Program-made: the position numbers and the translations under genes
Origin: an uncultured Verrucomicrobiae bacterium
Lineage (GTDB): Bacteria; Verrucomicrobiota; Verrucomicrobiia; Limisphaerales; Palsa-1400
Direction: 5' to 3'
Length of the DNA stretch: 64,000 nt
Assembly (NCBI GenBank): GCA_963707025.1
Contig: CAVPOM010000005.1
Coordinates: forward strand, 224,001 to 288,000
Shown here: one piece after another, positions 1 to 64,000 of the stretch
Position numbering within the stretch: position 1 is the first letter of the stretch
Layout: each line of letters begins with the position of its first letter
Notes under the pieces: model-generated
The model's input: the letters and a program-made list of their open reading frames with translations, nothing else
Told to the model about the DNA's origin: nothing
Database searches by the model: none

Positions 1-156
1 AAGTAATCATGTTGCTGGTGAGAATTGCGCTGCGGGGTCCGCGCTACGAGAATGGAAAGACGTTGGATTTTATGTATGGACGACGGGCTCAAGAATGCAG
101 GAAACCAGCGCGGACGGGCAAGACGGCCTAACAAGTCGCCGAAGCCAGCCGCCGTG

Positions 157-234
157 CCGGGGGATTTTGAGATCAAGGTGGGGAAATCGTCGGCGGAAAT
201 ATCTCTCCAGGGAATATTGAAGGTGACGCCGTGA
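157..234 (+). pseudogene. Orphan C-terminal fragment resembling the Fn3-like domain of GH3 beta-glucosidases
   Basis: Translates to PGDFEIKVGKSSAEISLQGILKVTP*, matching the typical GH3 terminal PG.F...VG.SS.DI.L motif. No upstream GH3 body is present. Confidence 0.4.
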
Positions 235-366
235 CGGAGCGACATTAGGCTTGACAGTGCGGCGGGGCGGATGGGGTGGGTCCGGGCCTTGGCGGGATGC
301 GCCCGCGCCCGGCCTCTTGGAGAGGCCTGGTTGTCGAACCGGGACTTTGGCCCGGAGCCGGTGTCC

Positions 367-996
367 TCACCGCTTCGGAGCAGTCGCATCCAAATGCCCA
401 ACATCCTGCGCGGCCGAATCCAGAATCTGGGCCAGCGCCTGATTCCAGCCTGCCATGAGGGCCGCCGCCGTGCGCACTGGCAGCGGAATGACGCGCGAGT
501 ATTCCCGTTGCAAAAGCAACTTTCCTGGAACGCCATTGGGAGCGTCCAAGAAGACAAAGCGCATGGCCAGGACGGCGGCGCCCTTTTCGGTTTGACGGAA
601 ATCGCCATAAAGCTGGCCGACCTGGATCTCAACCAGCGTGTTGGGTTGGAGCGCGCTGCCAGTTTCCACCACCTCGCTGAACGCTCCGGATTCGCGGAGC
701 CAATTACTAATGGGAGCGGCAAGTCCATCAGCCGGACGAACCATAAATTCCGCGTAGGGATCACGGTCGTAGGAGAACTCGCCCGATCGGTAAACAAATG
801 CCCGGCCGTCGAACGGTGCGGCGACTTGCAGCGTCCGGATGCCGAGCACGCGACCGCCAGAGGCGATTGCGGGCGCCGGACGGGAGGGTGGATCGAAGAT
901 GAACGATTGTTTGTCCAGGTGCGGACGGGCCAGGCATCCAGTCAACAAACAAACGGCGGCGAAAAGAACGGGCCTCATTATGTGAGGGATGTGCAT
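367..996 (-). CDS. ABC-type transport auxiliary lipoprotein (PqiC-like)
   Basis: Lipobox LLTGC; last gene of the mlaE-mlaF-mlaD run. Confidence 0.8.
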   Translation of the reverse strand: MHIPHIMRPVLFAAVCLLTGCLARPHLDKQSFIFDPPSRPAPAIASGGRVLGIRTLQVAAPFDGRAFVYRSGEFSYDRDPYAEFMVRPADGLAAPISNWLRESGAFSEVVETGSALQPNTLVEIQVGQLYGDFRQTEKGAAVLAMRFVFLDAPNGVPGKLLLQREYSRVIPLPVRTAAALMAGWNQALAQILDSAAQDVGHLDATAPKR

Positions 997-1002
997 GGAT
1001 CG

Positions 1003-1971
1003 TTATGGGTGGGCGGGCTGAACCTCCCTGAGCCGGGGCGGCGGCTGCCCGAAAATAAAGCCCGAAGGATATTGTTTCAGTTCGTTGAGCACCTCGTCCA
1101 TGTTTTGGATGGCCTCGCGAGCCCGGGCCAGAGTTTGATTCAAGGAATCAAAATCAACACTGGCCAAGCCGGGTTCCAGTTTGCCGATCATCTCCTGTAA
1201 TTGTCCCACGAGCGCGTCGGCATCCCGCGTCAATTTCTCCAATTGCAGTTTTTTCAAGGTGCCATCCGTGTCGGCGATGAAGGATTGAAGTCTGGCATTG
1301 CTTTGGCGTATTTCCAACAGAAGCGCAGCGGCATTGGTGCTCAGTTTTTCAAGGTCCACCTGCTCGACCTTGTCCAAGACGCGACTGACGGATTTAAGGT
1401 CCGCTTCGGCCGTCTGATTGAGCGCGGCGATATCAAGATGTTCCAACTGATGCAGTGCCTTTTGCAGCGAAACCAGCAGATCGCCCAGCAAACCTGGCGC
1501 CGACGGGATATAGGTATGCCGGGGCGTCCACGGAATCTTGGCCGGAGGGTTTTCGGCCGGATCCAGGTATTCCAGCGAGACGATGCAGGTCCCGGTGACA
1601 CCCTGGGCTTTGAGGCGGGCGCGCAAGCCACGATCCACCGCGGCTTGGAGCTGCTGGTGCCACCCGTTGCCCAATGGTCCCGCGAAGACGTCATCCCGCA
1701 TCTCGAAGACCACCACCACCCAGCCCGGCTGGGTGTCCTGGTATTCATTCCAGGAAAAACCAATGTGGGCGACTTTGCCGACATGGACACCCCGGAATTC
1801 AACGGCCGAACCAACCGACAGGCCACTCACATCAGCGGGAACATAGGTTTCAAACAAGCTCTTCTTTTCGAACGTGCTCCAGGTGCCGAAGGCCAGCACG
1901 CCCGTGAGGAGCAGGCCAAGGCCGACCAGGGTGAAAAGTCCCAGTTTGAAATTGTTGGTTTTCGCGCCCAT
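1003..1971 (-). CDS. mlaD: MCE/MlaD family protein
   Basis: N-terminal TM helix; VSGLSVGSAVEFRGVHVGKV MCE motif; helical C-terminal region. Confidence 0.9.
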   Translation of the reverse strand: MGAKTNNFKLGLFTLVGLGLLLTGVLAFGTWSTFEKKSLFETYVPADVSGLSVGSAVEFRGVHVGKVAHIGFSWNEYQDTQPGWVVVVFEMRDDVFAGPLGNGWHQQLQAAVDRGLRARLKAQGVTGTCIVSLEYLDPAENPPAKIPWTPRHTYIPSAPGLLGDLLVSLQKALHQLEHLDIAALNQTAEADLKSVSRVLDKVEQVDLEKLSTNAAALLLEIRQSNARLQSFIADTDGTLKKLQLEKLTRDADALVGQLQEMIGKLEPGLASVDFDSLNQTLARAREAIQNMDEVLNELKQYPSGFIFGQPPPRLREVQPAHP

Positions 1972-1977
1972 GGCAAG

Positions 1978-2763
1978 CTAGGTGGGTTGGAGCGAATGGC
2001 TGGGATCTGCTTCCCGGTTGAAAAAGCGATGCACCCACGGATCCATGTTGTGATCACGCAGATCGGCGGGCTTTCCTTGCGCGATGATCCCCCTGGCCTG
2101 ACAGTCCACCATAATCACACGGTCCGCCACGGCGTAAATGCTGGCCAACTCGTGTGAGACAATCACGAAAGTGATGCCGAAATTGCGGGCCAAACCAGAG
2201 ACCAGGAGGTCTATCCCCGCCGAAGTGATCGGGTCCAGCCCGGCGGAGGGTTCGTCCAGGAACAGAATTCCCGGGTCCATCGCCATGGCGCGGGCGATGG
2301 CGGCCCGCTTTTGCATGCCGCCGCTCAATTCGGCCGGCATTTTGTTGGCCGCGCCGCCCAGCCCCACCATTTTCAGTTTTGCCAGGGCCACCAATTCCTT
2401 CAATGGCTTGGGCAATTCCGTAAACTCGTCGAGCGGCAGTTGCACGTTTTCGAGCACCGTCATCGAGCCGAAAAGAGCGCCGCTTTGGTACATGACGCCA
2501 AATTTGCGCAGGAGCCGCAGCCGCTCGTCGCCTTCCGCCGCAACCAAGTTGCCGCCTTCGATCCACACGTCGCCCGAAAGCGGCGGATAAAGCCCGATCA
2601 TCGTCTTCATCAGTGTGCTTTTGCCACAGCCCGATTCGCCCAGGATCACAAAAACTTCGCCGCGCCTGACCTGGAAGGTGACCTTCTCAAGGATGACCCT
2701 CTCCCCGTAACCGATGCTCAGGTCTTGGACGGAAATCACAACGTCATCCGGCTCATTCATCAT
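1978..2763 (-). CDS. mlaF: ABC transporter ATP-binding protein, MlaF family
   Basis: Walker A GESGCGKST, LSGGMQKRAAIARA, DEPSAGLDP; start ATG overlaps the mlaE stop (ATGA). Confidence 0.92.
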   Translation of the reverse strand: MMNEPDDVVISVQDLSIGYGERVILEKVTFQVRRGEVFVILGESGCGKSTLMKTMIGLYPPLSGDVWIEGGNLVAAEGDERLRLLRKFGVMYQSGALFGSMTVLENVQLPLDEFTELPKPLKELVALAKLKMVGLGGAANKMPAELSGGMQKRAAIARAMAMDPGILFLDEPSAGLDPITSAGIDLLVSGLARNFGITFVIVSHELASIYAVADRVIMVDCQARGIIAQGKPADLRDHNMDPWVHRFFNREADPSHSLQPT

Positions 2764-3899
2764 TTTAGGAAGTAAGAAATGGTGGAAAAACAGGCGTCGG
2801 CCACGATGATGAGCAGGAGGCTGGTCACGACCGCCCGGGTGGTGGACAGGCCAACGGCGCTGGGTCCTTGCTGTGTTTGCAGCCCGCGCCAGCATCCCAC
2901 CCCGGCAACAATGATCCCGAAAACCACGCTTTTCTCGATTCCCACCGCCAGGTCATGCAGATGAACACTCGAGGCCATTTGGTGGAGGATCAGCATCAGA
3001 GAAAACCCCAGCCCCAGCATCACCAAAACTCCACCCGCCACACCCATCAGAATCGAGTAACAGGTCAGCAGGGGCGCCACCAGAACTCCCGCGACGACGC
3101 GGGGCACGACGAGAAAGCGGATGGGGTCCAGGCCCAAGGTTTCCAGCGCGTTGAGTTCCTCGTTGATCTTCATGGTGCCGATCTCGGCCGCAAAAGCCGA
3201 AGCCGACCGGCCGGCGAGCAGGATGGCCGTCATGAGCGGCCCCATCTCCCGCACCATGACCACGGTGATGGTGTTGGCCACATAAATCTGCGCGCCAAAT
3301 TCGGCCAGGCGCTGGGCCGATTCGAAGGCGATGATGAACCCGAGCAACAAGCTGATGAGAGAAACGATGGGAACCGCATTGGCGCCTGCCAGTTCGAACA
3401 CATGGCGAACCTCCGGCCATCGCATGCGCTTTGGATGGATGAGGGAGATGGGCAGATTGGCGGCCACACCTCCCAAAAAGCTCACTTGGCTGCTCAAATC
3501 TCCCATCAATTGGCTGGCCGCAAGGCCCGTTTCTTCGACCAGAGGATGGCTGTTCTCCTGTTGCTGTGGGTAAAACGTGTCGTAGTCCTGAGGGGTGAAG
3601 CCTTCGAAGATTCTCTGAAATCCCGCCGCCAACCCGGCCACGGAGACCTTTGCCCCAGGCGTCATTTTACCCATGTGCAAATACCGGAGCAAAGCAAAGC
3701 CGGCGCCCCCGCAGAAATCAACCCCGCTGACGTCCACTTCGAGGGCCTGGACGCGCGCCCCACGCAGGCTCCGTTCCAGGCGGTACCAGCAATCCGCCAC
3801 GGTCCGGGCACTCAGCCGCCCCCGCAGAACCACACGGGCAAGACCGTCCGGGCCGAGTTTGACCTCAGCTTCATATTCTGTTTGCGGGGCGGCCGGCAT
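2760..3899 (-). CDS. mlaE: MlaE family permease with N-terminal STAS domain
   Basis: REMGPLMTAILLAGRSASAFAAEIGTMKINEE motif; STAS-like N-terminus. Confidence 0.92.
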   Translation of the reverse strand: MPAAPQTEYEAEVKLGPDGLARVVLRGRLSARTVADCWYRLERSLRGARVQALEVDVSGVDFCGGAGFALLRYLHMGKMTPGAKVSVAGLAAGFQRIFEGFTPQDYDTFYPQQQENSHPLVEETGLAASQLMGDLSSQVSFLGGVAANLPISLIHPKRMRWPEVRHVFELAGANAVPIVSLISLLLGFIIAFESAQRLAEFGAQIYVANTITVVMVREMGPLMTAILLAGRSASAFAAEIGTMKINEELNALETLGLDPIRFLVVPRVVAGVLVAPLLTCYSILMGVAGGVLVMLGLGFSLMLILHQMASSVHLHDLAVGIEKSVVFGIIVAGVGCWRGLQTQQGPSAVGLSTTRAVVTSLLLIIVADACFSTISYFLK

Positions 3900-3903
3900 G
3901 GTT

Positions 3904-5302
3904 TCAATTGGAGGGTTTGCGATGGAGAGGAAGCCGGACTTTGAAGCGTGTTTCGCCGGGCTTGGACTCGAATTCGATTTCGCCGCCATGCCGCTCGGCA
4001 ACGATGCGATTGCTGATGATCAGGCCCAGACCGGTGCCGGAGCCGACGGGTTTGGTGGTGTAGAACGGCTCGAAGAGGTGCGCCTGCACGTCCGGCGGGA
4101 TGCCGGGGCCGTCGTCCACAATTTCCACGACCAGTTGATTGTCTTCCTGGCATGTGCCAACGCAAATTTGGCCGGCGCCTTTGACCGCGTCGATGGCATT
4201 GTCCACCAGATTTGTCCAAACCTGATTGAGTTCGCCGCCGTAAGCCATGAGGCGCGGGATGGAGCGATCAAACGCCCGCTTGAGCGTCACATTCTTCAAT
4301 TTGTGGCCCAGCATCGCCAGTGTGCTCTCGAGGCCGTCGTGGATGTCCACTTCCTGCATGGGGGATTGATCCATGTGAGAATAGGACTTGACGGCTTTGA
4401 CCAATTCGGCGATGCGGCCCGTGCTCTGTTCGATCTGGCTCAGCAGCAGTTTCAGATTCAGGCGCGATTCCAGCCAGGCCAGGGCATCCGCATGGCTTTC
4501 GGCCGGCAGTTTGCCCGCCAATTCTGCCAGCCATGAGATGTCCACGCCGGCACTGACAAAGGTCGGGGCCAGCTCCCAGGGCGTCGCGACAGCGCGATTT
4601 TGGAGCCAATTGGCGATCTTATCCGCGCGATCACTGCGCTCAAGGTGGTCGAGCGCAGGGGCGCCTGGGAGTCGTTCCGCCGCATCTTGCGCGGCGAAGG
4701 CAAGATCGCGCCATTGGTCATGCCGGAGGATTTTGGAAAGATGACAGAGAAGGGTTTGCGCTTTATCGGTGACCTCCCGCAAATGCGCGGCCGCCCGGCG
4801 GGCCGCCGAGGCCGGATTATTCAGTTCGTGCGCCAGACCCGCCGCCATCGTGCCGAGGGCGGCGAGTTTTTCGCGCTGCTGGGAGTAGCCTTCCAGGTTG
4901 CGCATTTTGTTGGCCGCGGATTGAAAAATCTGCCGGGCCACCGAAGGGCAGGTGCTCAGCATCCGCCAGAAATCGTCCTGGTGGAGGCGGAACAACCTGG
5001 CAGGCTTCCCCACCCGGGCCGTGGCGAGCCAGGGAATGTCCAGCAGCAGGGTGATTTCGCCCGTGTAATGGCCCGGCTTCATGACGCCCATCAGGATTGA
5101 CTGGCGATCATAAGTCCGCGTCAGACGCAATTCGCCCTGGAGAATGACAAAGAAAAACGGGGACCGTTCTCCTTCGGAAACAAGAACGGTTTCGGAGGGC
5201 GCGTCAATCACTTCGCCCGGTTGGAGGCATTCCAGTTGCGCGTCCGTCAAGGTCGGCAAAGAGCGGAGCGGAACGGACTTGTTGGAGAGTCGCCTGGTTC
5301 AT
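3904..5302 (-). CDS. cNMP-binding-domain sensor histidine kinase (apparent +1 frameshift near 5250)
   Basis: H-box LAHELNNP, N-box NLVDNAIDA, DDGPGI, GTGLGL. ATG at 5302 reads MNQATLQQVRSAPLFADL, which joins TDAQLECL after removing one base. Confidence 0.85.
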
Positions 5303-6967
5303 GGCTGTAAGAGGTCCAGGTATTCATGCACCAGTTTTACGGCCATGGCGCCTTCGCCCACGCCCGAGGTGACACCCTTGGCGGAGCGATGGCGGACATC
5401 GCCAGCCACGAAAATGCCCGGCACACTGGTCTCAAGATAAAACGGATCGCGGTCCGCCGGCCATCCGGCCGGGCGCCGTCCTTCCCGCATCAGGTGCTGG
5501 CCGGAAATCAGGTAGCCTTGCGCATCCCGCTCGACCAACCCGTTGAGCCAATCGGTGCGGGGAATGGCGCCCGCGTAAATCAGCAAGGCGCTGGCGGGCA
5601 CGGTTTCTTGCAAACACGTTTTGCTGTCGAGGATGGTGATGTTTTCGCACCGGTCCGCGCCCTGCACCGCGATGACGCTGGAATTGAATCTCACGGCGAT
5701 GTTTTTCGTGGCGGCGATTTGGTTTTCCAAGTATTGCGACATGGTCGCCGACAGGCAACCGGCGCGCACCAGCATGGTGACCTGGCGGGCGAATTTGGAA
5801 AAATACATGGCGCCCTGCCCCGCTGAGTTGGCGCCGCCCACGATGTAAACATCGCCGCCGCGATACGAAAAAGCCTCGGACATGGGCGCATAGTAATAGA
5901 CGCCCGCGCCGTTGAGCTTGTCCAGCCCCGGCACATCCAATTTCCGGAAGGCAATGCCGGTGGCGATCAGGAGCGCCCGGCAGCCAACTTCCGCGCCATC
6001 CTCCAGTGTCAGAACACGCGCCGGTCCTTCGACCCGCACTTTTTTGACCTCCTGCGGCGCGAGAATCTCCACGCCAAAACGGCGCGCCTGCGCGACCGCG
6101 CGCCGCGCCAGATCGAAACCGCTCAGACCCACGGGAAAGCCGAGATAGTTTTCAATGCGAGAACTCCGCCCCGCCTGGCCGCCGGGCGCCTCGCGTTCGA
6201 CCAGCAGGGTGTGCAGGCCATCCGCGGCGCCATAAACCGCGGCGGCCAGACCTGCCGGACCCGCGCCCACCACGACTAAATCATAAAAAGGAAACTCCGC
6301 TTTGGTTTTCAATCCCAGCTTGCGGGCGATCTCCGCGATGGGCGGGTTGCTCAGGAAGGATCCATCGGCAAACACCACGATCGGCAAGGCCGCCGCGCCG
6401 GCCCCCGTGGATTGGAGAAGTTGTTTGGCCGCCGTCGTCCTCCTCGACGTTGAGCCATTGGTGGGGCACAAAATTGCGCCCGAGAAAATCGCGGATCTCA
6501 TTGGCATGGGCAGACCACCGATGACCGATCACCCGCACCCCTTCGAAAGCGGGATGATAGGTAGCCTGCCAATCATCGAGCAAATCATCCACCACGCCAT
6601 AGAGCCGTTCCTCCGGCGGGTCCCACGGTTTCATCAGGTAATGGTCAATTTGCACGCTGTTGATGGCGCGAATGGCCGCATCCGTGTCCGCGTACGCCGT
6701 CAACAAGGCGCGCTTGGCCTCCGGATAAAGCACGATGGCCTTTTCCAGGAATTCCACGCCCGACATGCGCGGCATCCTTTGGTCCACCAGAAAAAGGGCC
6801 ACCGCCTCATTGCGCAGCTTCAATTGGTTGACGGCTTCGAGGGCGGAAGCGCCGGAATCGGCGGAGATGACCTTGTAGCGGTCGCCATATTGGCGGCGCA
6901 GATCCCGCTCCACGGCCCGCAACACGTCCGGATCGTCGTCCACTGTCCAGATTACAGGTTTGGGCAT
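5299..6967 (-). CDS. Response-regulator receiver fused to a thioredoxin-reductase-like FAD/NAD(P) oxidoreductase (frameshift near 6435)
   Basis: ORF 6281-7021 gives the receiver (VDDD, DQRMP, KPW). ORF 5299-6507 gives GAGPAG, GGANSAGQ and GIFVAGD. One extra base joins them. Confidence 0.85.
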
Positions 6968-6981
6968 ATCGTCGTTTACTT

Positions 6982-7617
6982 TTATTCCGTTGGTTTGGGC
7001 AAGACCGGTTCGGCAAACCAAGTGTCACTGGGAACCTGCGCCAGACCTGGATAGACGGTGTAACCCGCCAAATGCGCCAGATTGACAATCCCGATGCCTC
7101 CCCGGCGCAGGCGCATGTGAAATCCGCCGCCGGACAAAAGAAATTGCATGAACGATTGGCTTTCCGCCGGCAGTTTGACCGGGAATTCCGCCATCAGAAA
7201 GAGGGGCCTGCCCCCAGTCAAGTGCAATTTGTAAAAGGACACCAAGAGGTCGCCGACCGGGGTGGGGTGGTTCCGCTTGGCCATGAGTGCCGGCTGGTCC
7301 AGATGCGCGAGCTTCCTGAAATCACTCTCCGAAAGCTCGACGACATCGGCATAACCGCCCCGGAATTCCCAGCACTTGTAGGCGTCCTGAATGAAATCAA
7401 GGCGCAGAATCTGGGAGGAGACAAAAACCGACTTGGAATATTCACCGGCGAGAATCAGGCGGGGCTGAGAGAATAACCGCGAAGGCTCGATGTTTTCCCA
7501 GATCCGCCGGGCCTCAGTTTCGTCGGTGGTGGCAAAGGACTCCATCGAACCATCCGTGAGGTGTGCTCGAATGACGAACTCCGGCTTTTTTGGCTCCAGG
7601 CGGGCTTTTGTTTTCAT
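6982..7617 (-). CDS. Hypothetical protein
   Basis: 211-aa ORF tightly packed in a co-oriented run. Confidence 0.7.
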   Translation of the reverse strand: MKTKARLEPKKPEFVIRAHLTDGSMESFATTDETEARRIWENIEPSRLFSQPRLILAGEYSKSVFVSSQILRLDFIQDAYKCWEFRGGYADVVELSESDFRKLAHLDQPALMAKRNHPTPVGDLLVSFYKLHLTGGRPLFLMAEFPVKLPAESQSFMQFLLSGGGFHMRLRRGGIGIVNLAHLAGYTVYPGLAQVPSDTWFAEPVLPKPTE

Positions 7618-7666
7618 GTGGTGGATTTCCTTTTATTTATTTGACAATTCATGCTGTCGGCAAAAA

Positions 7667-8614
7667 TCAAGTCGCCCCGACGGAAGGCAACTCCATGGGG
7701 TAATCGCGTTCCCGCCAGGCCTCGTATCCTCCCAATAAAGGCCGGACCCGCGAGAAACCTTTGCGCTGAAGCTGCAACGCGACTCGCGCGGCGCTCACCT
7801 CGTTGGGGCAGGAACAATAGAGAATGATGTCGTGGTCACGAGGCACCTTGTCCAGATGGCCGTCCACTTCATCCATGCCCACATGAAGGGCGCCGCGGAT
7901 TATCGCAGGGTCTTCTGCCAACGCGGCGCGAGAGCGCAAATCCAGAATCATGAGATTCTCGCCCGCCTCCAGTTTCTGATGCAGTTCATCCACCGTAATC
8001 CGCGCCATCCGCAGCTTGCGCAACAAGAGTTGTCTCTGGAAAAACTTGTAGCCGATGTAAAGGGCAGCCAACCCGGCCATCAGCCCAAGCGCACCGCTGC
8101 CAAGGCTGCCGACCGCAGCCATGACCCGTTCCAACTGACGGCTGAACAGGATTCCCACAAGGAGGAAGCTCCCGGCATAAAGCAACGACCCCGCTCCATC
8201 GAAAAGAAGGAAGCGCGCGGTGCTCACGCCAGAACTGCCCGCCAGCGGTGGCGCCAGCGTGCTCAAGCCGGGAACGAATTTCGCCGCCACGACTCCCTGT
8301 ATCCCGTAACGCGCAAACACATCCTGCGTCCGGCGGACACACGAGTCCGGCTCCAGGGAGATGCGGCAGAGGAGACCCAACACCCGGTGGCCGTAATGGC
8401 GCCCCAGAAAGAACCAAACCAAATCGGCCAGCAACGAGCCAAAAGCGGCGGCGCCGAGCGCCACACCCAAATTCATTTGGCCGGTGCCGACCAAAGCGCC
8501 TGCGGCGAACAACCAGGGTATGGAGGGCAGCGGCACGCCGATTTGTTCGACAAATACCGCCGCAAACAATACGACGGCGCCATGCCGGACTAGAAACTGC
8601 AGAGACTCATTCAT
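7667..8614 (-). CDS. DedA (VTT) family membrane protein with C-terminal rhodanese domain
   Basis: EQIGVPLPS DedA motif, multiple TM helices, YCSCPNE...LLGGYEAW. Confidence 0.9.
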   Translation of the reverse strand: MNESLQFLVRHGAVVLFAAVFVEQIGVPLPSIPWLFAAGALVGTGQMNLGVALGAAAFGSLLADLVWFFLGRHYGHRVLGLLCRISLEPDSCVRRTQDVFARYGIQGVVAAKFVPGLSTLAPPLAGSSGVSTARFLLFDGAGSLLYAGSFLLVGILFSRQLERVMAAVGSLGSGALGLMAGLAALYIGYKFFQRQLLLRKLRMARITVDELHQKLEAGENLMILDLRSRAALAEDPAIIRGALHVGMDEVDGHLDKVPRDHDIILYCSCPNEVSAARVALQLQRKGFSRVRPLLGGYEAWRERDYPMELPSVGAT

Positions 8615-8956
8615 GAATGCTGTTCATGGGTACTTACCGCTGCGCTGCAACACCCCAATTTTTCATAATGTCATCGCCTTGTCAAATACCCCCTGAGGTG
8701 GCCGCTTCAGGGCATGCCACAGCCCGGCTGCGCCGCAATTTGAAGCAGGGCAGCCATCGCGCCAAAAGGCGGCGCACCGAGGCTGTGACGCCGCTGCAAA
8801 AATTCGGGGCTGTTGCAGGCATGGGGTTGGCCAACTGCCTTTCAACGCGACATCAGCGCCCATTATGTTCCGCATAAGAGGCCTCGCACAAGAGGAATTC
8901 GTCCGGCCAAAACCGAAACCGGCTGGAATAAGGCGCGCGCAGCAATGGCGCCCGCC

Positions 8957-9975
8957 TCAGTTCCTTTGATTGACTGGCGCCAATTCCTCCGGGGTGACGG
9001 TCAAATGGATTTTCTCGGTATGGCGGATGATGGTGATCCGGGTTGGCCTGCCGATGGCGGCGGCGACCAACTGGCGATGCAATTCGTCTATCTGTGAAAC
9101 AGTTTGGTCGTTAAACCCCACGATGACGTCGCCTTCCTGCAGAGCAGCCCGTTGCGCAGGGCTCCCGGCTCAAGCCCCGCCACCAACACGCCGTGGTTGG
9201 CGGGCAATCTGTGGAAACGAACGACTCGCGGATGAATGGGCACGTTCTGCCCGGCCACGCCAATCCAACTGCGCCGGATGCGGCCTTCCTTGATCAACCA
9301 AGCCGCCACAAACTTGGCGGTGTTGCTGGCAATGGCGAAACAAATTCCCTGCGCCGGAAGAATAATGGCCGTGTTCACTCCGATGACTTCACCGCGTGAA
9401 TCGAGCAGCGGACCACCCGAGTTGCCGGGATTCAAGGCCGCATCGGTTTGAATGATGTTGTCAATGAGCCGTCCGGATTGGGAGCGCATCGAGCGGCCCA
9501 ACGCGCTCACCACGCCGGCGGTCACGGTCTGCTGAAAACCATACGGACTGCCGATGGCGATGGCAATCTGTCCCACGCGCACGGATTGCGAATCCCCCAG
9601 CTTGACATGGACCAGATCGGCGGCCTGAACCCGAATCACCGCCAGGTCCGCTTCCGGGTCGTCTCCCACCAGGGAGCCGTTCATGGAACGGCCATCCGCC
9701 AGCGCGACTTCGAGCTGGCCCGCGCCATGGACGACATGGCTGTTGGTCAGAATGTAGCCGTCGGGCGCGATGACAAAGCCTGAACCGCTGCCGCCGGAAT
9801 CCATGCCATTCGGCCGCTCAGGGCGGAGGCGCTGGGCGCGGATGTTCACCACGGTGGGCCGCACCTTGTCAACAACCCTCGACACGGTCCGGGAATAACT
9901 GTCGAGCAATTCGTCATCGGCCGAGGGCAGCGTGACGAGCTCATCCCCAGCCGCGGAACTTGTTTCGCCGTTCAT
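8957..9975 (-). CDS. HtrA/DegP-type S1C serine protease with PDZ domain (frameshift in a G run near 9165)
   Basis: TNSHVV, DLAVI, QTDAALNPGNSGGPL. Restoring one G gives PGSPAQRAALQEGDVIV (PDZ), ending at TGA 8957. Confidence 0.88.
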
Positions 9976-10249
9976 CGTGCGGACATAATCCGGCTTCCGC
10001 CGCCCTTGCAATGCGGTCGAAATTTTCATCTTAATCCCGGTTCAGTTTTCATTTTTACTGTTACTGGCATATAATAGCACAATCCGAAGAATTGTCACTT
10101 TACCGGCCGCTCGCAGCGGGTTCAGATTACTGGCCCGGCTCACCTTGGCACGGGCACCAATTGATCGGGCGCCTTTTGGGTGCGTTCCTCAAGACTGGCG
10201 GAATTGGGGGCGCCTGAAGCCAAACACCATCGAGGCTCACCTCTAAAAA

Positions 10250-10275
10250 TGGCGGGAGTAGCGGGGCTCGAACCC
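10250..10275 (-). repeat. Copy of tRNA-Asp 3' end (att-like site)
   Basis: tggcgggagtagcggggctcgaaccc matches 53555-53580 at 25/26. Confidence 0.85.
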
Positions 10276-10521
10276 AAGAAAGAGTCTTCGCTAATCATCG
10301 CAAAAACGCGCCAAACCCTTGTCATTCTTGGGGTTTCTTCACCATCCCTGTTTTTCTGTCAACACATTTTTGCGAAGAAAAGCGAAGAGTTTCCATCCCT
10401 AATTGTCCCTAAAACTCGCCAGAACGGCGAAAATTTTTGATGTCGGTGCTTTTTCAAACTCAGCCTCGTCGCCTCCACTTGGATAATTCCTCCATTGGAA
10501 ACGGATTGCAAACCTCGCGAC

Positions 10522-13500
10522 TTATTTAACGGACAGGATTTCAGCCGTGCGCAGCGTGACCGGGCCGAGCAAGCCCGACTCCAGCAGCACCGAACCTTTC
10601 GTCCAATGATGCCACGTCGTGAAGGTCAGCCGGCCGGTCGGGCTGGGCTTGCCCTCACGCAACCATTGCGGCCACTCCTTGAGCTGCTGGCCATCCCACT
10701 GGCGATCCGGCGGCGACTGTTCGTCGCCGATCAGCCGGTTCGGCCAGAGGTTCGTGACTTTGACAACCAGGCGGTTCACGCCCGGTCGCGCCGCGGCCGT
10801 GATGTTCACGCGGAACGGCGGTTTCCACAATACACCGGAGTCCTGCCCGTTCAGGGAAACCTCGGCAAAATTCTTCACCGCGCCGAGGTCAAGCCAGAGT
10901 TCACGTCCGGCATTCAATCGTTGGGCGGAGATATCAATTTCCTTTTTGTAAGTGGCCGTGCCGGAAAAATAGCGCACGCCGGCATTCGGGTGGCCGGTCC
11001 AGGAAATCAATTTGTCCAGAGTGACCGAGGGCGGCGCGCCCCAGTTGGGCGGAAACCCCAAATTCCATTCGCCGGTTATTGCCTGTGGTGCCGGCACGTC
11101 CGCCGCATCCCCGTGCAATACTTTTCCACCCGCGGTGCGGATTTCAACTTGGCCGTTGACCCACCCTTTCACGACGGGCGAGCCGTCAGCGGCAACCCTC
11201 GTTTCCCATGATGGCGGTTGTCCGGAGGTCGCCGGCAACGGAAGCGGAAGCGTTTCGTTTTCGTGCGCGGTCGCGTGGCCGGCCTTGCCGTCGAGAGCGT
11301 AGTCCACGCGTAATTCTTTTTCGTGATTCGCCGCCGGGTCGCGGCCCATGAGATCGTTGCTGGCAACTATTGGCTGACCGTCGCGCACCAGTTCGGAAAC
11401 TTTCTCAGTGACATCCATGCCGCCCGCGCCGTCAATGGCAGTATAAACCGCGTGCTGAATTTCCAACTTCGGAGAAGCTGTCGCTTCGACGGAAAATTTG
11501 CCACTGGCGGCGACGATGTGATCAGCGTTTTCAACCGCACGTCGAAAGATAACGAATACCGACCCGGCGGGATCAAAATTCAAACGCACGGTGGTGCGTT
11601 CGTCTTGCCCACTCCAGACTGGCGCAGGCTCGATCGAGCCAGTGTCGGGATGCCAGAGTTCTGGAATCCTTCCGCTGACGCGAAAGGTGCAGTCGGCGGA
11701 ATCAAACTGCCGCCGCTGGTTGGATACAAAATAAATGTCCGCCTCGCCGGCCGCCCGGTGGACAAACGCGAGGCGTGAGCTTTTTGCCGCGCCGACAAAT
11801 TCAAAATCCGGTTTTAAATTCTGAGCGGCGAAAACTTCGGCGAGTGGTTTGCCCCAGACCACACGGCCCAGACCGTCGGAGTTTTCGAGAACATTCGTGC
11901 CATCGCACTTGTCCCAAAGTTCGTCGGCGAGTTTCTTTACCTGCGTGTCACAATTCGGAAAATCAGCCAGGCTCGGCGAGTGTTGCGGGCGCGCGCCGAC
12001 GACCGTCGCCCCGGCCCGCACCAGTTGGCGGAGGCATTCCAGCATGGGCGGTGTCAGGTTCGCATCTTCGGGCGGCAGGATCAGCACGGCGTAATTTGCA
12101 CCGCTGGCCAATGTGATACGCCCATTTTTCACCGTCGCGCCGTGCAGCAACACGCCGGCATTGACGGCGTCGTAATCGTAGCCAAAAGGCAGCAAGGGGT
12201 GGCCAGCGCGCATTTCCACCGGCGCGCTTTCGCCGCTAAAATACGCGGCGTCCGCCACAGCCCGACCCTGTTGCAGAAGAAATTGGCAATGCGAAATGTA
12301 ATCAATCCACGCTTTCCCTTGCTGCCACCACGTTACGGTGCGCTCGAAGTGAAACCCGAATGGGCCCATCGTCATGCCCGGCCAGCGGTTTGTCCACGGC
12401 TGCATCGCATAACGATGGAAGATGTAGCGGTTCAAACCCTGGCAAAACATCGAGTCACCGAGCGTCTTGAGCGAATAGGGATCATTCTGCCAGCGCCCGT
12501 TTTCGGGCCCCGCCGTGAACGACTCCGCGCCGACAATGGACTTGCCGTAAATGTGCGCGACCGACGCGGCGAGCTTGACGGAAGGATGGCCCTGACTGCC
12601 GCTCCAAAACTCGCCCATGACCACATCCGCGGGCGCGCCGCATTGCAGGGATTCGAACGGCCCGGTATAAGGTTCCACCGCACTCAGCAAACCGTGCTGG
12701 CGGCAGAGTTCGGCGAAATGGCTGTAATAATTCTCCGCGAACAAATCGGCAATGGTGCGGCGCATGTCCCAGAGAAACCGCTCGGTGGCCGCCGGATTGT
12801 CCACGACGCGGCGGGTAAATGCCGGCAGGAACTTCAGCGGATCGTAACCGCGGCGTTTTTGAAATTCCTCGCGGAAGTTCGCCGTCCAGTCCTGGCCGCC
12901 GACTTCGTAGCTGTCAATCAGAGAACTGTCGAGCGCCTTGCCGGCGAGCGGGCCGATGTCGTCAAGGACTTTCTGCATGAAACCTGCCCAATGCGCGTCG
13001 AGCGCGGCCTTGCTGAACTTGTCGCACTCCAAGCCCGTGCCTTCCGCAGGCGCGGGATGATTTTCCACGCCGGTCGGCGTATAGCCGAGACGGAGGATGA
13101 TCCAACTGCCCTGCGGAAGGTCCCACCGGAGCCGGCCGCCAGCCGCAAGGTTCGCCGTCAAATCCAGCATACCGTCGCGCGGAATGGTTCCGCCGTCGCC
13201 GTCGGCAGTAGCTGGCGGCAGTTGGACGAACGTGCGATTCAGCGAAGTTCTTCCGGGCGACCGGGCCGCAGCCAGTTGGCTCGCGTTGATGGGGAAGACG
13301 AGCGTCTCGCCTTCGTCTGCTGTCGCGGAGCCGGATTTTCCGTCGAGCGTGAATTCGACGTGCAATTGTTTGACTTGGCCAGAGGCCGGATCGCCGCCCA
13401 TTTCGTTGTTGCCGACGACGATTGACTTTTGACCGCTCTTGACCAGGGCAACCAGTTTGGCCGTCACGTCCGCGGAGCTGCCACCACCCTCCGGCCCGTA

Positions 13501-14088
13501 AACAGCGCGCTTGATTTCCAGCTTCCCCGCCGCTGGCACGGGGCTGGAAGAGGTATGCACTTCGGCCGAGGGAGCCTTGAAGGCGAGCACAGCGATGTCG
13601 CGGTAAAAACCGCGCGTGGTCGGCGGTTGTGGCAGAACGGCGTCGAAGACGCCGGGTCCCTGGGCGCGCGTCTCGCTCGAGGTGAGGCGTTGCATGGCAT
13701 TGGTCACAGTGTTCCACGGACCGCCGCTGCTGGACCAGCCGGCACAGTTTTCCACGCAGAGTTTCAGGCCCAGCCGATTCGCCTCCTGCACGGCAAACTT
13801 AAAATCCTCCCGCCATGCCACGCTCATGAAGGGCACGTTGCCGCGCGGAATACCGCAGTCCACATTGACAATCGTCGCGCCGCCCAGGCCAATCTGTTTC
13901 ATCGCTTCGAGGTCGGCGGTGATTCCCTCCTTGGTGATGTTGCCATTCATCCAATGCCACCATGTCTGCGGTTTGGCGGAATCGGGCGGGTTGTGAAAGT
14001 CATTCTCCAGCGAATCGGTGGATGCAGCGGAAGCGGCGAGAGCCAGGCACAGCCAAATGGCGGGAAACAAGCTACAAGGAGGTTTCAT
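10522..14088 (-). CDS. Secreted GH106-like glycoside hydrolase (putative alpha-L-rhamnosidase) with two inserted lectin-like modules
   Basis: Signal peptide; PPDSAKPQTWWHWMNGN, GWSSSGGPW, DSYE, AESFT, VTNLWPNRLIGD, SGLLGPV. Confidence 0.85.
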   Translation of the reverse strand: MKPPCSLFPAIWLCLALAASAASTDSLENDFHNPPDSAKPQTWWHWMNGNITKEGITADLEAMKQIGLGGATIVNVDCGIPRGNVPFMSVAWREDFKFAVQEANRLGLKLCVENCAGWSSSGGPWNTVTNAMQRLTSSETRAQGPGVFDAVLPQPPTTRGFYRDIAVLAFKAPSAEVHTSSSPVPAAGKLEIKRAVYGPEGGGSSADVTAKLVALVKSGQKSIVVGNNEMGGDPASGQVKQLHVEFTLDGKSGSATADEGETLVFPINASQLAAARSPGRTSLNRTFVQLPPATADGDGGTIPRDGMLDLTANLAAGGRLRWDLPQGSWIILRLGYTPTGVENHPAPAEGTGLECDKFSKAALDAHWAGFMQKVLDDIGPLAGKALDSSLIDSYEVGGQDWTANFREEFQKRRGYDPLKFLPAFTRRVVDNPAATERFLWDMRRTIADLFAENYYSHFAELCRQHGLLSAVEPYTGPFESLQCGAPADVVMGEFWSGSQGHPSVKLAASVAHIYGKSIVGAESFTAGPENGRWQNDPYSLKTLGDSMFCQGLNRYIFHRYAMQPWTNRWPGMTMGPFGFHFERTVTWWQQGKAWIDYISHCQFLLQQGRAVADAAYFSGESAPVEMRAGHPLLPFGYDYDAVNAGVLLHGATVKNGRITLASGANYAVLILPPEDANLTPPMLECLRQLVRAGATVVGARPQHSPSLADFPNCDTQVKKLADELWDKCDGTNVLENSDGLGRVVWGKPLAEVFAAQNLKPDFEFVGAAKSSRLAFVHRAAGEADIYFVSNQRRQFDSADCTFRVSGRIPELWHPDTGSIEPAPVWSGQDERTTVRLNFDPAGSVFVIFRRAVENADHIVAASGKFSVEATASPKLEIQHAVYTAIDGAGGMDVTEKVSELVRDGQPIVASNDLMGRDPAANHEKELRVDYALDGKAGHATAHENETLPLPLPATSGQPPSWETRVAADGSPVVKGWVNGQVEIRTAGGKVLHGDAADVPAPQAITGEWNLGFPPNWGAPPSVTLDKLISWTGHPNAGVRYFSGTATYKKEIDISAQRLNAGRELWLDLGAVKNFAEVSLNGQDSGVLWKPPFRVNITAAARPGVNRLVVKVTNLWPNRLIGDEQSPPDRQWDGQQLKEWPQWLREGKPSPTGRLTFTTWHHWTKGSVLLESGLLGPVTLRTAEILSVK

Positions 14089-14529
14089 ATTATTGCTTTG
14101 AAAGACATTTGCGCAGTTTGTGGGTTAGCCGTTCAACCGACAAGCGCCAAAACTGCATTTGGGCTTGATGATTACACAGTACGTCGCCGCGGCCTGCTGC
14201 AACGAGTTGATCGGATTGTCGGTTCCGGCCAGCGTGGCCAACATTCCTACCAGCGCGGGTGAAGCCATCGCCGCCGCCACCAGCACTGCGGCAGAATTGC
14301 TGGGATTGGGCGGTCTCGGACGCATCGCTCTATCTTTTCGCGCCGACCTCTTGCTTGTGCGGCATCGGGATGAACGGTTGCTCGGCTTCGAATTCGACGG
14401 CAATCCCGTAGATTGGTCATCTGCGCGGGTCGCGTGGCGCATGCATGGCAGGATGCGGAGGATCGAAGGGCCACGTTTTTGATGAGGGAACAAACATAAA
14501 ACACGACCAGCAACCCACGAGGGAACCGT

Positions 14530-14559
14530 GACGAGGATTCGATTCCCTTCGCCCGCTCA
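14530..14559 (+). repeat. Degenerate tRNA-Gly-like 3' fragment (att remnant)
   Basis: gacgaggattcgattcccttcgcccgctca resembles a T-arm plus acceptor 3' strand. There is no 5' half, and an AT-rich tract follows. Confidence 0.55.
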
Positions 14560-14759
14560 GATAGATATAAAGGCTTTACAATTAGACAGTTAAGAAATAC
14601 TGCCAGCCTGAAGAACCTCTTACTGCTAACACATCCACCCTAATTCAAGCCCTTCCAACGTTGTCCGCGTCTGTTTCTCAGGCCGGCTGAGGCGTAAACC
14701 AGGCGTGGGTTGGCAAACTCACCGCGCCCGCGGATTCGGTGGGACCCAGGTTTGGTTCC

Positions 14760-14964
14760 AATAGAGAGTATTTTGTTGATTCAGGGACGCTACGATTTGC
14801 TCGTGGAGGCAGAACAAACTGAGGTACTCTGGCAAAAATGGAAGCAGCCGGAAATCTGGCGGTTGCCGCACGGCCACATCAGTTGGATGCTCGCACCGGG
14901 TGTAACCAGTCGCGTGCTACGCTGGCTAACGCCACGATTGGAAGCGCCTGCCGTTCAGGCGTGA
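14760..14964 (+). pseudogene. C-terminal fragment of an alpha/beta hydrolase
   Basis: ILLIQGRYD...IWRLPHGH (acid and His region); N-terminal part absent. Confidence 0.5.
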
Positions 14965-15662
14965 CCAAACGACGCTGCCAGGCAATGCCGAGTCATAGAA
15001 ACAAAACATGGGTGATTCCTTCGGCTTTCGAGGGAATCAACCCTTGAACCCGGCATAATCATTCACACGGCAATGGGATATTTCCATGAGGATGTTCCAA
15101 TGAACACCCCATTGGCCGCACGCCGGGCCAGCTTCTCCCGGAGTTTTTCACGTTCAAACTGCATTGGCCTCTACTTGACGAGAATGCCGAGTGGGGCCTT
15201 TTCGTTCAAGTGCGACGTTTCACGTGAGATGAATTATATGGCCCAGGCCGCCACATTGCTCCCGACGAAAGGCAATGCAGCTTCTATTGTGACCCCTACG
15301 ATGGCGATGGTCCCAATCAATTCGACCGCTTTGAAGGACTTTGATCGCGGGCAGGATGGCATCGTGGGGGGACCTCTTGGAGGGGATTCTTTGACGCAAT
15401 TTCGGCGGGTGGCAACGTTTCTTGAGGGTCTGGAAGAAGGTGGAAAATGAGATATTCCCCTTGACCTGTCGGGGTCCCTCGGCCCAAGCCGCACAAAAAT
15501 TGCCGTGGACGCCCCGGCTCGCGCTCTGGTAATATCGCCCCATGCTTGGCGAGTTTGAAGACCAATTCTGGCTCACCCGCGCAGCGCTGAGTAGGTGTGG
15601 CGCGCAAAAACAATTCCAATTGGTAATAACGGGGGAACCGGTATTCTCCACAGGAGACACAA

Positions 15663-18600
15663 ATGCGACTGATCAATAGGCCGGCGCGTCTCGGATGGTT
15701 GGCGCTGCCGGTCGCCCTACTATGGGCATGGGCTCTTCTCGGACAGAACGCCGCCGATCCGCTGCTCCAGGGCTTCGAGAATGCGCCGGACAGCGCAAAG
15801 CCGCGAGTCTGGTGGCACTGGATGAGCGGTAACGTCACGAAAGAGGGGATCAAGCTCGATTTCGAATGGTTTAAGCGCGTCGGCATCGGCGGTTTCCAGA
15901 ATTTCGATGCCGGGCTGAACTCGCCGCAAATCGTCGAGAAGCGGCTCGTCTATATGACGCCAGAGTGGAAGGACGCCTTCAAATACGCCGCCACCCTTGC
16001 CGACCAGATGGGACTGGAAATGGCCATCGCGAGTTCTCCCGGATGGAGCGAGAGCGGTGGTCCGTGGGTCCCGCCTGCCCAAGCCATGAAGAAGTACGTG
16101 TGGAGCGAAACTCGCGTAGAGGGTGGACGACCGTTCTCCGGCGCTCTGCCCAAGCCGCCGTCGGCGACCGGGGCATATCAGAACCAGGGCAGCGGCGGGC
16201 GCGGTGGCAGGGGAGGCGCAGGGGGCCCTCCACCGGAGTTTTACGCTGACGCGGCGGTGGTTGCGTACCGCGCGCCTGATAACGACCGCTCGATGAGCGA
16301 ACTGCAAGCCAAAGTGACCTCCAGCGGCGGGACCTTTGATGTCGCTGCCCTTACCAGCGGGGACGCCGCGAACGGCACGTTGCTTCCGGCGGGGACCAAC
16401 GGCGAGCCCGCCTGGATTCAGTACCGAGTTTCCGCAGCCCCAAACGTTCCGAGGCCTGACCTTTATCACCGGCGGCGGGGGCGGCAGGCGCGGCGGGTTC
16501 GGTGGCGGGCGCGGCGGCGGCGGGGGGGGCAATCAGCGACTCGAGGCGAGCGATGACGGCCAGCAGTTCCACACGGTCGCGCCCGTCGGCGCGGGGCGCA
16601 CCACCTCGTTTCCGGCTGCCACGGGCCGTTTCTTCCGGGTCACGATCGGAGGGCAAGGACAAGGCGGACGGCCAGGTGGCCGAGCTCAAGCCCAAGGCGC
16701 GGCAGCCACGGCCGGAACCCAAATCGCCGAGTTCGTATTGCACAACGCAGTCGTGAACCGGTTCCAGGAAAAAGCTGCGTTCTCGTCGCCTACCGGTATC
16801 TATGCCCTGGCGACTCTGGATGTGCCCGCGTCAGACGTGGTTCATCGGGCCGATGTAGTTGATCTGACCTCGAAAATGAGGCCGGATGGCACGCTCGACT
16901 GGACGCCGCCGGCCGGGCGCTGGGTTGTGGTCCGCATCGGCTACTCGCTCACGGGCCATCAGAACTCCCCGGCGTCGCCGGAAGCGACGGGCTTGGAGGT
17001 TGATAAGCTGAGCGCGGCTTACGTCAGAAACTACTTTAAAAACTATTTGGACCAGTACAAGGACGCCACCGGCGGGCTGATGGGCCAGCGCGGGCTGGAA
17101 TACATGGTCACCGACAGTTGGGAAGCCGGCACGGCGAACTGGACCGACAACATGATCGCCGAATTCTCCAAACATCGCGGCTACGATATGACGCCGTGGC
17201 TGCCGGCCCTCGCGGGTCATGTGGTGGAGAGCGCGGCGGACACGGATCGCTTCCTCTGGGATTTCCGCAAGACACTGTGCGACCTGGTGGCTGAGAACTA
17301 CTATGACCAGCTCACGCAGATCCTGAAGGAGCGCGGCATGAGGGGCCGTTACAGCGAGTCGCACGAGAGCGGCCGCGCGCTTATCGCGGATGGGATGGAT
17401 GTGAAGCGCAAGGCCGCCGTGCCCATGAGCGCGATGTGGACCGCCGGGCCAGGGAGGGCCCAGGTGCGTTACGAGGCGGATGTGCGCGAATCCGCCTCGG
17501 TCGCTCATATCTACGGGCAGAACCTGGTGGCCGCCGAGTCCATGACGGCGAGCCAAGGCGTCGGCAGCTCGTGGGCGTTCTCGCCTGAAACGCTGAAACC
17601 AACGGCGGACCGCGAGCTCTCGTGCGGTCTGAATCGGTTCGTGATCCACTGTTCGGTTCACCAGTCGGTTGATGACAAAATCCCCGGCCTCAGCCTGGGC
17701 CCATACGGCCAGTGGTTTACCCGCCACGAAACGTGGGCCGAATACGCCAAACCCTGGATGACGTACCTGGCGCGTAGTTCCTACCTGCTCCAGCAGGGCA
17801 AATTCGTGGCGGACGTGGTCTATTACTACGGCGAGGACTCCAACATCACGGGCATGTTCAGCGGCAATCCGCCGCCAATTCCCGCCGGCTATAACTTCGA
17901 TTACATCAACTCGGACGCTCTCCTGAGGCTTCTCTCGGCGTCCCCCAGCGGGACGCTGACGACGCCGTCCGGCATGAGCTACCGCGTATTGGCGCTCGAT
18001 CCGAACAGCCAGCACATGCCCTTGGCGGTGCTGCGCAAAATCCGAGATTTGGTGGAAGCCGGCGCTGTGGTAGTCGGCCCCAAGCCGATTGATTCGCCGA
18101 GCCTTTCGGATGATCAGGCGCAATTCAAGACGATCGCCGACCAGCTTTGGGACGGAAATGCCGGAAAAGGCAAGGTGTTCGGGAGCGGCACGATCGGCGA
18201 CGCCTTGAATGCACTCAAAGTCGCGGCCGATTTCGAGTATACCAAGCCGCAGCAGGTTACCGAACTGGCCTTCGTCCACCGCAAAGTGATTGATGGCGAT
18301 TTCTACTGGGTGAGCCATCGCAACGCCGCCACCGAAGACGTGGAAGCGTCCTTCCGTGTCACCGGCAAGGCGCCGGAACTCTGGCACGCCGATAGCGGTG
18401 TGGTGGAAACCGCGTCCTATCACACGGAGAACGGCCGGACCATCGTTCCGCTGCACCTGGAGCCGAACGACGCCGTGTTCGTGGTGTTCCGCGGGGCCGC
18501 GGTCGCGCCGTCGCGGACGATCGCAATGCCGGTCGAGACGAAGCTTGCCTCGATTGAAGGCTCGTGGGATTTGGCGTTTCAGGCGGAGCGCGGCGCCCCG

Positions 18601-19032
18601 GCGAAGATCACCCTGCCCGCGTTGGTTTCGTGGGACCAGAACTCCGATACTGGAGTGAAGTACTTCTCCGGGACAGGCACCTATACGAAGATCGTGCAGG
18701 CCCCGGCCGATTGGTTCCAGACGGGCGCCAAGCTGATCATGGATCTGGGCGACGTGAAGAACGTCGCGGACGTGACGGTGAATGGCAAGTCGCTGGGCAT
18801 TATCTGGAAGGCGCCGTTCCGCGTGGACGTAACCTCCGCGCTGAAGCCCGGCGAGAACACGCTGGAAATTAAGGTGACGGACCTTTGGGTCAACCGGCTC
18901 ATCGGGGACCAGCAGCCCAACGTCACCCAGAAGATCACGTGGACGGCGTCGTCGCCTTATCGAGCTGATTCACGGCTACTGCCCTCCGGCCTGATCGGCC
19001 CGGTTCAGGTAATCAGGTTGGAAACCCGGTAA
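15663..19032 (+). CDS. Second secreted GH106-like glycoside hydrolase (frameshift near 16425)
   Basis: APDSAKPRVWWHWMSGN and PGWSESGGPW in ORF 15663; DSWE, AAESMT, DLWVNRLIGD, SGLIGPV in ORF 16336; joined by removing one C (IQY-EFPQ). Confidence 0.85.
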
Positions 19033-19601
19033 TCGGAACCCCGCGGCGCGCACCTCTGCGTGCGGGGATGTGGTGGGCGACGAGTGGGCTGTGAACGACC
19101 GGTGCGATCCATTGCATACGAGACGATCAACTATACGAGCACAACGCGGAGAAGGATTTCGGACAGCGCTTGGAAGCCTCAGAAGACCGACAAGGTGTCC
19201 GCCGTCACAGCGCAGACGAACATCACAGCCTTTACCGGTCGCATTTCGGCGTGGTTCGAAAAGCTGCCGGCGGCATTCACCTGTTCAGCGGCGACCGGGC
19301 AGGGCCGCCCAGAGTTGCTCGGGGTAATCGAAGACGAGATGACCGCAATAGACACCGCGGCAAACCGGTCAGGGGCGCCTCCCGAAAGTTCACCAAACCT
19401 AAGCTTGGAAGCCACGCGGTCGGGAAAACCGAAAACGGCGTCCCGACCTCAACCGCCCTTGGTGAGCCCGTGGCTATCAGATCGAGTTGATGGGGAAATC
19501 TGGCGGGTCCGCTATTCGTCGGAACCAAGTGTCCAGTCGTGAAAGGGAACCGATTTAAACTTCCCGATGGCCGAAGCGCTGGCATGGCCCACGCGCGCAA
19601 T

Positions 19602-20504
19602 TCAAGGGCCAGGCGCATTAGTTCCAGAATTCGAGTGGGTGAGCATCCCAAAGAGCGCCCGCGCAAACAGAATATGGCCGGAGTTGGAAAAGTGCAGGCC
19701 GTCCACCGTTGCGCCAGGCGTGCTCATTACGTCAGCCATGAAGCGTTTGGGAATCAGAATCACACCGTGTTCCTTGGCCAGAGCGCGCTGCACCATGCCG
19801 TAACGGTTGTAAAATGGCGGCAACGGCAGCTCAACCATCGCCACGATTCGGCGTGGACCACAAGCCAGGGCCATCAATTTCTCCAGGCCCTCCCGGAACT
19901 TGGGAATGCTGGTCCCACTCAGCAGATCGTTTCCTCCAATTTCAAGTATCACAAGCGCATCCTCTTGATTGATGCGCCGGGCGCCGACCAACGCGTCTTC
20001 CACCTTCGCGCCGCCGGCGGAGAAGCTCCGCACTTTGAGCTTCGCTGAGTCACCCAGCAACTGCGGCCAGTTCTTGCCCGGCGGGTCTGCTCCTATGCTG
20101 ATTGAATCGCCCAGCACAAAAAGCGTTTCGCTCTTGCCGAGCGGGATCGTCGGGGCGGTGGCATAACGAATCTCCATTCCGGCCATCAGAAAGCTCTGCG
20201 CAGCCAGTAGAAGCAGGGGCCGGAGATAAACACGCCTTTCGCTCGGCTTCCCCGGTTTGCCGAGGCGGAAAACGGTCCAGGCGAGCAGTGCGAAAAACAC
20301 TCCATACATCCACAGCGAAATCGGGGCGGCGGACAGAACTACCAGCACCACGCCGGTCAGGAGCGTGATTCTCGACAATGAGTGGATCAAGGTTCTATTG
20401 AAAAACAACTTCAGGAGGCACCCCAACAAACACACGGCTATCCCGTAAAAGAACGCCCGTCCGCTGACGAACTGTCCTACCACGAATGTGGTCCAGTCCG
20501 TCAT
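19602..20504 (-). CDS. Membrane-anchored GDSL/SGNH esterase
   Basis: About four N-terminal TM helices; GDSIS, GGND, DGLH. Confidence 0.85.
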   Translation of the reverse strand: MTDWTTFVVGQFVSGRAFFYGIAVCLLGCLLKLFFNRTLIHSLSRITLLTGVVLVVLSAAPISLWMYGVFFALLAWTVFRLGKPGKPSERRVYLRPLLLLAAQSFLMAGMEIRYATAPTIPLGKSETLFVLGDSISIGADPPGKNWPQLLGDSAKLKVRSFSAGGAKVEDALVGARRINQEDALVILEIGGNDLLSGTSIPKFREGLEKLMALACGPRRIVAMVELPLPPFYNRYGMVQRALAKEHGVILIPKRFMADVMSTPGATVDGLHFSNSGHILFARALFGMLTHSNSGTNAPGP

Positions 20505-20613
20505 AGCCACTGCTTTCTTGCCGGAGATAGAACCTCGGAAGGTCTGAAGAAGCAAACCGCGTCTCCGTTCAACAGCAACAGAAAACACGCCGTCAACCGT
20601 ATTTTCATTTTCG

Positions 20614-20975
20614 TCATCGTGGTTGGCCTCCGCTCGATTGGCCGCTTTGTTCGACTCTCAGCTTCTGCATAATTGGTACTGGACCTCTACCGTGCCAGAG
20701 CAAAGCCGCTCGCCGATTCACTGGATCAAACACACAAATCTGGTCATCGCCAAGTTGAAAGAGAACTTTATTGCACGGCAATTGAACAGCGTTTCGGACC
20801 GTCCACGCGCCAAAGGGAGTCTCGTAAGAAAAGCGAACCTGTTCGCCGGTCGCCTTGTCTGAAGCCCGAAGCCCCTCCACCGGCCAAAAGCCTGACTCGA
20901 ATTTCCACTGGTTGTTCGCGGCGCTCCCAAGATTCGGCGCTTCTCCGAAGTTGAACCATGTTCCCTCATGCCGTG
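20614..20975 (-). pseudogene. 3' fragment of a hypothetical protein
   Basis: Protein-like beta-rich C-terminus; upstream sequence switches to an unrelated plus-strand fragment. Confidence 0.35.
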
Positions 20976-21424
20976 GCGGCTCGGCATGGCTGCTGCGCCT
21001 TATGCTCGGCACACTTCTGGTGGTGATGGTGGCCTTTCTTTTCGTGCCTGAGCCTGCCATCGATGCGATGCCCCACCGCAAGCCGGGCAAACTAACGTTT
21101 TGGGGCAACTTTTGGGAGGCCATCACCGCTCACTCTCACCGACCCGCCTATCCGGCGCAGATCGGCGTTTCATCGGAAAAAGAACGGACATCCGTGTAGC
21201 ACGCCTCCACCGCGGGAGAGCTTTCTGCTCTCAGCGAGTGTGTTTAGCGAGGACGCAGCAGATAACGCCTGCTGCTAACACTTCCAACAAGAACCAAGGG
21301 TTTCCAAAGTTGTCAGGATAAGGCTGCCTTTCCAAAAAGATGGATACCAGTCACGCAGGCTTCGCTGGCTGCCGGCCATACATATAGCGCTGGAACAGCG
21401 CGCGCAGCTCGGATCGCTTTGCAT

Positions 21425-22411
<987 letters not shown>

Positions 22412-22504
22412 GTGATTTCCTTTCCATTGTTCAAAATCAGCGGAATTTCGTGCTTTACCCTCTAGCATGGCGAAGCTGCCGGTCAAGGCGCTTGTTTTGA
22501 TGCG

Positions 22505-24820
22505 TTACAGAGGACTGTCCGACAAATGGTGGCAATCCAGTTTAAATACGCAGGGCGGCTGGCCGGGACGATTTGCGGGCGCCTGCAAGCGGGCCGGGAG
22601 GCTGATGACGGTTCCTTCGGCAGCCTGGCGCCAAGGCAAAGCTTCAGTATTCCCGAGCATCCTGACCGTCGCCGCGGGAGGGAGTTTGACGCTGTGGAGC
22701 ACCAGTTCGTCGCCAGGCCATTGGAAGGCGATGGCATAGATGATCGAACCGAGATCGCTCTGGGTGAAGCGAAGGTTGTTGCCATCTTTCCAGCGGTCGC
22801 CAGGCAGCGGATGGGTGTTGAAGATGGCTTCGCCATTGGTCTTAAGCCAGGCGCCAACGTATTGGAGCGCAGCGATGGCTTTGGGATGGAAAAGGCCGGT
22901 GGCGTCAGGCCCAATGCCGACCATGAAATTGCCCCCCTTGGCCACGGTATCAACCAGGTTGGTAGCGATCCAGGCCCCGTCTTTGTATTTGCCGGCATCG
23001 GGTTCATAGGTCCAGATGCCGTCTCCGTTCACCAGAGGATAGATGACCATCCACGGCATGTCGGTGTTCGCCCCGGCGCCGGGAACGAACTGTTCGGGCG
23101 TGTAGTAGTCGCCGTAGTTGCCGATGCCGCGGCAGCGGAACATCACGTCGGGCTGGAGCCGGCGGACGATTTTCATGGTTTGTCGCAAATCCAGCCAGGC
23201 GGTTTGATCGAAGTATTGGTCGAGGCAGAGGAGGTCAATTTTGCCATATTGCGTGAGCAACTCTGTGAGCTGCTGGCGATGGCGCTGGACAAAATGATCC
23301 CATTGCTCAGGGTGCTCCGTTTTATTGACGCGATCATGCAATGGGTGGTCGGCAAAGGGACGGAAATCGGCGTCGTACCAATCGGGATGGGAAAAATAAA
23401 GATCAATCTTGATGCCATGACTGCGGGCGGAGTCGGTTACTTCCTTGACGATGTCGCGGTGAAACGGGGTGTCCATGATGCTGTAGGCCAAATCGCAGTC
23501 CTCGATTTTCGGCCCGCCGGGGGCGATCCAGTTGACGCGGCGGACCACGCGAGTGTGTGTGTCAAACATGGAGAATCCATCATGGTGCTTGGTGGTGAAG
23601 GCGACGACCTTGACGCCGTTGGTCTGGAAAAGATCCATCCAGGCGTCGGCATTGAAATTGGTGGGATGGAAGGTCCGATAGTATTCCTGATATGCCTGGC
23701 GTTGCTCGTTGGACATCTTCAGCAAGGGCCAGGAGGCGTTGACGCCAACGCCAAGCTCTGCATAGACCCCCCAATGGATCCGAACCCCGAATTTCATTTC
23801 CCGGAAGGCGGCGCGGGCAGCGTCGGAGGCCTGACGGTAATCAGGATTGGGAGTGTCTTCGATGTAAGAACTAACCCTTTTGTAGTGTGTGTCATTGGCG
23901 GGCAATTTGACGCAGTTGTGAAAAATGCGGGGCGCGTTGGTGTCAGCGGCGAAACGGAAGGGCGAACCGCCGGTGATCTGGTCGCTGCTCATGGTGGGAC
24001 ACCAGTATTTTTCGATGTGCCAGGCCATTAAGTCCGTTCCGGTGAAGTGATCCACATACGGTTTTTGTCGCGGATTGTACATGGTGTCGGTCAGGTCGCG
24101 CATGAGGACGACATTCTGGCCCTGGTAAACCATTTGGCGGATGCCAAAAGGGCGAACGACAACGCACATGTTCTCATGAACACCCATGACCATGACGTTG
24201 GTTATGCCGCGCTGACGCATGAGATAGAAGGCTTCAGCGCTGTCGGTGATGGCATCGCCCTCTTGGATCTTGAGGATGTCAATCTCGTGCTGCCACGGCC
24301 ACGGCGGCGCGGTTGCGGGCATGGTCTGCGGGTCGTCGCTGCAGCCGCCATCGGAATCATCAATCGGCAAGGGTGCTTCCCTGGAGGGATCCAAAGGGCA
24401 ACTGCCTCGAACGGGGGGCATCGTTTCAAGGTGCGGAGCCGCCTGTGCCAATTTGCGCCCAGGCGTCCCTTCGTAGTATTTCATGGTGTCACTGGGACAG
24501 TGGATGATCAGGACACCGCGGCGGCGCAGTTCTGTGATCACCTCGTTCATGCGGGGTGCCATTTCCGCGACCCGGGCCGTCGCGTCCTTGCACCAGTGCT
24601 GATTCCACATGTCGCAAATGACTGCGGCGGTGCGGGAAGGTTCCCACCTGACATGGTTGGTCACCTGTTCCCATTGATCCACGCCTGTGTCCATTTTGCG
24701 CAGTTGGCGCAAATCCAATTCAAGCGCAGCGGGCGGCGGCGATTCAGCAACAACGGGAAACAGAACGATGGCTGTTATACACAAGGCGATGAGCAGGCAA
24801 TCGCTGCGAGAGATTTTCAT
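22505..24820 (-). CDS. Secreted isochorismatase-family hydrolase fused to GH29 alpha-L-fucosidase
   Basis: Signal peptide; ICDMW and GVHENMCV (cysteine hydrolase); KFGVRIHWGVY, TTKHHDGF, LYFSHPDW, KGGNFMVGIGP, NGEAIF (GH29). Confidence 0.85.
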   Translation of the reverse strand: MKISRSDCLLIALCITAIVLFPVVAESPPPAALELDLRQLRKMDTGVDQWEQVTNHVRWEPSRTAAVICDMWNQHWCKDATARVAEMAPRMNEVITELRRRGVLIIHCPSDTMKYYEGTPGRKLAQAAPHLETMPPVRGSCPLDPSREAPLPIDDSDGGCSDDPQTMPATAPPWPWQHEIDILKIQEGDAITDSAEAFYLMRQRGITNVMVMGVHENMCVVVRPFGIRQMVYQGQNVVLMRDLTDTMYNPRQKPYVDHFTGTDLMAWHIEKYWCPTMSSDQITGGSPFRFAADTNAPRIFHNCVKLPANDTHYKRVSSYIEDTPNPDYRQASDAARAAFREMKFGVRIHWGVYAELGVGVNASWPLLKMSNEQRQAYQEYYRTFHPTNFNADAWMDLFQTNGVKVVAFTTKHHDGFSMFDTHTRVVRRVNWIAPGGPKIEDCDLAYSIMDTPFHRDIVKEVTDSARSHGIKIDLYFSHPDWYDADFRPFADHPLHDRVNKTEHPEQWDHFVQRHRQQLTELLTQYGKIDLLCLDQYFDQTAWLDLRQTMKIVRRLQPDVMFRCRGIGNYGDYYTPEQFVPGAGANTDMPWMVIYPLVNGDGIWTYEPDAGKYKDGAWIATNLVDTVAKGGNFMVGIGPDATGLFHPKAIAALQYVGAWLKTNGEAIFNTHPLPGDRWKDGNNLRFTQSDLGSIIYAIAFQWPGDELVLHSVKLPPAATVRMLGNTEALPWRQAAEGTVISLPARLQAPANRPGQPPCVFKLDCHHLSDSPL

Positions 24821-25162
24821 GTGGATAAAGGTTCGCTGTTGCTGTTAATGGTATGAGGCTGAGCAAGGGGTGTCCAGGAAATTCCGGGTATAACGGCACC
24901 ACGCGTGAGGATTTATCCGCCGACTTTCCCCCGTTCATCACCGATTTAACTGTAGCTGCACATCGCATCCTGGAGAGGTGTTTTGGCTTTCATTAGAACC
25001 GGAAGCGTCGGGTTTGGCAGCATCCATGCGGAGACGCAAAACCGCATCTTCCAGAGCGCGCTTCATATCGAAGCCGAACTCCCGCGGTCGCGGCCAGCCC
25101 TGGACACTACCTAGTAGCGCAATTGCTTGATAGAAACATCGGAATTGTTATATTATGAAGGC

Positions 25163-28100
25163 GTGACAAAGATCCTTGGTCATCCAATTCGGCAAACTGC
25201 CGCCGTTTTATTGGGAGCCTTGATCCTGGCCGCGCCGCTGCGCGGCGCCGAACTGGTCCGCCTGGCCATCGTGCCGGAGGAAACCGCGTTGAACACGGCC
25301 GCGGATCTTTTAACCGCCCGGCTTTCCACGAATAACGCCATCGCCCTGCTGGAACGGACGGAGATCGAGAAGATTTATCAGGAACAGGCGTTATCCGCCG
25401 CCAACCGCGACTATCTTAAAATGGGCCGGCTTTTGCACGCCGACGGGCTGCTCATCCTCCGTTTGGACAAGGAAGCCGAGACGCCTCTGATGACCGTTCG
25501 GTTAGTCGCCGTCCAGCCGGGGGTGACGCTCTGCCAAAGCGAGTATCCATTCACGTTGGCCGACCCGGTTTCATGGGGCGATCTGGCCGCCGCCCAATTG
25601 AATCCCTGGCTGCCCAAGCTGACGGTTCTGCCCGGGGATGCCGTGCCCATCTCCATTTTGAATCTTCGTTCCGCCGTCGCTTCCGCCGACTCCGAAGCCT
25701 TGGAACGGGAACTGACCCTGTTGCTTTACAATCGTTTGATCCGGGAGAAGGATGTCTTCGTGTTGGAACGCCGCCGTCTGGAGTTTTTGACAGACGAGAA
25801 GGACACCGCCGATGCAACGGAAAACACTTTCTGGCATGGAAGTTATTTGCTCGAAGGCGTGCTGGACCCTAAAGGTTTCAACCAGGACACCGTGGCCGCC
25901 AGCATCCGCTTGTCGCCCCCGGACAAAACGGCGGTGGTGACGCTGGATGTTTCCGGCCCCCGCACCAATCTTCCGGCGGTGATCAATGATCTCGCCCTGC
26001 GCATTCTCGGCACCGTCAAAAAGAACAGCACCCCGGCGGCGTGGAACCCGCAAGCCGAAGCCGGTCAGTATTTGGCCGAGGCCCAATGGATGTTTAAATG
26101 GAAGATGTTCCCCGAGGCTGCCGCCGCCTCTGAATCGGCCTGGGCCTTGGGGCGGCAGACCGCGGAATTGGCGCAGCTCCGCGTCAATGCCTGGCAAGAA
26201 TTCGCGGGTGACCCGGGCGTGTGCATTATCCAGAATCCATTCGGCCAAGTCGTCTTCGGCCAGCGAACTCAGACGCGGGTGTTTAATACAGCGCAAATCG
26301 GCACCTTTGTCAGTGCGCCCGGGCCGGAGCGCTTTGCCGCCATCGTGCGGGCTTCGGAGCTTTACGCCAGCGCTTTCCGCGTTTATGCCCGGCCGGACCC
26401 AAAACTGGATGGAGTGTGGCTCGGCATCGGCACCAATCTCCTGAATCGGGCTTCCTGGTGGCTTCGTTTTTATTACTTCAACGCGGAAGCCCGTTCGGGA
26501 CGGGAAGATAAAATAGCCAAAGGCAGACAACTGTGCCGGGAAATCACCGCCGCCATTTCCAGCCATCCCGGCTTCGCCACGGCGGACACCGGGCACGACC
26601 TGCTGACCATCAAAGCCAGGCATGCCGCATTGTGGGTGGACAGCCCGGAGCAGGCGCTCTCGATCTACCGCGAAATTCTGGAAAGCGGCGACTGGCCGAT
26701 GGTTCGCGTGCGCTTCCTGGATGGCGGGCCTTTTGAAATAACCCCCCAGACGATAAACGTGTCCACGCCGACAATAGACGCCTGGGGATTCATGTCCCAC
26801 TTGAATGCTGTGCCCGCCAATGCGGCTCATCCCTGTCTGGCCGGCTGGAACTGGGAGGTTCGCCGCCGTTGTCCGGCGCTGTGGCAGGGTTTTATTGAGG
26901 AAATGTGCCGTTCGTCCAAACCCTTCGCCAGTCTGGAAGGAGAGATCCTGCGCTGTTCCTATTCCTGGTCCCAGGCGGATTTTCGAGAGCACTTGGCGCA
27001 GCTCCTTCAGCAAGTCCAGGGGCAAAGAGACGCCTTGGCCGCCGCCAAACTTGACGGGAAATTAGTGGCAGACCTTGAGGCGCTGCTAAATCAGCACGTC
27101 ACCGACGTGGCGGGCGGACGGCATGACCCGTTCAGCGACCAAATCTGGACAGACTTTAAACGCAATTTCCAAGAAGGCCTCCTAGCCACGCGACAAGCTG
27201 CCCAGCAGGCTGCCCAACAAGCCGCCCGGCAGGCTAAATTGGAGGCAAGGAAAAAGTACCTTCAGACCCAGACTAATTTTGACTTCATTTCCTTTGCCCC
27301 GCTTATGCTCAACGGCTTTGATGGCAATTATACGCCGGATGAGGCCAGGGAATTGTTGCCCTTGCTGACCAATTACCAGGCGCGGATGAAAGCCGCCGCA
27401 CCCGGCCCGCAAGGGGCCGTCGCCGCGTCAGTGACCGCGAGCCTGGAGCAAAAGTTAAAAGCCGCCATATCCCCGCCGCCGCTCCAAACCAACCGTCCGG
27501 CTGCCTCCCTGCCCCAGAGCCAAGCCATGCCTCCTGGCTTGGCCAGGCGCGGTCCTCCGGGTGGATTTCCTCGCGGGCCGAATTTCGCCAATGTCCCGGG
27601 CCAATTGCGTCCTGGCAACTTCAATCGTGGTCCCCCAGGCTTTGATCCTTCCCAAGCAACGGCTCCGGCCGACGATTTGGCCACCTCCAATGCGCTTGAG
27701 GTCAGCCATTTTTGGAAGATCCCGGCCTCGACCAACGCCGGCCCCAATTCCATGAGAGCGTTCACCCCTGAAATCAAGTCAGCCTGCTTCCGCGATGGCA
27801 AACTCTGGGTGGAAGCTCAAAACACCCCTTTTGGTGATCAGGTGTCATTCTTCGGCCTTGACTTGGCAACATTCACGGCGGATTGCGTCCAATTTCGAGG
27901 CGACTTCGAGTCTGGAATCACTGTCACACATCAGACATCCAGACCTCCCTTTGAAGTGGATGGCGACCATCTTTATCTGGCCCTCGGTGATTCGGTTACG
28001 GCTTGGTCATTTAAAGAAAGAACCTGGAGTCAGCTCCCCTTGCCATCCGAGGGCCATGTCATCCTGTGGCGTCTGGCGGACCGGCTTTTCTTCACCACCG

Positions 28101-28891
28101 CAAACAGTATTTTGGAGCGCAACCCGGACGGCTCCTTTCGCGTGCTGGCCAGCAGTCGGCGCCGGCCATCCCTGACCCCGCTGGATGACGCCGAGAGTTA
28201 TGCGCAACTCCACCTTTTCCTGACGGCCAATGGCACCCTGCACGCGACTCTCAATGATGATGTCTATGCGCTCCCAACCGGTTCCAACCAATGGCAACAT
28301 ATTGGCAAAGTGCCCAACCTCAATTGGTCCAGTTATCATCCCTTCGACGACGGTTTCATCGCTCTGAACACTTCCCCGCCACGCCAATCGTGGGGCATGT
28401 TGAGTCATTCAACCGCGCCCGAATTGCTGTTCGGGAATCCGCCGCTGCAGGCTGACTCTCTGAGCGGGCAACCCGCCTCCGCCGGGCAAACCGCTCTCAC
28501 ACCCCGCTGGCTGGCCGTGCCCGCCGGCGATGAATTGTGTCTGGAGGGCGAATCGGTTTGGAGCCTGGCCAATCCTCCCGCCGGTCGTTCTTCCGCCCCA
28601 GCGAAGATTTCTTTGACTCACTTCAAAGCCGCCGACCCGCGCCCCATCACCATTCCCGTGCGATTTGCGTCCGATGATGCAGCTCTCGAATCCGCCCGGC
28701 TCGCCGCCCGGCGACTCAGCGTGTTTCTGCCGACGCTTCGGCTAATCATCTCCACCCCTCAAGGCTTGGTGGCGATGCATGAGCGCGAACCTGGGTTCTG
28801 GTTTATACCCAAAGCGGATTTGCAGCAGGCCCTTGCCCAGGCCACTGCCGAACGCGACGCCAAAGCGAAAGTCTTGCCAGCCAAACCCTAG
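25163..28891 (+). CDS. Large exported protein with two N-terminal CsgG/HfaB-like domains, a helical middle and a beta-rich C-terminus
   Basis: Signal peptide; LLERTEIEKIYQEQALS...GRLLHADGLL and FVLERRRLE repeats; start uncertain (25127 or 25163). Confidence 0.7.
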   Translation: MTKILGHPIRQTAAVLLGALILAAPLRGAELVRLAIVPEETALNTAADLLTARLSTNNAIALLERTEIEKIYQEQALSAANRDYLKMGRLLHADGLLILRLDKEAETPLMTVRLVAVQPGVTLCQSEYPFTLADPVSWGDLAAAQLNPWLPKLTVLPGDAVPISILNLRSAVASADSEALERELTLLLYNRLIREKDVFVLERRRLEFLTDEKDTADATENTFWHGSYLLEGVLDPKGFNQDTVAASIRLSPPDKTAVVTLDVSGPRTNLPAVINDLALRILGTVKKNSTPAAWNPQAEAGQYLAEAQWMFKWKMFPEAAAASESAWALGRQTAELAQLRVNAWQEFAGDPGVCIIQNPFGQVVFGQRTQTRVFNTAQIGTFVSAPGPERFAAIVRASELYASAFRVYARPDPKLDGVWLGIGTNLLNRASWWLRFYYFNAEARSGREDKIAKGRQLCREITAAISSHPGFATADTGHDLLTIKARHAALWVDSPEQALSIYREILESGDWPMVRVRFLDGGPFEITPQTINVSTPTIDAWGFMSHLNAVPANAAHPCLAGWNWEVRRRCPALWQGFIEEMCRSSKPFASLEGEILRCSYSWSQADFREHLAQLLQQVQGQRDALAAAKLDGKLVADLEALLNQHVTDVAGGRHDPFSDQIWTDFKRNFQEGLLATRQAAQQAAQQAARQAKLEARKKYLQTQTNFDFISFAPLMLNGFDGNYTPDEARELLPLLTNYQARMKAAAPGPQGAVAASVTASLEQKLKAAISPPPLQTNRPAASLPQSQAMPPGLARRGPPGGFPRGPNFANVPGQLRPGNFNRGPPGFDPSQATAPADDLATSNALEVSHFWKIPASTNAGPNSMRAFTPEIKSACFRDGKLWVEAQNTPFGDQVSFFGLDLATFTADCVQFRGDFESGITVTHQTSRPPFEVDGDHLYLALGDSVTAWSFKERTWSQLPLPSEGHVILWRLADRLFFTTANSILERNPDGSFRVLASSRRRPSLTPLDDAESYAQLHLFLTANGTLHATLNDDVYALPTGSNQWQHIGKVPNLNWSSYHPFDDGFIALNTSPPRQSWGMLSHSTAPELLFGNPPLQADSLSGQPASAGQTALTPRWLAVPAGDELCLEGESVWSLANPPAGRSSAPAKISLTHFKAADPRPITIPVRFASDDAALESARLAARRLSVFLPTLRLIISTPQGLVAMHEREPGFWFIPKADLQQALAQATAERDAKAKVLPAKP

Positions 28892-28893
28892 CC

Positions 28894-30111
28894 ATGCGAC
28901 TCCCACTTCACTTTCAAGCTGCGCTCCCTCTGGGTGTTCTTTGCCTTCTAAATCTCAGTTGGGTTGGCGCGCCCGCTCAGCCTTCCGCCTTCCAAACCAA
29001 CCGATGGGCGGCCATGTCCGACGAACAACTCCTCCGGAGCGCCCAAGCAGGCGATGCACAGGCCCAGTACCACTACTGGGTCCGTGAAATGAACGATGCC
29101 TCCGCATCCAGGAACCAAGTTTACAAGGAGCAAGGGGTGCCGCGTGGAAATCTGACCCAGGCAGACCTCGCCTCCCTCCAGACCAAATGGGACGACGTTC
29201 CCGAATCCGAGGTGCGACAGGCAGCCAAAACTGGGAACTATGGCGCCCAGAATTTCCTCTGCAATCTGGCGGCCAGACAGGCCGCCCAACGCGGGTTGGC
29301 TGCCTTCGAATGGGCCAAGCGTTCCGCCGACCAAGGATTCCCCGACGCCGAGTATGATGTCGCCTGCGCTTACCTTCTTCGATTGAATTGGAACCTCGTC
29401 CCCATCAACCAGCCGGAGGGTCTCAAATTCCTCCAGCGCGCCGCCGATCACGGTTTGTCCACGGCTGAGTATATGCTGGCGACATTTTATCTCGCCGGCC
29501 AGTTCCTTCCCACCGACTACCCCAAAGCGATTTACTACCTGCAAAAAGCCGCTGACCAGAACGGTCCCCGTTCTCAGTACCAACTGGCCCTGCTCTATGC
29601 CAACGGCAATGGCGAACCGCGCGGCGAAGCCGACTCGCCCCTCGAACTTTTGCGCAAATCTGCCAAGAGCGGCTACAGGCCCGCTTGCTATGCGTTGGCC
29701 GAGCGTTATCGCATCGGCCTGGGAGTTCCAGTGGATTACGTCCAATCCATCCGCTTCTATCAGGCGGCGTGGAACCCCGCCGATCCTTACGGCGGGGATG
29801 CGCAGCCCAACGCCGGTGAAGTTTTCAAGCTCGTGGATCAAAACTTGGAACCCAAGTTCCCCCTCCCCTTCGACTTCCGAAACTTTGCCCGCGCCCTCAG
29901 CCTCTACCTAAAGGCCACCCAAAAGCACGATCCCGCCGCCTTGGAACAAATTGGAGATTGGTACCTTAATGGGCGTTTCGAGCCAAAGGACCTTGTGGAA
30001 GCCTGGCGTTGGCTCACCCTTGCCGAAGACAACGGCGCTACAGGCGCCGCCACCAAGAAAGCCTCCTTCAAAGACAAACTCACACACGAACAGTTGCAAC
30101 AATTAAGATAA
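28894..30111 (+). CDS. Exported Sel1-repeat protein
   Basis: Signal peptide; repeated A..WxxxAAxQG..A.Y.LA..Y..G units. Confidence 0.85.
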   Translation: MRLPLHFQAALPLGVLCLLNLSWVGAPAQPSAFQTNRWAAMSDEQLLRSAQAGDAQAQYHYWVREMNDASASRNQVYKEQGVPRGNLTQADLASLQTKWDDVPESEVRQAAKTGNYGAQNFLCNLAARQAAQRGLAAFEWAKRSADQGFPDAEYDVACAYLLRLNWNLVPINQPEGLKFLQRAADHGLSTAEYMLATFYLAGQFLPTDYPKAIYYLQKAADQNGPRSQYQLALLYANGNGEPRGEADSPLELLRKSAKSGYRPACYALAERYRIGLGVPVDYVQSIRFYQAAWNPADPYGGDAQPNAGEVFKLVDQNLEPKFPLPFDFRNFARALSLYLKATQKHDPAALEQIGDWYLNGRFEPKDLVEAWRWLTLAEDNGATGAATKKASFKDKLTHEQLQQLR

Positions 30112-30199
30112 TCAAAGGATTGGTCGCCGGCGATTGTCTAATGATATAAAGTGACGCCGCATGGTCTAATTTGATGAAGAGCGCGGTTGGATTCCCAAC
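30108..30199 (+). repeat. Diverged copy of the ECF sigma upstream region and first codons (31425-31516)
   Basis: 82/92 identity by manual alignment; sigma codon 3 GAA is changed to TAA. Confidence 0.9.
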
Positions 30200-30252
30200 C
30201 CCTAACCGCTGCCATGAACCGCAGATTCAAACCACACACATCCCGGAATCCC

Positions 30253-31284
30253 ATGAACCTTCGACTCTTGCCACACATGACTTTGTTTGATGCAAGAAGC
30301 AATTTTCGGGGCATCTCCCCACGGCGGGCGCATGGGCGCGTTTGGGTCGTCTTTTGCGGACTGTTGGTCCTGATCATGCCGGCCATTTATGCAGCGGAGG
30401 CGCAGTCCAATTCACCGCCGGCCACCCAGGCCGCGGCTTCGCGCCTGTTTACCGCCACCGAAAGAGGCGACCTTGCGGCTGTCAAAGCAAGGCTCGCCAC
30501 CGGCGACCCGGTGGACGCGCGCAACGACCGGGGCTGGACTCCTTTGATGACCGCCGCCAAGGCCGGCAACCCGGAGATGGTCAAGTTCCTGATCGAGAAG
30601 GGCGCGGATGTAAATGCGAAGTCAACCTCCGTGACGGGCAGCACCGTCCTTTCTTTCGCAGCCGAAGGCAGCAACCTGGTCGTGCTCGGGGAATTGCTGG
30701 CGCACGGAGCGAAGATAAATGCTCCCAGCAGCAGCGGCTCGACACCGCTTTATTTTGCGGTGGCAAACCACCTGACGGCAGTGGCGGAAGCCTTGCTTTC
30801 CGCGGGTGCGGACATAGAGGCGGGTGGCCACACCGATGCGACCGGCGCGCATTACACTCCTCTCATCGCGGCAGCTTGCTCGGGCGACATGGCCATGGTC
30901 GAATTGCTCCTCGCCAAAGGAGCCAGGATCGAGAGGGCCAGCAACAATGGAGACACCGCGTTGATGGCTGCGGCAAAATATGAGCACCCGGACATTGTGA
31001 AGCTGCTTATCGCCAAAGGCGCCAACGTTAAGGCCGCCGGCCCGAAAGGGCACACCGCCTTGATCTACGCCGCGTACAACGGACGGCTGGAAAACATGAA
31101 ACTGCTGCTTGCCGCCGGAGCCGATCCAATGGCCACCGCCACGGATTCGGATGTTCCCGGAGGGCCCAGGTATGACGCAGCCACCCTGGCCCGCCAGCAA
31201 AATCATCCAGAAGCACTGACCCTGATTTTGGATGCTCAAGCCAAAGCGGTTGGCGCCAATGCTTGGCGAAAATCTGGCGATTGA
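30253..31284 (+). CDS. Exported ankyrin-repeat protein
   Basis: GWTPLMTAA, GSTPLYFAV, YTPLIAAA, GDTALMAAA, GHTALIYAA; hydrophobic signal segment; start uncertain. Confidence 0.88.
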   Translation: MNLRLLPHMTLFDARSNFRGISPRRAHGRVWVVFCGLLVLIMPAIYAAEAQSNSPPATQAAASRLFTATERGDLAAVKARLATGDPVDARNDRGWTPLMTAAKAGNPEMVKFLIEKGADVNAKSTSVTGSTVLSFAAEGSNLVVLGELLAHGAKINAPSSSGSTPLYFAVANHLTAVAEALLSAGADIEAGGHTDATGAHYTPLIAAACSGDMAMVELLLAKGARIERASNNGDTALMAAAKYEHPDIVKLLIAKGANVKAAGPKGHTALIYAAYNGRLENMKLLLAAGADPMATATDSDVPGGPRYDAATLARQQNHPEALTLILDAQAKAVGANAWRKSGD

Positions 31285-31477
31285 TGAATCTCCCATTTTG
31301 GATCTGCGCCTTCAGGATGCGCTCAATGGCGGATTGCTAATTGACGCGTTTGGAGCCGGCCGGTCTGGTCGCCGGGAGGAACCACAAGGCAGGCTCTCTC
31401 CTCTGAACCATCGCAGCAGTTGAAATAATCAAAGGATTGGTCGCCGCCGATTGTCCAACCATGTAAAGTGATGCCGC

Positions 31478-32032
31478 ATGGTCGAACTTGACGAAGAGCG
31501 CGGTTGGATTCGCAACAGCCAGCAAGGCGATCAGGAGGCATTTGCAGCGCTGGTGCGCCGCCATCAACAGATGATTCATGCACTGACATACCGGATGACA
31601 GGGTTGCCGTCCGAGGCCGAGGATCTTGCCCAGGAAACTTTTATCCAGGCTTACCTCCAGCTTCGCCAATACCGGGGAGAGGCCCGGTTCTCCTCCTGGC
31701 TCTATCGCATCGCCGTCAATCTCTGCCTGAATTGGAGAAGACGCCAGCAACGTCAGGGCCGGCTGCAGACCGCCTGGCTGGAAGACCAGGCCGCCGCCAC
31801 TTCCGCCGCGCCCGGGAGCCTCCTGACGGATCGCGTCCAGGAGGCGCTCATGCAGTTGAAGCCCAAGCAGCGGGCCGCCATCGTGCTCACGATTTACGAA
31901 GGATTGAGCCATGCCGAAGCCGCCCGCGTGCTCGGCTGCCCGGAAGCCACTGTGTCCTGGCGCGTCTTTGCCGCTCGCAGGAAGCTCAAACGCCTGTTGC
32001 AACATCTTCAATCCGCCGGAGGCGCCGCATGA
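31478..32032 (+). CDS. ECF RNA polymerase sigma factor
   Basis: AEDLAQETFIQAY, FSSWLYRIAVN, region 4 GLSHAEAARVLGCPEATV. Confidence 0.95.
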   Translation: MVELDEERGWIRNSQQGDQEAFAALVRRHQQMIHALTYRMTGLPSEAEDLAQETFIQAYLQLRQYRGEARFSSWLYRIAVNLCLNWRRRQQRQGRLQTAWLEDQAAATSAAPGSLLTDRVQEALMQLKPKQRAAIVLTIYEGLSHAEAARVLGCPEATVSWRVFAARRKLKRLLQHLQSAGGAA

Positions 32033-32658
32033 AAGACCCCGAACTGGATCAACTGCTCAAGTCCGCTCCTGTTCCAGATCGCCCGCAAGCTTACTGGGAC
32101 GAGTTTTTCCGGCGGGTCGTGACCAAGGCTCATGGCCTCCAAACCCAAACGCCAGCCGGAGCCGATGGCCGTGCGCCCGATCCATTCCGACTCCGTTTCC
32201 GGCTCCGATTCGCCGCCGTCGGCCTTGGACTCACCGTCCTTTTTCTCCTCGTTCTCTTTGCCCTCAACTTTCGGCAAGCCCGGCGCCAGCCCATCACCGA
32301 CTCACAATTGGCCGCGGCGCGGAAGTATTTGCAAGAAATCGAAACCCTTTTCCCCAACCAGGTCCAGGCCATTGCCTTCGACCAGGAAGGTTCGCGCCTG
32401 ACGCTGGCCGAACGGGCCGATGTCCCCGTCTCCTCGCCGCTCTACCTGAGAATCTGCGGGGCCAGCGGCTGCAAGGATTACCTGACCTTCAGCGGCCAGG
32501 AAATTCAACTTGACGGACAAAAGGTGACCGTGCTCGCCGAGGCGCGTGGCGGAATCATTCTCGCCGGCAATCAATTCGTCTGGTCGAGCGCGGCGCGGAT
32601 CGGTCCAGGCCGGGATTTGAAAGTCGAAGCCCGAAATCTTGGTTTGACAGCGATGTGA
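32029..32658 (+). CDS. Putative single-pass anti-sigma factor
   Basis: ATGA-coupled to the sigma gene; MKDPELDQLL N-terminus, one TM helix, periplasmic domain. Confidence 0.75.
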   Translation: MKDPELDQLLKSAPVPDRPQAYWDEFFRRVVTKAHGLQTQTPAGADGRAPDPFRLRFRLRFAAVGLGLTVLFLLVLFALNFRQARRQPITDSQLAAARKYLQEIETLFPNQVQAIAFDQEGSRLTLAERADVPVSSPLYLRICGASGCKDYLTFSGQEIQLDGQKVTVLAEARGGIILAGNQFVWSSAARIGPGRDLKVEARNLGLTAM

Positions 32659-32725
32659 TCCACATGAAGACGGCCCTTCTTATCCGAAAAGAATTTGTCT
32701 TCAGGAGTTGTCATAATAATTGAAA

Positions 32726-33574
32726 ATGAAATTGCTCGACACATTGTTGCTGCTGGGCATCACCGGTTGGCCGGGCGCGGTTCATGCGCAACTGCAACTC
32801 CTGCCGGACAAGGAACCGCCCTGCGTCTTTGCCGGTCCAGAGCGGAAAATTGCCCTGAGCTGGCGTAATGCCGGCGACCAGATTTTTGAGAAGGAAATTC
32901 GCTTTCGGATTTTTCAAACCACTTCGGCCACGGCGGTTCCATTGGGTGAAATGGCGTGGAAACGACTTCAGGTGCTGCCGCGGCAAACCGTTTTGGAATC
33001 CGCACAACTGGATTTTCCCGCCGTCAAAGCGGAGACGACGTTTCTCGTCCAGTGGCTGGAAAACTCCAACAGTGTGGTCGGCCGGACGGAAGTTTTGGTC
33101 TATCCGACGAATTTGCTGGCGGAGTTGAAACTGCTCGCCGGAGAAGAACCGCCCGGCGTTTTTGACCCGCAAAACCAGCTCAAGCCCCTGCTCAAGGCCG
33201 CCGCGGTCGAATTCTCCGATTTGGAAGACGCCGGGGTGGAGGACTACCGGGGGAAGCTGGTCATCGCCGGGCCGTTCCAAAGTCAGAAGCAAATCCGGAG
33301 CAGCCTGGCGGCCCAACTGCAAGGCGTGGCCAAGAAAGGCGCGGGAGTGGTTTGGCTGCTCCCCCCACCGGAACGGGCCGATCGGCCTCCCGACAAACTC
33401 CGTCCGTCGTTTTATTCCGTGCTGGAAAAGACCAACGCCATGGTCGTCGTCCAGCCGGATTTGGTGGCCGATTTGCCGGACCATCCGCGGTCGCAGATCA
33501 ATTTGATTTATTTCTGCCGGCTGGCCCTGAATCCTCAGCCGATGGCTTTGCCTGATTTGTCTTCACACCCATAA
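32726..33574 (+). CDS. Exported hypothetical protein
   Basis: Signal peptide ending AVHA-Q; operon position. Confidence 0.75.
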   Translation: MKLLDTLLLLGITGWPGAVHAQLQLLPDKEPPCVFAGPERKIALSWRNAGDQIFEKEIRFRIFQTTSATAVPLGEMAWKRLQVLPRQTVLESAQLDFPAVKAETTFLVQWLENSNSVVGRTEVLVYPTNLLAELKLLAGEEPPGVFDPQNQLKPLLKAAAVEFSDLEDAGVEDYRGKLVIAGPFQSQKQIRSSLAAQLQGVAKKGAGVVWLLPPPERADRPPDKLRPSFYSVLEKTNAMVVVQPDLVADLPDHPRSQINLIYFCRLALNPQPMALPDLSSHP

Positions 33575-33588
33575 ACCACAAACAGATT

Positions 33589-34518
33589 ATGAAACACAAA
33601 CACACCCTTGCCCTTGCCTGCTTATTGCTCGCCGGCGGCATGGCCCGCGCCCTGGCGGCGGATGTTCTTACCGTCGCTGTTTTCGATTTTGAATCGAAGG
33701 ACGAAGCCGTGCGCGACCTTGGCCCAAAGGTCGCCGCGCTGGTCAGCGCCGACCTTTCCGCCGAGCCGCAAATCATCACCGTGGAGCGCGCCGAACTGGA
33801 AAAGGTCCTGGGCGAACAGGAACTCGGTTTGTCCGGCACGGTTTCGCCGGACACCGTCGCCAAAGTCGGCCGCCTCACCGGCGCCAAAGTGCTCGTCACC
33901 GGCCGGGTCTTCAAAGCGGACAAGGACTTGATTCTGGTCGCCAAGATCATCGGCACGGAAACCAGCCGCGTCTATGGCGAAGTGGTCAACGGCAAAACCG
34001 GCGCGGAGATCGCCGATTTGTCGGCGGAACTGGCCAAGAAAATTGCCGCCGATGTCACACAAAAGGGCGACACCCTAATCGCCAAAGTCGAGACGCGCGA
34101 CCAGCGCATCGAGCGCATTCTCAAATCGCTCAAAGAAGGCCCGCGTCCCTCCGTTTCCATCAGGCTCCCCGAAACCCATTTCGGCCTGCCCGTCATTGAT
34201 CCCGCCGCCGAAACCGAGCTTTCCTACATCCTTCAAAAATGCGGATTTACCATCATGGACGAAAAATCCGACAAGAAGCCTGACATTGAAATCACCGGCC
34301 AGGCCTTCAGCGCCTATGGCATGCGCAAGGGCAACTTGATTTCCTGCAAATCACGCATCGAGGTCAAGGTTCACGAGCGCCTCGGAGGGAAGATACTCGC
34401 CCAGGACAGCCAGACCAGCGTGGCCGTGGACATCGCCGAACAAACCGCCGCCAAGACCGCCCTGCAAAACGCCGCCGACGAACTGGCCGAGCGCCTGCTG
34501 CCCAAGCTCCTGCCATGA
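33589..34518 (+). CDS. CsgG/HfaB family exported protein
   Basis: TVAVFDFE, VERAELEKVLGEQELGLSG, KVGRLTGAKVLVTG, IIGTETS. Confidence 0.85.
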   Translation: MKHKHTLALACLLLAGGMARALAADVLTVAVFDFESKDEAVRDLGPKVAALVSADLSAEPQIITVERAELEKVLGEQELGLSGTVSPDTVAKVGRLTGAKVLVTGRVFKADKDLILVAKIIGTETSRVYGEVVNGKTGAEIADLSAELAKKIAADVTQKGDTLIAKVETRDQRIERILKSLKEGPRPSVSIRLPETHFGLPVIDPAAETELSYILQKCGFTIMDEKSDKKPDIEITGQAFSAYGMRKGNLISCKSRIEVKVHERLGGKILAQDSQTSVAVDIAEQTAAKTALQNAADELAERLLPKLLP

Positions 34519-37500
34519 AAAACCGCGAGCGAATCCTTGTGGGCGCCGGGGTGCTTCTGGTGGCTCTTGGCGCTGCCATCGCTCTGGCTTTGTGGCACGT
34601 TTCCGCTCCAGACCTCATCCCACCTCCAACCGAGGGTGACATGCTGGCAATGGCGATCAGCAACAGGGCAAAACATGCCAAGGATTTTCAATACCTCCCC
34701 GACCAGTCAAACAAGGTCGAGCGCATTGATCCGTCGCGTCGAATTCGCCTTGCGGTCGGCTGGTTGGGACTGCCCGACGAAGCCCGGAACCAGGAAATCG
34801 GCGACCTGATCGTGGCGGAGTTGAGCGGTGCAAAAAACCTCGAACTGGTGGACCGCCAATCGCTCAACGCCGTCTTGCGGGAAAGTGAGTTAAGCCTCTC
34901 CGGTCTGGCCCGTGCCGCGGGCGCGGTGCGGGTGGGCAAATTATTGCGCGCCGACTGGTTTCTGATGGGCAGCAGTGCGGTGGTCAATGGCACCAACTGC
35001 ATCGTCGCGCGCATTGTTGACAGTCGCACTGGAACGATGCGGGATATCACGTTGCTGCCCAGCAAGAAGGAACCGAGAACCTTGGCCGGGGACCTGGCGG
35101 AATTTGTACGCCAGTGCCGGGCCAGCGCATCCAGTGCCCGGCCGCGTGTTTATGTCTCCATCGGGGAATTCGAGGACACGAGCATGAACAGCCATCAGAG
35201 CGGTTTCGGTGACCAATTGCGCGCCCATCTTGCCTCCGCGCTGCGGGCCAATACCAACGTGACTGTGTTGGAGAGGGATGGCTTGGAAAGCTTGTTGCAG
35301 GAAATGCGCCTTGACTTGGCGGGATTGACCGATGAGCAAACCACAAATCCGGAGCTCCAGATACAATCCGCTGTGTGGACAGTTTCGGGCTACTATCAGG
35401 CCTATGAAAAGGAGGGGCAAGACGTGGAACTGCTTTTGCATTTGGACCGGGCGTTCGGCCCCATCCGGGAATCAACCCTGCGCGGCACTGGAGAGGAGTT
35501 GTTTCATATCGCCGAAAAAACCATGGAAACAGCGGTGAACAATACGGCAGCGGCGGTGTTTGTCCCATCGCGCAGCCGGGAAATAAAAGAAGCGACAAAA
35601 ATGATGCTGGAAGGGACTGCTTATCAGCGAGGGATGGTCATGGGAAACCTCATCGGCCCCAATAGGTATAATTGGTACAGTCAATACGAAGCGGGAACGC
35701 AAGCGCAGAAACGGCACCGGCGCGAGGAGGGGCTGCGGGCCGCTCAAACAGTGCTGCTCTTGGATCCCACTAATCAGGTGGCAATGTTGTATGTGGGCGT
35801 TTATTTGCAGGATCCGCTGATAGATCGGGGTGAGGAGGCGGGGAAGTATTTCCAGGAAGCGGCGGATTTCCCGGTGGATAACCGGCTCAAAGCCGTCGCC
35901 ATGGGAGATCTGGCGGAGAGCTACGCAAGGTCTGATCCCGCCGAAGCCGTACGCGTGTTACAACGGGCCAGGGAACACTTTAAAACCAACGCCGAGTTCC
36001 TCTCAATTCTGGGTACAAGTGAATTGAACCGATCAATCCCAGCCGCAGCCTCGCCTGAAGACAACAGCCCCGACCGGGTGCGGCAGCTTGCCGAGCAACG
36101 CCTTTTCGCCCAGCTTCAGGACAATCAGGACAAGTGGATCAAATGGCAATCCTGGGCCTATCCGGATGGGTTCGTGGGAGCTTACGCCCGAACGTTCGGG
36201 AAGGACGATTTGGCCGGACTGAAAGACTACGAGGCGTTGCTCCCCACCCTGAAACAGAAATTCCCCGCCACCGCCCCGTATTTTGTGGCGTCCGCGTTCG
36301 CACGACAGACCAATTCGAATAATCCGTTTACGGCGGAATTTGAACAGATGGTCGCCTGGTGTTCGGAGCACCCTGACACAGTGATGTATCCCGACAGGTT
36401 CTTCGATTACGCCTTCGGCTACTGCTACTGGTGGTGTTTAGACCACAAGCAGAATGAGTTGGCGGCGCGGTTGATCGAGGCCAGAGGCCGTGAACTTGCC
36501 ACAGTCGCCCGCATGGGAACCTCAACGTCGAACCAGGGCTTCTCGGTGGTGGCGAGGTCTAATTTGGTGGCTCAAAGCACGCTGGGGACGCCCCGCACCA
36601 ATGTGCTCCAGCCCCTCGCCGTCCCTGTCACCAACGCCGCCACCCTGCTCTTGTCCCCACCCGATCGGATCAACCTGGCGAGAAGTTATTACCGGATGGG
36701 GCGGGCCAGGGACGCCTTGGATATAGTTGACAGTATTGCGGAGCGTCCAACGCCTACCGACAACAACCTCTACCCTTGGGAGCCTATGACAATCCCTGGA
36801 TTCACCAACGAGGCCAGGGCTTTCTTCAGACATGAACTCGGCTTGCCGCCAATCGTGGATGACAAATTGTTGACTTTGGGCGATCCGTGCTTGCGTCTCC
36901 AATCCCCTTTCGCCTTCTCCACCGATTCCCAAGGAATTTGGTTGGCCGCAGGCCCCACGCTTTTCCGGCTGGATTTCAACGCCGTGACCAACGATATCAT
37001 TCCAATACCCAACCGCGATGGCGCAAATGACACCGTCATCTGTGAAGGGGCGGAGCGGCTTTGGGTCGGCACCGACGGCAATGGAATCATCGAATTCGAT
37101 CAGGCGACCCATAAACGGCTCCGCCGCTGGACCGAACAGGACGGGCTTTATTCGGACCATATTTCGCGCCTGTGCCTGGACAAGGGCACGCTCTGGATCG
37201 GGTTCAGTCATCAAGGCAGAGGCGCCTTGGGCCGTTTGGATTTGGTGAGCGGACGCGCCAGTGCGTTCGCGCCGACGATGCGACCCGACACGGATAGAGC
37301 TATTGTTTACGGGATACACCTCTCCTATCAAGCCGAACCGCCGGGTGAAGCAATTACCGGCCTGGCCATGGGGCAACCGGGTGAATTGTACGTCGCGACG
37401 ACCTGGCAGGTGCTGCGATACCGGATTAAGGAAGATAAATGGGACGACGTGGAGCACATCAAAAACAATGGATTCGCTTGCGACGGTTTGCATTTGTTTG

Positions 37501-37838
37501 TCAACCAAGCAGACCGTCTTCGTAATACACCGCCACTGCACCTCAAGCCTGGAATCAACGGCGTCGCCGTGTTGACGCTGTCCGACGGGCATTGGGACCA
37601 ATTTGGACAACCGTCCGGGCTGCCCATGCCTGACTCGACGGCCACGGCTTTCAGCGGCAAAGACGTTTGGGTGGGCGGCAAGGGCTACCTCGGTGTCTTG
37701 GACTTGGAAAAAAAGACCATGCGCAAACGCGGTTACATGCAAGCCAACGCGGTGGATCATCTGGAGGTGGCAGGCGGCTTCCTCTGGGCGCAATTCGGCG
37801 GCGACCTCTATCGCTTTCCCCTCTCCGTCGCCAACTGA
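34515..37838 (+). CDS. Large membrane-anchored protein with two CsgG-like domains, TPR-like helices and a C-terminal beta-propeller
   Basis: LVDRQSLNAVLRESELSLSG...VGKLLRADW; VLERDGLESLLQEMRLDLAG; LWVGTDGNG, DGLYSDHI, LWIG blades. Confidence 0.75.
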   Translation: MKNRERILVGAGVLLVALGAAIALALWHVSAPDLIPPPTEGDMLAMAISNRAKHAKDFQYLPDQSNKVERIDPSRRIRLAVGWLGLPDEARNQEIGDLIVAELSGAKNLELVDRQSLNAVLRESELSLSGLARAAGAVRVGKLLRADWFLMGSSAVVNGTNCIVARIVDSRTGTMRDITLLPSKKEPRTLAGDLAEFVRQCRASASSARPRVYVSIGEFEDTSMNSHQSGFGDQLRAHLASALRANTNVTVLERDGLESLLQEMRLDLAGLTDEQTTNPELQIQSAVWTVSGYYQAYEKEGQDVELLLHLDRAFGPIRESTLRGTGEELFHIAEKTMETAVNNTAAAVFVPSRSREIKEATKMMLEGTAYQRGMVMGNLIGPNRYNWYSQYEAGTQAQKRHRREEGLRAAQTVLLLDPTNQVAMLYVGVYLQDPLIDRGEEAGKYFQEAADFPVDNRLKAVAMGDLAESYARSDPAEAVRVLQRAREHFKTNAEFLSILGTSELNRSIPAAASPEDNSPDRVRQLAEQRLFAQLQDNQDKWIKWQSWAYPDGFVGAYARTFGKDDLAGLKDYEALLPTLKQKFPATAPYFVASAFARQTNSNNPFTAEFEQMVAWCSEHPDTVMYPDRFFDYAFGYCYWWCLDHKQNELAARLIEARGRELATVARMGTSTSNQGFSVVARSNLVAQSTLGTPRTNVLQPLAVPVTNAATLLLSPPDRINLARSYYRMGRARDALDIVDSIAERPTPTDNNLYPWEPMTIPGFTNEARAFFRHELGLPPIVDDKLLTLGDPCLRLQSPFAFSTDSQGIWLAAGPTLFRLDFNAVTNDIIPIPNRDGANDTVICEGAERLWVGTDGNGIIEFDQATHKRLRRWTEQDGLYSDHISRLCLDKGTLWIGFSHQGRGALGRLDLVSGRASAFAPTMRPDTDRAIVYGIHLSYQAEPPGEAITGLAMGQPGELYVATTWQVLRYRIKEDKWDDVEHIKNNGFACDGLHLFVNQADRLRNTPPLHLKPGINGVAVLTLSDGHWDQFGQPSGLPMPDSTATAFSGKDVWVGGKGYLGVLDLEKKTMRKRGYMQANAVDHLEVAGGFLWAQFGGDLYRFPLSVAN

Positions 37839-37872
37839 CCGAAAAAAGTTTCAACAATCCGTAAACCAAGAA

Positions 37873-38480
37873 ATGCGCGCTATGACAAACCGATCCTGGT
37901 GTGCTGGGCTGGTGTTGCTCGTCGCGTTCGCCACAACTGCCTTGGCCCAGTCCAACGCCACGCCGGCGCGCCTCGCCATCCTGGCCGCCGACCGCGCGCT
38001 TGGCGTTGCGGATGACATGCTGACGGCCGCTTTCTCCAAGCGCGAGGGTGTCGTCCTGCTGGAACGGGCCGAGATCGAGAAAGTCTATCGCGAACAGCAA
38101 CTTTCCGCCGCCAACCAGGACCTCATCAAATTGGGGCAAATCCTCGGCGCAGATGGTCTGGCCCTGTTGCAAATCGTCACCGAGGGAACCAACCAATTCC
38201 TGCAATCCCGTCTCATCGCCGTCAAACCCGGCGTTGTTCTCGCCGAGTTCCGGTCTCCCTGGCCGTTGGAAGACCTGGCGCAATAGTCGGGCCTTGCCGC
38301 CAATGATTTTTCCCCGCTCCTTCCCAAACTGACCGTGCTGCCCAAGGACGCCGTGCCCCTTTCCGTTCTCAACCTTCGCTCCCCCTTACGCACCGCCGCC
38401 AGCCAGGAACTGGAGCGCGAACTGACCGTCCCGCTCATCCAGCGCCTCACCCGCGAGCGCAACGTCTGGTCTGCTTGCCG
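37873..38480 (+). pseudogene. Truncated paralog of the 25163 CsgG-domain gene
   Basis: Colinear with the N-terminus of the 25163 protein. TAG at 38284-38286 replaces a Trp, similarity continues in frame (LPKLTVLPKDAVPLSVLNLRS), then ends. Confidence 0.85.
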
Positions 38481-38489
38481 CCGTGAACC

Positions 38490-38655
38490 AGAGACCCCCG
38501 ATGATTCCTGCCGCCCCAACATCGTCCAGCGCGAATAAAACCTGGAGCGGCGGGTTTTTTACGAAATGCTGTCGCATGCCCGGGGCGTCACAAACGGACG
38601 AAGCCTGTCTGCTGGCGGAGGATGTGGACTGGAACACGCGCACCATCTGTTTTTT
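38490..38655 (+). pseudogene. Degenerate tyrosine-integrase fragment
   Basis: IVQRE*NLERRVFYEMLSH / GASQTDEACLLAEDVDWNTRTICF resembles the integrase box I region (L..EDIDW...I); contains a stop and a frame change. Confidence 0.55.
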
Positions 38656-38671
38656 TCCTTCTCTGTCATTT

Positions 38672-41600
38672 TTAATGTTTGACTGACGAGACGGCGAGAG
38701 TCTCCGCCGCTGAATTGTTCCAACCGCCGCCCAGGGCCTTGATCAGTTGAACGGCGGCGATGAGGCGCTCGCCCGCAAGTTGGGCATTGCCGCGCTCGGC
38801 CTGCAGCGCGTCCCGGCTGGCGTCCACGACTTCAATATAGCTGACAATGCCCGACTGATAACGGTTAGTCGCGAGGCCAACCGCGCGGCGCGCGTTCATC
38901 ACCGCGCGCTGTTGGGCGGACGACTGATCCGCCAAATGACGAATGCCGGACAGGCTGTCCTCCACCTCGTTAAAGGCCACCAGCACTTGTTGCCGGTAAT
39001 TCGCCACCGACTCCTCGAAAACGGCCTGGGACCGATGGTAGTTCGCTTTGTTGCGGCCTCCGGCAAAAATCGGCAGGGAAAGACTTGGACCGATGGACCA
39101 GGTTCGGCTGTTCCAGTTGAACAAGGTGTCCACATCGGCGCTCAAGTAGCCGCCCGAACCAGTGAGCGTAAGCACGGGAAAAAACGCAGCTTTCGCCACA
39201 CCAATGCGGGCATTGGACGAGGCAAGCTGGCGTTCCGCCTGGGCGACATCCGGTCGTCGCTCCAGCAAATCGGAAGGCAGACCGGCGGGGATTTCAGGCG
39301 GTTGCGGGTTCCAGGCGCCCGCTGTTTCAGCAGCTACGTGAAACGAGGATGGATTACTGCCGGCCAAAATGGCGATGGCATTCTCCAATTCCGCGCGTTG
39401 TTGCGCGAGCGACGCGGCTTCAGCTTCCGTGGTGGCCAGTTCGGTTTCGGCGCGTGCAATGTCGAGATCGTTGCCGATGCCGCCGTTAAAACGGCTCTGC
39501 ACCAGCCCCACCTGCTCCTTGCGCAATTCAACGGTGCCGGTCACGGTGGCCAACTCGGCGTCGAGAGCGCGGAGCCTGAAATAATTCTGCGCAACGTCAG
39601 CCTGCAGGGTCAACAAAACGCTGCCGAATGCGGCGAGCGACGCTTGGGCATCGGCGCGGGCGCTTTCAAACCCGCGGCGCACACGGCCCCACAGATCAAT
39701 CTCGTAACTGAGGTCAAGCGGGGCCTGCCAAGTGTTCGCCGTCAAAGTGCCAAAGCTGGGTGATTGGTTCGGCGAGTAGCGCTGGCGGGCAAAGCTTGGA
39801 TCAAGACTCAAGCTCGGCAGCAAATCGCCCCTGGCCACGCGCGCCGTGGCACGGGCTTGATCCACCCGCGCAACGGCCGCTTTGAGGCTTTGGTTCGCGC
39901 GCATTGCCTGCAATTCCAAATCATTCAAATTGGTGTCGCCAAAGACCTCCCACCAATTGCCCTTCGGCACACCATCCAGCGGGCGGCCTTCCTTCCATTG
40001 CCCCAGTTTTGCGGCCTTATAGTTTTCGGGGACCGAGTTGGTCGGCGGCCGATAATCCGGGCCGATGGTCAGGCTTCCGGCTTGGGCGGAAGCGGGGGAA
40101 AACAACGCCGCGAGCAGAAGAATTCCCGCCACCGCACTTGGCGCGCCCAATGCGGGGCCGTTGGGTTCGTGACTGGCAATGACGGAAGGCTTCCGGGAAA
40201 CGCGCCTCATGAGGGTGAGATAGAAGACCGGTGTCAGAAACAGGCCGAACAACGTCACGCCGATCATCCCGGCAAAGACGGCCACGCCCATCGCCTGCCG
40301 CATCTCCGCGCCCGCGCCATGGGCCACCACTAGAGGGAAAACGCCCGCGATGAAGGCGATGGAGGTCATCAGAATGGGACGGAGACGAAGGCGGCTGGCC
40401 TCGACCGCCGCCTGGAACGCAGGAACACCTTCCTCATCCTGTTTGTGCCGGGCAAATTCGACAATGAGAATCGCGTTCTTGCAGGCCAGGCCGACCAGCA
40501 CGATCAGGCCGATTTGCGTGAAAATATTATTGTCACCGCCCTTGAGCCAGACGCCGCTGATGGCGAAGAGCAGGCACATCGGCACAATCAGGATGATGGC
40601 CAGTGGCAGACGCAAACTCTCGTATTGCGCCGCCAGGACCAGGAACACGAGCAGGATGCAGAGCGGATAAACATAAATGGCCGAATTGCCTGCCAGGATG
40701 CGCTGATAGGTCAAGTCCGTCCATTCGAAGGTCATCCCCTTGGCCAGACCGTCTCCCGCCAGCTTGGCGATCAACGCCTCCGCTTGGCCGGAACTGTAAC
40801 CGGCGGCGGGACCGCCATTGATTTCGGCGGCGGGATAGCCATTGTAACGCAGAGCGCGGTTGGGTCCGTGCGTTTCCGTCACCTTCACCAAGGCCCCCAA
40901 TGGCACCATCTGGCCTTTGTCGTTGCGCGTTTTCAGCCGCGTGATGTCCTCAGGGCGGTCGCGAAACTGCCCGTCGGCCTGGGCCACGACCTGATAAGTG
41001 CGCCCGAAACGATTGAAGTCATTAACATAAAGGGAACCGAGATAAATCTGCATGGTCTCGAACAAATTCTGGAGCTGCACGCCTTCCTGCTTGGCTTTGA
41101 TGCGGTCAATGTCCGCGTCCAGTTGGGGGACGTTGACGGTGAAGGTGGAAAACACGCTGGCCAGGCCGGGAGTCTGATAGCTTTTGCCAATAACGCCTTG
41201 AAGGCTCTGGTAGAGAGCGTCGTAGCCCAGGTCGGCGCGGTCTTCCACGTAGAGCTTGAATCCGCCGATGGTGCCCAAGCCATTCACGGGCGGCGGCGGC
41301 ACGGTCAGGACGAAAGCATCTTGAATGCCGGCGAACTGCTGATTTAATGTGGCAGCGATAGCCGGGCCACTGAGCTGGGACGACGTGCGTTCCTCAAACG
41401 GCTTCAAACAAAAAAAGACGATGCCTTCATTGGGTGACACGCTAAACCCGCTTATGCTCAACCCTGGGAAGGCGACGGCGCTTTCCACTCCGGGCTGCTT
41501 GAGCCCGATATCCGACATGCGGCGGATGACGGCTTCGGTGCGGTCGAGCGAAGCGGCGTCGGGCAATTGGGCGAAGGCCACCAGATATTGTTTGTCCTGC

Positions 41601-43321
41601 GTCGGCACAAAACCGGTGGGGACTTTGTTGAAACTCCAGCCGGTCAAAGCCACCAGGCCGCCATACACGACCAGCGCCACAACGCTCTTCCGCAGCACAC
41701 TGCCCACCCCGGCGGAGTATTTGTTCCCGGCCCACGCAAAAATCCGGTTGAATGGCCCGAAGAACCAGCCGAGTGATTTTTCCATGAATCGGGCGAACCA
41801 ATCTTTGGGCGCATGGTGGTCTTTGAGCAACACGGCGCAAAGGGCCGGAGAAAGCGTCAGCGAACTGAACGCTGAAATCACCGTCGAGATGGCGATCGTG
41901 ATGGCAAATTGTTTGTAAAACTGCCCCGTGAGGCCGCTGATGAAAGCCGTCGGCACGAAGACGGCGCAGAGCACCAGGGCGGTGGCAATAATCGGACTGG
42001 TCACTTCGCTCATGGCCCGTTTGGCCGCTTCCACCGGCGAGAGTCCCAGCGCGATGTTGCGCTCGACATTTTCGACCACAACGATGGCGTCGTCCACCAC
42101 GATGCCGATGGCCAGCACCAGGCCAAACAGGGACAAATTGTTGATGGAAAAGCCCAAGGCCAGCATCACGGCAAATGTGCCGATGAGGGAAACGGGCACG
42201 GCGACGAGGGGGATGATGGAGGCGCGCCACGTTTGCAGGAAAAGAATGACCACGATGACCACCAGCAAGATCGCCTCCAGCAAGGTATGCACCACCGCCT
42301 CGATGGAATGCCGCACGAATACCGTCGGATCATACACCACCGAGTAATCCACCCCGTCGGGAAAACTCTTCTTGAGTTGCTCCATGGTGCGGCGAACGTC
42401 CGCGGAGAGTTGGAGAGCGTTGGCGCCTGGGGTTTGAAAGATCGGCAGGGCCACGGCGGTCTTGTTGTTCAAGAGCGAACGCAGCGAGTAACTGTCCGCG
42501 CTCAATTCGATCCGGGCGATATCTTTGAGCAGGGTTTTCTCCCCCTCGAGTCCTGTCTTGACAATGATGCGCCCGAATTCCTCCGGGGAAACCAGCCGTC
42601 CCTTTGCGTTGATCTGCAACTCAAAATCCACGGGATTGGAAACCGGTTGCTGGCCAATCGCGCCTGCGGCGACTTGCACATTCTGTTCGCGGATGGCGCT
42701 GACCACGTCGCTGGCGGTCAGATTTCGCGCCGCGATCTTGTCTGGGTTGAGCCAGACGCGCATCGCATAATCACCCGAGCCGAAAACCTGGACGTCGCCC
42801 GCGCCTGGGATGCGCGCCAGCACATCCTTCACTTGGAGCGTGGCGTAATTGCGCAGATAAACGTCGTCATACCGGCCCGAAGGCGAGAACAAATGCACGA
42901 CCATCGTCAGGTCGGGGGATTGCTTGGTCGTCGTCACCCCTAGCTGGCGAACTTCTTCCGGCAGCTTGGCCAAGACCTGGGACACCCGGTTTTGCACCTG
43001 CACCTGGGCTTTGTCCACATCCGTGCCGAGCTTGAACGTCACCGTCAGCGTCAGCACCCCGTCGGGCGTCGCCTGGGAAAACATGTAAAGTGAATTCTCC
43101 ACGCCATTGACGGATTGTTCCAGCGGCGAGGCCACAGTTTCGGCAATGGTCTTGGGATTGGCGCCGGGATAAACCGCGCGCACCACGATGGTCGGGGGAA
43201 CCACCTCCGGGTATTCGCTGATGGGCAGGCGAAACATCGAGATCAGCCCGATAAGAAAGACCACTGCCGAGAGTACGCCCGCGAAGATCGGGCGGCGGAT
43301 GAAAAAGTGAGAGAAGTTCAT
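38672..43321 (-). CDS. HAE1-family RND efflux permease fused in frame to a TolC/NodT-family outer membrane factor
   Basis: FFIRRPIFA, GIVVDDAIVVVENVER, RLRPILMTS; then GPDY, YEIDLWGRVRR, LPSDLLERRPDV, LIKALGGGW; no internal stop. Confidence 0.9.
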   Translation of the reverse strand: MNFSHFFIRRPIFAGVLSAVVFLIGLISMFRLPISEYPEVVPPTIVVRAVYPGANPKTIAETVASPLEQSVNGVENSLYMFSQATPDGVLTLTVTFKLGTDVDKAQVQVQNRVSQVLAKLPEEVRQLGVTTTKQSPDLTMVVHLFSPSGRYDDVYLRNYATLQVKDVLARIPGAGDVQVFGSGDYAMRVWLNPDKIAARNLTASDVVSAIREQNVQVAAGAIGQQPVSNPVDFELQINAKGRLVSPEEFGRIIVKTGLEGEKTLLKDIARIELSADSYSLRSLLNNKTAVALPIFQTPGANALQLSADVRRTMEQLKKSFPDGVDYSVVYDPTVFVRHSIEAVVHTLLEAILLVVIVVILFLQTWRASIIPLVAVPVSLIGTFAVMLALGFSINNLSLFGLVLAIGIVVDDAIVVVENVERNIALGLSPVEAAKRAMSEVTSPIIATALVLCAVFVPTAFISGLTGQFYKQFAITIAISTVISAFSSLTLSPALCAVLLKDHHAPKDWFARFMEKSLGWFFGPFNRIFAWAGNKYSAGVGSVLRKSVVALVVYGGLVALTGWSFNKVPTGFVPTQDKQYLVAFAQLPDAASLDRTEAVIRRMSDIGLKQPGVESAVAFPGLSISGFSVSPNEGIVFFCLKPFEERTSSQLSGPAIAATLNQQFAGIQDAFVLTVPPPPVNGLGTIGGFKLYVEDRADLGYDALYQSLQGVIGKSYQTPGLASVFSTFTVNVPQLDADIDRIKAKQEGVQLQNLFETMQIYLGSLYVNDFNRFGRTYQVVAQADGQFRDRPEDITRLKTRNDKGQMVPLGALVKVTETHGPNRALRYNGYPAAEINGGPAAGYSSGQAEALIAKLAGDGLAKGMTFEWTDLTYQRILAGNSAIYVYPLCILLVFLVLAAQYESLRLPLAIILIVPMCLLFAISGVWLKGGDNNIFTQIGLIVLVGLACKNAILIVEFARHKQDEEGVPAFQAAVEASRLRLRPILMTSIAFIAGVFPLVVAHGAGAEMRQAMGVAVFAGMIGVTLFGLFLTPVFYLTLMRRVSRKPSVIASHEPNGPALGAPSAVAGILLLAALFSPASAQAGSLTIGPDYRPPTNSVPENYKAAKLGQWKEGRPLDGVPKGNWWEVFGDTNLNDLELQAMRANQSLKAAVARVDQARATARVARGDLLPSLSLDPSFARQRYSPNQSPSFGTLTANTWQAPLDLSYEIDLWGRVRRGFESARADAQASLAAFGSVLLTLQADVAQNYFRLRALDAELATVTGTVELRKEQVGLVQSRFNGGIGNDLDIARAETELATTEAEAASLAQQRAELENAIAILAGSNPSSFHVAAETAGAWNPQPPEIPAGLPSDLLERRPDVAQAERQLASSNARIGVAKAAFFPVLTLTGSGGYLSADVDTLFNWNSRTWSIGPSLSLPIFAGGRNKANYHRSQAVFEESVANYRQQVLVAFNEVEDSLSGIRHLADQSSAQQRAVMNARRAVGLATNRYQSGIVSYIEVVDASRDALQAERGNAQLAGERLIAAVQLIKALGGGWNNSAAETLAVSSVKH

Positions 43322-43340
43322 AAGTTTGATCCTTTGAGTT

Positions 43341-44519
43341 TCAACGTTGGGCGATCTTGACGGAGGAGCTTGCGGCCACTTGTGCCTGCGGCGTCACCGG
43401 CATCCCCGGCCGGATGCGTTCCATTCCGTTGACGATGATCTTTTCGCCCGGCAGCAAGCCGGAGCGGACGATGCGCCTGCCTTCCACCGCCGGGCCGAGC
43501 TTCACGGCCGTGTAAGCGACGGTGTTGCTGGCGGTGAGTGTCAATACATATTTCTGCGCCTGATCAGTCCCGATGGCCCGTTCGGACACCAGCAACGCCG
43601 CATGCCGCTCGCTCAGAGGAACCCGGATGCGCGCAAACAATCCCGGCATAATCCGCCCGTCCTCGTTGGAAAACACCGCGCGCAGCAGAATGCTGCCGGT
43701 GTTGGGGTCCACGCGGTTGTCGAACGACTCAATGTGCCCGCGGTGCGGGAAGCCCGTTTCGTCGGCGAGTTGCAGCTCGATGGGGATCTGGCCCTTGCCG
43801 TTGGTCTCCATTTTTCCAGCCTGGACAACCGCGTTGAATTTCAGCAGCGAATCCTCGTCCACGTCCGCATAAACGTATACGGGATTCACCGAAACCAGGG
43901 TCGTCAACAGAGAGGCCGATCCCGGACCGCCACTGACGTAATTGCCTTCGGTCAGCAAGGCGCGGCTGACACGGCCATCAATGGGCGCGCGCACCTGCGT
44001 GTAATCCAGGTCCAGCTTGGCCGAGTCGCGCGCAGCTTGCGCGGCGAGCAACGCAGCCTTGGCCTCCTGAAAACGCGCCACGCGTGCGTCGGATTCCTCG
44101 GTGGAAATGGCTTTGTTGGCCAGCAAGTCAGAAGCCCGGCCGGCCTCGCGCTTTGCGTTTTCCAACAGTACGCTGGCGCGGTCGGCTTCCGCCTCCAGGT
44201 TGTTGAAGGCGGCCTGATGCCAACGCGGGTCAATCACAAAAAGCACGTCGCCCTTCTTCACCAATTGGCCCGATTGAAACCGCACTTCCTGGATGTAGCC
44301 AGAAACACGCGGCCGAACCTCGACCGATTCCACAGGTTCGGTGCGTCCCGTGAATTCGTCCCACTCCACCAGTTCCCTTTGCTCGACCGGCGCCACCGTC
44401 ACTGTGGGCGGTGGCGGTTGTTGTGGCGCGGCATTTGCGCCGCAACCCGTGAGGAGGATGGCCACAAATCCAACGACCGGAACGGCCAGGGCGAAAACGA
44501 AAACATTTTTTGTTGTCAT
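43341..44519 (-). CDS. RND periplasmic adaptor (MFP) lipoprotein
   Basis: LLTGC lipobox; VEVRPRVSGYI, VRAPIDGRV, PGLFARIR. Confidence 0.93.
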   Translation of the reverse strand: MTTKNVFVFALAVPVVGFVAILLTGCGANAAPQQPPPPTVTVAPVEQRELVEWDEFTGRTEPVESVEVRPRVSGYIQEVRFQSGQLVKKGDVLFVIDPRWHQAAFNNLEAEADRASVLLENAKREAGRASDLLANKAISTEESDARVARFQEAKAALLAAQAARDSAKLDLDYTQVRAPIDGRVSRALLTEGNYVSGGPGSASLLTTLVSVNPVYVYADVDEDSLLKFNAVVQAGKMETNGKGQIPIELQLADETGFPHRGHIESFDNRVDPNTGSILLRAVFSNEDGRIMPGLFARIRVPLSERHAALLVSERAIGTDQAQKYVLTLTASNTVAYTAVKLGPAVEGRRIVRSGLLPGEKIIVNGMERIRPGMPVTPQAQVAASSSVKIAQR

Positions 44520-44567
44520 AGTATTTTTGGGTTTGAGATTCGGGATCAAGTGCGAATGCCGTCAGGC

Positions 44568-44903
44568 TCAGGCCGCAAGCGTGAAAGGCTCCAACCTGCG
44601 CAAGGAATGCTGGTGAGCGGTCCAAGCAGCCGAGCTTTGCACCTTTTCTTCCGCGAGCACCGGCAACAGCAGCAAGGGCTCAGGCGTCAGGGACACCAAA
44701 GCGTACGCTTCATTGACCGCCTGATAAACTAGCCGCGCCGGCACGCCGGCGTATTCCGAGGTGAACTTTCTCACCAAAGCAGATTTGAGTTTATCCGCCT
44801 TGGATCTGGGGAACAGTGGCTTGAAGGGATTCGCGCTTTTCGCAGGCGTGTTTTCGATTAGTAACTGAACTGACTGGTCAATTCTTTTTTGGATAGTTTT
44901 CAT
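44568..44903 (-). CDS. Small hypothetical protein
   Basis: 111-aa ORF between tetR and the adaptor gene; helical NEA.AL..LT..PLL.LP.LAEEK segment. Confidence 0.65.
   Translation of the reverse strand: MKTIQKRIDQSVQLLIENTPAKSANPFKPLFPRSKADKLKSALVRKFTSEYAGVPARLVYQAVNEAYALVSLTPEPLLLLPVLAEEKVQSSAAWTAHQHSLRRLEPFTLAA
44868..44881. promoter_or_regulatory. Putative TetR operator 2
   Basis: aactgactggtcaa; 12/14 identical to 45595-45608; TGAC-N2-GTCA palindrome. Confidence 0.5.
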
Positions 44904-44937
44904 GCGTGTCTTTCTTTCTTTGTTTACTTTAAATCTG

Positions 44938-45543
44938 TCAGGCTGCGACTGCCTTGGCTCCGAGTAAATTCATGACGGTGGCTTCCAAATTCTCCAAAAC
45001 TTTCAAGTCATTTTGCACCCTGGCTTCGACCATCATTCCACAGAGTAATGACTGCAAAGTGACCGACGCGGCCACGGGATCTTTCACCGTGACAGAGCCT
45101 TCGCGGATGGCATCCGCGATCGCGCTCTCGACATATTTCCTGCTCGCATTCATCAGATGCTCGCTCTTGGCGCGGATTCTCTCATCCAGGGTGGCAAGTT
45201 CGCTTCCCACACTCGTATAAGGGCAACCGCAAACACGTCCGTATTCCCCGGCCTTTTCCTTCTGGACCGCATAAATCATCCGGCAAAAATTCTGAATTCG
45301 TTCCAAAGGCGGCACCTGTGGCGAGAAGATGTGGTCCATCGCCGGACGCTTCTCCCTCCAGTGCTCTTCATAAGCCTCCACGACCAAATCCGTCTTGGAA
45401 GGAAAGAAATGATAGAAACTGCCCTTGTTGATTCCGGCGCGCTTGCAAATATCGTCCACGCTGACGGAACCGTAGCTGCTGTCCCAAATGAGCTCGAATC
45501 CCACTTGCAGCAACTTTTCTTTCGTTTCACATGTCTTTTTCAT
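44938..45543 (-). CDS. TetR/AcrR family regulator (NemR-like)
   Basis: SVDDICKRAGINKGSFYHFFPSK HTH; GCP motif. Confidence 0.92.
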   Translation of the reverse strand: MKKTCETKEKLLQVGFELIWDSSYGSVSVDDICKRAGINKGSFYHFFPSKTDLVVEAYEEHWREKRPAMDHIFSPQVPPLERIQNFCRMIYAVQKEKAGEYGRVCGCPYTSVGSELATLDERIRAKSEHLMNASRKYVESAIADAIREGSVTVKDPVAASVTLQSLLCGMMVEARVQNDLKVLENLEATVMNLLGAKAVAA

Positions 45544-45594
45544 GTTCAGCACTGTTGGTCTGATTCTCCCAACACCGACACTCTCGCATAAATA

Positions 45595-45608
45595 AACTGA
45601 CCAGTCAA
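45595..45608. promoter_or_regulatory. Putative TetR operator overlapping the tetR -35 (TTGACT)
   Basis: aactgaccagtcaa, TGAC-N2-GTCA palindrome just upstream of tetR. Confidence 0.55.
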
Positions 45609-45784
45609 CTTTTTTCTGCAGAAATGTTGATTTTTTGGGCCAGAGTCTCGGAGGTAAGCCGTGACAGGTCTTTCTCGGCCGCCCGTTCAAGCAGGACGCG
45701 ATACATTGTTACCGGCGGTTGCGCTCGGCCAGGAATTCTTCCAGCGGGCGGCAATGCAGAGGCTTGCGGCGGGCGCGTTTGAAT

Positions 45785-45990
45785 TTGGGGGACTCAAGCT
45801 GCGCCTCATCCCGCGACAAGTCACGCCACAGGCTCTCCATCACCCGAAGTTTCTCGGCGATGGTCATTTTCTCCAATGGCAATGTAATTTCCATTTTCTT
45901 TTCGATACCGCTGAACCGTCTAAATCTCGCGTGTCCTGGGGATGACGTCAATAGCGGGCAGGCAATTCTCGCCATTGCCAACACGGCCAC
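45785..45990 (-). pseudogene. Truncated duplicate of the antitoxin gene and its upstream region (46717-46922)
   Basis: Near-identical MEITLPLEKMTIAEKLRVMESLWRDL...ESPK, then diverges; no toxin follows. Confidence 0.85.
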
Positions 45991-46054
45991 AACCCAGGGG
46001 GGCGAGTGATGTCGGCATGGCGAGACTCCGTTCGAGCCGAAACTCGATCTCCTG

Positions 46055-46132
46055 GGGGAAAGTCACGTTTTGACACTCCCTGTCACAATGGGTCACGCAA
46101 TGGAAAATGGCGGGAGTGGCGGGGCTCGAACC
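46055..46132 (+). repeat. 78-bp direct repeat of 53502-53579 containing the 25-bp att core (tRNA-Asp 3' end, 46108-46132)
   Basis: 74/78 identity; the core is a perfect 25-bp match. Confidence 0.95.
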
Positions 46133-46315
46133 TGCTACGAATCGTTGAATATCAAGGGTTTAGGTGGGGTGCCCTCACAAGGAGCCTCACAGAAGCCAGT
46201 CACACTGAGTCACGACCTGGCGCAAGTAGTCACGGCGTGGGATAAACTTTCCGCTCCGCTCAAGGCCGCAATCCTCGCCATTGTCGGCGCGGCGACAGTA
46301 AAGGAGGTTCAGTGA
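46133..46315 (+). other. Detached in-frame C-terminal tail of the integrase (joined only in the excised circle)
   Basis: Same frame as int across the att core; 60 aa ending DLAQVVTAWDKLSAPLKAAILAIVGAATVKEVQ. Confidence 0.7.
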
Positions 46316-46611
46316 CCAAGGCCCGCCAGCTTTTCCCGAATTGCCTGCGGATCACTCCGGCAGTCCAAGACAGCCCATACTCGGGCCGTCATGCCTTCTT
46401 GATCGTAATAGACGGCGTAGGGGAAACGCTCGGACAGCAGCCAATGGTAACCAAATTGCTTGGAATGAATTCCCGCGTAAAGGCGAAGCGATTCAATGTC
46501 CGAAAACAACGACTCCTGGAAATAATCTCCCAACCCTGCCTGCTGTCGTTCGTAAAAATCAAATCCGTTGGAGAGGTCATCCCGTGCCGACGGCAGAATA
46601 AGGATACTCAT
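46309..46611 (-). CDS. RelE/ParE family toxin
   Basis: SARDDL...FYERQQAGLG..F; RFPYAVYY; AVLDCR.DP; coupled to the antitoxin. Confidence 0.88.
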   Translation of the reverse strand: MSILILPSARDDLSNGFDFYERQQAGLGDYFQESLFSDIESLRLYAGIHSKQFGYHWLLSERFPYAVYYDQEGMTARVWAVLDCRSDPQAIREKLAGLGH

Positions 46612-46826
46612 TTCACCCGGTTGCGGAGTTGCGTTTTCGCTGTCTCCCAGTCCATGAAGGATTCCTTGCCCTGCTCCACTCGCGCGGCCCTCTCTCCGAG
46701 AACCTCGCCATGCCATTTGGGAGATTCAAGCTGCTCCTCATCCCGCGTCAAGTCGCGCCAGAGGCTCTCCATCACCCGAAGTTTCTCGGCGATGGTCATT
46801 TTCTCCAATGGCAATGTAATTTCCAT
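46608..46826 (-). CDS. Addiction-module antitoxin component
   Basis: EKL..MESLWRDL, SPKWHGEVL.ER, DWETAK; ATGA overlap with the toxin. Confidence 0.88.
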   Translation of the reverse strand: MEITLPLEKMTIAEKLRVMESLWRDLTRDEEQLESPKWHGEVLGERAARVEQGKESFMDWETAKTQLRNRVK

Positions 46827-46937
46827 TTTCTTTTCGATACCGCTGAACCGCCTAAATCTCGCGTGTCCTGGAGATGATGTCAATAGCGGGCAGGCAATTC
46901 TCGCCATTGCCAACACGGCCACGGACAAGGGGGGCCA

Positions 46938-47652
46938 GTGACACCGGAGCGGCACGGCAGCGAGATAAAGCGAGCAGAACCGGACAGCGAGCACCACTGC
47001 TCGCCGGTTCTGCGGCCGTACGCGGTGACAACTGGCGACAGCGAGAGGCGGCGGGGTGGTGCCCAGCGCCACCCGCCGCCTCCGCTGGGCTTGTCTAAAG
47101 CGCATATTTCGGCGCGACAACGAAAAGGAAGCGTGACCTGTTACCGTGGTGCCAGCCTGATTCAGGTGCGCCTCCGTGGGGATGTGGCGGCGGGAAACAC
47201 GAGCGGTTGCGGCCCGCGTGGTGAAATTGTCGAGTTCACCCCGGCTTCGCGTCGGCGGATGCTGGAACTGCTGGCGAAAGTGGAACAGGCGGCGGTGCCT
47301 CTCGCCTTCACCCTGACCTAAGCGTTACGTTGCGAAAAAGGAGGAAATGCCGGTGATGGAACAAAAGCCGGGCCGGTATTGGGGTGTGATTGGCCGGGAA
47401 CACCTGCCATTTGGGAAACGGGAAGATCGGGAAGTCACGGGAGACCAGGCGGTGAAACTGCGGAGGGCCATGCGGCGTTACCGTGTGGCGAACACCCCGC
47501 CGGAGAAGCGGAAATATCTGCGGAAGAGCCAACTGTGGTCGGAAGATTTTACGGCCAAGCTGTTTTGCAACGTCGAGTTCTGGATGGAACGTCTGCCGAA
47601 ATTGATCGGCCTTTATGAGAATACCGCAATTGTGATTCCGAATTCCGCATGA
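46938..47652 (+). pseudogene. Rolling-circle (HUH) replication initiator with internal deletion
   Basis: RGEIVEFTPASRRRMLELL...FTLT (motif I) abuts, out of frame, KRYVAK...GRYWG (motif III); HUH motif II is missing. Confidence 0.6.
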
Positions 47653-47760
47653 CCCTTTCACGGAGCCAAGAGAGAACCAGAATTCAAAAAGTGAGAACTG
47701 AGGCTTGCACATACCCACTGTTCCTTGACATCTGTGACTTTTGAGTGCAGGCTGGAAGCC

Positions 47761-48276
47761 ATGAGTGATTATACTTCTTTATGGCCGATTTTGGGCGGCG
47801 GTGCAGTCGGCTTTCTAAGCAGCTTAGGAACATCGCTGATTTCAGAAACGAGAAGGCGTGAGGCCGAGAGATTAAGCCTTACGGGAGCAATCGTTGGTGA
47901 AGTATCGGCGCTCATCGATATTTCCGAGCGCCGCAATTACATTGAGGGTCTTCGTGAATTGATAAGCCGAGCGAAAGCCAACAAGGATGCACCAGACAAA
48001 AGTGTCTGGTACCATTTCTCCGTGCGCCGCAATCCATTTCCGGTGTACGATGCTAATCTTACGCGCATCGGTATTCTTCGCGATCCGTTACCAAGGCATA
48101 TCGCTCGTTTCTATGCAATGTCTTCATCAATTCTTGAGGACATCGCCGATATGAGAGAGGGTAAGATGCAGCGCGGTCGCGATGAATCAATCCACTGCCT
48201 TGAGGAACTTCTTAAACTTTTTGAAGACACACTTGTTTTGGGGCGAAAAATCGTTTCGGACGGCCATAGTCCCTAA
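47761..48276 (+). CDS. Hypothetical protein with N-terminal TM helix
   Basis: 171-aa ORF, AT-richer than the host genes, own TTGACA promoter at 47725. Confidence 0.75.
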   Translation: MSDYTSLWPILGGGAVGFLSSLGTSLISETRRREAERLSLTGAIVGEVSALIDISERRNYIEGLRELISRAKANKDAPDKSVWYHFSVRRNPFPVYDANLTRIGILRDPLPRHIARFYAMSSSILEDIADMREGKMQRGRDESIHCLEELLKLFEDTLVLGRKIVSDGHSP

Positions 48277-48309
48277 AGTCTTCAAATAAATATACAAAAG
48301 CTGATTGAA

Positions 48310-48400
48310 GGAACATCGGGGTCATAGGGAACATCGGGGTCACATCTAAACATTCTACATTGGGGCGCGACGAAATGTAGAATGTTTAGATTTGACACCG
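48310..48400. repeat. Palindromic REP/MITE-like element
   Basis: 15-bp repeat ggaacatcggggtca present twice; 27-bp inverted arms 48335-48361 and 48374-48400 (25/27). Confidence 0.75.
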
Positions 48401-48745
48401 TTTCACTTTTGGCCTTGAAGGCGTTTCTGAATTTGTGCCGATAGTTGAGCGGCTTCTGCCAGTGCTCTCTTATATTTATTTTCAAGCCCAGAGCCGTCTT
48501 CTGATGGTGCCAGTCGTTGTAATTGTTCCATAAGTGCATCGCATTTCGATTTTGCTGTGGCAAGTGAAGCCCTCAGCGATGCCATATCATCCCCCCCCGT
48601 TAGACAAACAAGTGATTCACAGTGACGTGCCAATGTTCGCAGAATGTGATGGTAGGTCTCCAATCTTTGAGCTGGACCCCTATTTTTAGACCACAGGTAA
48701 GTTTCGATTTTTGCCGGTTTGCTGTAGATAAGAAAGAGCAGACTT

Positions 48746-49036
48746 ATGAAAGCAAAACGGAAAAGACACAGTGCGGCCTTCAAGGCCAAAGTGGGATTCG
48801 AAGCCCTGGTGGGGCTGAAGACGGTCGCGCAATTGGCGCGAGAGTATGCGGTGCATCCGGCGCAGGTCACGCAGTGGCGGGCGACGATTCGGGATCACAT
48901 GCCCGAATTGTTTGAGCCCGGGCAACCCCGCACGGAGGATCAGGAACAGTTGATTGCCCAACTGCATGAGAAGATTGGCCAACTGACGGTGGACTTGGAC
49001 TGGCTTAAAAAAAAGTCCAGGCAACTGGGGCTTTAA
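48746..49036 (+). CDS. IS3 transposase OrfA
   Basis: HSAAFKAKV HTH; ends with WLKKKS over the A8G slippery run. Confidence 0.92.
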   Translation: MKAKRKRHSAAFKAKVGFEALVGLKTVAQLAREYAVHPAQVTQWRATIRDHMPELFEPGQPRTEDQEQLIAQLHEKIGQLTVDLDWLKKKSRQLGL

Positions 49037-49923
49037 CATGTTTAATCGCTCCCGATCCGCAGCTCAGCGTGCGGCGCCAGTGCGAGCTGCTGGCGGTGTG
49101 CCGTGGCAGTTATTATTACCAGTGCTGTCCGGAGACAGAGGAGAACCTGGCGCTGATGCGGCGGTTGGACCAGATGCATTTGGACCACCCGGTTTATGGC
49201 AGCCGCAAACTGACCGTGCTGTTGCGCCGGGAGGGTTTGACCATCAATCGCAAACGGGTGGTGCGGCTGCTGCGGTTGATGGGGATCGAGGCGATTTACG
49301 CCAAGCCCAAGACGAGTCTGCGGGAGATGGGGCACCAGATTTATCCGTATCTGTTACGCAATTTGGCAGTGACGGGACCGGATCAGGTTTGGTGTTCGGA
49401 CATTACGTATGTGCCTATGGCAACTGGGTTTATGTATTTGGTGGCGGTGATGGATTGGTGGAGTCGTTACGTGCTGGGATGGCGCTTGAGCAACACGTTG
49501 GAGGCGGACTTTTGTGTGGACGCTTGGGAGGCGGCGTTGCGGGCGGGGCGTCAGGCGCCGTTGATTTCCAATACCGACCAGGGATCGCAGTTCACCTCCC
49601 CGATGTTTATCGATGCGGTGGAATCGGCGGGGGTGGACGTGAGCATGGACGGACGGGGTCGCTGGATGGACAACCGGTTTATCGAGCGGCTGTGGCGGAG
49701 CGCCAAGTATGAGGACATTTATTTGCAAGACTATGGCGACGGGTTGGCGGCAGGGCGCGGACTGGGCCGGTGGTTTGACGGCTACAACCGGGAACGACCG
49801 CACCAGGCGTTGGGCTATGCGACGCCGGCGGACGCGTATTTTGATCCCGGCACGCATGGAGCCCAACCGGCCAAATGGGAAGCGATGCAACCTGCCAGAG
49901 GCAGGAGCGATCGCAGCACTTGA
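49007..49923 (+). CDS. IS3 transposase OrfB (DDE), reached by programmed -1 frameshift
   Basis: -1 frame is open from the A8G run at 49007-49015; WCSDITY, TDQGSQFT, DNRFIERLWRSAKYE. Confidence 0.92.
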
Positions 49924-50614
49924 CAGAGAGGCAGGCGGCAGGAAAAGGCTTGAAATCAGACCGCCTGCGGCGGTAGAGTTGAGAACCCTAAGAAAACGGA
50001 GAGGGAGGACGGGCAGTGCTCCGCATCGCTCGTTCTCTCTTTCGAAAGGGTTTTGAAACACGGAATGAACAGTAGTCAACTACAATTAGTAATGACAGCA
50101 ATCGGCAAAAGTCGCGCTTATTTCATGCGCTCCGTGGTCTAAAGGATGGGGTCCACCTCACTTTTCGGGGTTACAAAAATAGCATCGCGTATCTGATTCT
50201 TGAGTGGTTCCGCAAAGAAGCGAAAGATGCGTCTTTTCGTCTCCTTGCAAAAGATAGAGAAGGGAAGATCGGCATCAATTATTCCGTCCTGAAAATACTT
50301 AAATGGGGTGTGTTTGGCGTTCTTTATTTTCTGTTCAAACCTCGACAACTCAGCCTGGGTCAGTTTGTTAAATGGTGGAGGTATTTCTAAAGCCTGTGGA
50401 GCAACGCATTGCAATACTCTGGACAAGGCAGTTGGACGCAACTTCAAATTGTGTCCCCTCCACCGCGTTTCAAAATATGCCAATTCTACAAAGCATCTAG
50501 CGGTGGTGGCCGCGCTCGCCTCATCCACCGGCAGACCTTCAAACAATTTATCGAAAGATTGTTCAACTTGGCTTTTGTCCATAATAATCCTGCTGGTGAA
50601 TCTTGCCTCGTGAG

Positions 50615-51043
50615 TTATTGAAAATGTATGGCTTCGCCTCTATACACTGCATCCTGTGACGGATTAGTAAAACCAAAGGCCCCGCTCTTCGCAGCAATAG
50701 CCATTCCTTCCTGCCCACCCACGACATCTCCTCGATAGAGGATTAGAGCGTCTGCCCCAAGGTCGGCTGCTCGATACAGGAAGGCTTTAATGAACGCTGC
50801 TTCTTCGCCCGCGTGCCCCTCGACCGTCATCAGCGCCAGAACATCATATTTGCCCTCGATTTCAGCTTGAGGCGTGCCGTAAGGGGTTTGACTTTGGATC
50901 AATTTCACAGTTCCGTAAGGCTTTTTCGGCAGTGGGTTTGCAAAGGTGAGAACCTTAGTCCGGTTATAGTGCGGTGTGGGTTCGGTACCACAACCGAGGA
51001 AAACCGATAGGACAGCCAAAAAAAGAAGGAATGTTTTTCTCAT
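50615..51043 (-). CDS. Putative lipoprotein
   Basis: MRKTFLLFLAVLSVFLGC lipobox; AADLGADALI motif. Confidence 0.75.
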   Translation of the reverse strand: MRKTFLLFLAVLSVFLGCGTEPTPHYNRTKVLTFANPLPKKPYGTVKLIQSQTPYGTPQAEIEGKYDVLALMTVEGHAGEEAAFIKAFLYRAADLGADALILYRGDVVGGQEGMAIAAKSGAFGFTNPSQDAVYRGEAIHFQ

Positions 51044-51440
51044 GGTTTCACTCTGGAATGCCCTATGGGCTTTGTCAATATCCATTGACACGACGCGCGA
51101 AGAAGTCGAGGTGATTGTGAAGTTCGTCGTCGCCTTGAAAGTGAAAGTGAAAGGGTCAAGCCCGGAATTCGGAATTATGGTTCGAGCAGATTGTCCGAGA
51201 AAAGCGACGAACCGGCACAAGCCCTCCCAGGTGGTGACGGCATTGCCGCCAGTGTTGCGAGGGCAGCCGGGGCTCAATCCTGGCAGCAATGACGGCACGA
51301 CCTAGCACTTGTCGGGGCTGGGTTTTCGCGTGTTGGCGTTCGGCTTGGCCCCCCTGCCTTGAGCAAGCCGAATGACGGCACGGGAAAACTCAGCGGGGAA
51401 ATCCCTTCCGGGTCTGTTTTGTCTCCCAAAAAGAAAGGCG

Positions 51441-51469
51441 TTGACATTACGAATACACTGTGTTAGGTT
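51441..51469 (+). promoter_or_regulatory. sigma70-type promoter, probably leaderless transcript
   Basis: TTGACA-N17-TAGGTT, with ATG 6 nt after the -10. Confidence 0.55.
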
Positions 51470-51475
51470 TGCATT

Positions 51476-52099
51476 ATGAATAAAGAGTTTCCGTATTTGA
51501 ATGTTCCGGCCAGCTTGAAACCGATTGTCGGTGTCCCTGATCCTGAGACGCGAATTTATCGGCGCGAAGGGAGCGATGAGGAGTCCGGCCCGTGGTTTGA
51601 TGCCCTTTGTGAGCATTTCCCCGGTGAGGGCTTTATTTCCCCCGGTGGCGTTGGGATGTACGCGCCCGTATCGCGGGCAGGGGTGTACAAAAGATTGAAA
51701 GAGGGCAACTTGACGGCGTTCTGTTTTCATGTCGTGAAGGCGGAGCGGTCGCTCTTCGGGTATCAAAAGAAGCTCAAAGAGCGCCCTTACGTTTATGTCG
51801 CGGTGAGCGAGTGCAAAGCCTGGGGCCAAGACCTGAGAGCGCGTCCAGATCGGAAAGAGGCGTATATCGAAGCTGCCGGGGGCGAGAAACCAGACGGGCA
51901 AGGTGAATTTCTGGACGAACCAAGAAAGGTCGCGGCGGCGGGAAAAATGAATCGAAAGGCTTTGAAGGAGATTGTCCGGGAAGTCTTCCAAGAAATGCTG
52001 GATGAGGATTTGCCGACATTTTCGCGGGCAAAAGCCCGGCGTGAGGTCGCGGCCAAAGCCAGGGCAAAACTGGACGGGAGGAACAAAAATGCAAAATGA
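51476..52099 (+). CDS. Putative DNA-binding protein of the element
   Basis: HTH-like VSRAGVYKRLKEGNL; first gene of the xis-int operon. Confidence 0.6.
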   Translation: MNKEFPYLNVPASLKPIVGVPDPETRIYRREGSDEESGPWFDALCEHFPGEGFISPGGVGMYAPVSRAGVYKRLKEGNLTAFCFHVVKAERSLFGYQKKLKERPYVYVAVSECKAWGQDLRARPDRKEAYIEAAGGEKPDGQGEFLDEPRKVAAAGKMNRKALKEIVREVFQEMLDEDLPTFSRAKARREVAAKARAKLDGRNKNAK

Positions 52100-52331
52100 A
52101 GTTGAAACGAAATCGGACCGGGTTATGAGATTGCCAGAGATTGCGGTGAGCCTGGGCGGTCTGCTTCGATTGAGGGTCGCTGCCGCGCGGCTGGGGGTAA
52201 GCGTTCGCACGGTTTACCGGATTATCGCGGAAGGCGGATTAAAGCTGGTGCATATCCGTGGATGCGCCTGCATCTCGGAAAACGAGTTGGTCAACTATAT
52301 TGAGCGAAACACACAAAGGAGAACGGCATGA
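52089..52331 (+). CDS. xis: Excisionase-like HTH protein
   Basis: AAARLGVSVRTVYRIIAEGGL; ATGA-coupled to int. Confidence 0.8.
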   Translation: MQNEVETKSDRVMRLPEIAVSLGGLLRLRVAAARLGVSVRTVYRIIAEGGLKLVHIRGCACISENELVNYIERNTQRRTA

Positions 52332-53612
52332 TTAACACCATTTTCAAACCCAGAGGTTCGCGGATATGGCGGTGGAAATTCCGGCAGTGCCCGGCAGACG
52401 GCAAAGTGCAAGACGTATCGCTCGGCACGTCTGACAAACAGGTGGCCGAAAAAATCAGGGGCGAGCGGTTGCGGGAAAAGGAGCATGAACGGGCCGGGTT
52501 TATCCCGCCAAAGGCCACAAGGGATGCGGCGCAACGCAATCTGGCGGACCATTTGCAAGACTTCCTGGGGGACATGCGGCGGCGCGGCAAGTCGGAAAAG
52601 TATCTGGCAAACCTTGAATTTCGGGTTGGCCAGGCTGACGGCGGATTGCGGCTGGAACACGGCAAAAGACGTGTCGGCGGATTCATTTCAAGCCTGGATG
52701 CGCGGGCGGCAGGAATTGAAGGACAAGACCGCAAACGACTATTTGGAAGCGGCACGGTGCTTTTTTAACTGGCTGGTGAAGCTCGGTCGCGTCGGTTCAA
52801 ACCCGCTGCTCTCGGTGGAAAAGGTGAAAACGAAGGGCGGCAAGGCGGATGAGGTTCGGGCATTCAGTGATGACGAAATGTTGCGACTGCTCGCGGTGGC
52901 TGGCGCTCGCAAGCCGGTTTATTTGATGGCGGTGCATACGGGTTTGCGGAGATCGGAACTGGCGGCGCTCAAGTGGGATGATTTGCACTTGGATGCGGTA
53001 ACACCCTTCGTCAAGGTTCGGGCGTCAACAACCAAGAATGGCAAACCGGCGGACATGCGTTTGCTGCCTGAACTGGCGGCGGCGCTCGGCGAATTCAAAA
53101 CCAGTGGGACGCCTGGCAATGCGCTTGTTTTTACCGGCATTCCACGGATTGAGAGGTTTTACAGGGATTTGAAGAAGGCCGGGATTCCGCCCCAGGATGC
53201 ACATGGACGCAAGGCGGTGTTTCATTCGCTGCGTCATACCTTCGGGACCAACTTGGCGCGGGGCGGGGTCGCCAGCCGTGTTGCAATGGCATTGATGCGG
53301 CACAGTGACCGGCGGCTGACCGATAAAATTTACACTGACGAAAACTTGCTCGGCACTTGGTCGGCATTCGACAGTCTGCCCAACTATGAAGAGCGAGCCT
53401 CACAAATAGCCTCACAGATTTTAGTCGCGGCGGGTCAGAACGTGTCACAGACTGTCGCAACGGGCGGCGGGTTGGACAGCAATAAAACCCTTGTGAACAA
53501 AGGGGAATGTCACGTTTTGACACTACCTGTCACAACGGGTCACGCAATGGAGAATGGCGGGAGTGGCGGGGCTCGAACCCGTAACCTCTGCCGTGACAGG
53601 GCAGCGCTCTAA
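52328..53612 (+). CDS. int: Tyrosine integrase (apparent +1 frameshift near 52632); frame runs through att into the antisense tRNA
   Basis: HTGLRRSEL, TKNG, FHSLRHTF, MRHSD, IY catalytic set; arm-binding N-terminus in ORF 52328. Confidence 0.92.
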
Positions 53613-53631
53613 CCAATTGAGCTACACCCCC
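53555..53631 (-). tRNA. trnD: tRNA-Asp (GTC)
   Basis: 77 nt; GGGGGTG/CACTCCC acceptor stem, anticodon loop ctGTCac, TTCGA, encoded CCA; TTGACG-N17-TAATTT promoter at 53646-53674. Confidence 0.97.
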
Positions 53632-54103
53632 GGAGGGGATGTGTTAAATTAGTGAATCCTCCCCTCTTCGTCAACGTTCAACCGAAGAAAAAAAAGTTCG
53701 GGCAGCAGACGCCAAGGAGGTGGGGGTGGGGAACCCCGCTGAAGAAACGTACCGCTACCCGAACCTAAATCCTAAATCATTTTAGGACTTTGCCGCGATT
53801 TGTCAATGGCTAATTCAATCAGGAAAAACGCCGCCCTGGCGTAGGGGATTCCCTGACACCGCCCCGGAATGGTTCACCGCGGCTGTCTCCCATTTCGTTC
53901 CCTTGCATTTTGCATTCTTCATTTTGCATTTTTGCCTGCTCACCCCGGCCCGCCCCTCCTGCATCACCTTGCTCCGTTCACTCTTCGCCATTCCTTCAGA
54001 ATGCGAATTTCCCGCCGCGGGAATGGAATTTTTTGGCCGAGCCCGGCATTGACTTTTATCCAAAAGCAATTCTACTGGCGGGGAAATGTTCTTCCCGTGA
54101 TTG

Positions 54104-55210
54104 ATGAAACCGCCGCTTGATTTGACGAACTTAAAAGTTTTCCCCCTCGCCCAGCGCGTCAGCGAGGCGCGGCTGGAGGATATCCTGGTGGCGCCGGATT
54201 CAAATCCCCCGCCCTGCTCTGCCCGGAACCGGGTTCTGATCCGGCACTGCGCCCGGCGCCTCGCGCAAGCCCGCCAGCGCCAGGCCGCCGTCATGCTCAT
54301 CTACGGCGCGCACCTCATCAAAAACGGGGCCGCCGCCATTTTGATCCGCCTTTTGCAAGGCGGCTGGATCACCCATCTGGCCACCAACGGCGCGGGCGTC
54401 ATCCACGACTGGGAGTTTTCCTTCCTCGGGCGTTCCACCGAGAGCGTCAAGAAAAACGTCGCGGCCGGCACGTTTGGCGCCTGGCAGGAAACCGGCCGCA
54501 ACCTGCACCTCGCCCTGCTCGGCGGCGCGCTGGAGGGGCGCGGTTTTGGCAGTTCCGTTGGCCAATTCGTGGCCCACGACGGCCTGACCCTTCCCTCCCG
54601 GGCCTCGCTGGAAGCCGCCCTGCGCTCCGAACCGTCCCATCCCCTGGCCCCCGCCCGCGCCGACTTGCTCCAAGCCATGCGCGTTCACCGCCTGGCCGCC
54701 GGACGGCACGAGGTCAAACATCCCTGGAAACAAACCTGCGTCCCGGCACAATGCTTCCGGCAAGACATTCCCCTCACCGTTCATCCCGGCATCGGCTACG
54801 ACATCCTGGCCAACCATCCCATGTTCAACGGCGCCGCCCTCGGACGGGCCGCTGAAACCGATTTCCGCTCCTTTGTCACCTCCGTGGACGGGCTGGAGGA
54901 TGGAGTGGTGCTTTCCGTCGGCTCGGCCATCATGGGTCCGCAGGTCTTTGAAAAGAGCCTCAGTTGCGTCAACAATTTGCGCCTGCAAGCCTGCCGCCCG
55001 ATCATCCGGGGCCACACCATCTATGTGGTGGATTTACAGGACGGCGGCCACTGGGACTGGACCCGGGGCGAACCGGCCAAGGACAATCCGGCCTACTATT
55101 TGCGCTTCTGCAAAAGCTACTCCCGGATGGGCGGCGGCATGGTCTATTTGCAATGCGACAATCTGGCCTTCGTCCATCGCCTCCTGCGGGAATTGGAAAA
55201 GCCCGGCTGA
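54104..55210 (+). CDS. Conserved hypothetical protein, possible deoxyhypusine-synthase-like fold
   Basis: GAHLIKNG, LATNGAGVIHDWE, TVHPGIGYDI, GSAIMGPQVFEK. Confidence 0.6.
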   Translation: MKPPLDLTNLKVFPLAQRVSEARLEDILVAPDSNPPPCSARNRVLIRHCARRLAQARQRQAAVMLIYGAHLIKNGAAAILIRLLQGGWITHLATNGAGVIHDWEFSFLGRSTESVKKNVAAGTFGAWQETGRNLHLALLGGALEGRGFGSSVGQFVAHDGLTLPSRASLEAALRSEPSHPLAPARADLLQAMRVHRLAAGRHEVKHPWKQTCVPAQCFRQDIPLTVHPGIGYDILANHPMFNGAALGRAAETDFRSFVTSVDGLEDGVVLSVGSAIMGPQVFEKSLSCVNNLRLQACRPIIRGHTIYVVDLQDGGHWDWTRGEPAKDNPAYYLRFCKSYSRMGGGMVYLQCDNLAFVHRLLRELEKPG

Positions 55211-55363
55211 ACCTGATGCCTCAGCCATGGGTGGCCCTGCCAGCCATAATTGGAAGATACAAATTGGGGGGTGCGCGGTGTCTATATAGTGAAAAACGAA
55301 GCTGGCGGTACCGGCGGAGCGCCGGTAACGTCAAGTTTCATGCGCAGGAAAGAATCTGATATT

Positions 55364-55795
55364 ATGAAACAGATTGACTCTTTGGAGCAGGAGATGAGGC
55401 AGTGGCGGCCACGGAAACCGTCGGAGCGGCTGGCGCGGCGGTTGTTCGGCCGGGCGGAACTGGCGCCGGGCACGCTACGGCGGACGCAGTTCTGGAACTG
55501 GTTGACGCCGGTGGCGGCTTGCGCGCTGACGCTTTTGGTGGCGGTGGGGAGCGCCAATTATCGCGATAAATCGGGGGCAGGGGAAGGCGGGGGACTGGTT
55601 TTTGCCGGCTTGATGGTTGATCCCGGGGCATCGAATTTGCCGCAGATGGTGCTGCTCAACGAAATGGATGAGAATGTGCAATGGAATGCGTGCCCGAAGC
55701 TGGCGCCGCCGGCGGGCGCCAAAATCGTCGGGGAATCGTCTGCGCCGGCCGGAGCGCGGCGGGCGGCAGCCACGAATTTGAACCGGAATTTTTAG
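55364..55795 (+). CDS. Anti-sigma-like single-pass membrane protein
   Basis: LEQEMRQWRPRKPS..L..RLF N-terminus plus one TM helix. Confidence 0.55.
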   Translation: MKQIDSLEQEMRQWRPRKPSERLARRLFGRAELAPGTLRRTQFWNWLTPVAACALTLLVAVGSANYRDKSGAGEGGGLVFAGLMVDPGASNLPQMVLLNEMDENVQWNACPKLAPPAGAKIVGESSAPAGARRAAATNLNRNF

Positions 55796-55798
55796 AGA

Positions 55799-58700
55799 AT
55801 GAATCCTGAACCGCCGCAAAAACCGGCCTCGCCCAAGCCGCCCTTGCCCCTGACAAAGTGCCCGCGGCCCGGCCGGCGACCGCCGCCAAGCCGGGCGGCC
55901 AAGCCTTTGTCCAAAGCGGCGCCCGCGCCGGTCAAGGTGCCGCCGCTGTTCCGGAGGATTGACTGGCTGGCGCTGCTGATTTGCTTCGCAGTGGTGGAGA
56001 CGATTTACCTTTCCACCTTGTCGCCGGAAGTGACGCTGGAGGACTCCGGCGAGCTGGTGACCGGCGCGTTCTGGGCCGGCATTCCGCATCCGCCGGGCTA
56101 TCCGTTTTGGGCGATCTATTCCTGGCTCTGGACGCAACTGGTTCCGTTCGGCAATGTGGCCTGGCGGGTGGAATTGGGGCAGGCGGCGGCCATGGGCATG
56201 GGCTGCTCGTTGATCGCGATGATGGTGTCGCGGGGGAGCAGCATGCTGATGGAGGGCATCGAGGAATTGAAGGGAGTGGTGGGGAAATGGGAAAACGGGA
56301 TTTGTGTGGTGTGCGGGGTGACGGCGGGGCTGCTGATGGCGCTGGATAATTCGATGTGGTACGAGTCGGTGGCCATCAACCGGATTTCGGAGTTCGGGGT
56401 GCCGTGGCTGCTGCTGCTGTTGCTGTGCATGTTGCGGTGGATTTACGCGCCGCACCAGCGGGGGTATTTGTATTGCGCATTTTTTTTGATGGGAATTCTC
56501 TCCACGATTCATCAAACGCTGACCATGGCGGTGATGGGGATAGAGATTGGCATTGCCTTTACGCAGCCCAAATTGGGGCGCGATTTGTTTTTGATCAACA
56601 CCCTGTTCTGGCTGACCGGGTTGATGATGTTCGATTTTACCAACCCCGTGGTGGAGGGCATTTTCAATGTGATCGGCATCGCCTCGCTCCTCGCCTGTGT
56701 CTGGATGACGGTCCGCACCATGGGGCTGTTGACGGAATGGAAGGCGTGCTCGTTCATCATTTTGCTGACGGTGGCGGGGGCGTCCTTTTACTTCTACGAG
56801 GCGATAGCGGGCATGACCAATCCGCCGATGGAATGGGGCTATCCGCGCACGGTGGAGGGCTTTTTCCACGCCCTGCAGCGCGGCCAGTATGAGAAGCTTA
56901 ATCCGACCAACATCATCACTGACCCGCTGGCGTTTCTGCAACAACTCTGGCTGCTGGCCAAGGGCGTGGTGGACGCCTTCAACCTGGTCTATGTGTTTTT
57001 TGCGCTGCTGCCGTTTTTGTTCTTCCGCAAGATGCAGCGACGGGAACGGAACTGGCTGATAACGGTGGCGGCGATCTATCCGTTTCTGGGGGTGTTGCTG
57101 ACGATCTTTCTCAATCCCAAGCAGGACCGGCAGTCGGTGGAATTGCTGCGGGTGTTTTTTGCCGCCTCGCACGGGGTGGTGGCGATCTTCATCGGCTACG
57201 GGCTGGCCTTGACGGCCGCGTATATGGCCACGCATTATCAAAGATTCCGGCGCTGGGGATGGGTGGGCGGGGCGCTGGCGCTGGCGCTGGCGTGTTTCAG
57301 CCTGTGGGACACCGCCGGGAAACTTTATTTGGGGCTGGACGGGGTGGCGAACCTCAAAGATTTGCCGGGCTGGGTGGCCAAGGCCTTCGAGCCGCAGCAA
57401 TACGGCCTGCCGATTTACGCCGGCTTGATTCTGCTGGCGCTGCCGCTCCTCTTTCTCGTGGCCCTGGCCGTTTACCGCTCGCGGGCGCCGCTGCTGGTGA
57501 CGCTGGGCTTGTTTGCCGTGATGCCGGTCTGTTCCGGCTTGTCCCATTGGTATCACAGCGAGCAGGGGGGGCACTGGTTTGGTTATTGGTTCGGGCACGA
57601 TATGTTCACCCCGCCCTTCAAGGGGCCGGACGGCAAGCTGAGCTACGACGCGGCTTTGCGGGACAAGGCCATGAAGGGGACCAACGGGAACCTGATTTAT
57701 CCGGAAATGGCGCCGGACACGGTGTTGTACGGCGGGACGGACCCGGGGCGGTTTTGCCCGACTTACATGATCTACTGCGAGAGCTTCATTCCGCCCTCCT
57801 GCCAGCCGGAGCAAGACCAGAAGTTCAGCCGCCGGGATGTGTATTTGATCACGCAGAACGCGGTGGCGGACCCGACCTACCTGGACTACATCCGCGCGCA
57901 ATACAACCGGAGCACGCAGTATGATCAGCCGTTTTTTCAAATGCTGCTGCCCACCAAGTTTCCGGCCTATTTTCACGAACCGACCGGCAGACCGATTTCG
58001 TGGCTGGACGATATTTTTGAGAGCATCGGGGCCAGGATCGAATGGCGGCGGCGGACCGGGACCTCCTGGTTCAAGGAGGACCAATTCAAAGACGTGACAA
58101 AACTGGCGGCCCAGTTGTGTCCGCACGGCGGCCAGGATGAGTTGTCCAAGTTTCTTTATGGGAAGTTGAGCCAGCAGACGCAGGGATTGGTCTCGGGCCA
58201 GGCGGACAAGGCGGCGCTCGCGCGGGCGCTGGCGGGCGATTTCAACCGCCTTTTGAACCTGACCAACAACACGGCCGACGGGCCGGTGATTTATGCGCCA
58301 GCCCGGTTCCAGAACATCAAACTGCCGCCGTTGATCGAGAAGGCGGTGAAGAATTGGGATGACCAAACGGCCAGCACCAAGGTGCGCCTGAACCGGCGGA
58401 TGCTGGAGGAGGCTTACCCGGAGGAGATCGTGAAAAGTCTGGGCGGGGTCTATCCGGACACGGAAATCCAGGAGCCGGGCAAGACGGACTCGGAGCAGGC
58501 CTATCGCGACTATCAGGACGACGCGCACCGGCGGATCGAGCATGACGCCAAGTTTCCAAACGAACCCAAGCAGGTGCGGCCGGACGAGAGCATGATCATC
58601 ACCAAGGACGGGCAGATGCAACTGACCGGCCAGGGGGGGGTGTTCAGGATCAACGGCGCGCTGACCCAGTGGATCTTCGACCGGAACCCGGACCACGAGT

Positions 58701-59740
58701 TTTACGTCGAGGAAAGTTTTCCGCTGGATTGGATGTATCCGTATCTGACCCCTTTCGGCATCATCATGAAAGTCAACCGCCAGCCGGTGCCGGAAATCAC
58801 TCCGGAGATGATGGCCCGGGACCACCAGTTCTGGAGCGATTATTCGGAGCGCACCATCGGGAATTGGATCACTTACGACACCTCGGTCAAGGAGATTTGT
58901 GATTTTTGCGAGAAGGTCTATGTGACCCATGATTACAGCGAATTTAAAGGCGATCCGAAATTCGTGCGGGACGAGGACGCGCAGAAGTCGTTTTCCAAGT
59001 TGCGCAACGCCATCGGCTGCAGCATTTACCAGTGGCGGGCGGGACTGCTGGGAGGCAGCGCGCCCCCTCCTCCGCCGCTGAGCCAGGCGGCCAGGCAGCA
59101 GATCACCAGGGAGGCGGAATTCGCCCTCAAGCAGTCCTTTGCCTATTGCCCGTTCAGCCCGGAACCAATTGTCCATTTGATGAATTTATATCAAGTCCAG
59201 AACCGATGGGAGGACACCCGGCTGCTCCTCAAGACGGCGCAGAAGCTGGATCCACACAGCGACCAGATCAAGTATTGGCTGGACATCACGGAAAGGGCCA
59301 TTGCCGACCAGCACACCCTGACCGGGCAACACTTGGCCCGGGTGCAACAGCTCCTGCAAGCGGGCAAGAGCGGCGAGGCCGAGACGTTGCTGGATATGAT
59401 GGCGCAAGAACCGCGCGCCGACGCCGACACGCTGCTCAAGGCGGCGATGTCTTATGTGGCCCTGGGCAAACCGGGCAAAGGCGCGGCGGCCGTGCATCGG
59501 TTGACCGAGCAGAACCCGAACAATTGGGAGTTGTGGTTTTATCTGGCGCGCATGCAGGCCCTGGATGGCAAGGCGGGCGAGGCGGCCACCGCCCTGGGCA
59601 AGGCCTTCGCCCTCAATTCTTCCGACCGCCTGACCAATCAACCAACCGCCAACCTGCACGACTTTGTGCGCCAGGACAAGAGTTTTGACCCGATTCGCCA
59701 GACGCCGGAGTATCAAAAGGCCATGGAAAACAAAAAGTAG
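55799..59740 (+). CDS. DUF2723/TMEM260-like GT-C glycosyltransferase with C-terminal TPRs, copy 1
   Basis: TLSPEVTLEDSGEL...GIPHPPGYP; many TM helices; GGTDPGRF; TPR-like end. Confidence 0.85.
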   Translation: MNPEPPQKPASPKPPLPLTKCPRPGRRPPPSRAAKPLSKAAPAPVKVPPLFRRIDWLALLICFAVVETIYLSTLSPEVTLEDSGELVTGAFWAGIPHPPGYPFWAIYSWLWTQLVPFGNVAWRVELGQAAAMGMGCSLIAMMVSRGSSMLMEGIEELKGVVGKWENGICVVCGVTAGLLMALDNSMWYESVAINRISEFGVPWLLLLLLCMLRWIYAPHQRGYLYCAFFLMGILSTIHQTLTMAVMGIEIGIAFTQPKLGRDLFLINTLFWLTGLMMFDFTNPVVEGIFNVIGIASLLACVWMTVRTMGLLTEWKACSFIILLTVAGASFYFYEAIAGMTNPPMEWGYPRTVEGFFHALQRGQYEKLNPTNIITDPLAFLQQLWLLAKGVVDAFNLVYVFFALLPFLFFRKMQRRERNWLITVAAIYPFLGVLLTIFLNPKQDRQSVELLRVFFAASHGVVAIFIGYGLALTAAYMATHYQRFRRWGWVGGALALALACFSLWDTAGKLYLGLDGVANLKDLPGWVAKAFEPQQYGLPIYAGLILLALPLLFLVALAVYRSRAPLLVTLGLFAVMPVCSGLSHWYHSEQGGHWFGYWFGHDMFTPPFKGPDGKLSYDAALRDKAMKGTNGNLIYPEMAPDTVLYGGTDPGRFCPTYMIYCESFIPPSCQPEQDQKFSRRDVYLITQNAVADPTYLDYIRAQYNRSTQYDQPFFQMLLPTKFPAYFHEPTGRPISWLDDIFESIGARIEWRRRTGTSWFKEDQFKDVTKLAAQLCPHGGQDELSKFLYGKLSQQTQGLVSGQADKAALARALAGDFNRLLNLTNNTADGPVIYAPARFQNIKLPPLIEKAVKNWDDQTASTKVRLNRRMLEEAYPEEIVKSLGGVYPDTEIQEPGKTDSEQAYRDYQDDAHRRIEHDAKFPNEPKQVRPDESMIITKDGQMQLTGQGGVFRINGALTQWIFDRNPDHEFYVEESFPLDWMYPYLTPFGIIMKVNRQPVPEITPEMMARDHQFWSDYSERTIGNWITYDTSVKEICDFCEKVYVTHDYSEFKGDPKFVRDEDAQKSFSKLRNAIGCSIYQWRAGLLGGSAPPPPPLSQAARQQITREAEFALKQSFAYCPFSPEPIVHLMNLYQVQNRWEDTRLLLKTAQKLDPHSDQIKYWLDITERAIADQHTLTGQHLARVQQLLQAGKSGEAETLLDMMAQEPRADADTLLKAAMSYVALGKPGKGAAAVHRLTEQNPNNWELWFYLARMQALDGKAGEAATALGKAFALNSSDRLTNQPTANLHDFVRQDKSFDPIRQTPEYQKAMENKK

Positions 59741-59770
59741 GACTAAATGGGCTTGACGGCAAGGCAGGCA

Positions 59771-59826
59771 GGTAGGGCGGGCAGTCCTCTGCCCGCCGCG
59801 GCGCGCACGGGAGTGTGCGCCCTACC
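59771..59826. repeat. GTAG-type REP palindrome
   Basis: ggtagggcg...cgccctacc with an internal hairpin, just after a stop codon. Confidence 0.75.
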
Positions 59827-59837
59827 AGTCAAAACTG

Positions 59838-60449
59838 ATGCGGTGGAATTTGGAATTGGGGATTAAGATTACGATTAAGATTAGGAGTTTGAGTTTGAAA
59901 ATTGACGAGGCCAATGGTCATTGGTGCCAGCCGCTCTATGAGAGCAAGGCGGCGGGGCTGATCTTGTACGGACGGGCCTTGGGCCTCAGTCATGGCGAGG
60001 CGGAGGATGTTTTGCAGGAATCCTTCCTGTCCCTTTTGCAACTGGAGCGCCGGCCGGATGAGCCGGAGCATTATGCGCTGCGGACTTTTCGCAATCGCGC
60101 CTTGAATTATCGCCGGAGCCTGTGGCGGCGGTGGACGCGGGAATTGGAATCGCGCCGCTGGTTCGAGCAGGAAACCGGGGAGAGCGAGGCGGAGCGGCAG
60201 GCCATGAAGGCCCTGGCCGCCCTGCCCCGCGAACAACGGGAGGTCATTGTTTTGAAGATTTGGAACGGCCTGACTTTTGAGGCGATTGGCCGGCTCTTTG
60301 ATATGTCGCCCAACACGGCGGCTGGACGTTACCGCTACGGGCTGAACAAGTTGAGAGCTTGTTTGCAGGAAGGGGAAAGCTCGGTGACGGCGCTGGTCTG
60401 CGGCGGCCACAGACCGCCGCTGCAGGAAGCCGGGATTTTTGAACGATGA
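59838..60449 (+). CDS. ECF sigma factor (start uncertain, probably near 59895)
   Basis: EAEDVLQESF, RNRALN, LPREQREVIVLKIWNGLTFEAIG, GRYRYGL. Confidence 0.9.
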   Translation: MRWNLELGIKITIKIRSLSLKIDEANGHWCQPLYESKAAGLILYGRALGLSHGEAEDVLQESFLSLLQLERRPDEPEHYALRTFRNRALNYRRSLWRRWTRELESRRWFEQETGESEAERQAMKALAALPREQREVIVLKIWNGLTFEAIGRLFDMSPNTAAGRYRYGLNKLRACLQEGESSVTALVCGGHRPPLQEAGIFER

Positions 60450-63400
60450 AGCCGCAACCGTCGCCCAAATTCCCCGCCAGCAAGCCGGCACGGCCCGTCC
60501 CGCCCGCCGCGCCAGCCCTGCCCTCCCCGCCGGCCAGGGTGCCGCCGCTGTTCCGGCGAATTGACTGGCTGGCGCTGCTGATTTGTTTTGCGGTGGTGGA
60601 GACGATTTACCTCCTGACGCTCGCGCCGCAGGTCACGCTGGAGGACTCGGGAGAATTGTTGACGGGCTCCTTTTACGCCGGGATTCCACATCCGCCGGGC
60701 TATCCGTTTTGGGCAATCTATTCGTGGCTCTGGACGCGGTTGGTGCCCTTCGGCAACGTCGCCTGGCGCGTCGAGTTGGGGCAGGCCGCCGCCATGGGCA
60801 TGGGCTGCTCGCTGATCGCCTTTATGGTGTCGCGCGGCAGCAGCATGTTAATGGAAGGCATCGAGGAACTCAAAGGCCTGGTGGGAAAGTGGGAGAATGC
60901 GATTTGCCTGGTCTGCGGGGTCACGGCGGGACTGCTCATGGCGCTGGATAATTCGATGTGGTACGAGTCGGTCACGATCAACCGCGCGTCGGAGTTCGGG
61001 GTGCCGTGGCTGATTATCGTCTTGCTATGCATGTTGCGGTGGATTTATGCGCCGCACCAGCGCGGGTATTTGTATTGCGCGATGTTTTTCTTTGGGATTT
61101 GCGCCACCATTCACCAGACGCTGATCGTGGCGGCGATGGGGATAGAGATCGGCATCGCCTGCACGCAACCCAAGCTGGGGCGGGATTTGTTGTTTTGCAA
61201 CGGCCTGGTCTGGGCGATTCTTCATGGGTGCGCAAAATCGGGGATTTGGTCCAGCTTCCAACAGGCGAACCCAACCGTGTTCCTTATTTTCAACACCATC
61301 GGCATCTGCTCGGCCATCGCCTGTGTCGGGCTGGCGATTTACACACGCTTTTTTACACCCTGGACAAAGAAAGACGCGGTCGTGTCGTGGTGCGGCGCCG
61401 CTTTGCTGGCGCTGTTGAGCTTCAGCTTCTGGTTTGTGGCCCGGGACCACGGGGGGCCTCCTTTGCGGCCATTTTCTGGGCCACGGCAGGGTTGGTGCTG
61501 GTGATCTGGGGGCTGCGCCTGTTGAGTGAATGGCCGGCGTGCTCCCTCATGGGGCTGTTATGGGTGTTGGGGGCGTCGTTTTATCTTTACGAGGCCATCG
61601 CCGGCATGACCAACCCGCCGATGGAATGGGGCTACCCGCGCACGGTGGAGGGATTTTTCCACGCGCTGACCCGCGGGCAGTACGACAAGATCAATCCGAC
61701 CAATCTGACCGATAATCCGGCGGTGGTGTTCCATGAACTAAAGGAACAACTCTGGCTGCTGGTCAAAGGCGTGGCGGCCGCCTTCAACTGGGTTTACATG
61801 TTTTTTGCGGCGCTGCCCTTTCTCTTTTTCTTCAAAATGAAGAGGCGGGAACGGAACTGGCTCATTGCGGTGGCGGCGATCTATCCGTTTCTCGGGGTGT
61901 TGCTGACCATCTTCCTTAATCCGCAGAAGGACCGGCAGTCGGTGGAATTGTTGCGGGTGTTTTTTGCCGCCTCGCACACGGTGGTGGCCATCTTGATCGG
62001 CTACGGCCTGGCGCTGACGGCGGCCTTTATGGCGACCAATTACCAGAGATTCCGCAGGTGGGGATGGGTGGGCGGAGCGGCGGCCCTGGTGCTGGCCTGT
62101 TATTGCCTGCTGGAGGCCGCCGGCGAGCTTTATATTGGCCAGGGCGGGGAGGTGCCTCTCACAGAATTGCCGCACTGGGTCGCGCAGGCCTTTGCGCCGG
62201 GCCAATACGGCCTGCCCGTTTACGCCTGCCTGATTTTAATGGCGTTGCCGGCGATTTTCCTCGTGGCGCTGGCGGTTTACCGCACCCGGGCGCCGCTGCT
62301 GGTGACGCTGGGCTTGTTTGCGGTCATGCCGCTCTGTTCGGGCTTGTCTCATTGGTTCCACAGCGAACAGCGGCAGCACTGGTTCGGCTACTGGTACGGG
62401 CATGACATGTTCACACCGCCCTTTGCCGGGCCGGATGGAAAACTGACTTACGATCCGGCTTTGCGCGACAAGGCCATGCAGGGAACCAACGCGAACTTGG
62501 TTTATCCGGAAATGGCGCGCGACGCCGTCGTCTATGGAGGGACCGACCCGGGGCGGTTTTGCCCGACTTACATGATCTTCTGCGAAAGTTTCATTCCGCA
62601 CTCCTGCCAGCCGGAGCAGGACACCAACTTTGACCGGCGGGATTGCTATCTCATCACGCAGAACGCGCTGGCGGACCCAACCTATTTGGACTACATCCGC
62701 GCGCAGTATAACCGGAGCGCCCAGCAGGATCCGCCGTTTTTCCAGGAACTCCTCCCCACCGAACTGCCGCAGGTTTTCCACGGACCCACCCAATCGCTGG
62801 CCTGGCTGGACGACTTTTTCGAGAAGCTGGGGGCGAGCATTGAACGGCAGCGCCGCACGGGGACCTCGTGGTTCAAGCCGGACCATTTCAAGGATGTGAC
62901 AAAACTGGCCGCCCAGTTGTGTCCGCACGGCGGCCAGGATGAGTTGTCCAAGTTTCTTTATGGGAAATTGAGCCAGCGGACGCTGGGCCTGGTGGCGGGC
63001 CAGAAGGACAGCCCGGCGTTGCGCCGCGCCCTGGCGGAGGACTTTAACCGCTTTTTGAACATGACCAACAAGATGGCGGACGGGCCGGTGCTTTACGCGC
63101 CGGAGCGGTTCCAGAACATCAAACTGCCGCCGTTGCTCGACAAGGCGTTGACGAATTGGGATGAACAAACGGCCAGCACCAGGGTGCGGCTCAACCGCCG
63201 CCTGCTGGAGGAGGCTTATCCCCAAGCCATCGTCAAAAGTTTGGGCGGCGTTTATCCGGACACGGAAATCCACACCGCGACGCTGGATGAATTAAAGCTG
63301 AGCGAGGAAGGTTACGAGAAGGATGCGGTGCAAAGGCTGACCCACGACCGGGAGCATCCCACCGAGCCGCGCCAGATCAAGCCTGGCGAAGACCTCACTG

Positions 63401-64000
63401 TGGACAACCAGGGGCACATCTCCTTTGGCGGGGTGCTGGTGGTCATGGGGATCAATTCCTTTGTCACCAAGGTGATGTTTGACGCCAATCCCGACCATGA
63501 GTTTTATGTGGAGGAGAGTTATCCGATGGATTGGATGTATCCGTATCTGACGCCTTTCGGCATCATCATGCAAGTCAACCGGCAGCCCTTGGAACTGAGC
63601 GATCAAACCATCGCCCGCGACCACCTTTTTTGGAGCCAGTATTCGGACCGGCTGGTGGGAAACTGGATCACCTATGACACCACGGCCAGGGAATTGTGCG
63701 ATTTTGCCGAGAGGGTTTATCTGCGCCACGATTACACCCGCTTCAAGGGCGATCCCAAATTCATCCGGGACGACGACGCCCAGAAAGGCTTTTCCAAGCT
63801 GCGCTCCGCCATCGGGGCCAGCATTTACCAGTGGCGGGCCGACCACAGCCGCAATCCGACCGACCGGGCGCGCCTGCTCAAGGAGGCCGAATTCGCCTTC
63901 AAGCAGGCTTTTGTTTATTGCCCGTACAGCGAGGGCGCCTACAAGTACGCCGAGTTGCTCATGGAGACCAGACGGCCGGAGGACGCGCTGCTGGTGGCGA
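60446..64000 (+). CDS. DUF2723/TMEM260-like glycosyltransferase, copy 2 (frameshift in G run near 61455; runs off the window)
   Basis: Colinear paralog of copy 1; -1 shift at gggggg restores the frame containing TNPPMEWGYPRTVEGFF. Confidence 0.85.

Follow-up and report, generated by a model that had tools for sequence, protein, structure and literature searches.

An attachment site inside the integrase gene as a probable recombination switch in a family of small tRNA-targeting integrative elements

When an attachment site lies inside an integrase gene, integration exchanges one C-terminus of the protein for another, and the locus described here raises the question of whether that exchange is a switch or a by-product of recombination. 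The window, the whole 64,000-nucleotide stretch of DNA that was analysed, contains an element of 7447 bp, measured from core to core, inserted at a tRNA-Asp gene. Its borders and the remnants of older elements beyond them are as follows.

53555..53631, - strand: tRNA-Asp(gtc), the target gene, intact; its antisense strand is the source of the integrated integrase end
53555..53579, no strand: att core, tRNA side, identical to the 3' 25 nt of the tRNA
46108..46132, no strand: att core, far side
45637..46107, + strand: tandem relic left by an older sibling element
10250..10274, no strand: third core copy, 1 mismatch, without the tail motif after it

The two element cores are identical over 25/25 bp, as the earlier note had reported, and the full direct repeat is actually 78 bp at 95% identity (46055-46132 vs 53502-53579) because the tandem relic outside the left core includes 53 bp of the older sibling's integrase 3'-end (46055-46107). 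The relic also retains a 227-bp copy of the antitoxin gene and tail end (45783-46009). The third core copy, at 10250, is probably the outer end of an older, 36-kb island at the same tRNA.

The integrase gene and its displaced end occupy opposite termini of the element, with the following parts.

52089..52331, + strand: excisionase-like HTH_17 gene (xis), by family match
52328..52631, + strand: integrase, N-terminal part; its start overlaps the xis stop (ATGA)
52632..53612, + strand: integrase, core-binding and catalytic part (PF00589), then linker, core and tRNA-antisense end
53398..53416, + strand: putative arm pair, CCTCACA twice with a 12-bp period, in the integrase linker
46133..46315, + strand: stranded tail of the integrase, 60 codons continuing the frame of the core and ending KEVQ* at 46315
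46173..46191, + strand: putative arm pair in the tail linker, sharing its reading frame with the pair above
46214..46288, + strand: conserved two-helix hairpin DLAQVVTAW...LKAAILAIVG, within the tail
46302..46315, + strand: Shine-Dalgarno-like AGGAGG and a GTG start overlapping the tail stop (GTGA)

A PF00589 domain with the R-K-H-R-H-Y residues of a lambda-like tyrosine integrase is readily apparent (R in the 52938 region, K in the 53028 region, HxxR at 53223, H in the 53295 region and Y at 53331), and the att core lies within the integrase frame downstream of the catalytic tyrosine. As the earlier note had claimed, there are zero stops in the 74 codons between that tyrosine and the core, and the frame continues through the 25-bp core to end after 10 residues of tRNA-Asp antisense sequence, RNLCRDRAAL*. 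The far core has the same phase as the tRNA-side core and is followed in that frame by the 60 open codons of the tail, and the paired CCTCACA sites described within both coding halves are indeed present, at 46173/46185 and 53398/53410. An exact match to the IHF consensus is located inside the tail linker (46150..46162, + strand); such exact matches occur in 8 of 37 elements versus 0.23 in shuffled sequences.

The window element is best explained as a decayed copy belonging to a large family of short integrative elements, 2.5-10 kb in length, that target many tRNA genes in Verrucomicrobiota and Planctomycetota. Circularisation had been predicted to rebuild a longer integrase, and stop codons between the catalytic tyrosine and att, or a frame not conserved across att, were looked for in the relatives as signs of a coincidental reading frame. 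Of the 42 relatives for which both ends are available, 40 give an in silico circle that reads integrase, core and tail in one frame, and the other two are broken ahead of att. A search that began from the tail found an integrase in the tail's frame at the tRNA end of all 12 integrase-bearing elements. At 97 of 103 dereplicated integrase-plus-tRNA loci the integrase frame stays open beyond the catalytic domain and on into the tRNA, with the other two frames open at only 5 and 13 of the same loci. The three tests are overlapping or separate, were made on related elements and not on independent samples, and did not refute the prediction. The frame is kept across target switches between more than 10 tRNA types, in all three core phases and also with sense-oriented targets. 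The complicated tandem relic at the window's left junction might suggest that the in-frame tail results from chance or misassembly, but that explanation is refuted by these counts, by the mostly closed alternative frames and by a codon-position pattern of selection, and has a practically negligible probability. An independent start for the tail was considered and rejected, as in-frame starts accompanied by a Shine-Dalgarno motif occur in just 2 of 37 tails. Over 37 elements, the median length of the C-terminal end beyond the core is 60 residues for the tail and 10 for the tRNA-derived end, the latter being dictated by the tRNA and ranging from 0 to 61 residues.

At least 27 of the 42 elements have xis ahead of the integrase. 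The regulators upstream are drawn from several unrelated families, whereas the hairpin stays the same. Among ORFs shared by three or more of the 42 elements, no cluster of conserved virion or conjugation/transfer genes was seen; the family-library scans of cargo ORFs covered part of these. Viral contigs contained 12 distant loci when searched with an integrase alignment and no matches when searched with a single integrase. A tail profile matched 8,551 of 1.84 billion cluster representatives (E up to 0.001), and the best 150 matches are all short, 43-195 amino acids, a size that fits stranded tails annotated as hypothetical genes.

The earlier note had anticipated purifying selection on the tail, and this holds for its last 26 residues, which form the helical hairpin, and not for the linker, which is near neutral as protein. 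For 14 pairs, dN/dS is 0.11 in the catalytic domain, 0.79 and 0.74 in the two linkers and 0.24 (0.18-0.32) in the hairpin, within which a Trp and a Leu are near-invariant. An AlphaFold model of one long form has pLDDT values below 50 in the linker and above 90 in the hairpin; the structure model of a relative, P0197, has the three-domain fold of lambda-like integrases and aligns with lambda Int with a Z of 15.5 (rmsd 3.7 over 247 residues). The hairpin occurs behind divergent integrases and at more than 10 tRNA targets and would be a portable module. The window's tail sequence has no match in Pfam, PHROGs or NCBIfam, none among solved sequences (best E 0.6), and those to phage and plasmid records are only at chance level (E 0.3 to 9). 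An Atlas search returned only unnamed clusters with a recognition value below the reliable range. A fold search of 48,161 chains with the isolated tail stayed below a Z of 5, which is uninformative either way. We suggest that the hairpin would be an interaction module. Self-association is its most likely role but a guess, since the searches gave it neither a family nor a solved relative and its fold matches do not exceed Z 4.4.

The best compact shape matches, all below significance, include TP901-1 CI (Z 3.5, rmsd 2.6 over 34 residues) and CapH (Z 3.0), both small dimerisation hairpins of regulators. Such a resemblance would suit a hairpin that serves as bait or degradation signal for another protein, be it the element's repressor, its Xis or Rep, or a protease of the host; the switch would then act on stability or transcription and not on recombination. 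This is highly improbable, however, as the hairpin does not vary with the unrelated upstream regulators and the tail ends are polar, not tag-like. A degradation tag shared by the family was likewise rejected; none is visible because the short ends are variable and tRNA-dictated and the long ends polar.

It is probable, judging from sequence comparisons, that in this family recombination itself would be the switch, both for the form of the integrase and for rep. The sequences show that in the circle the gene encodes the catalytic domain, then a linker of ~90 residues derived from attP DNA (arm pairs, IHF-like site and core) and then the hairpin. Integration keeps the catalytic domain whole and replaces the tail with a tRNA-antisense stub, while the tail itself, now lacking a start codon, is stranded at the opposite end. 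By analogy with the Myxococcus phage Mx8, the hairpin would make the circle's integrase the integration-competent form. The attP of Mx8 lies in the 3'-part of a tyrosine integrase gene, integration replaces a 112-residue end with 13 residues and the modified, integrated-form integrase is less active (PMC4701971, PMC6070905). The Mx8 Int sequence has the same order as the family integrases, namely catalytic tyrosine, linker, core read from tRNA antisense and long tail, and in Mx8 a long C-terminus is likewise swapped for a short tRNA-derived one. Mx9 is similar in having attP inside int. The target of Mx8 is also a tRNA-Asp gene. The precedent that had been cited for attP within int is therefore borne out in layout, though without significant sequence similarity: BLASTP of Mx8 Int against two family members gave best E values of 0.04 and 0.004 over short stretches, and the tail profile did not match Mx8 (probability 0.3%). 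Unlike Mx8, the family elements are 2.5-10 kb long, show no conserved virion genes among their shared ORFs, use many tRNAs and have rep behind the tail.

Alternatively, the tail may be a normal integrase part that integration cuts off, leaving a short form that is crippled or neutral, with excision provided by the long form of another copy and no regulation selected, as in the 'suicidal' integrases of archaea. In SSV-type integrases (SSV1, pTN3, pT26-2), att lies inside int and integration into a tRNA gene splits the gene (PMC5861418, PMC8371274). The freely varying short ends, from 0 to 61 residues, are in keeping with a discarded part, as are the many decayed copies, including the broken window copy and the seven tail copies in the source genome, several of which lack an integrase. 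Here, however, all catalytic motifs precede the core, so that there is no split into an N-terminal part and a catalytic C-terminal part; unlike in the SSV type, the whole catalytic domain, with a tetrad of the bacterial R-H-R-Y type, stays on the tRNA side with the promoter-proximal genes and only the distal hairpin is lost. The retention of this domain at a dN/dS of 0.11, even if selection in the integrated state cannot be read from sequence, the 74 codons between the catalytic tyrosine and the core and the xis that stays ahead of the gene in at least 27 of 42 elements all argue against a simple loss, which we regard as unlikely. The attP-inside-int arrangement has been regarded as rare in bacteria, in 'very few integrative elements' (PMC4701971), or as exclusive to archaea (PMC8371274). 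Contrary to both views, it is the rule in this large bacterial family. The hairpin also offers an easy way to recognise where such islands have their far end, and deserves annotation as a split gene end.

The switch would extend to replication through the gene that follows the tail. In the window, this region has been disrupted and contains the following features.

46309..46826, - strand: cargo, an addiction-module antitoxin (PF09720) and its partner, inserted between tail and rep
46894..46941, + strand: duplicate of the final 16 tail codons and their GTGA overlap, now ahead of rep
46938..47652, + strand: rep remnant that has lost ~500 nt near 47320, catalytic motifs included; PF23343 (HUH rolling-circle initiator) in intact relatives
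46970..47100, + strand: putative double-strand origin, two strong hairpins (z -7.3) and CTTGTCTA near 47090
48668..50160, + strand: IS3-type insertion sequence, with many near-identical copies in the genome
51476..52099, + strand: probable regulator, 207 aa, its stop overlapping the xis start

The partner of the antitoxin, for which family searches gave no match, is presumably ParE/RelE-like, and the 207-aa regulator is found in 11 of the 42 elements. PF23343 was matched by 11 of 12 proteins from intact relatives, 8 of them above the curated cut-off, with HUH and tyrosine motifs present, and the CTTGTCTA origin motif occurs in 22 of 30 Rep-bearing elements. The description of a non-phage rolling-circle element is supported for the family, which has a rolling-circle Rep and shows no conserved virion or conjugation genes among its shared ORFs; the rep of the window copy has lost its catalytic part. 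A Rep behind the tail is not universal, as twelve of the 42 elements have no Rep match and one was obtained in only 3 of 20 tail-first loci.

In 21 of 29 elements rep follows the tail directly, the tail stop abutting or overlapping the rep start; the other 8 were scored as not direct. A start overlaps the tail stop in 32 of 40 cases (background 43%), and an SD-like motif accompanies that start in 33 of 40 (background 16%). When integrated, rep is at the end of the element opposite xis-int, and with the tail stop at the rep start, excision would build an xis-int-rep operon, joining rep to the regulator, xis and int genes. The nicking initiator would then be made mainly in the circle and not in the chromosome. 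If this coupling holds, it explains how a rolling-circle element can sit in the chromosome without nicking it. More tentatively, and at somewhat less than even odds, a single recombination would operate two switches, tethering the hairpin to the integrase and letting its stop hand ribosomes to rep, so that full-length integrase and Rep would occur only in the circle. Neither the attP-inside-int layout, known from Mx8, nor a replication operon built by circularisation, known from the haloarchaeal pleolipovirus SNJ2, is new. Circularisation of SNJ2 joins the integrase region to rolling-circle replication genes in a new operon, without which the virus does not replicate, and also generates an ORF that spans attP (PMC13107129). 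From the gene geometry, circularisation would similarly place a replication gene behind the integrase here. In the archaeal virus, however, the attP-crossing ORF is a separate gene downstream of int and the Rep is of another family, whereas in the elements described here attP is crossed by int, whose stop codon lies at the rep start. That coupling appears to be new here and is present in most Rep-bearing members; literature searches, with subscription journals mostly outside them, yielded no description of the family or of a rep gene coupled to an integrase tail. Actinomycete elements of the pSAM2 type also combine a tRNA-targeting tyrosine integrase, xis and a rolling-circle Rep, but no conserved FtsK-type transfer gene was seen among the 42 elements, which carry rep opposite xis-int when integrated.

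The linkers are near neutral as protein and yet remain in frame, and this, together with the strong start-stop overlap and SD enrichment, is what would be expected if the open frame mainly carried ribosomes across attP to the rep start and the hairpin were a folded cap protecting the protein end. The hairpin is retained, however, in elements without this Rep (a primase-type element, L114, and most tail-first loci), and a Rep with its own SD-like motif may need the transcript only. We consider a pure ribosome carrier improbable and retain recombination as the probable switch for integrase form and rep.

The window copy is decayed in both genes concerned and also carries the IS3-type insertion. 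Relative to four relatives, the integrase has one extra base, a frameshift near 52632, and on this sequence the copy is unable to make the long or the short form intact. With ~500 nt missing from rep, catalytic motifs included, no intact HUH initiator is encoded here. Intact members of the family include the tRNA-Pro and tRNA-Gly paralogues in the same genome and another element, L074. None of the sequencing runs contained even half of the window element's words, and the contigs that aligned to it are from relatives, with no circle joint among the matches listed. Joints between arm repeats were rejected as evidence of a circle, resulting instead from mapping to a similar arm. Ten stored proteins combine the catalytic motifs with the tail in a single chain, and three of these proteins are full length; such natural long forms may derive from tandem arrays instead of circles. 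L114 sits in a 7.3-kb duplication, and in a second element, L194, integrase, core, tail and rep occur in a row, but out of frame. A promoter scan gave 6 sites versus 4.3 expected, with no site ahead of the regulator gene. There is a TTGACA at 51441, followed by a poor second hexamer, that is a hint only of a promoter.

The element at tRNA-Asp in the window spans 7447 bp from core to core, and its two cores are identical across 25 bp. Starting at the catalytic Tyr (53331), the integrase frame crosses the core without a stop and terminates 10 tRNA-antisense codons beyond it; past the far core, 60 open codons, the tail, continue in the same phase. The int frame that the earlier note had described, open into the att core and continued by 60 in-phase codons at the other end, is thus confirmed on the window sequence. 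The element is arranged as follows.

46108-46132, far core
46133-46315, + strand, tail
toxin-antitoxin cargo
rep remnant
cargo with an IS3-type insertion
207-aa gene
xis
int
53555-53579, core in tRNA-Asp(gtc) (53555-53631, - strand)

At the right end, stop-to-start overlaps are present among all three of the 207-aa gene, xis and int. A long inverted repeat (51317-51394) upstream of the regulator gene is kept in relatives and is possibly a single-strand origin or terminator.

The same genome has three more elements, one at tRNA-Pro, one at tRNA-Gly and one at a contig end, all with the tail in frame. A search for repeats shared by the integrase 3′ region and upstream DNA, with the tail not used as a criterion, was applied to 80 genome loci (the best 80 of 340), mostly from Verrucomicrobiota and some from Planctomycetota by their source records, 12 viral loci, 6 of 12 further regions and 4 elements of the window's own genome. 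Both ends were located in 30 elements, with L042, whose cores are blurred by insertions, excluded. Between the catalytic domain and the end of the core, the integrase frame stays open in 28 of the 30 (the other frames in 2 and 3), and over the 150 nt past the far core it does so in 29 (the others in 2 and 1). Another 12 elements were added from 80 metagenome loci (the best 80 of 557), after removal of duplicates (L125, L158, L159) and a blurred tandem (L131). Stops before att, or a frame not conserved across it, had been regarded as signs of coincidence; in the 42 elements, which as relatives are not independent samples, the joined circle has catalytic domain, core and conserved tail hairpin in a single frame in 40, and the two exceptions (L032, L104) are both broken before att. 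The integrase is open into the adjoining tRNA in 97 of 103 dereplicated loci. Targets over all sets are tRNAs for Asp, Pro, Gly, Ser, Met, Arg, Lys, Val, Leu, Tyr and Ala, with Ser and Cys tRNAs as sense-oriented targets, and the tree has several changes of target and core phase with the frame retained throughout. The int-core-tail layout is almost certainly real and family-wide.

Searches were also begun from the tail. Its profile has matches in two phyla, that of a Phycisphaeraceae locus (25 of 121 genomes) and that of the window (15 of 201). Among 20 of 62 matches, picked for long contigs, 14 have a second core within 20 kb and six have none in that range. An integrase ends at the second core in 12 of the 14, always in the tail's frame (12/12), with 405-544 open codons in 11 and 115 in one; in the other two no integrase remains. 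At locus L253 (G046:C1), a 416-codon gene that the integrase profile did not detect shares the tail's frame. It probably belongs to another tyrosine-recombinase subfamily, and the tail module may therefore move between integrases.

The purifying selection on the tail for which the earlier note had proposed a test is seen in the 26-residue hairpin, with a dN/dS over 14 pairs of 0.24 (0.18-0.32), versus 0.11 for the catalytic part, 0.79 for the linker preceding the core and 0.74 for the one following it, all rough figures as synonymous divergence is high. Hairpin differences by codon position are 99/60/175. The linkers hold paired arm-like repeats on both sides of the core, with the frame almost always shared, and a candidate IHF-like site that, with three near-duplicate rows removed, is exact in 8 of 37 elements versus 0.23 in shuffles. 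A natural long form (P0197) is predicted to be a lambda-like integrase with a disordered region (384-475) and a confident hairpin (478-510), and the window tail modelled alone is also predicted to form two helices. Catalytic motifs and tail occur in one chain in 10 of 220 stored proteins. As the tail has a usable start of its own in only 2 of 37 cases, fusion to the integrase is the sole form in which it is made. Pfam, PHROGs and NCBIfam contain no family that matches it, and solved sequences gave no match; its profile has 8,551 matches among cluster representatives. In L070 (5868-6383) and the stored protein P0014, integrase and tail are fused, and a deletion between the arm-like repeats, which share a frame across the two sides, has removed or shortened the core region.

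A PF23343 HUH-family Rep is encoded in 30 of the 42 elements, and among the 29 that were scored, 21 have the rep frame starting -11 to +20 nt from the tail stop. Of the eight counted as indirect, L057 has a GTG at -5 relative to that stop and the other seven have cargo between tail and rep. Of 40 cases, 32 have a start overlapping the tail stop and 33 an SD-like motif ahead of it, versus 43% and 16%, respectively, for long genome frames, a background that includes non-coding frames. Of 30 rep 5′ regions, 22 carry the motif CTTGTCT(A/C), which lies in different reading frames in two Rep subfamilies; it adjoins strong hairpins and with them is a likely origin. In the window, element C13 (G000) and L127, the tail end is duplicated in front of rep; cargo lies at the junction (46309-46941 in the window), flanked by the second tail-end copy with an SD and a GTGA overlap, and the junction looks like a cargo-capture hot spot that preserves rep start signals. 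The circle would carry regulator, xis, int-long and rep in that order and, from this gene geometry, integration would part rep from the regulator-xis-int operon. That tail-rep coupling constitutes real control is, on sequence grounds, evenly balanced. Coupling is not universal, as 12 of the 42 tail-bearing elements lack a PF23343 Rep; L114 is a primase-type element. In a tRNA-Asp subgroup with no Rep match (L040, L064, L147, L157), the gene that begins at the tail stop encodes a small predicted membrane protein and is followed by the subgroup's own conserved gene set.

The Mx8 protein has its parts (catalytic Tyr, linker, core, long tail) ordered as in this family, but similarity of enzyme or tail was not detectable in sequence comparisons; the family element would work like Mx8 without being its homologue. 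The tail-to-rep junction is a feature added beyond the Mx8-like layout. In SSV-type integrases, the split lies before the catalytic part. Published work describes the splitting of SSV-type integrases by integration (PMC5861418, PMC8371274), attP within int in Mx8, with 112 residues exchanged for 13 and lower activity (PMC4701971, PMC6070905), and, in the haloarchaeal pleolipovirus SNJ2, a replication operon built by circularisation (PMC13107129); PMC4383910 allows for attP/int overlaps of the Mx8 kind. A literature search, mostly of open-access journals, found no paper describing this element family.

Natural long forms may arise from tandem arrays rather than circles; in such arrays an intact junction would couple a long integrase to the rep of the following element. 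The chromosomal tandem junctions inspected, a small and unplanned sample, are broken in 5/5 (L029, L042, L070, L194 and window 46055-46132), a pattern consistent with chromosomal long forms being selected against. At one L194 junction integrase and tail are out of frame; this junction may join two different elements, given that the phase of the L194 integrase is the less common one at tRNA-Asp. A functional switch acting on the integrase is, from the family-wide sequence comparisons, reasonably probable.

The window copy itself has decayed, as its integrase has one extra base near 52632 relative to four relatives and its rep lacks ~500 nt, including the HUH and Tyr motifs, with L029 as the reference. 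Two contigs of relatives from a public run also lose alignment at 52631, and the extra base may be an assembly error. No circle of the window element was seen among the contig alignments listed from public sequencing runs, in which the contigs aligned there are those of relatives. The direct repeat at the element ends extends beyond the 25-bp core to 78 bp; to the left of the far core, 53 bp represent the 3′ end of an older sibling element's integrase, and 45783-46009 duplicates part of the cargo, so this flank is a tandem relic. A REP-like short repeat (46013-46067), with many similar copies genome-wide, lies at the relic's deletion point. A third core copy (10250), with no tail motif behind it, probably marks an older island of 36 kb at the same tRNA. 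The 36 kb from there to the relic (10250-46107) contain glycoside-hydrolase-like genes, a sigma-factor cluster and an RND efflux system with a TetR regulator. At 38672-43321, one 1549-aa frame encodes an RND permease joined to an outer-membrane-factor-like domain.
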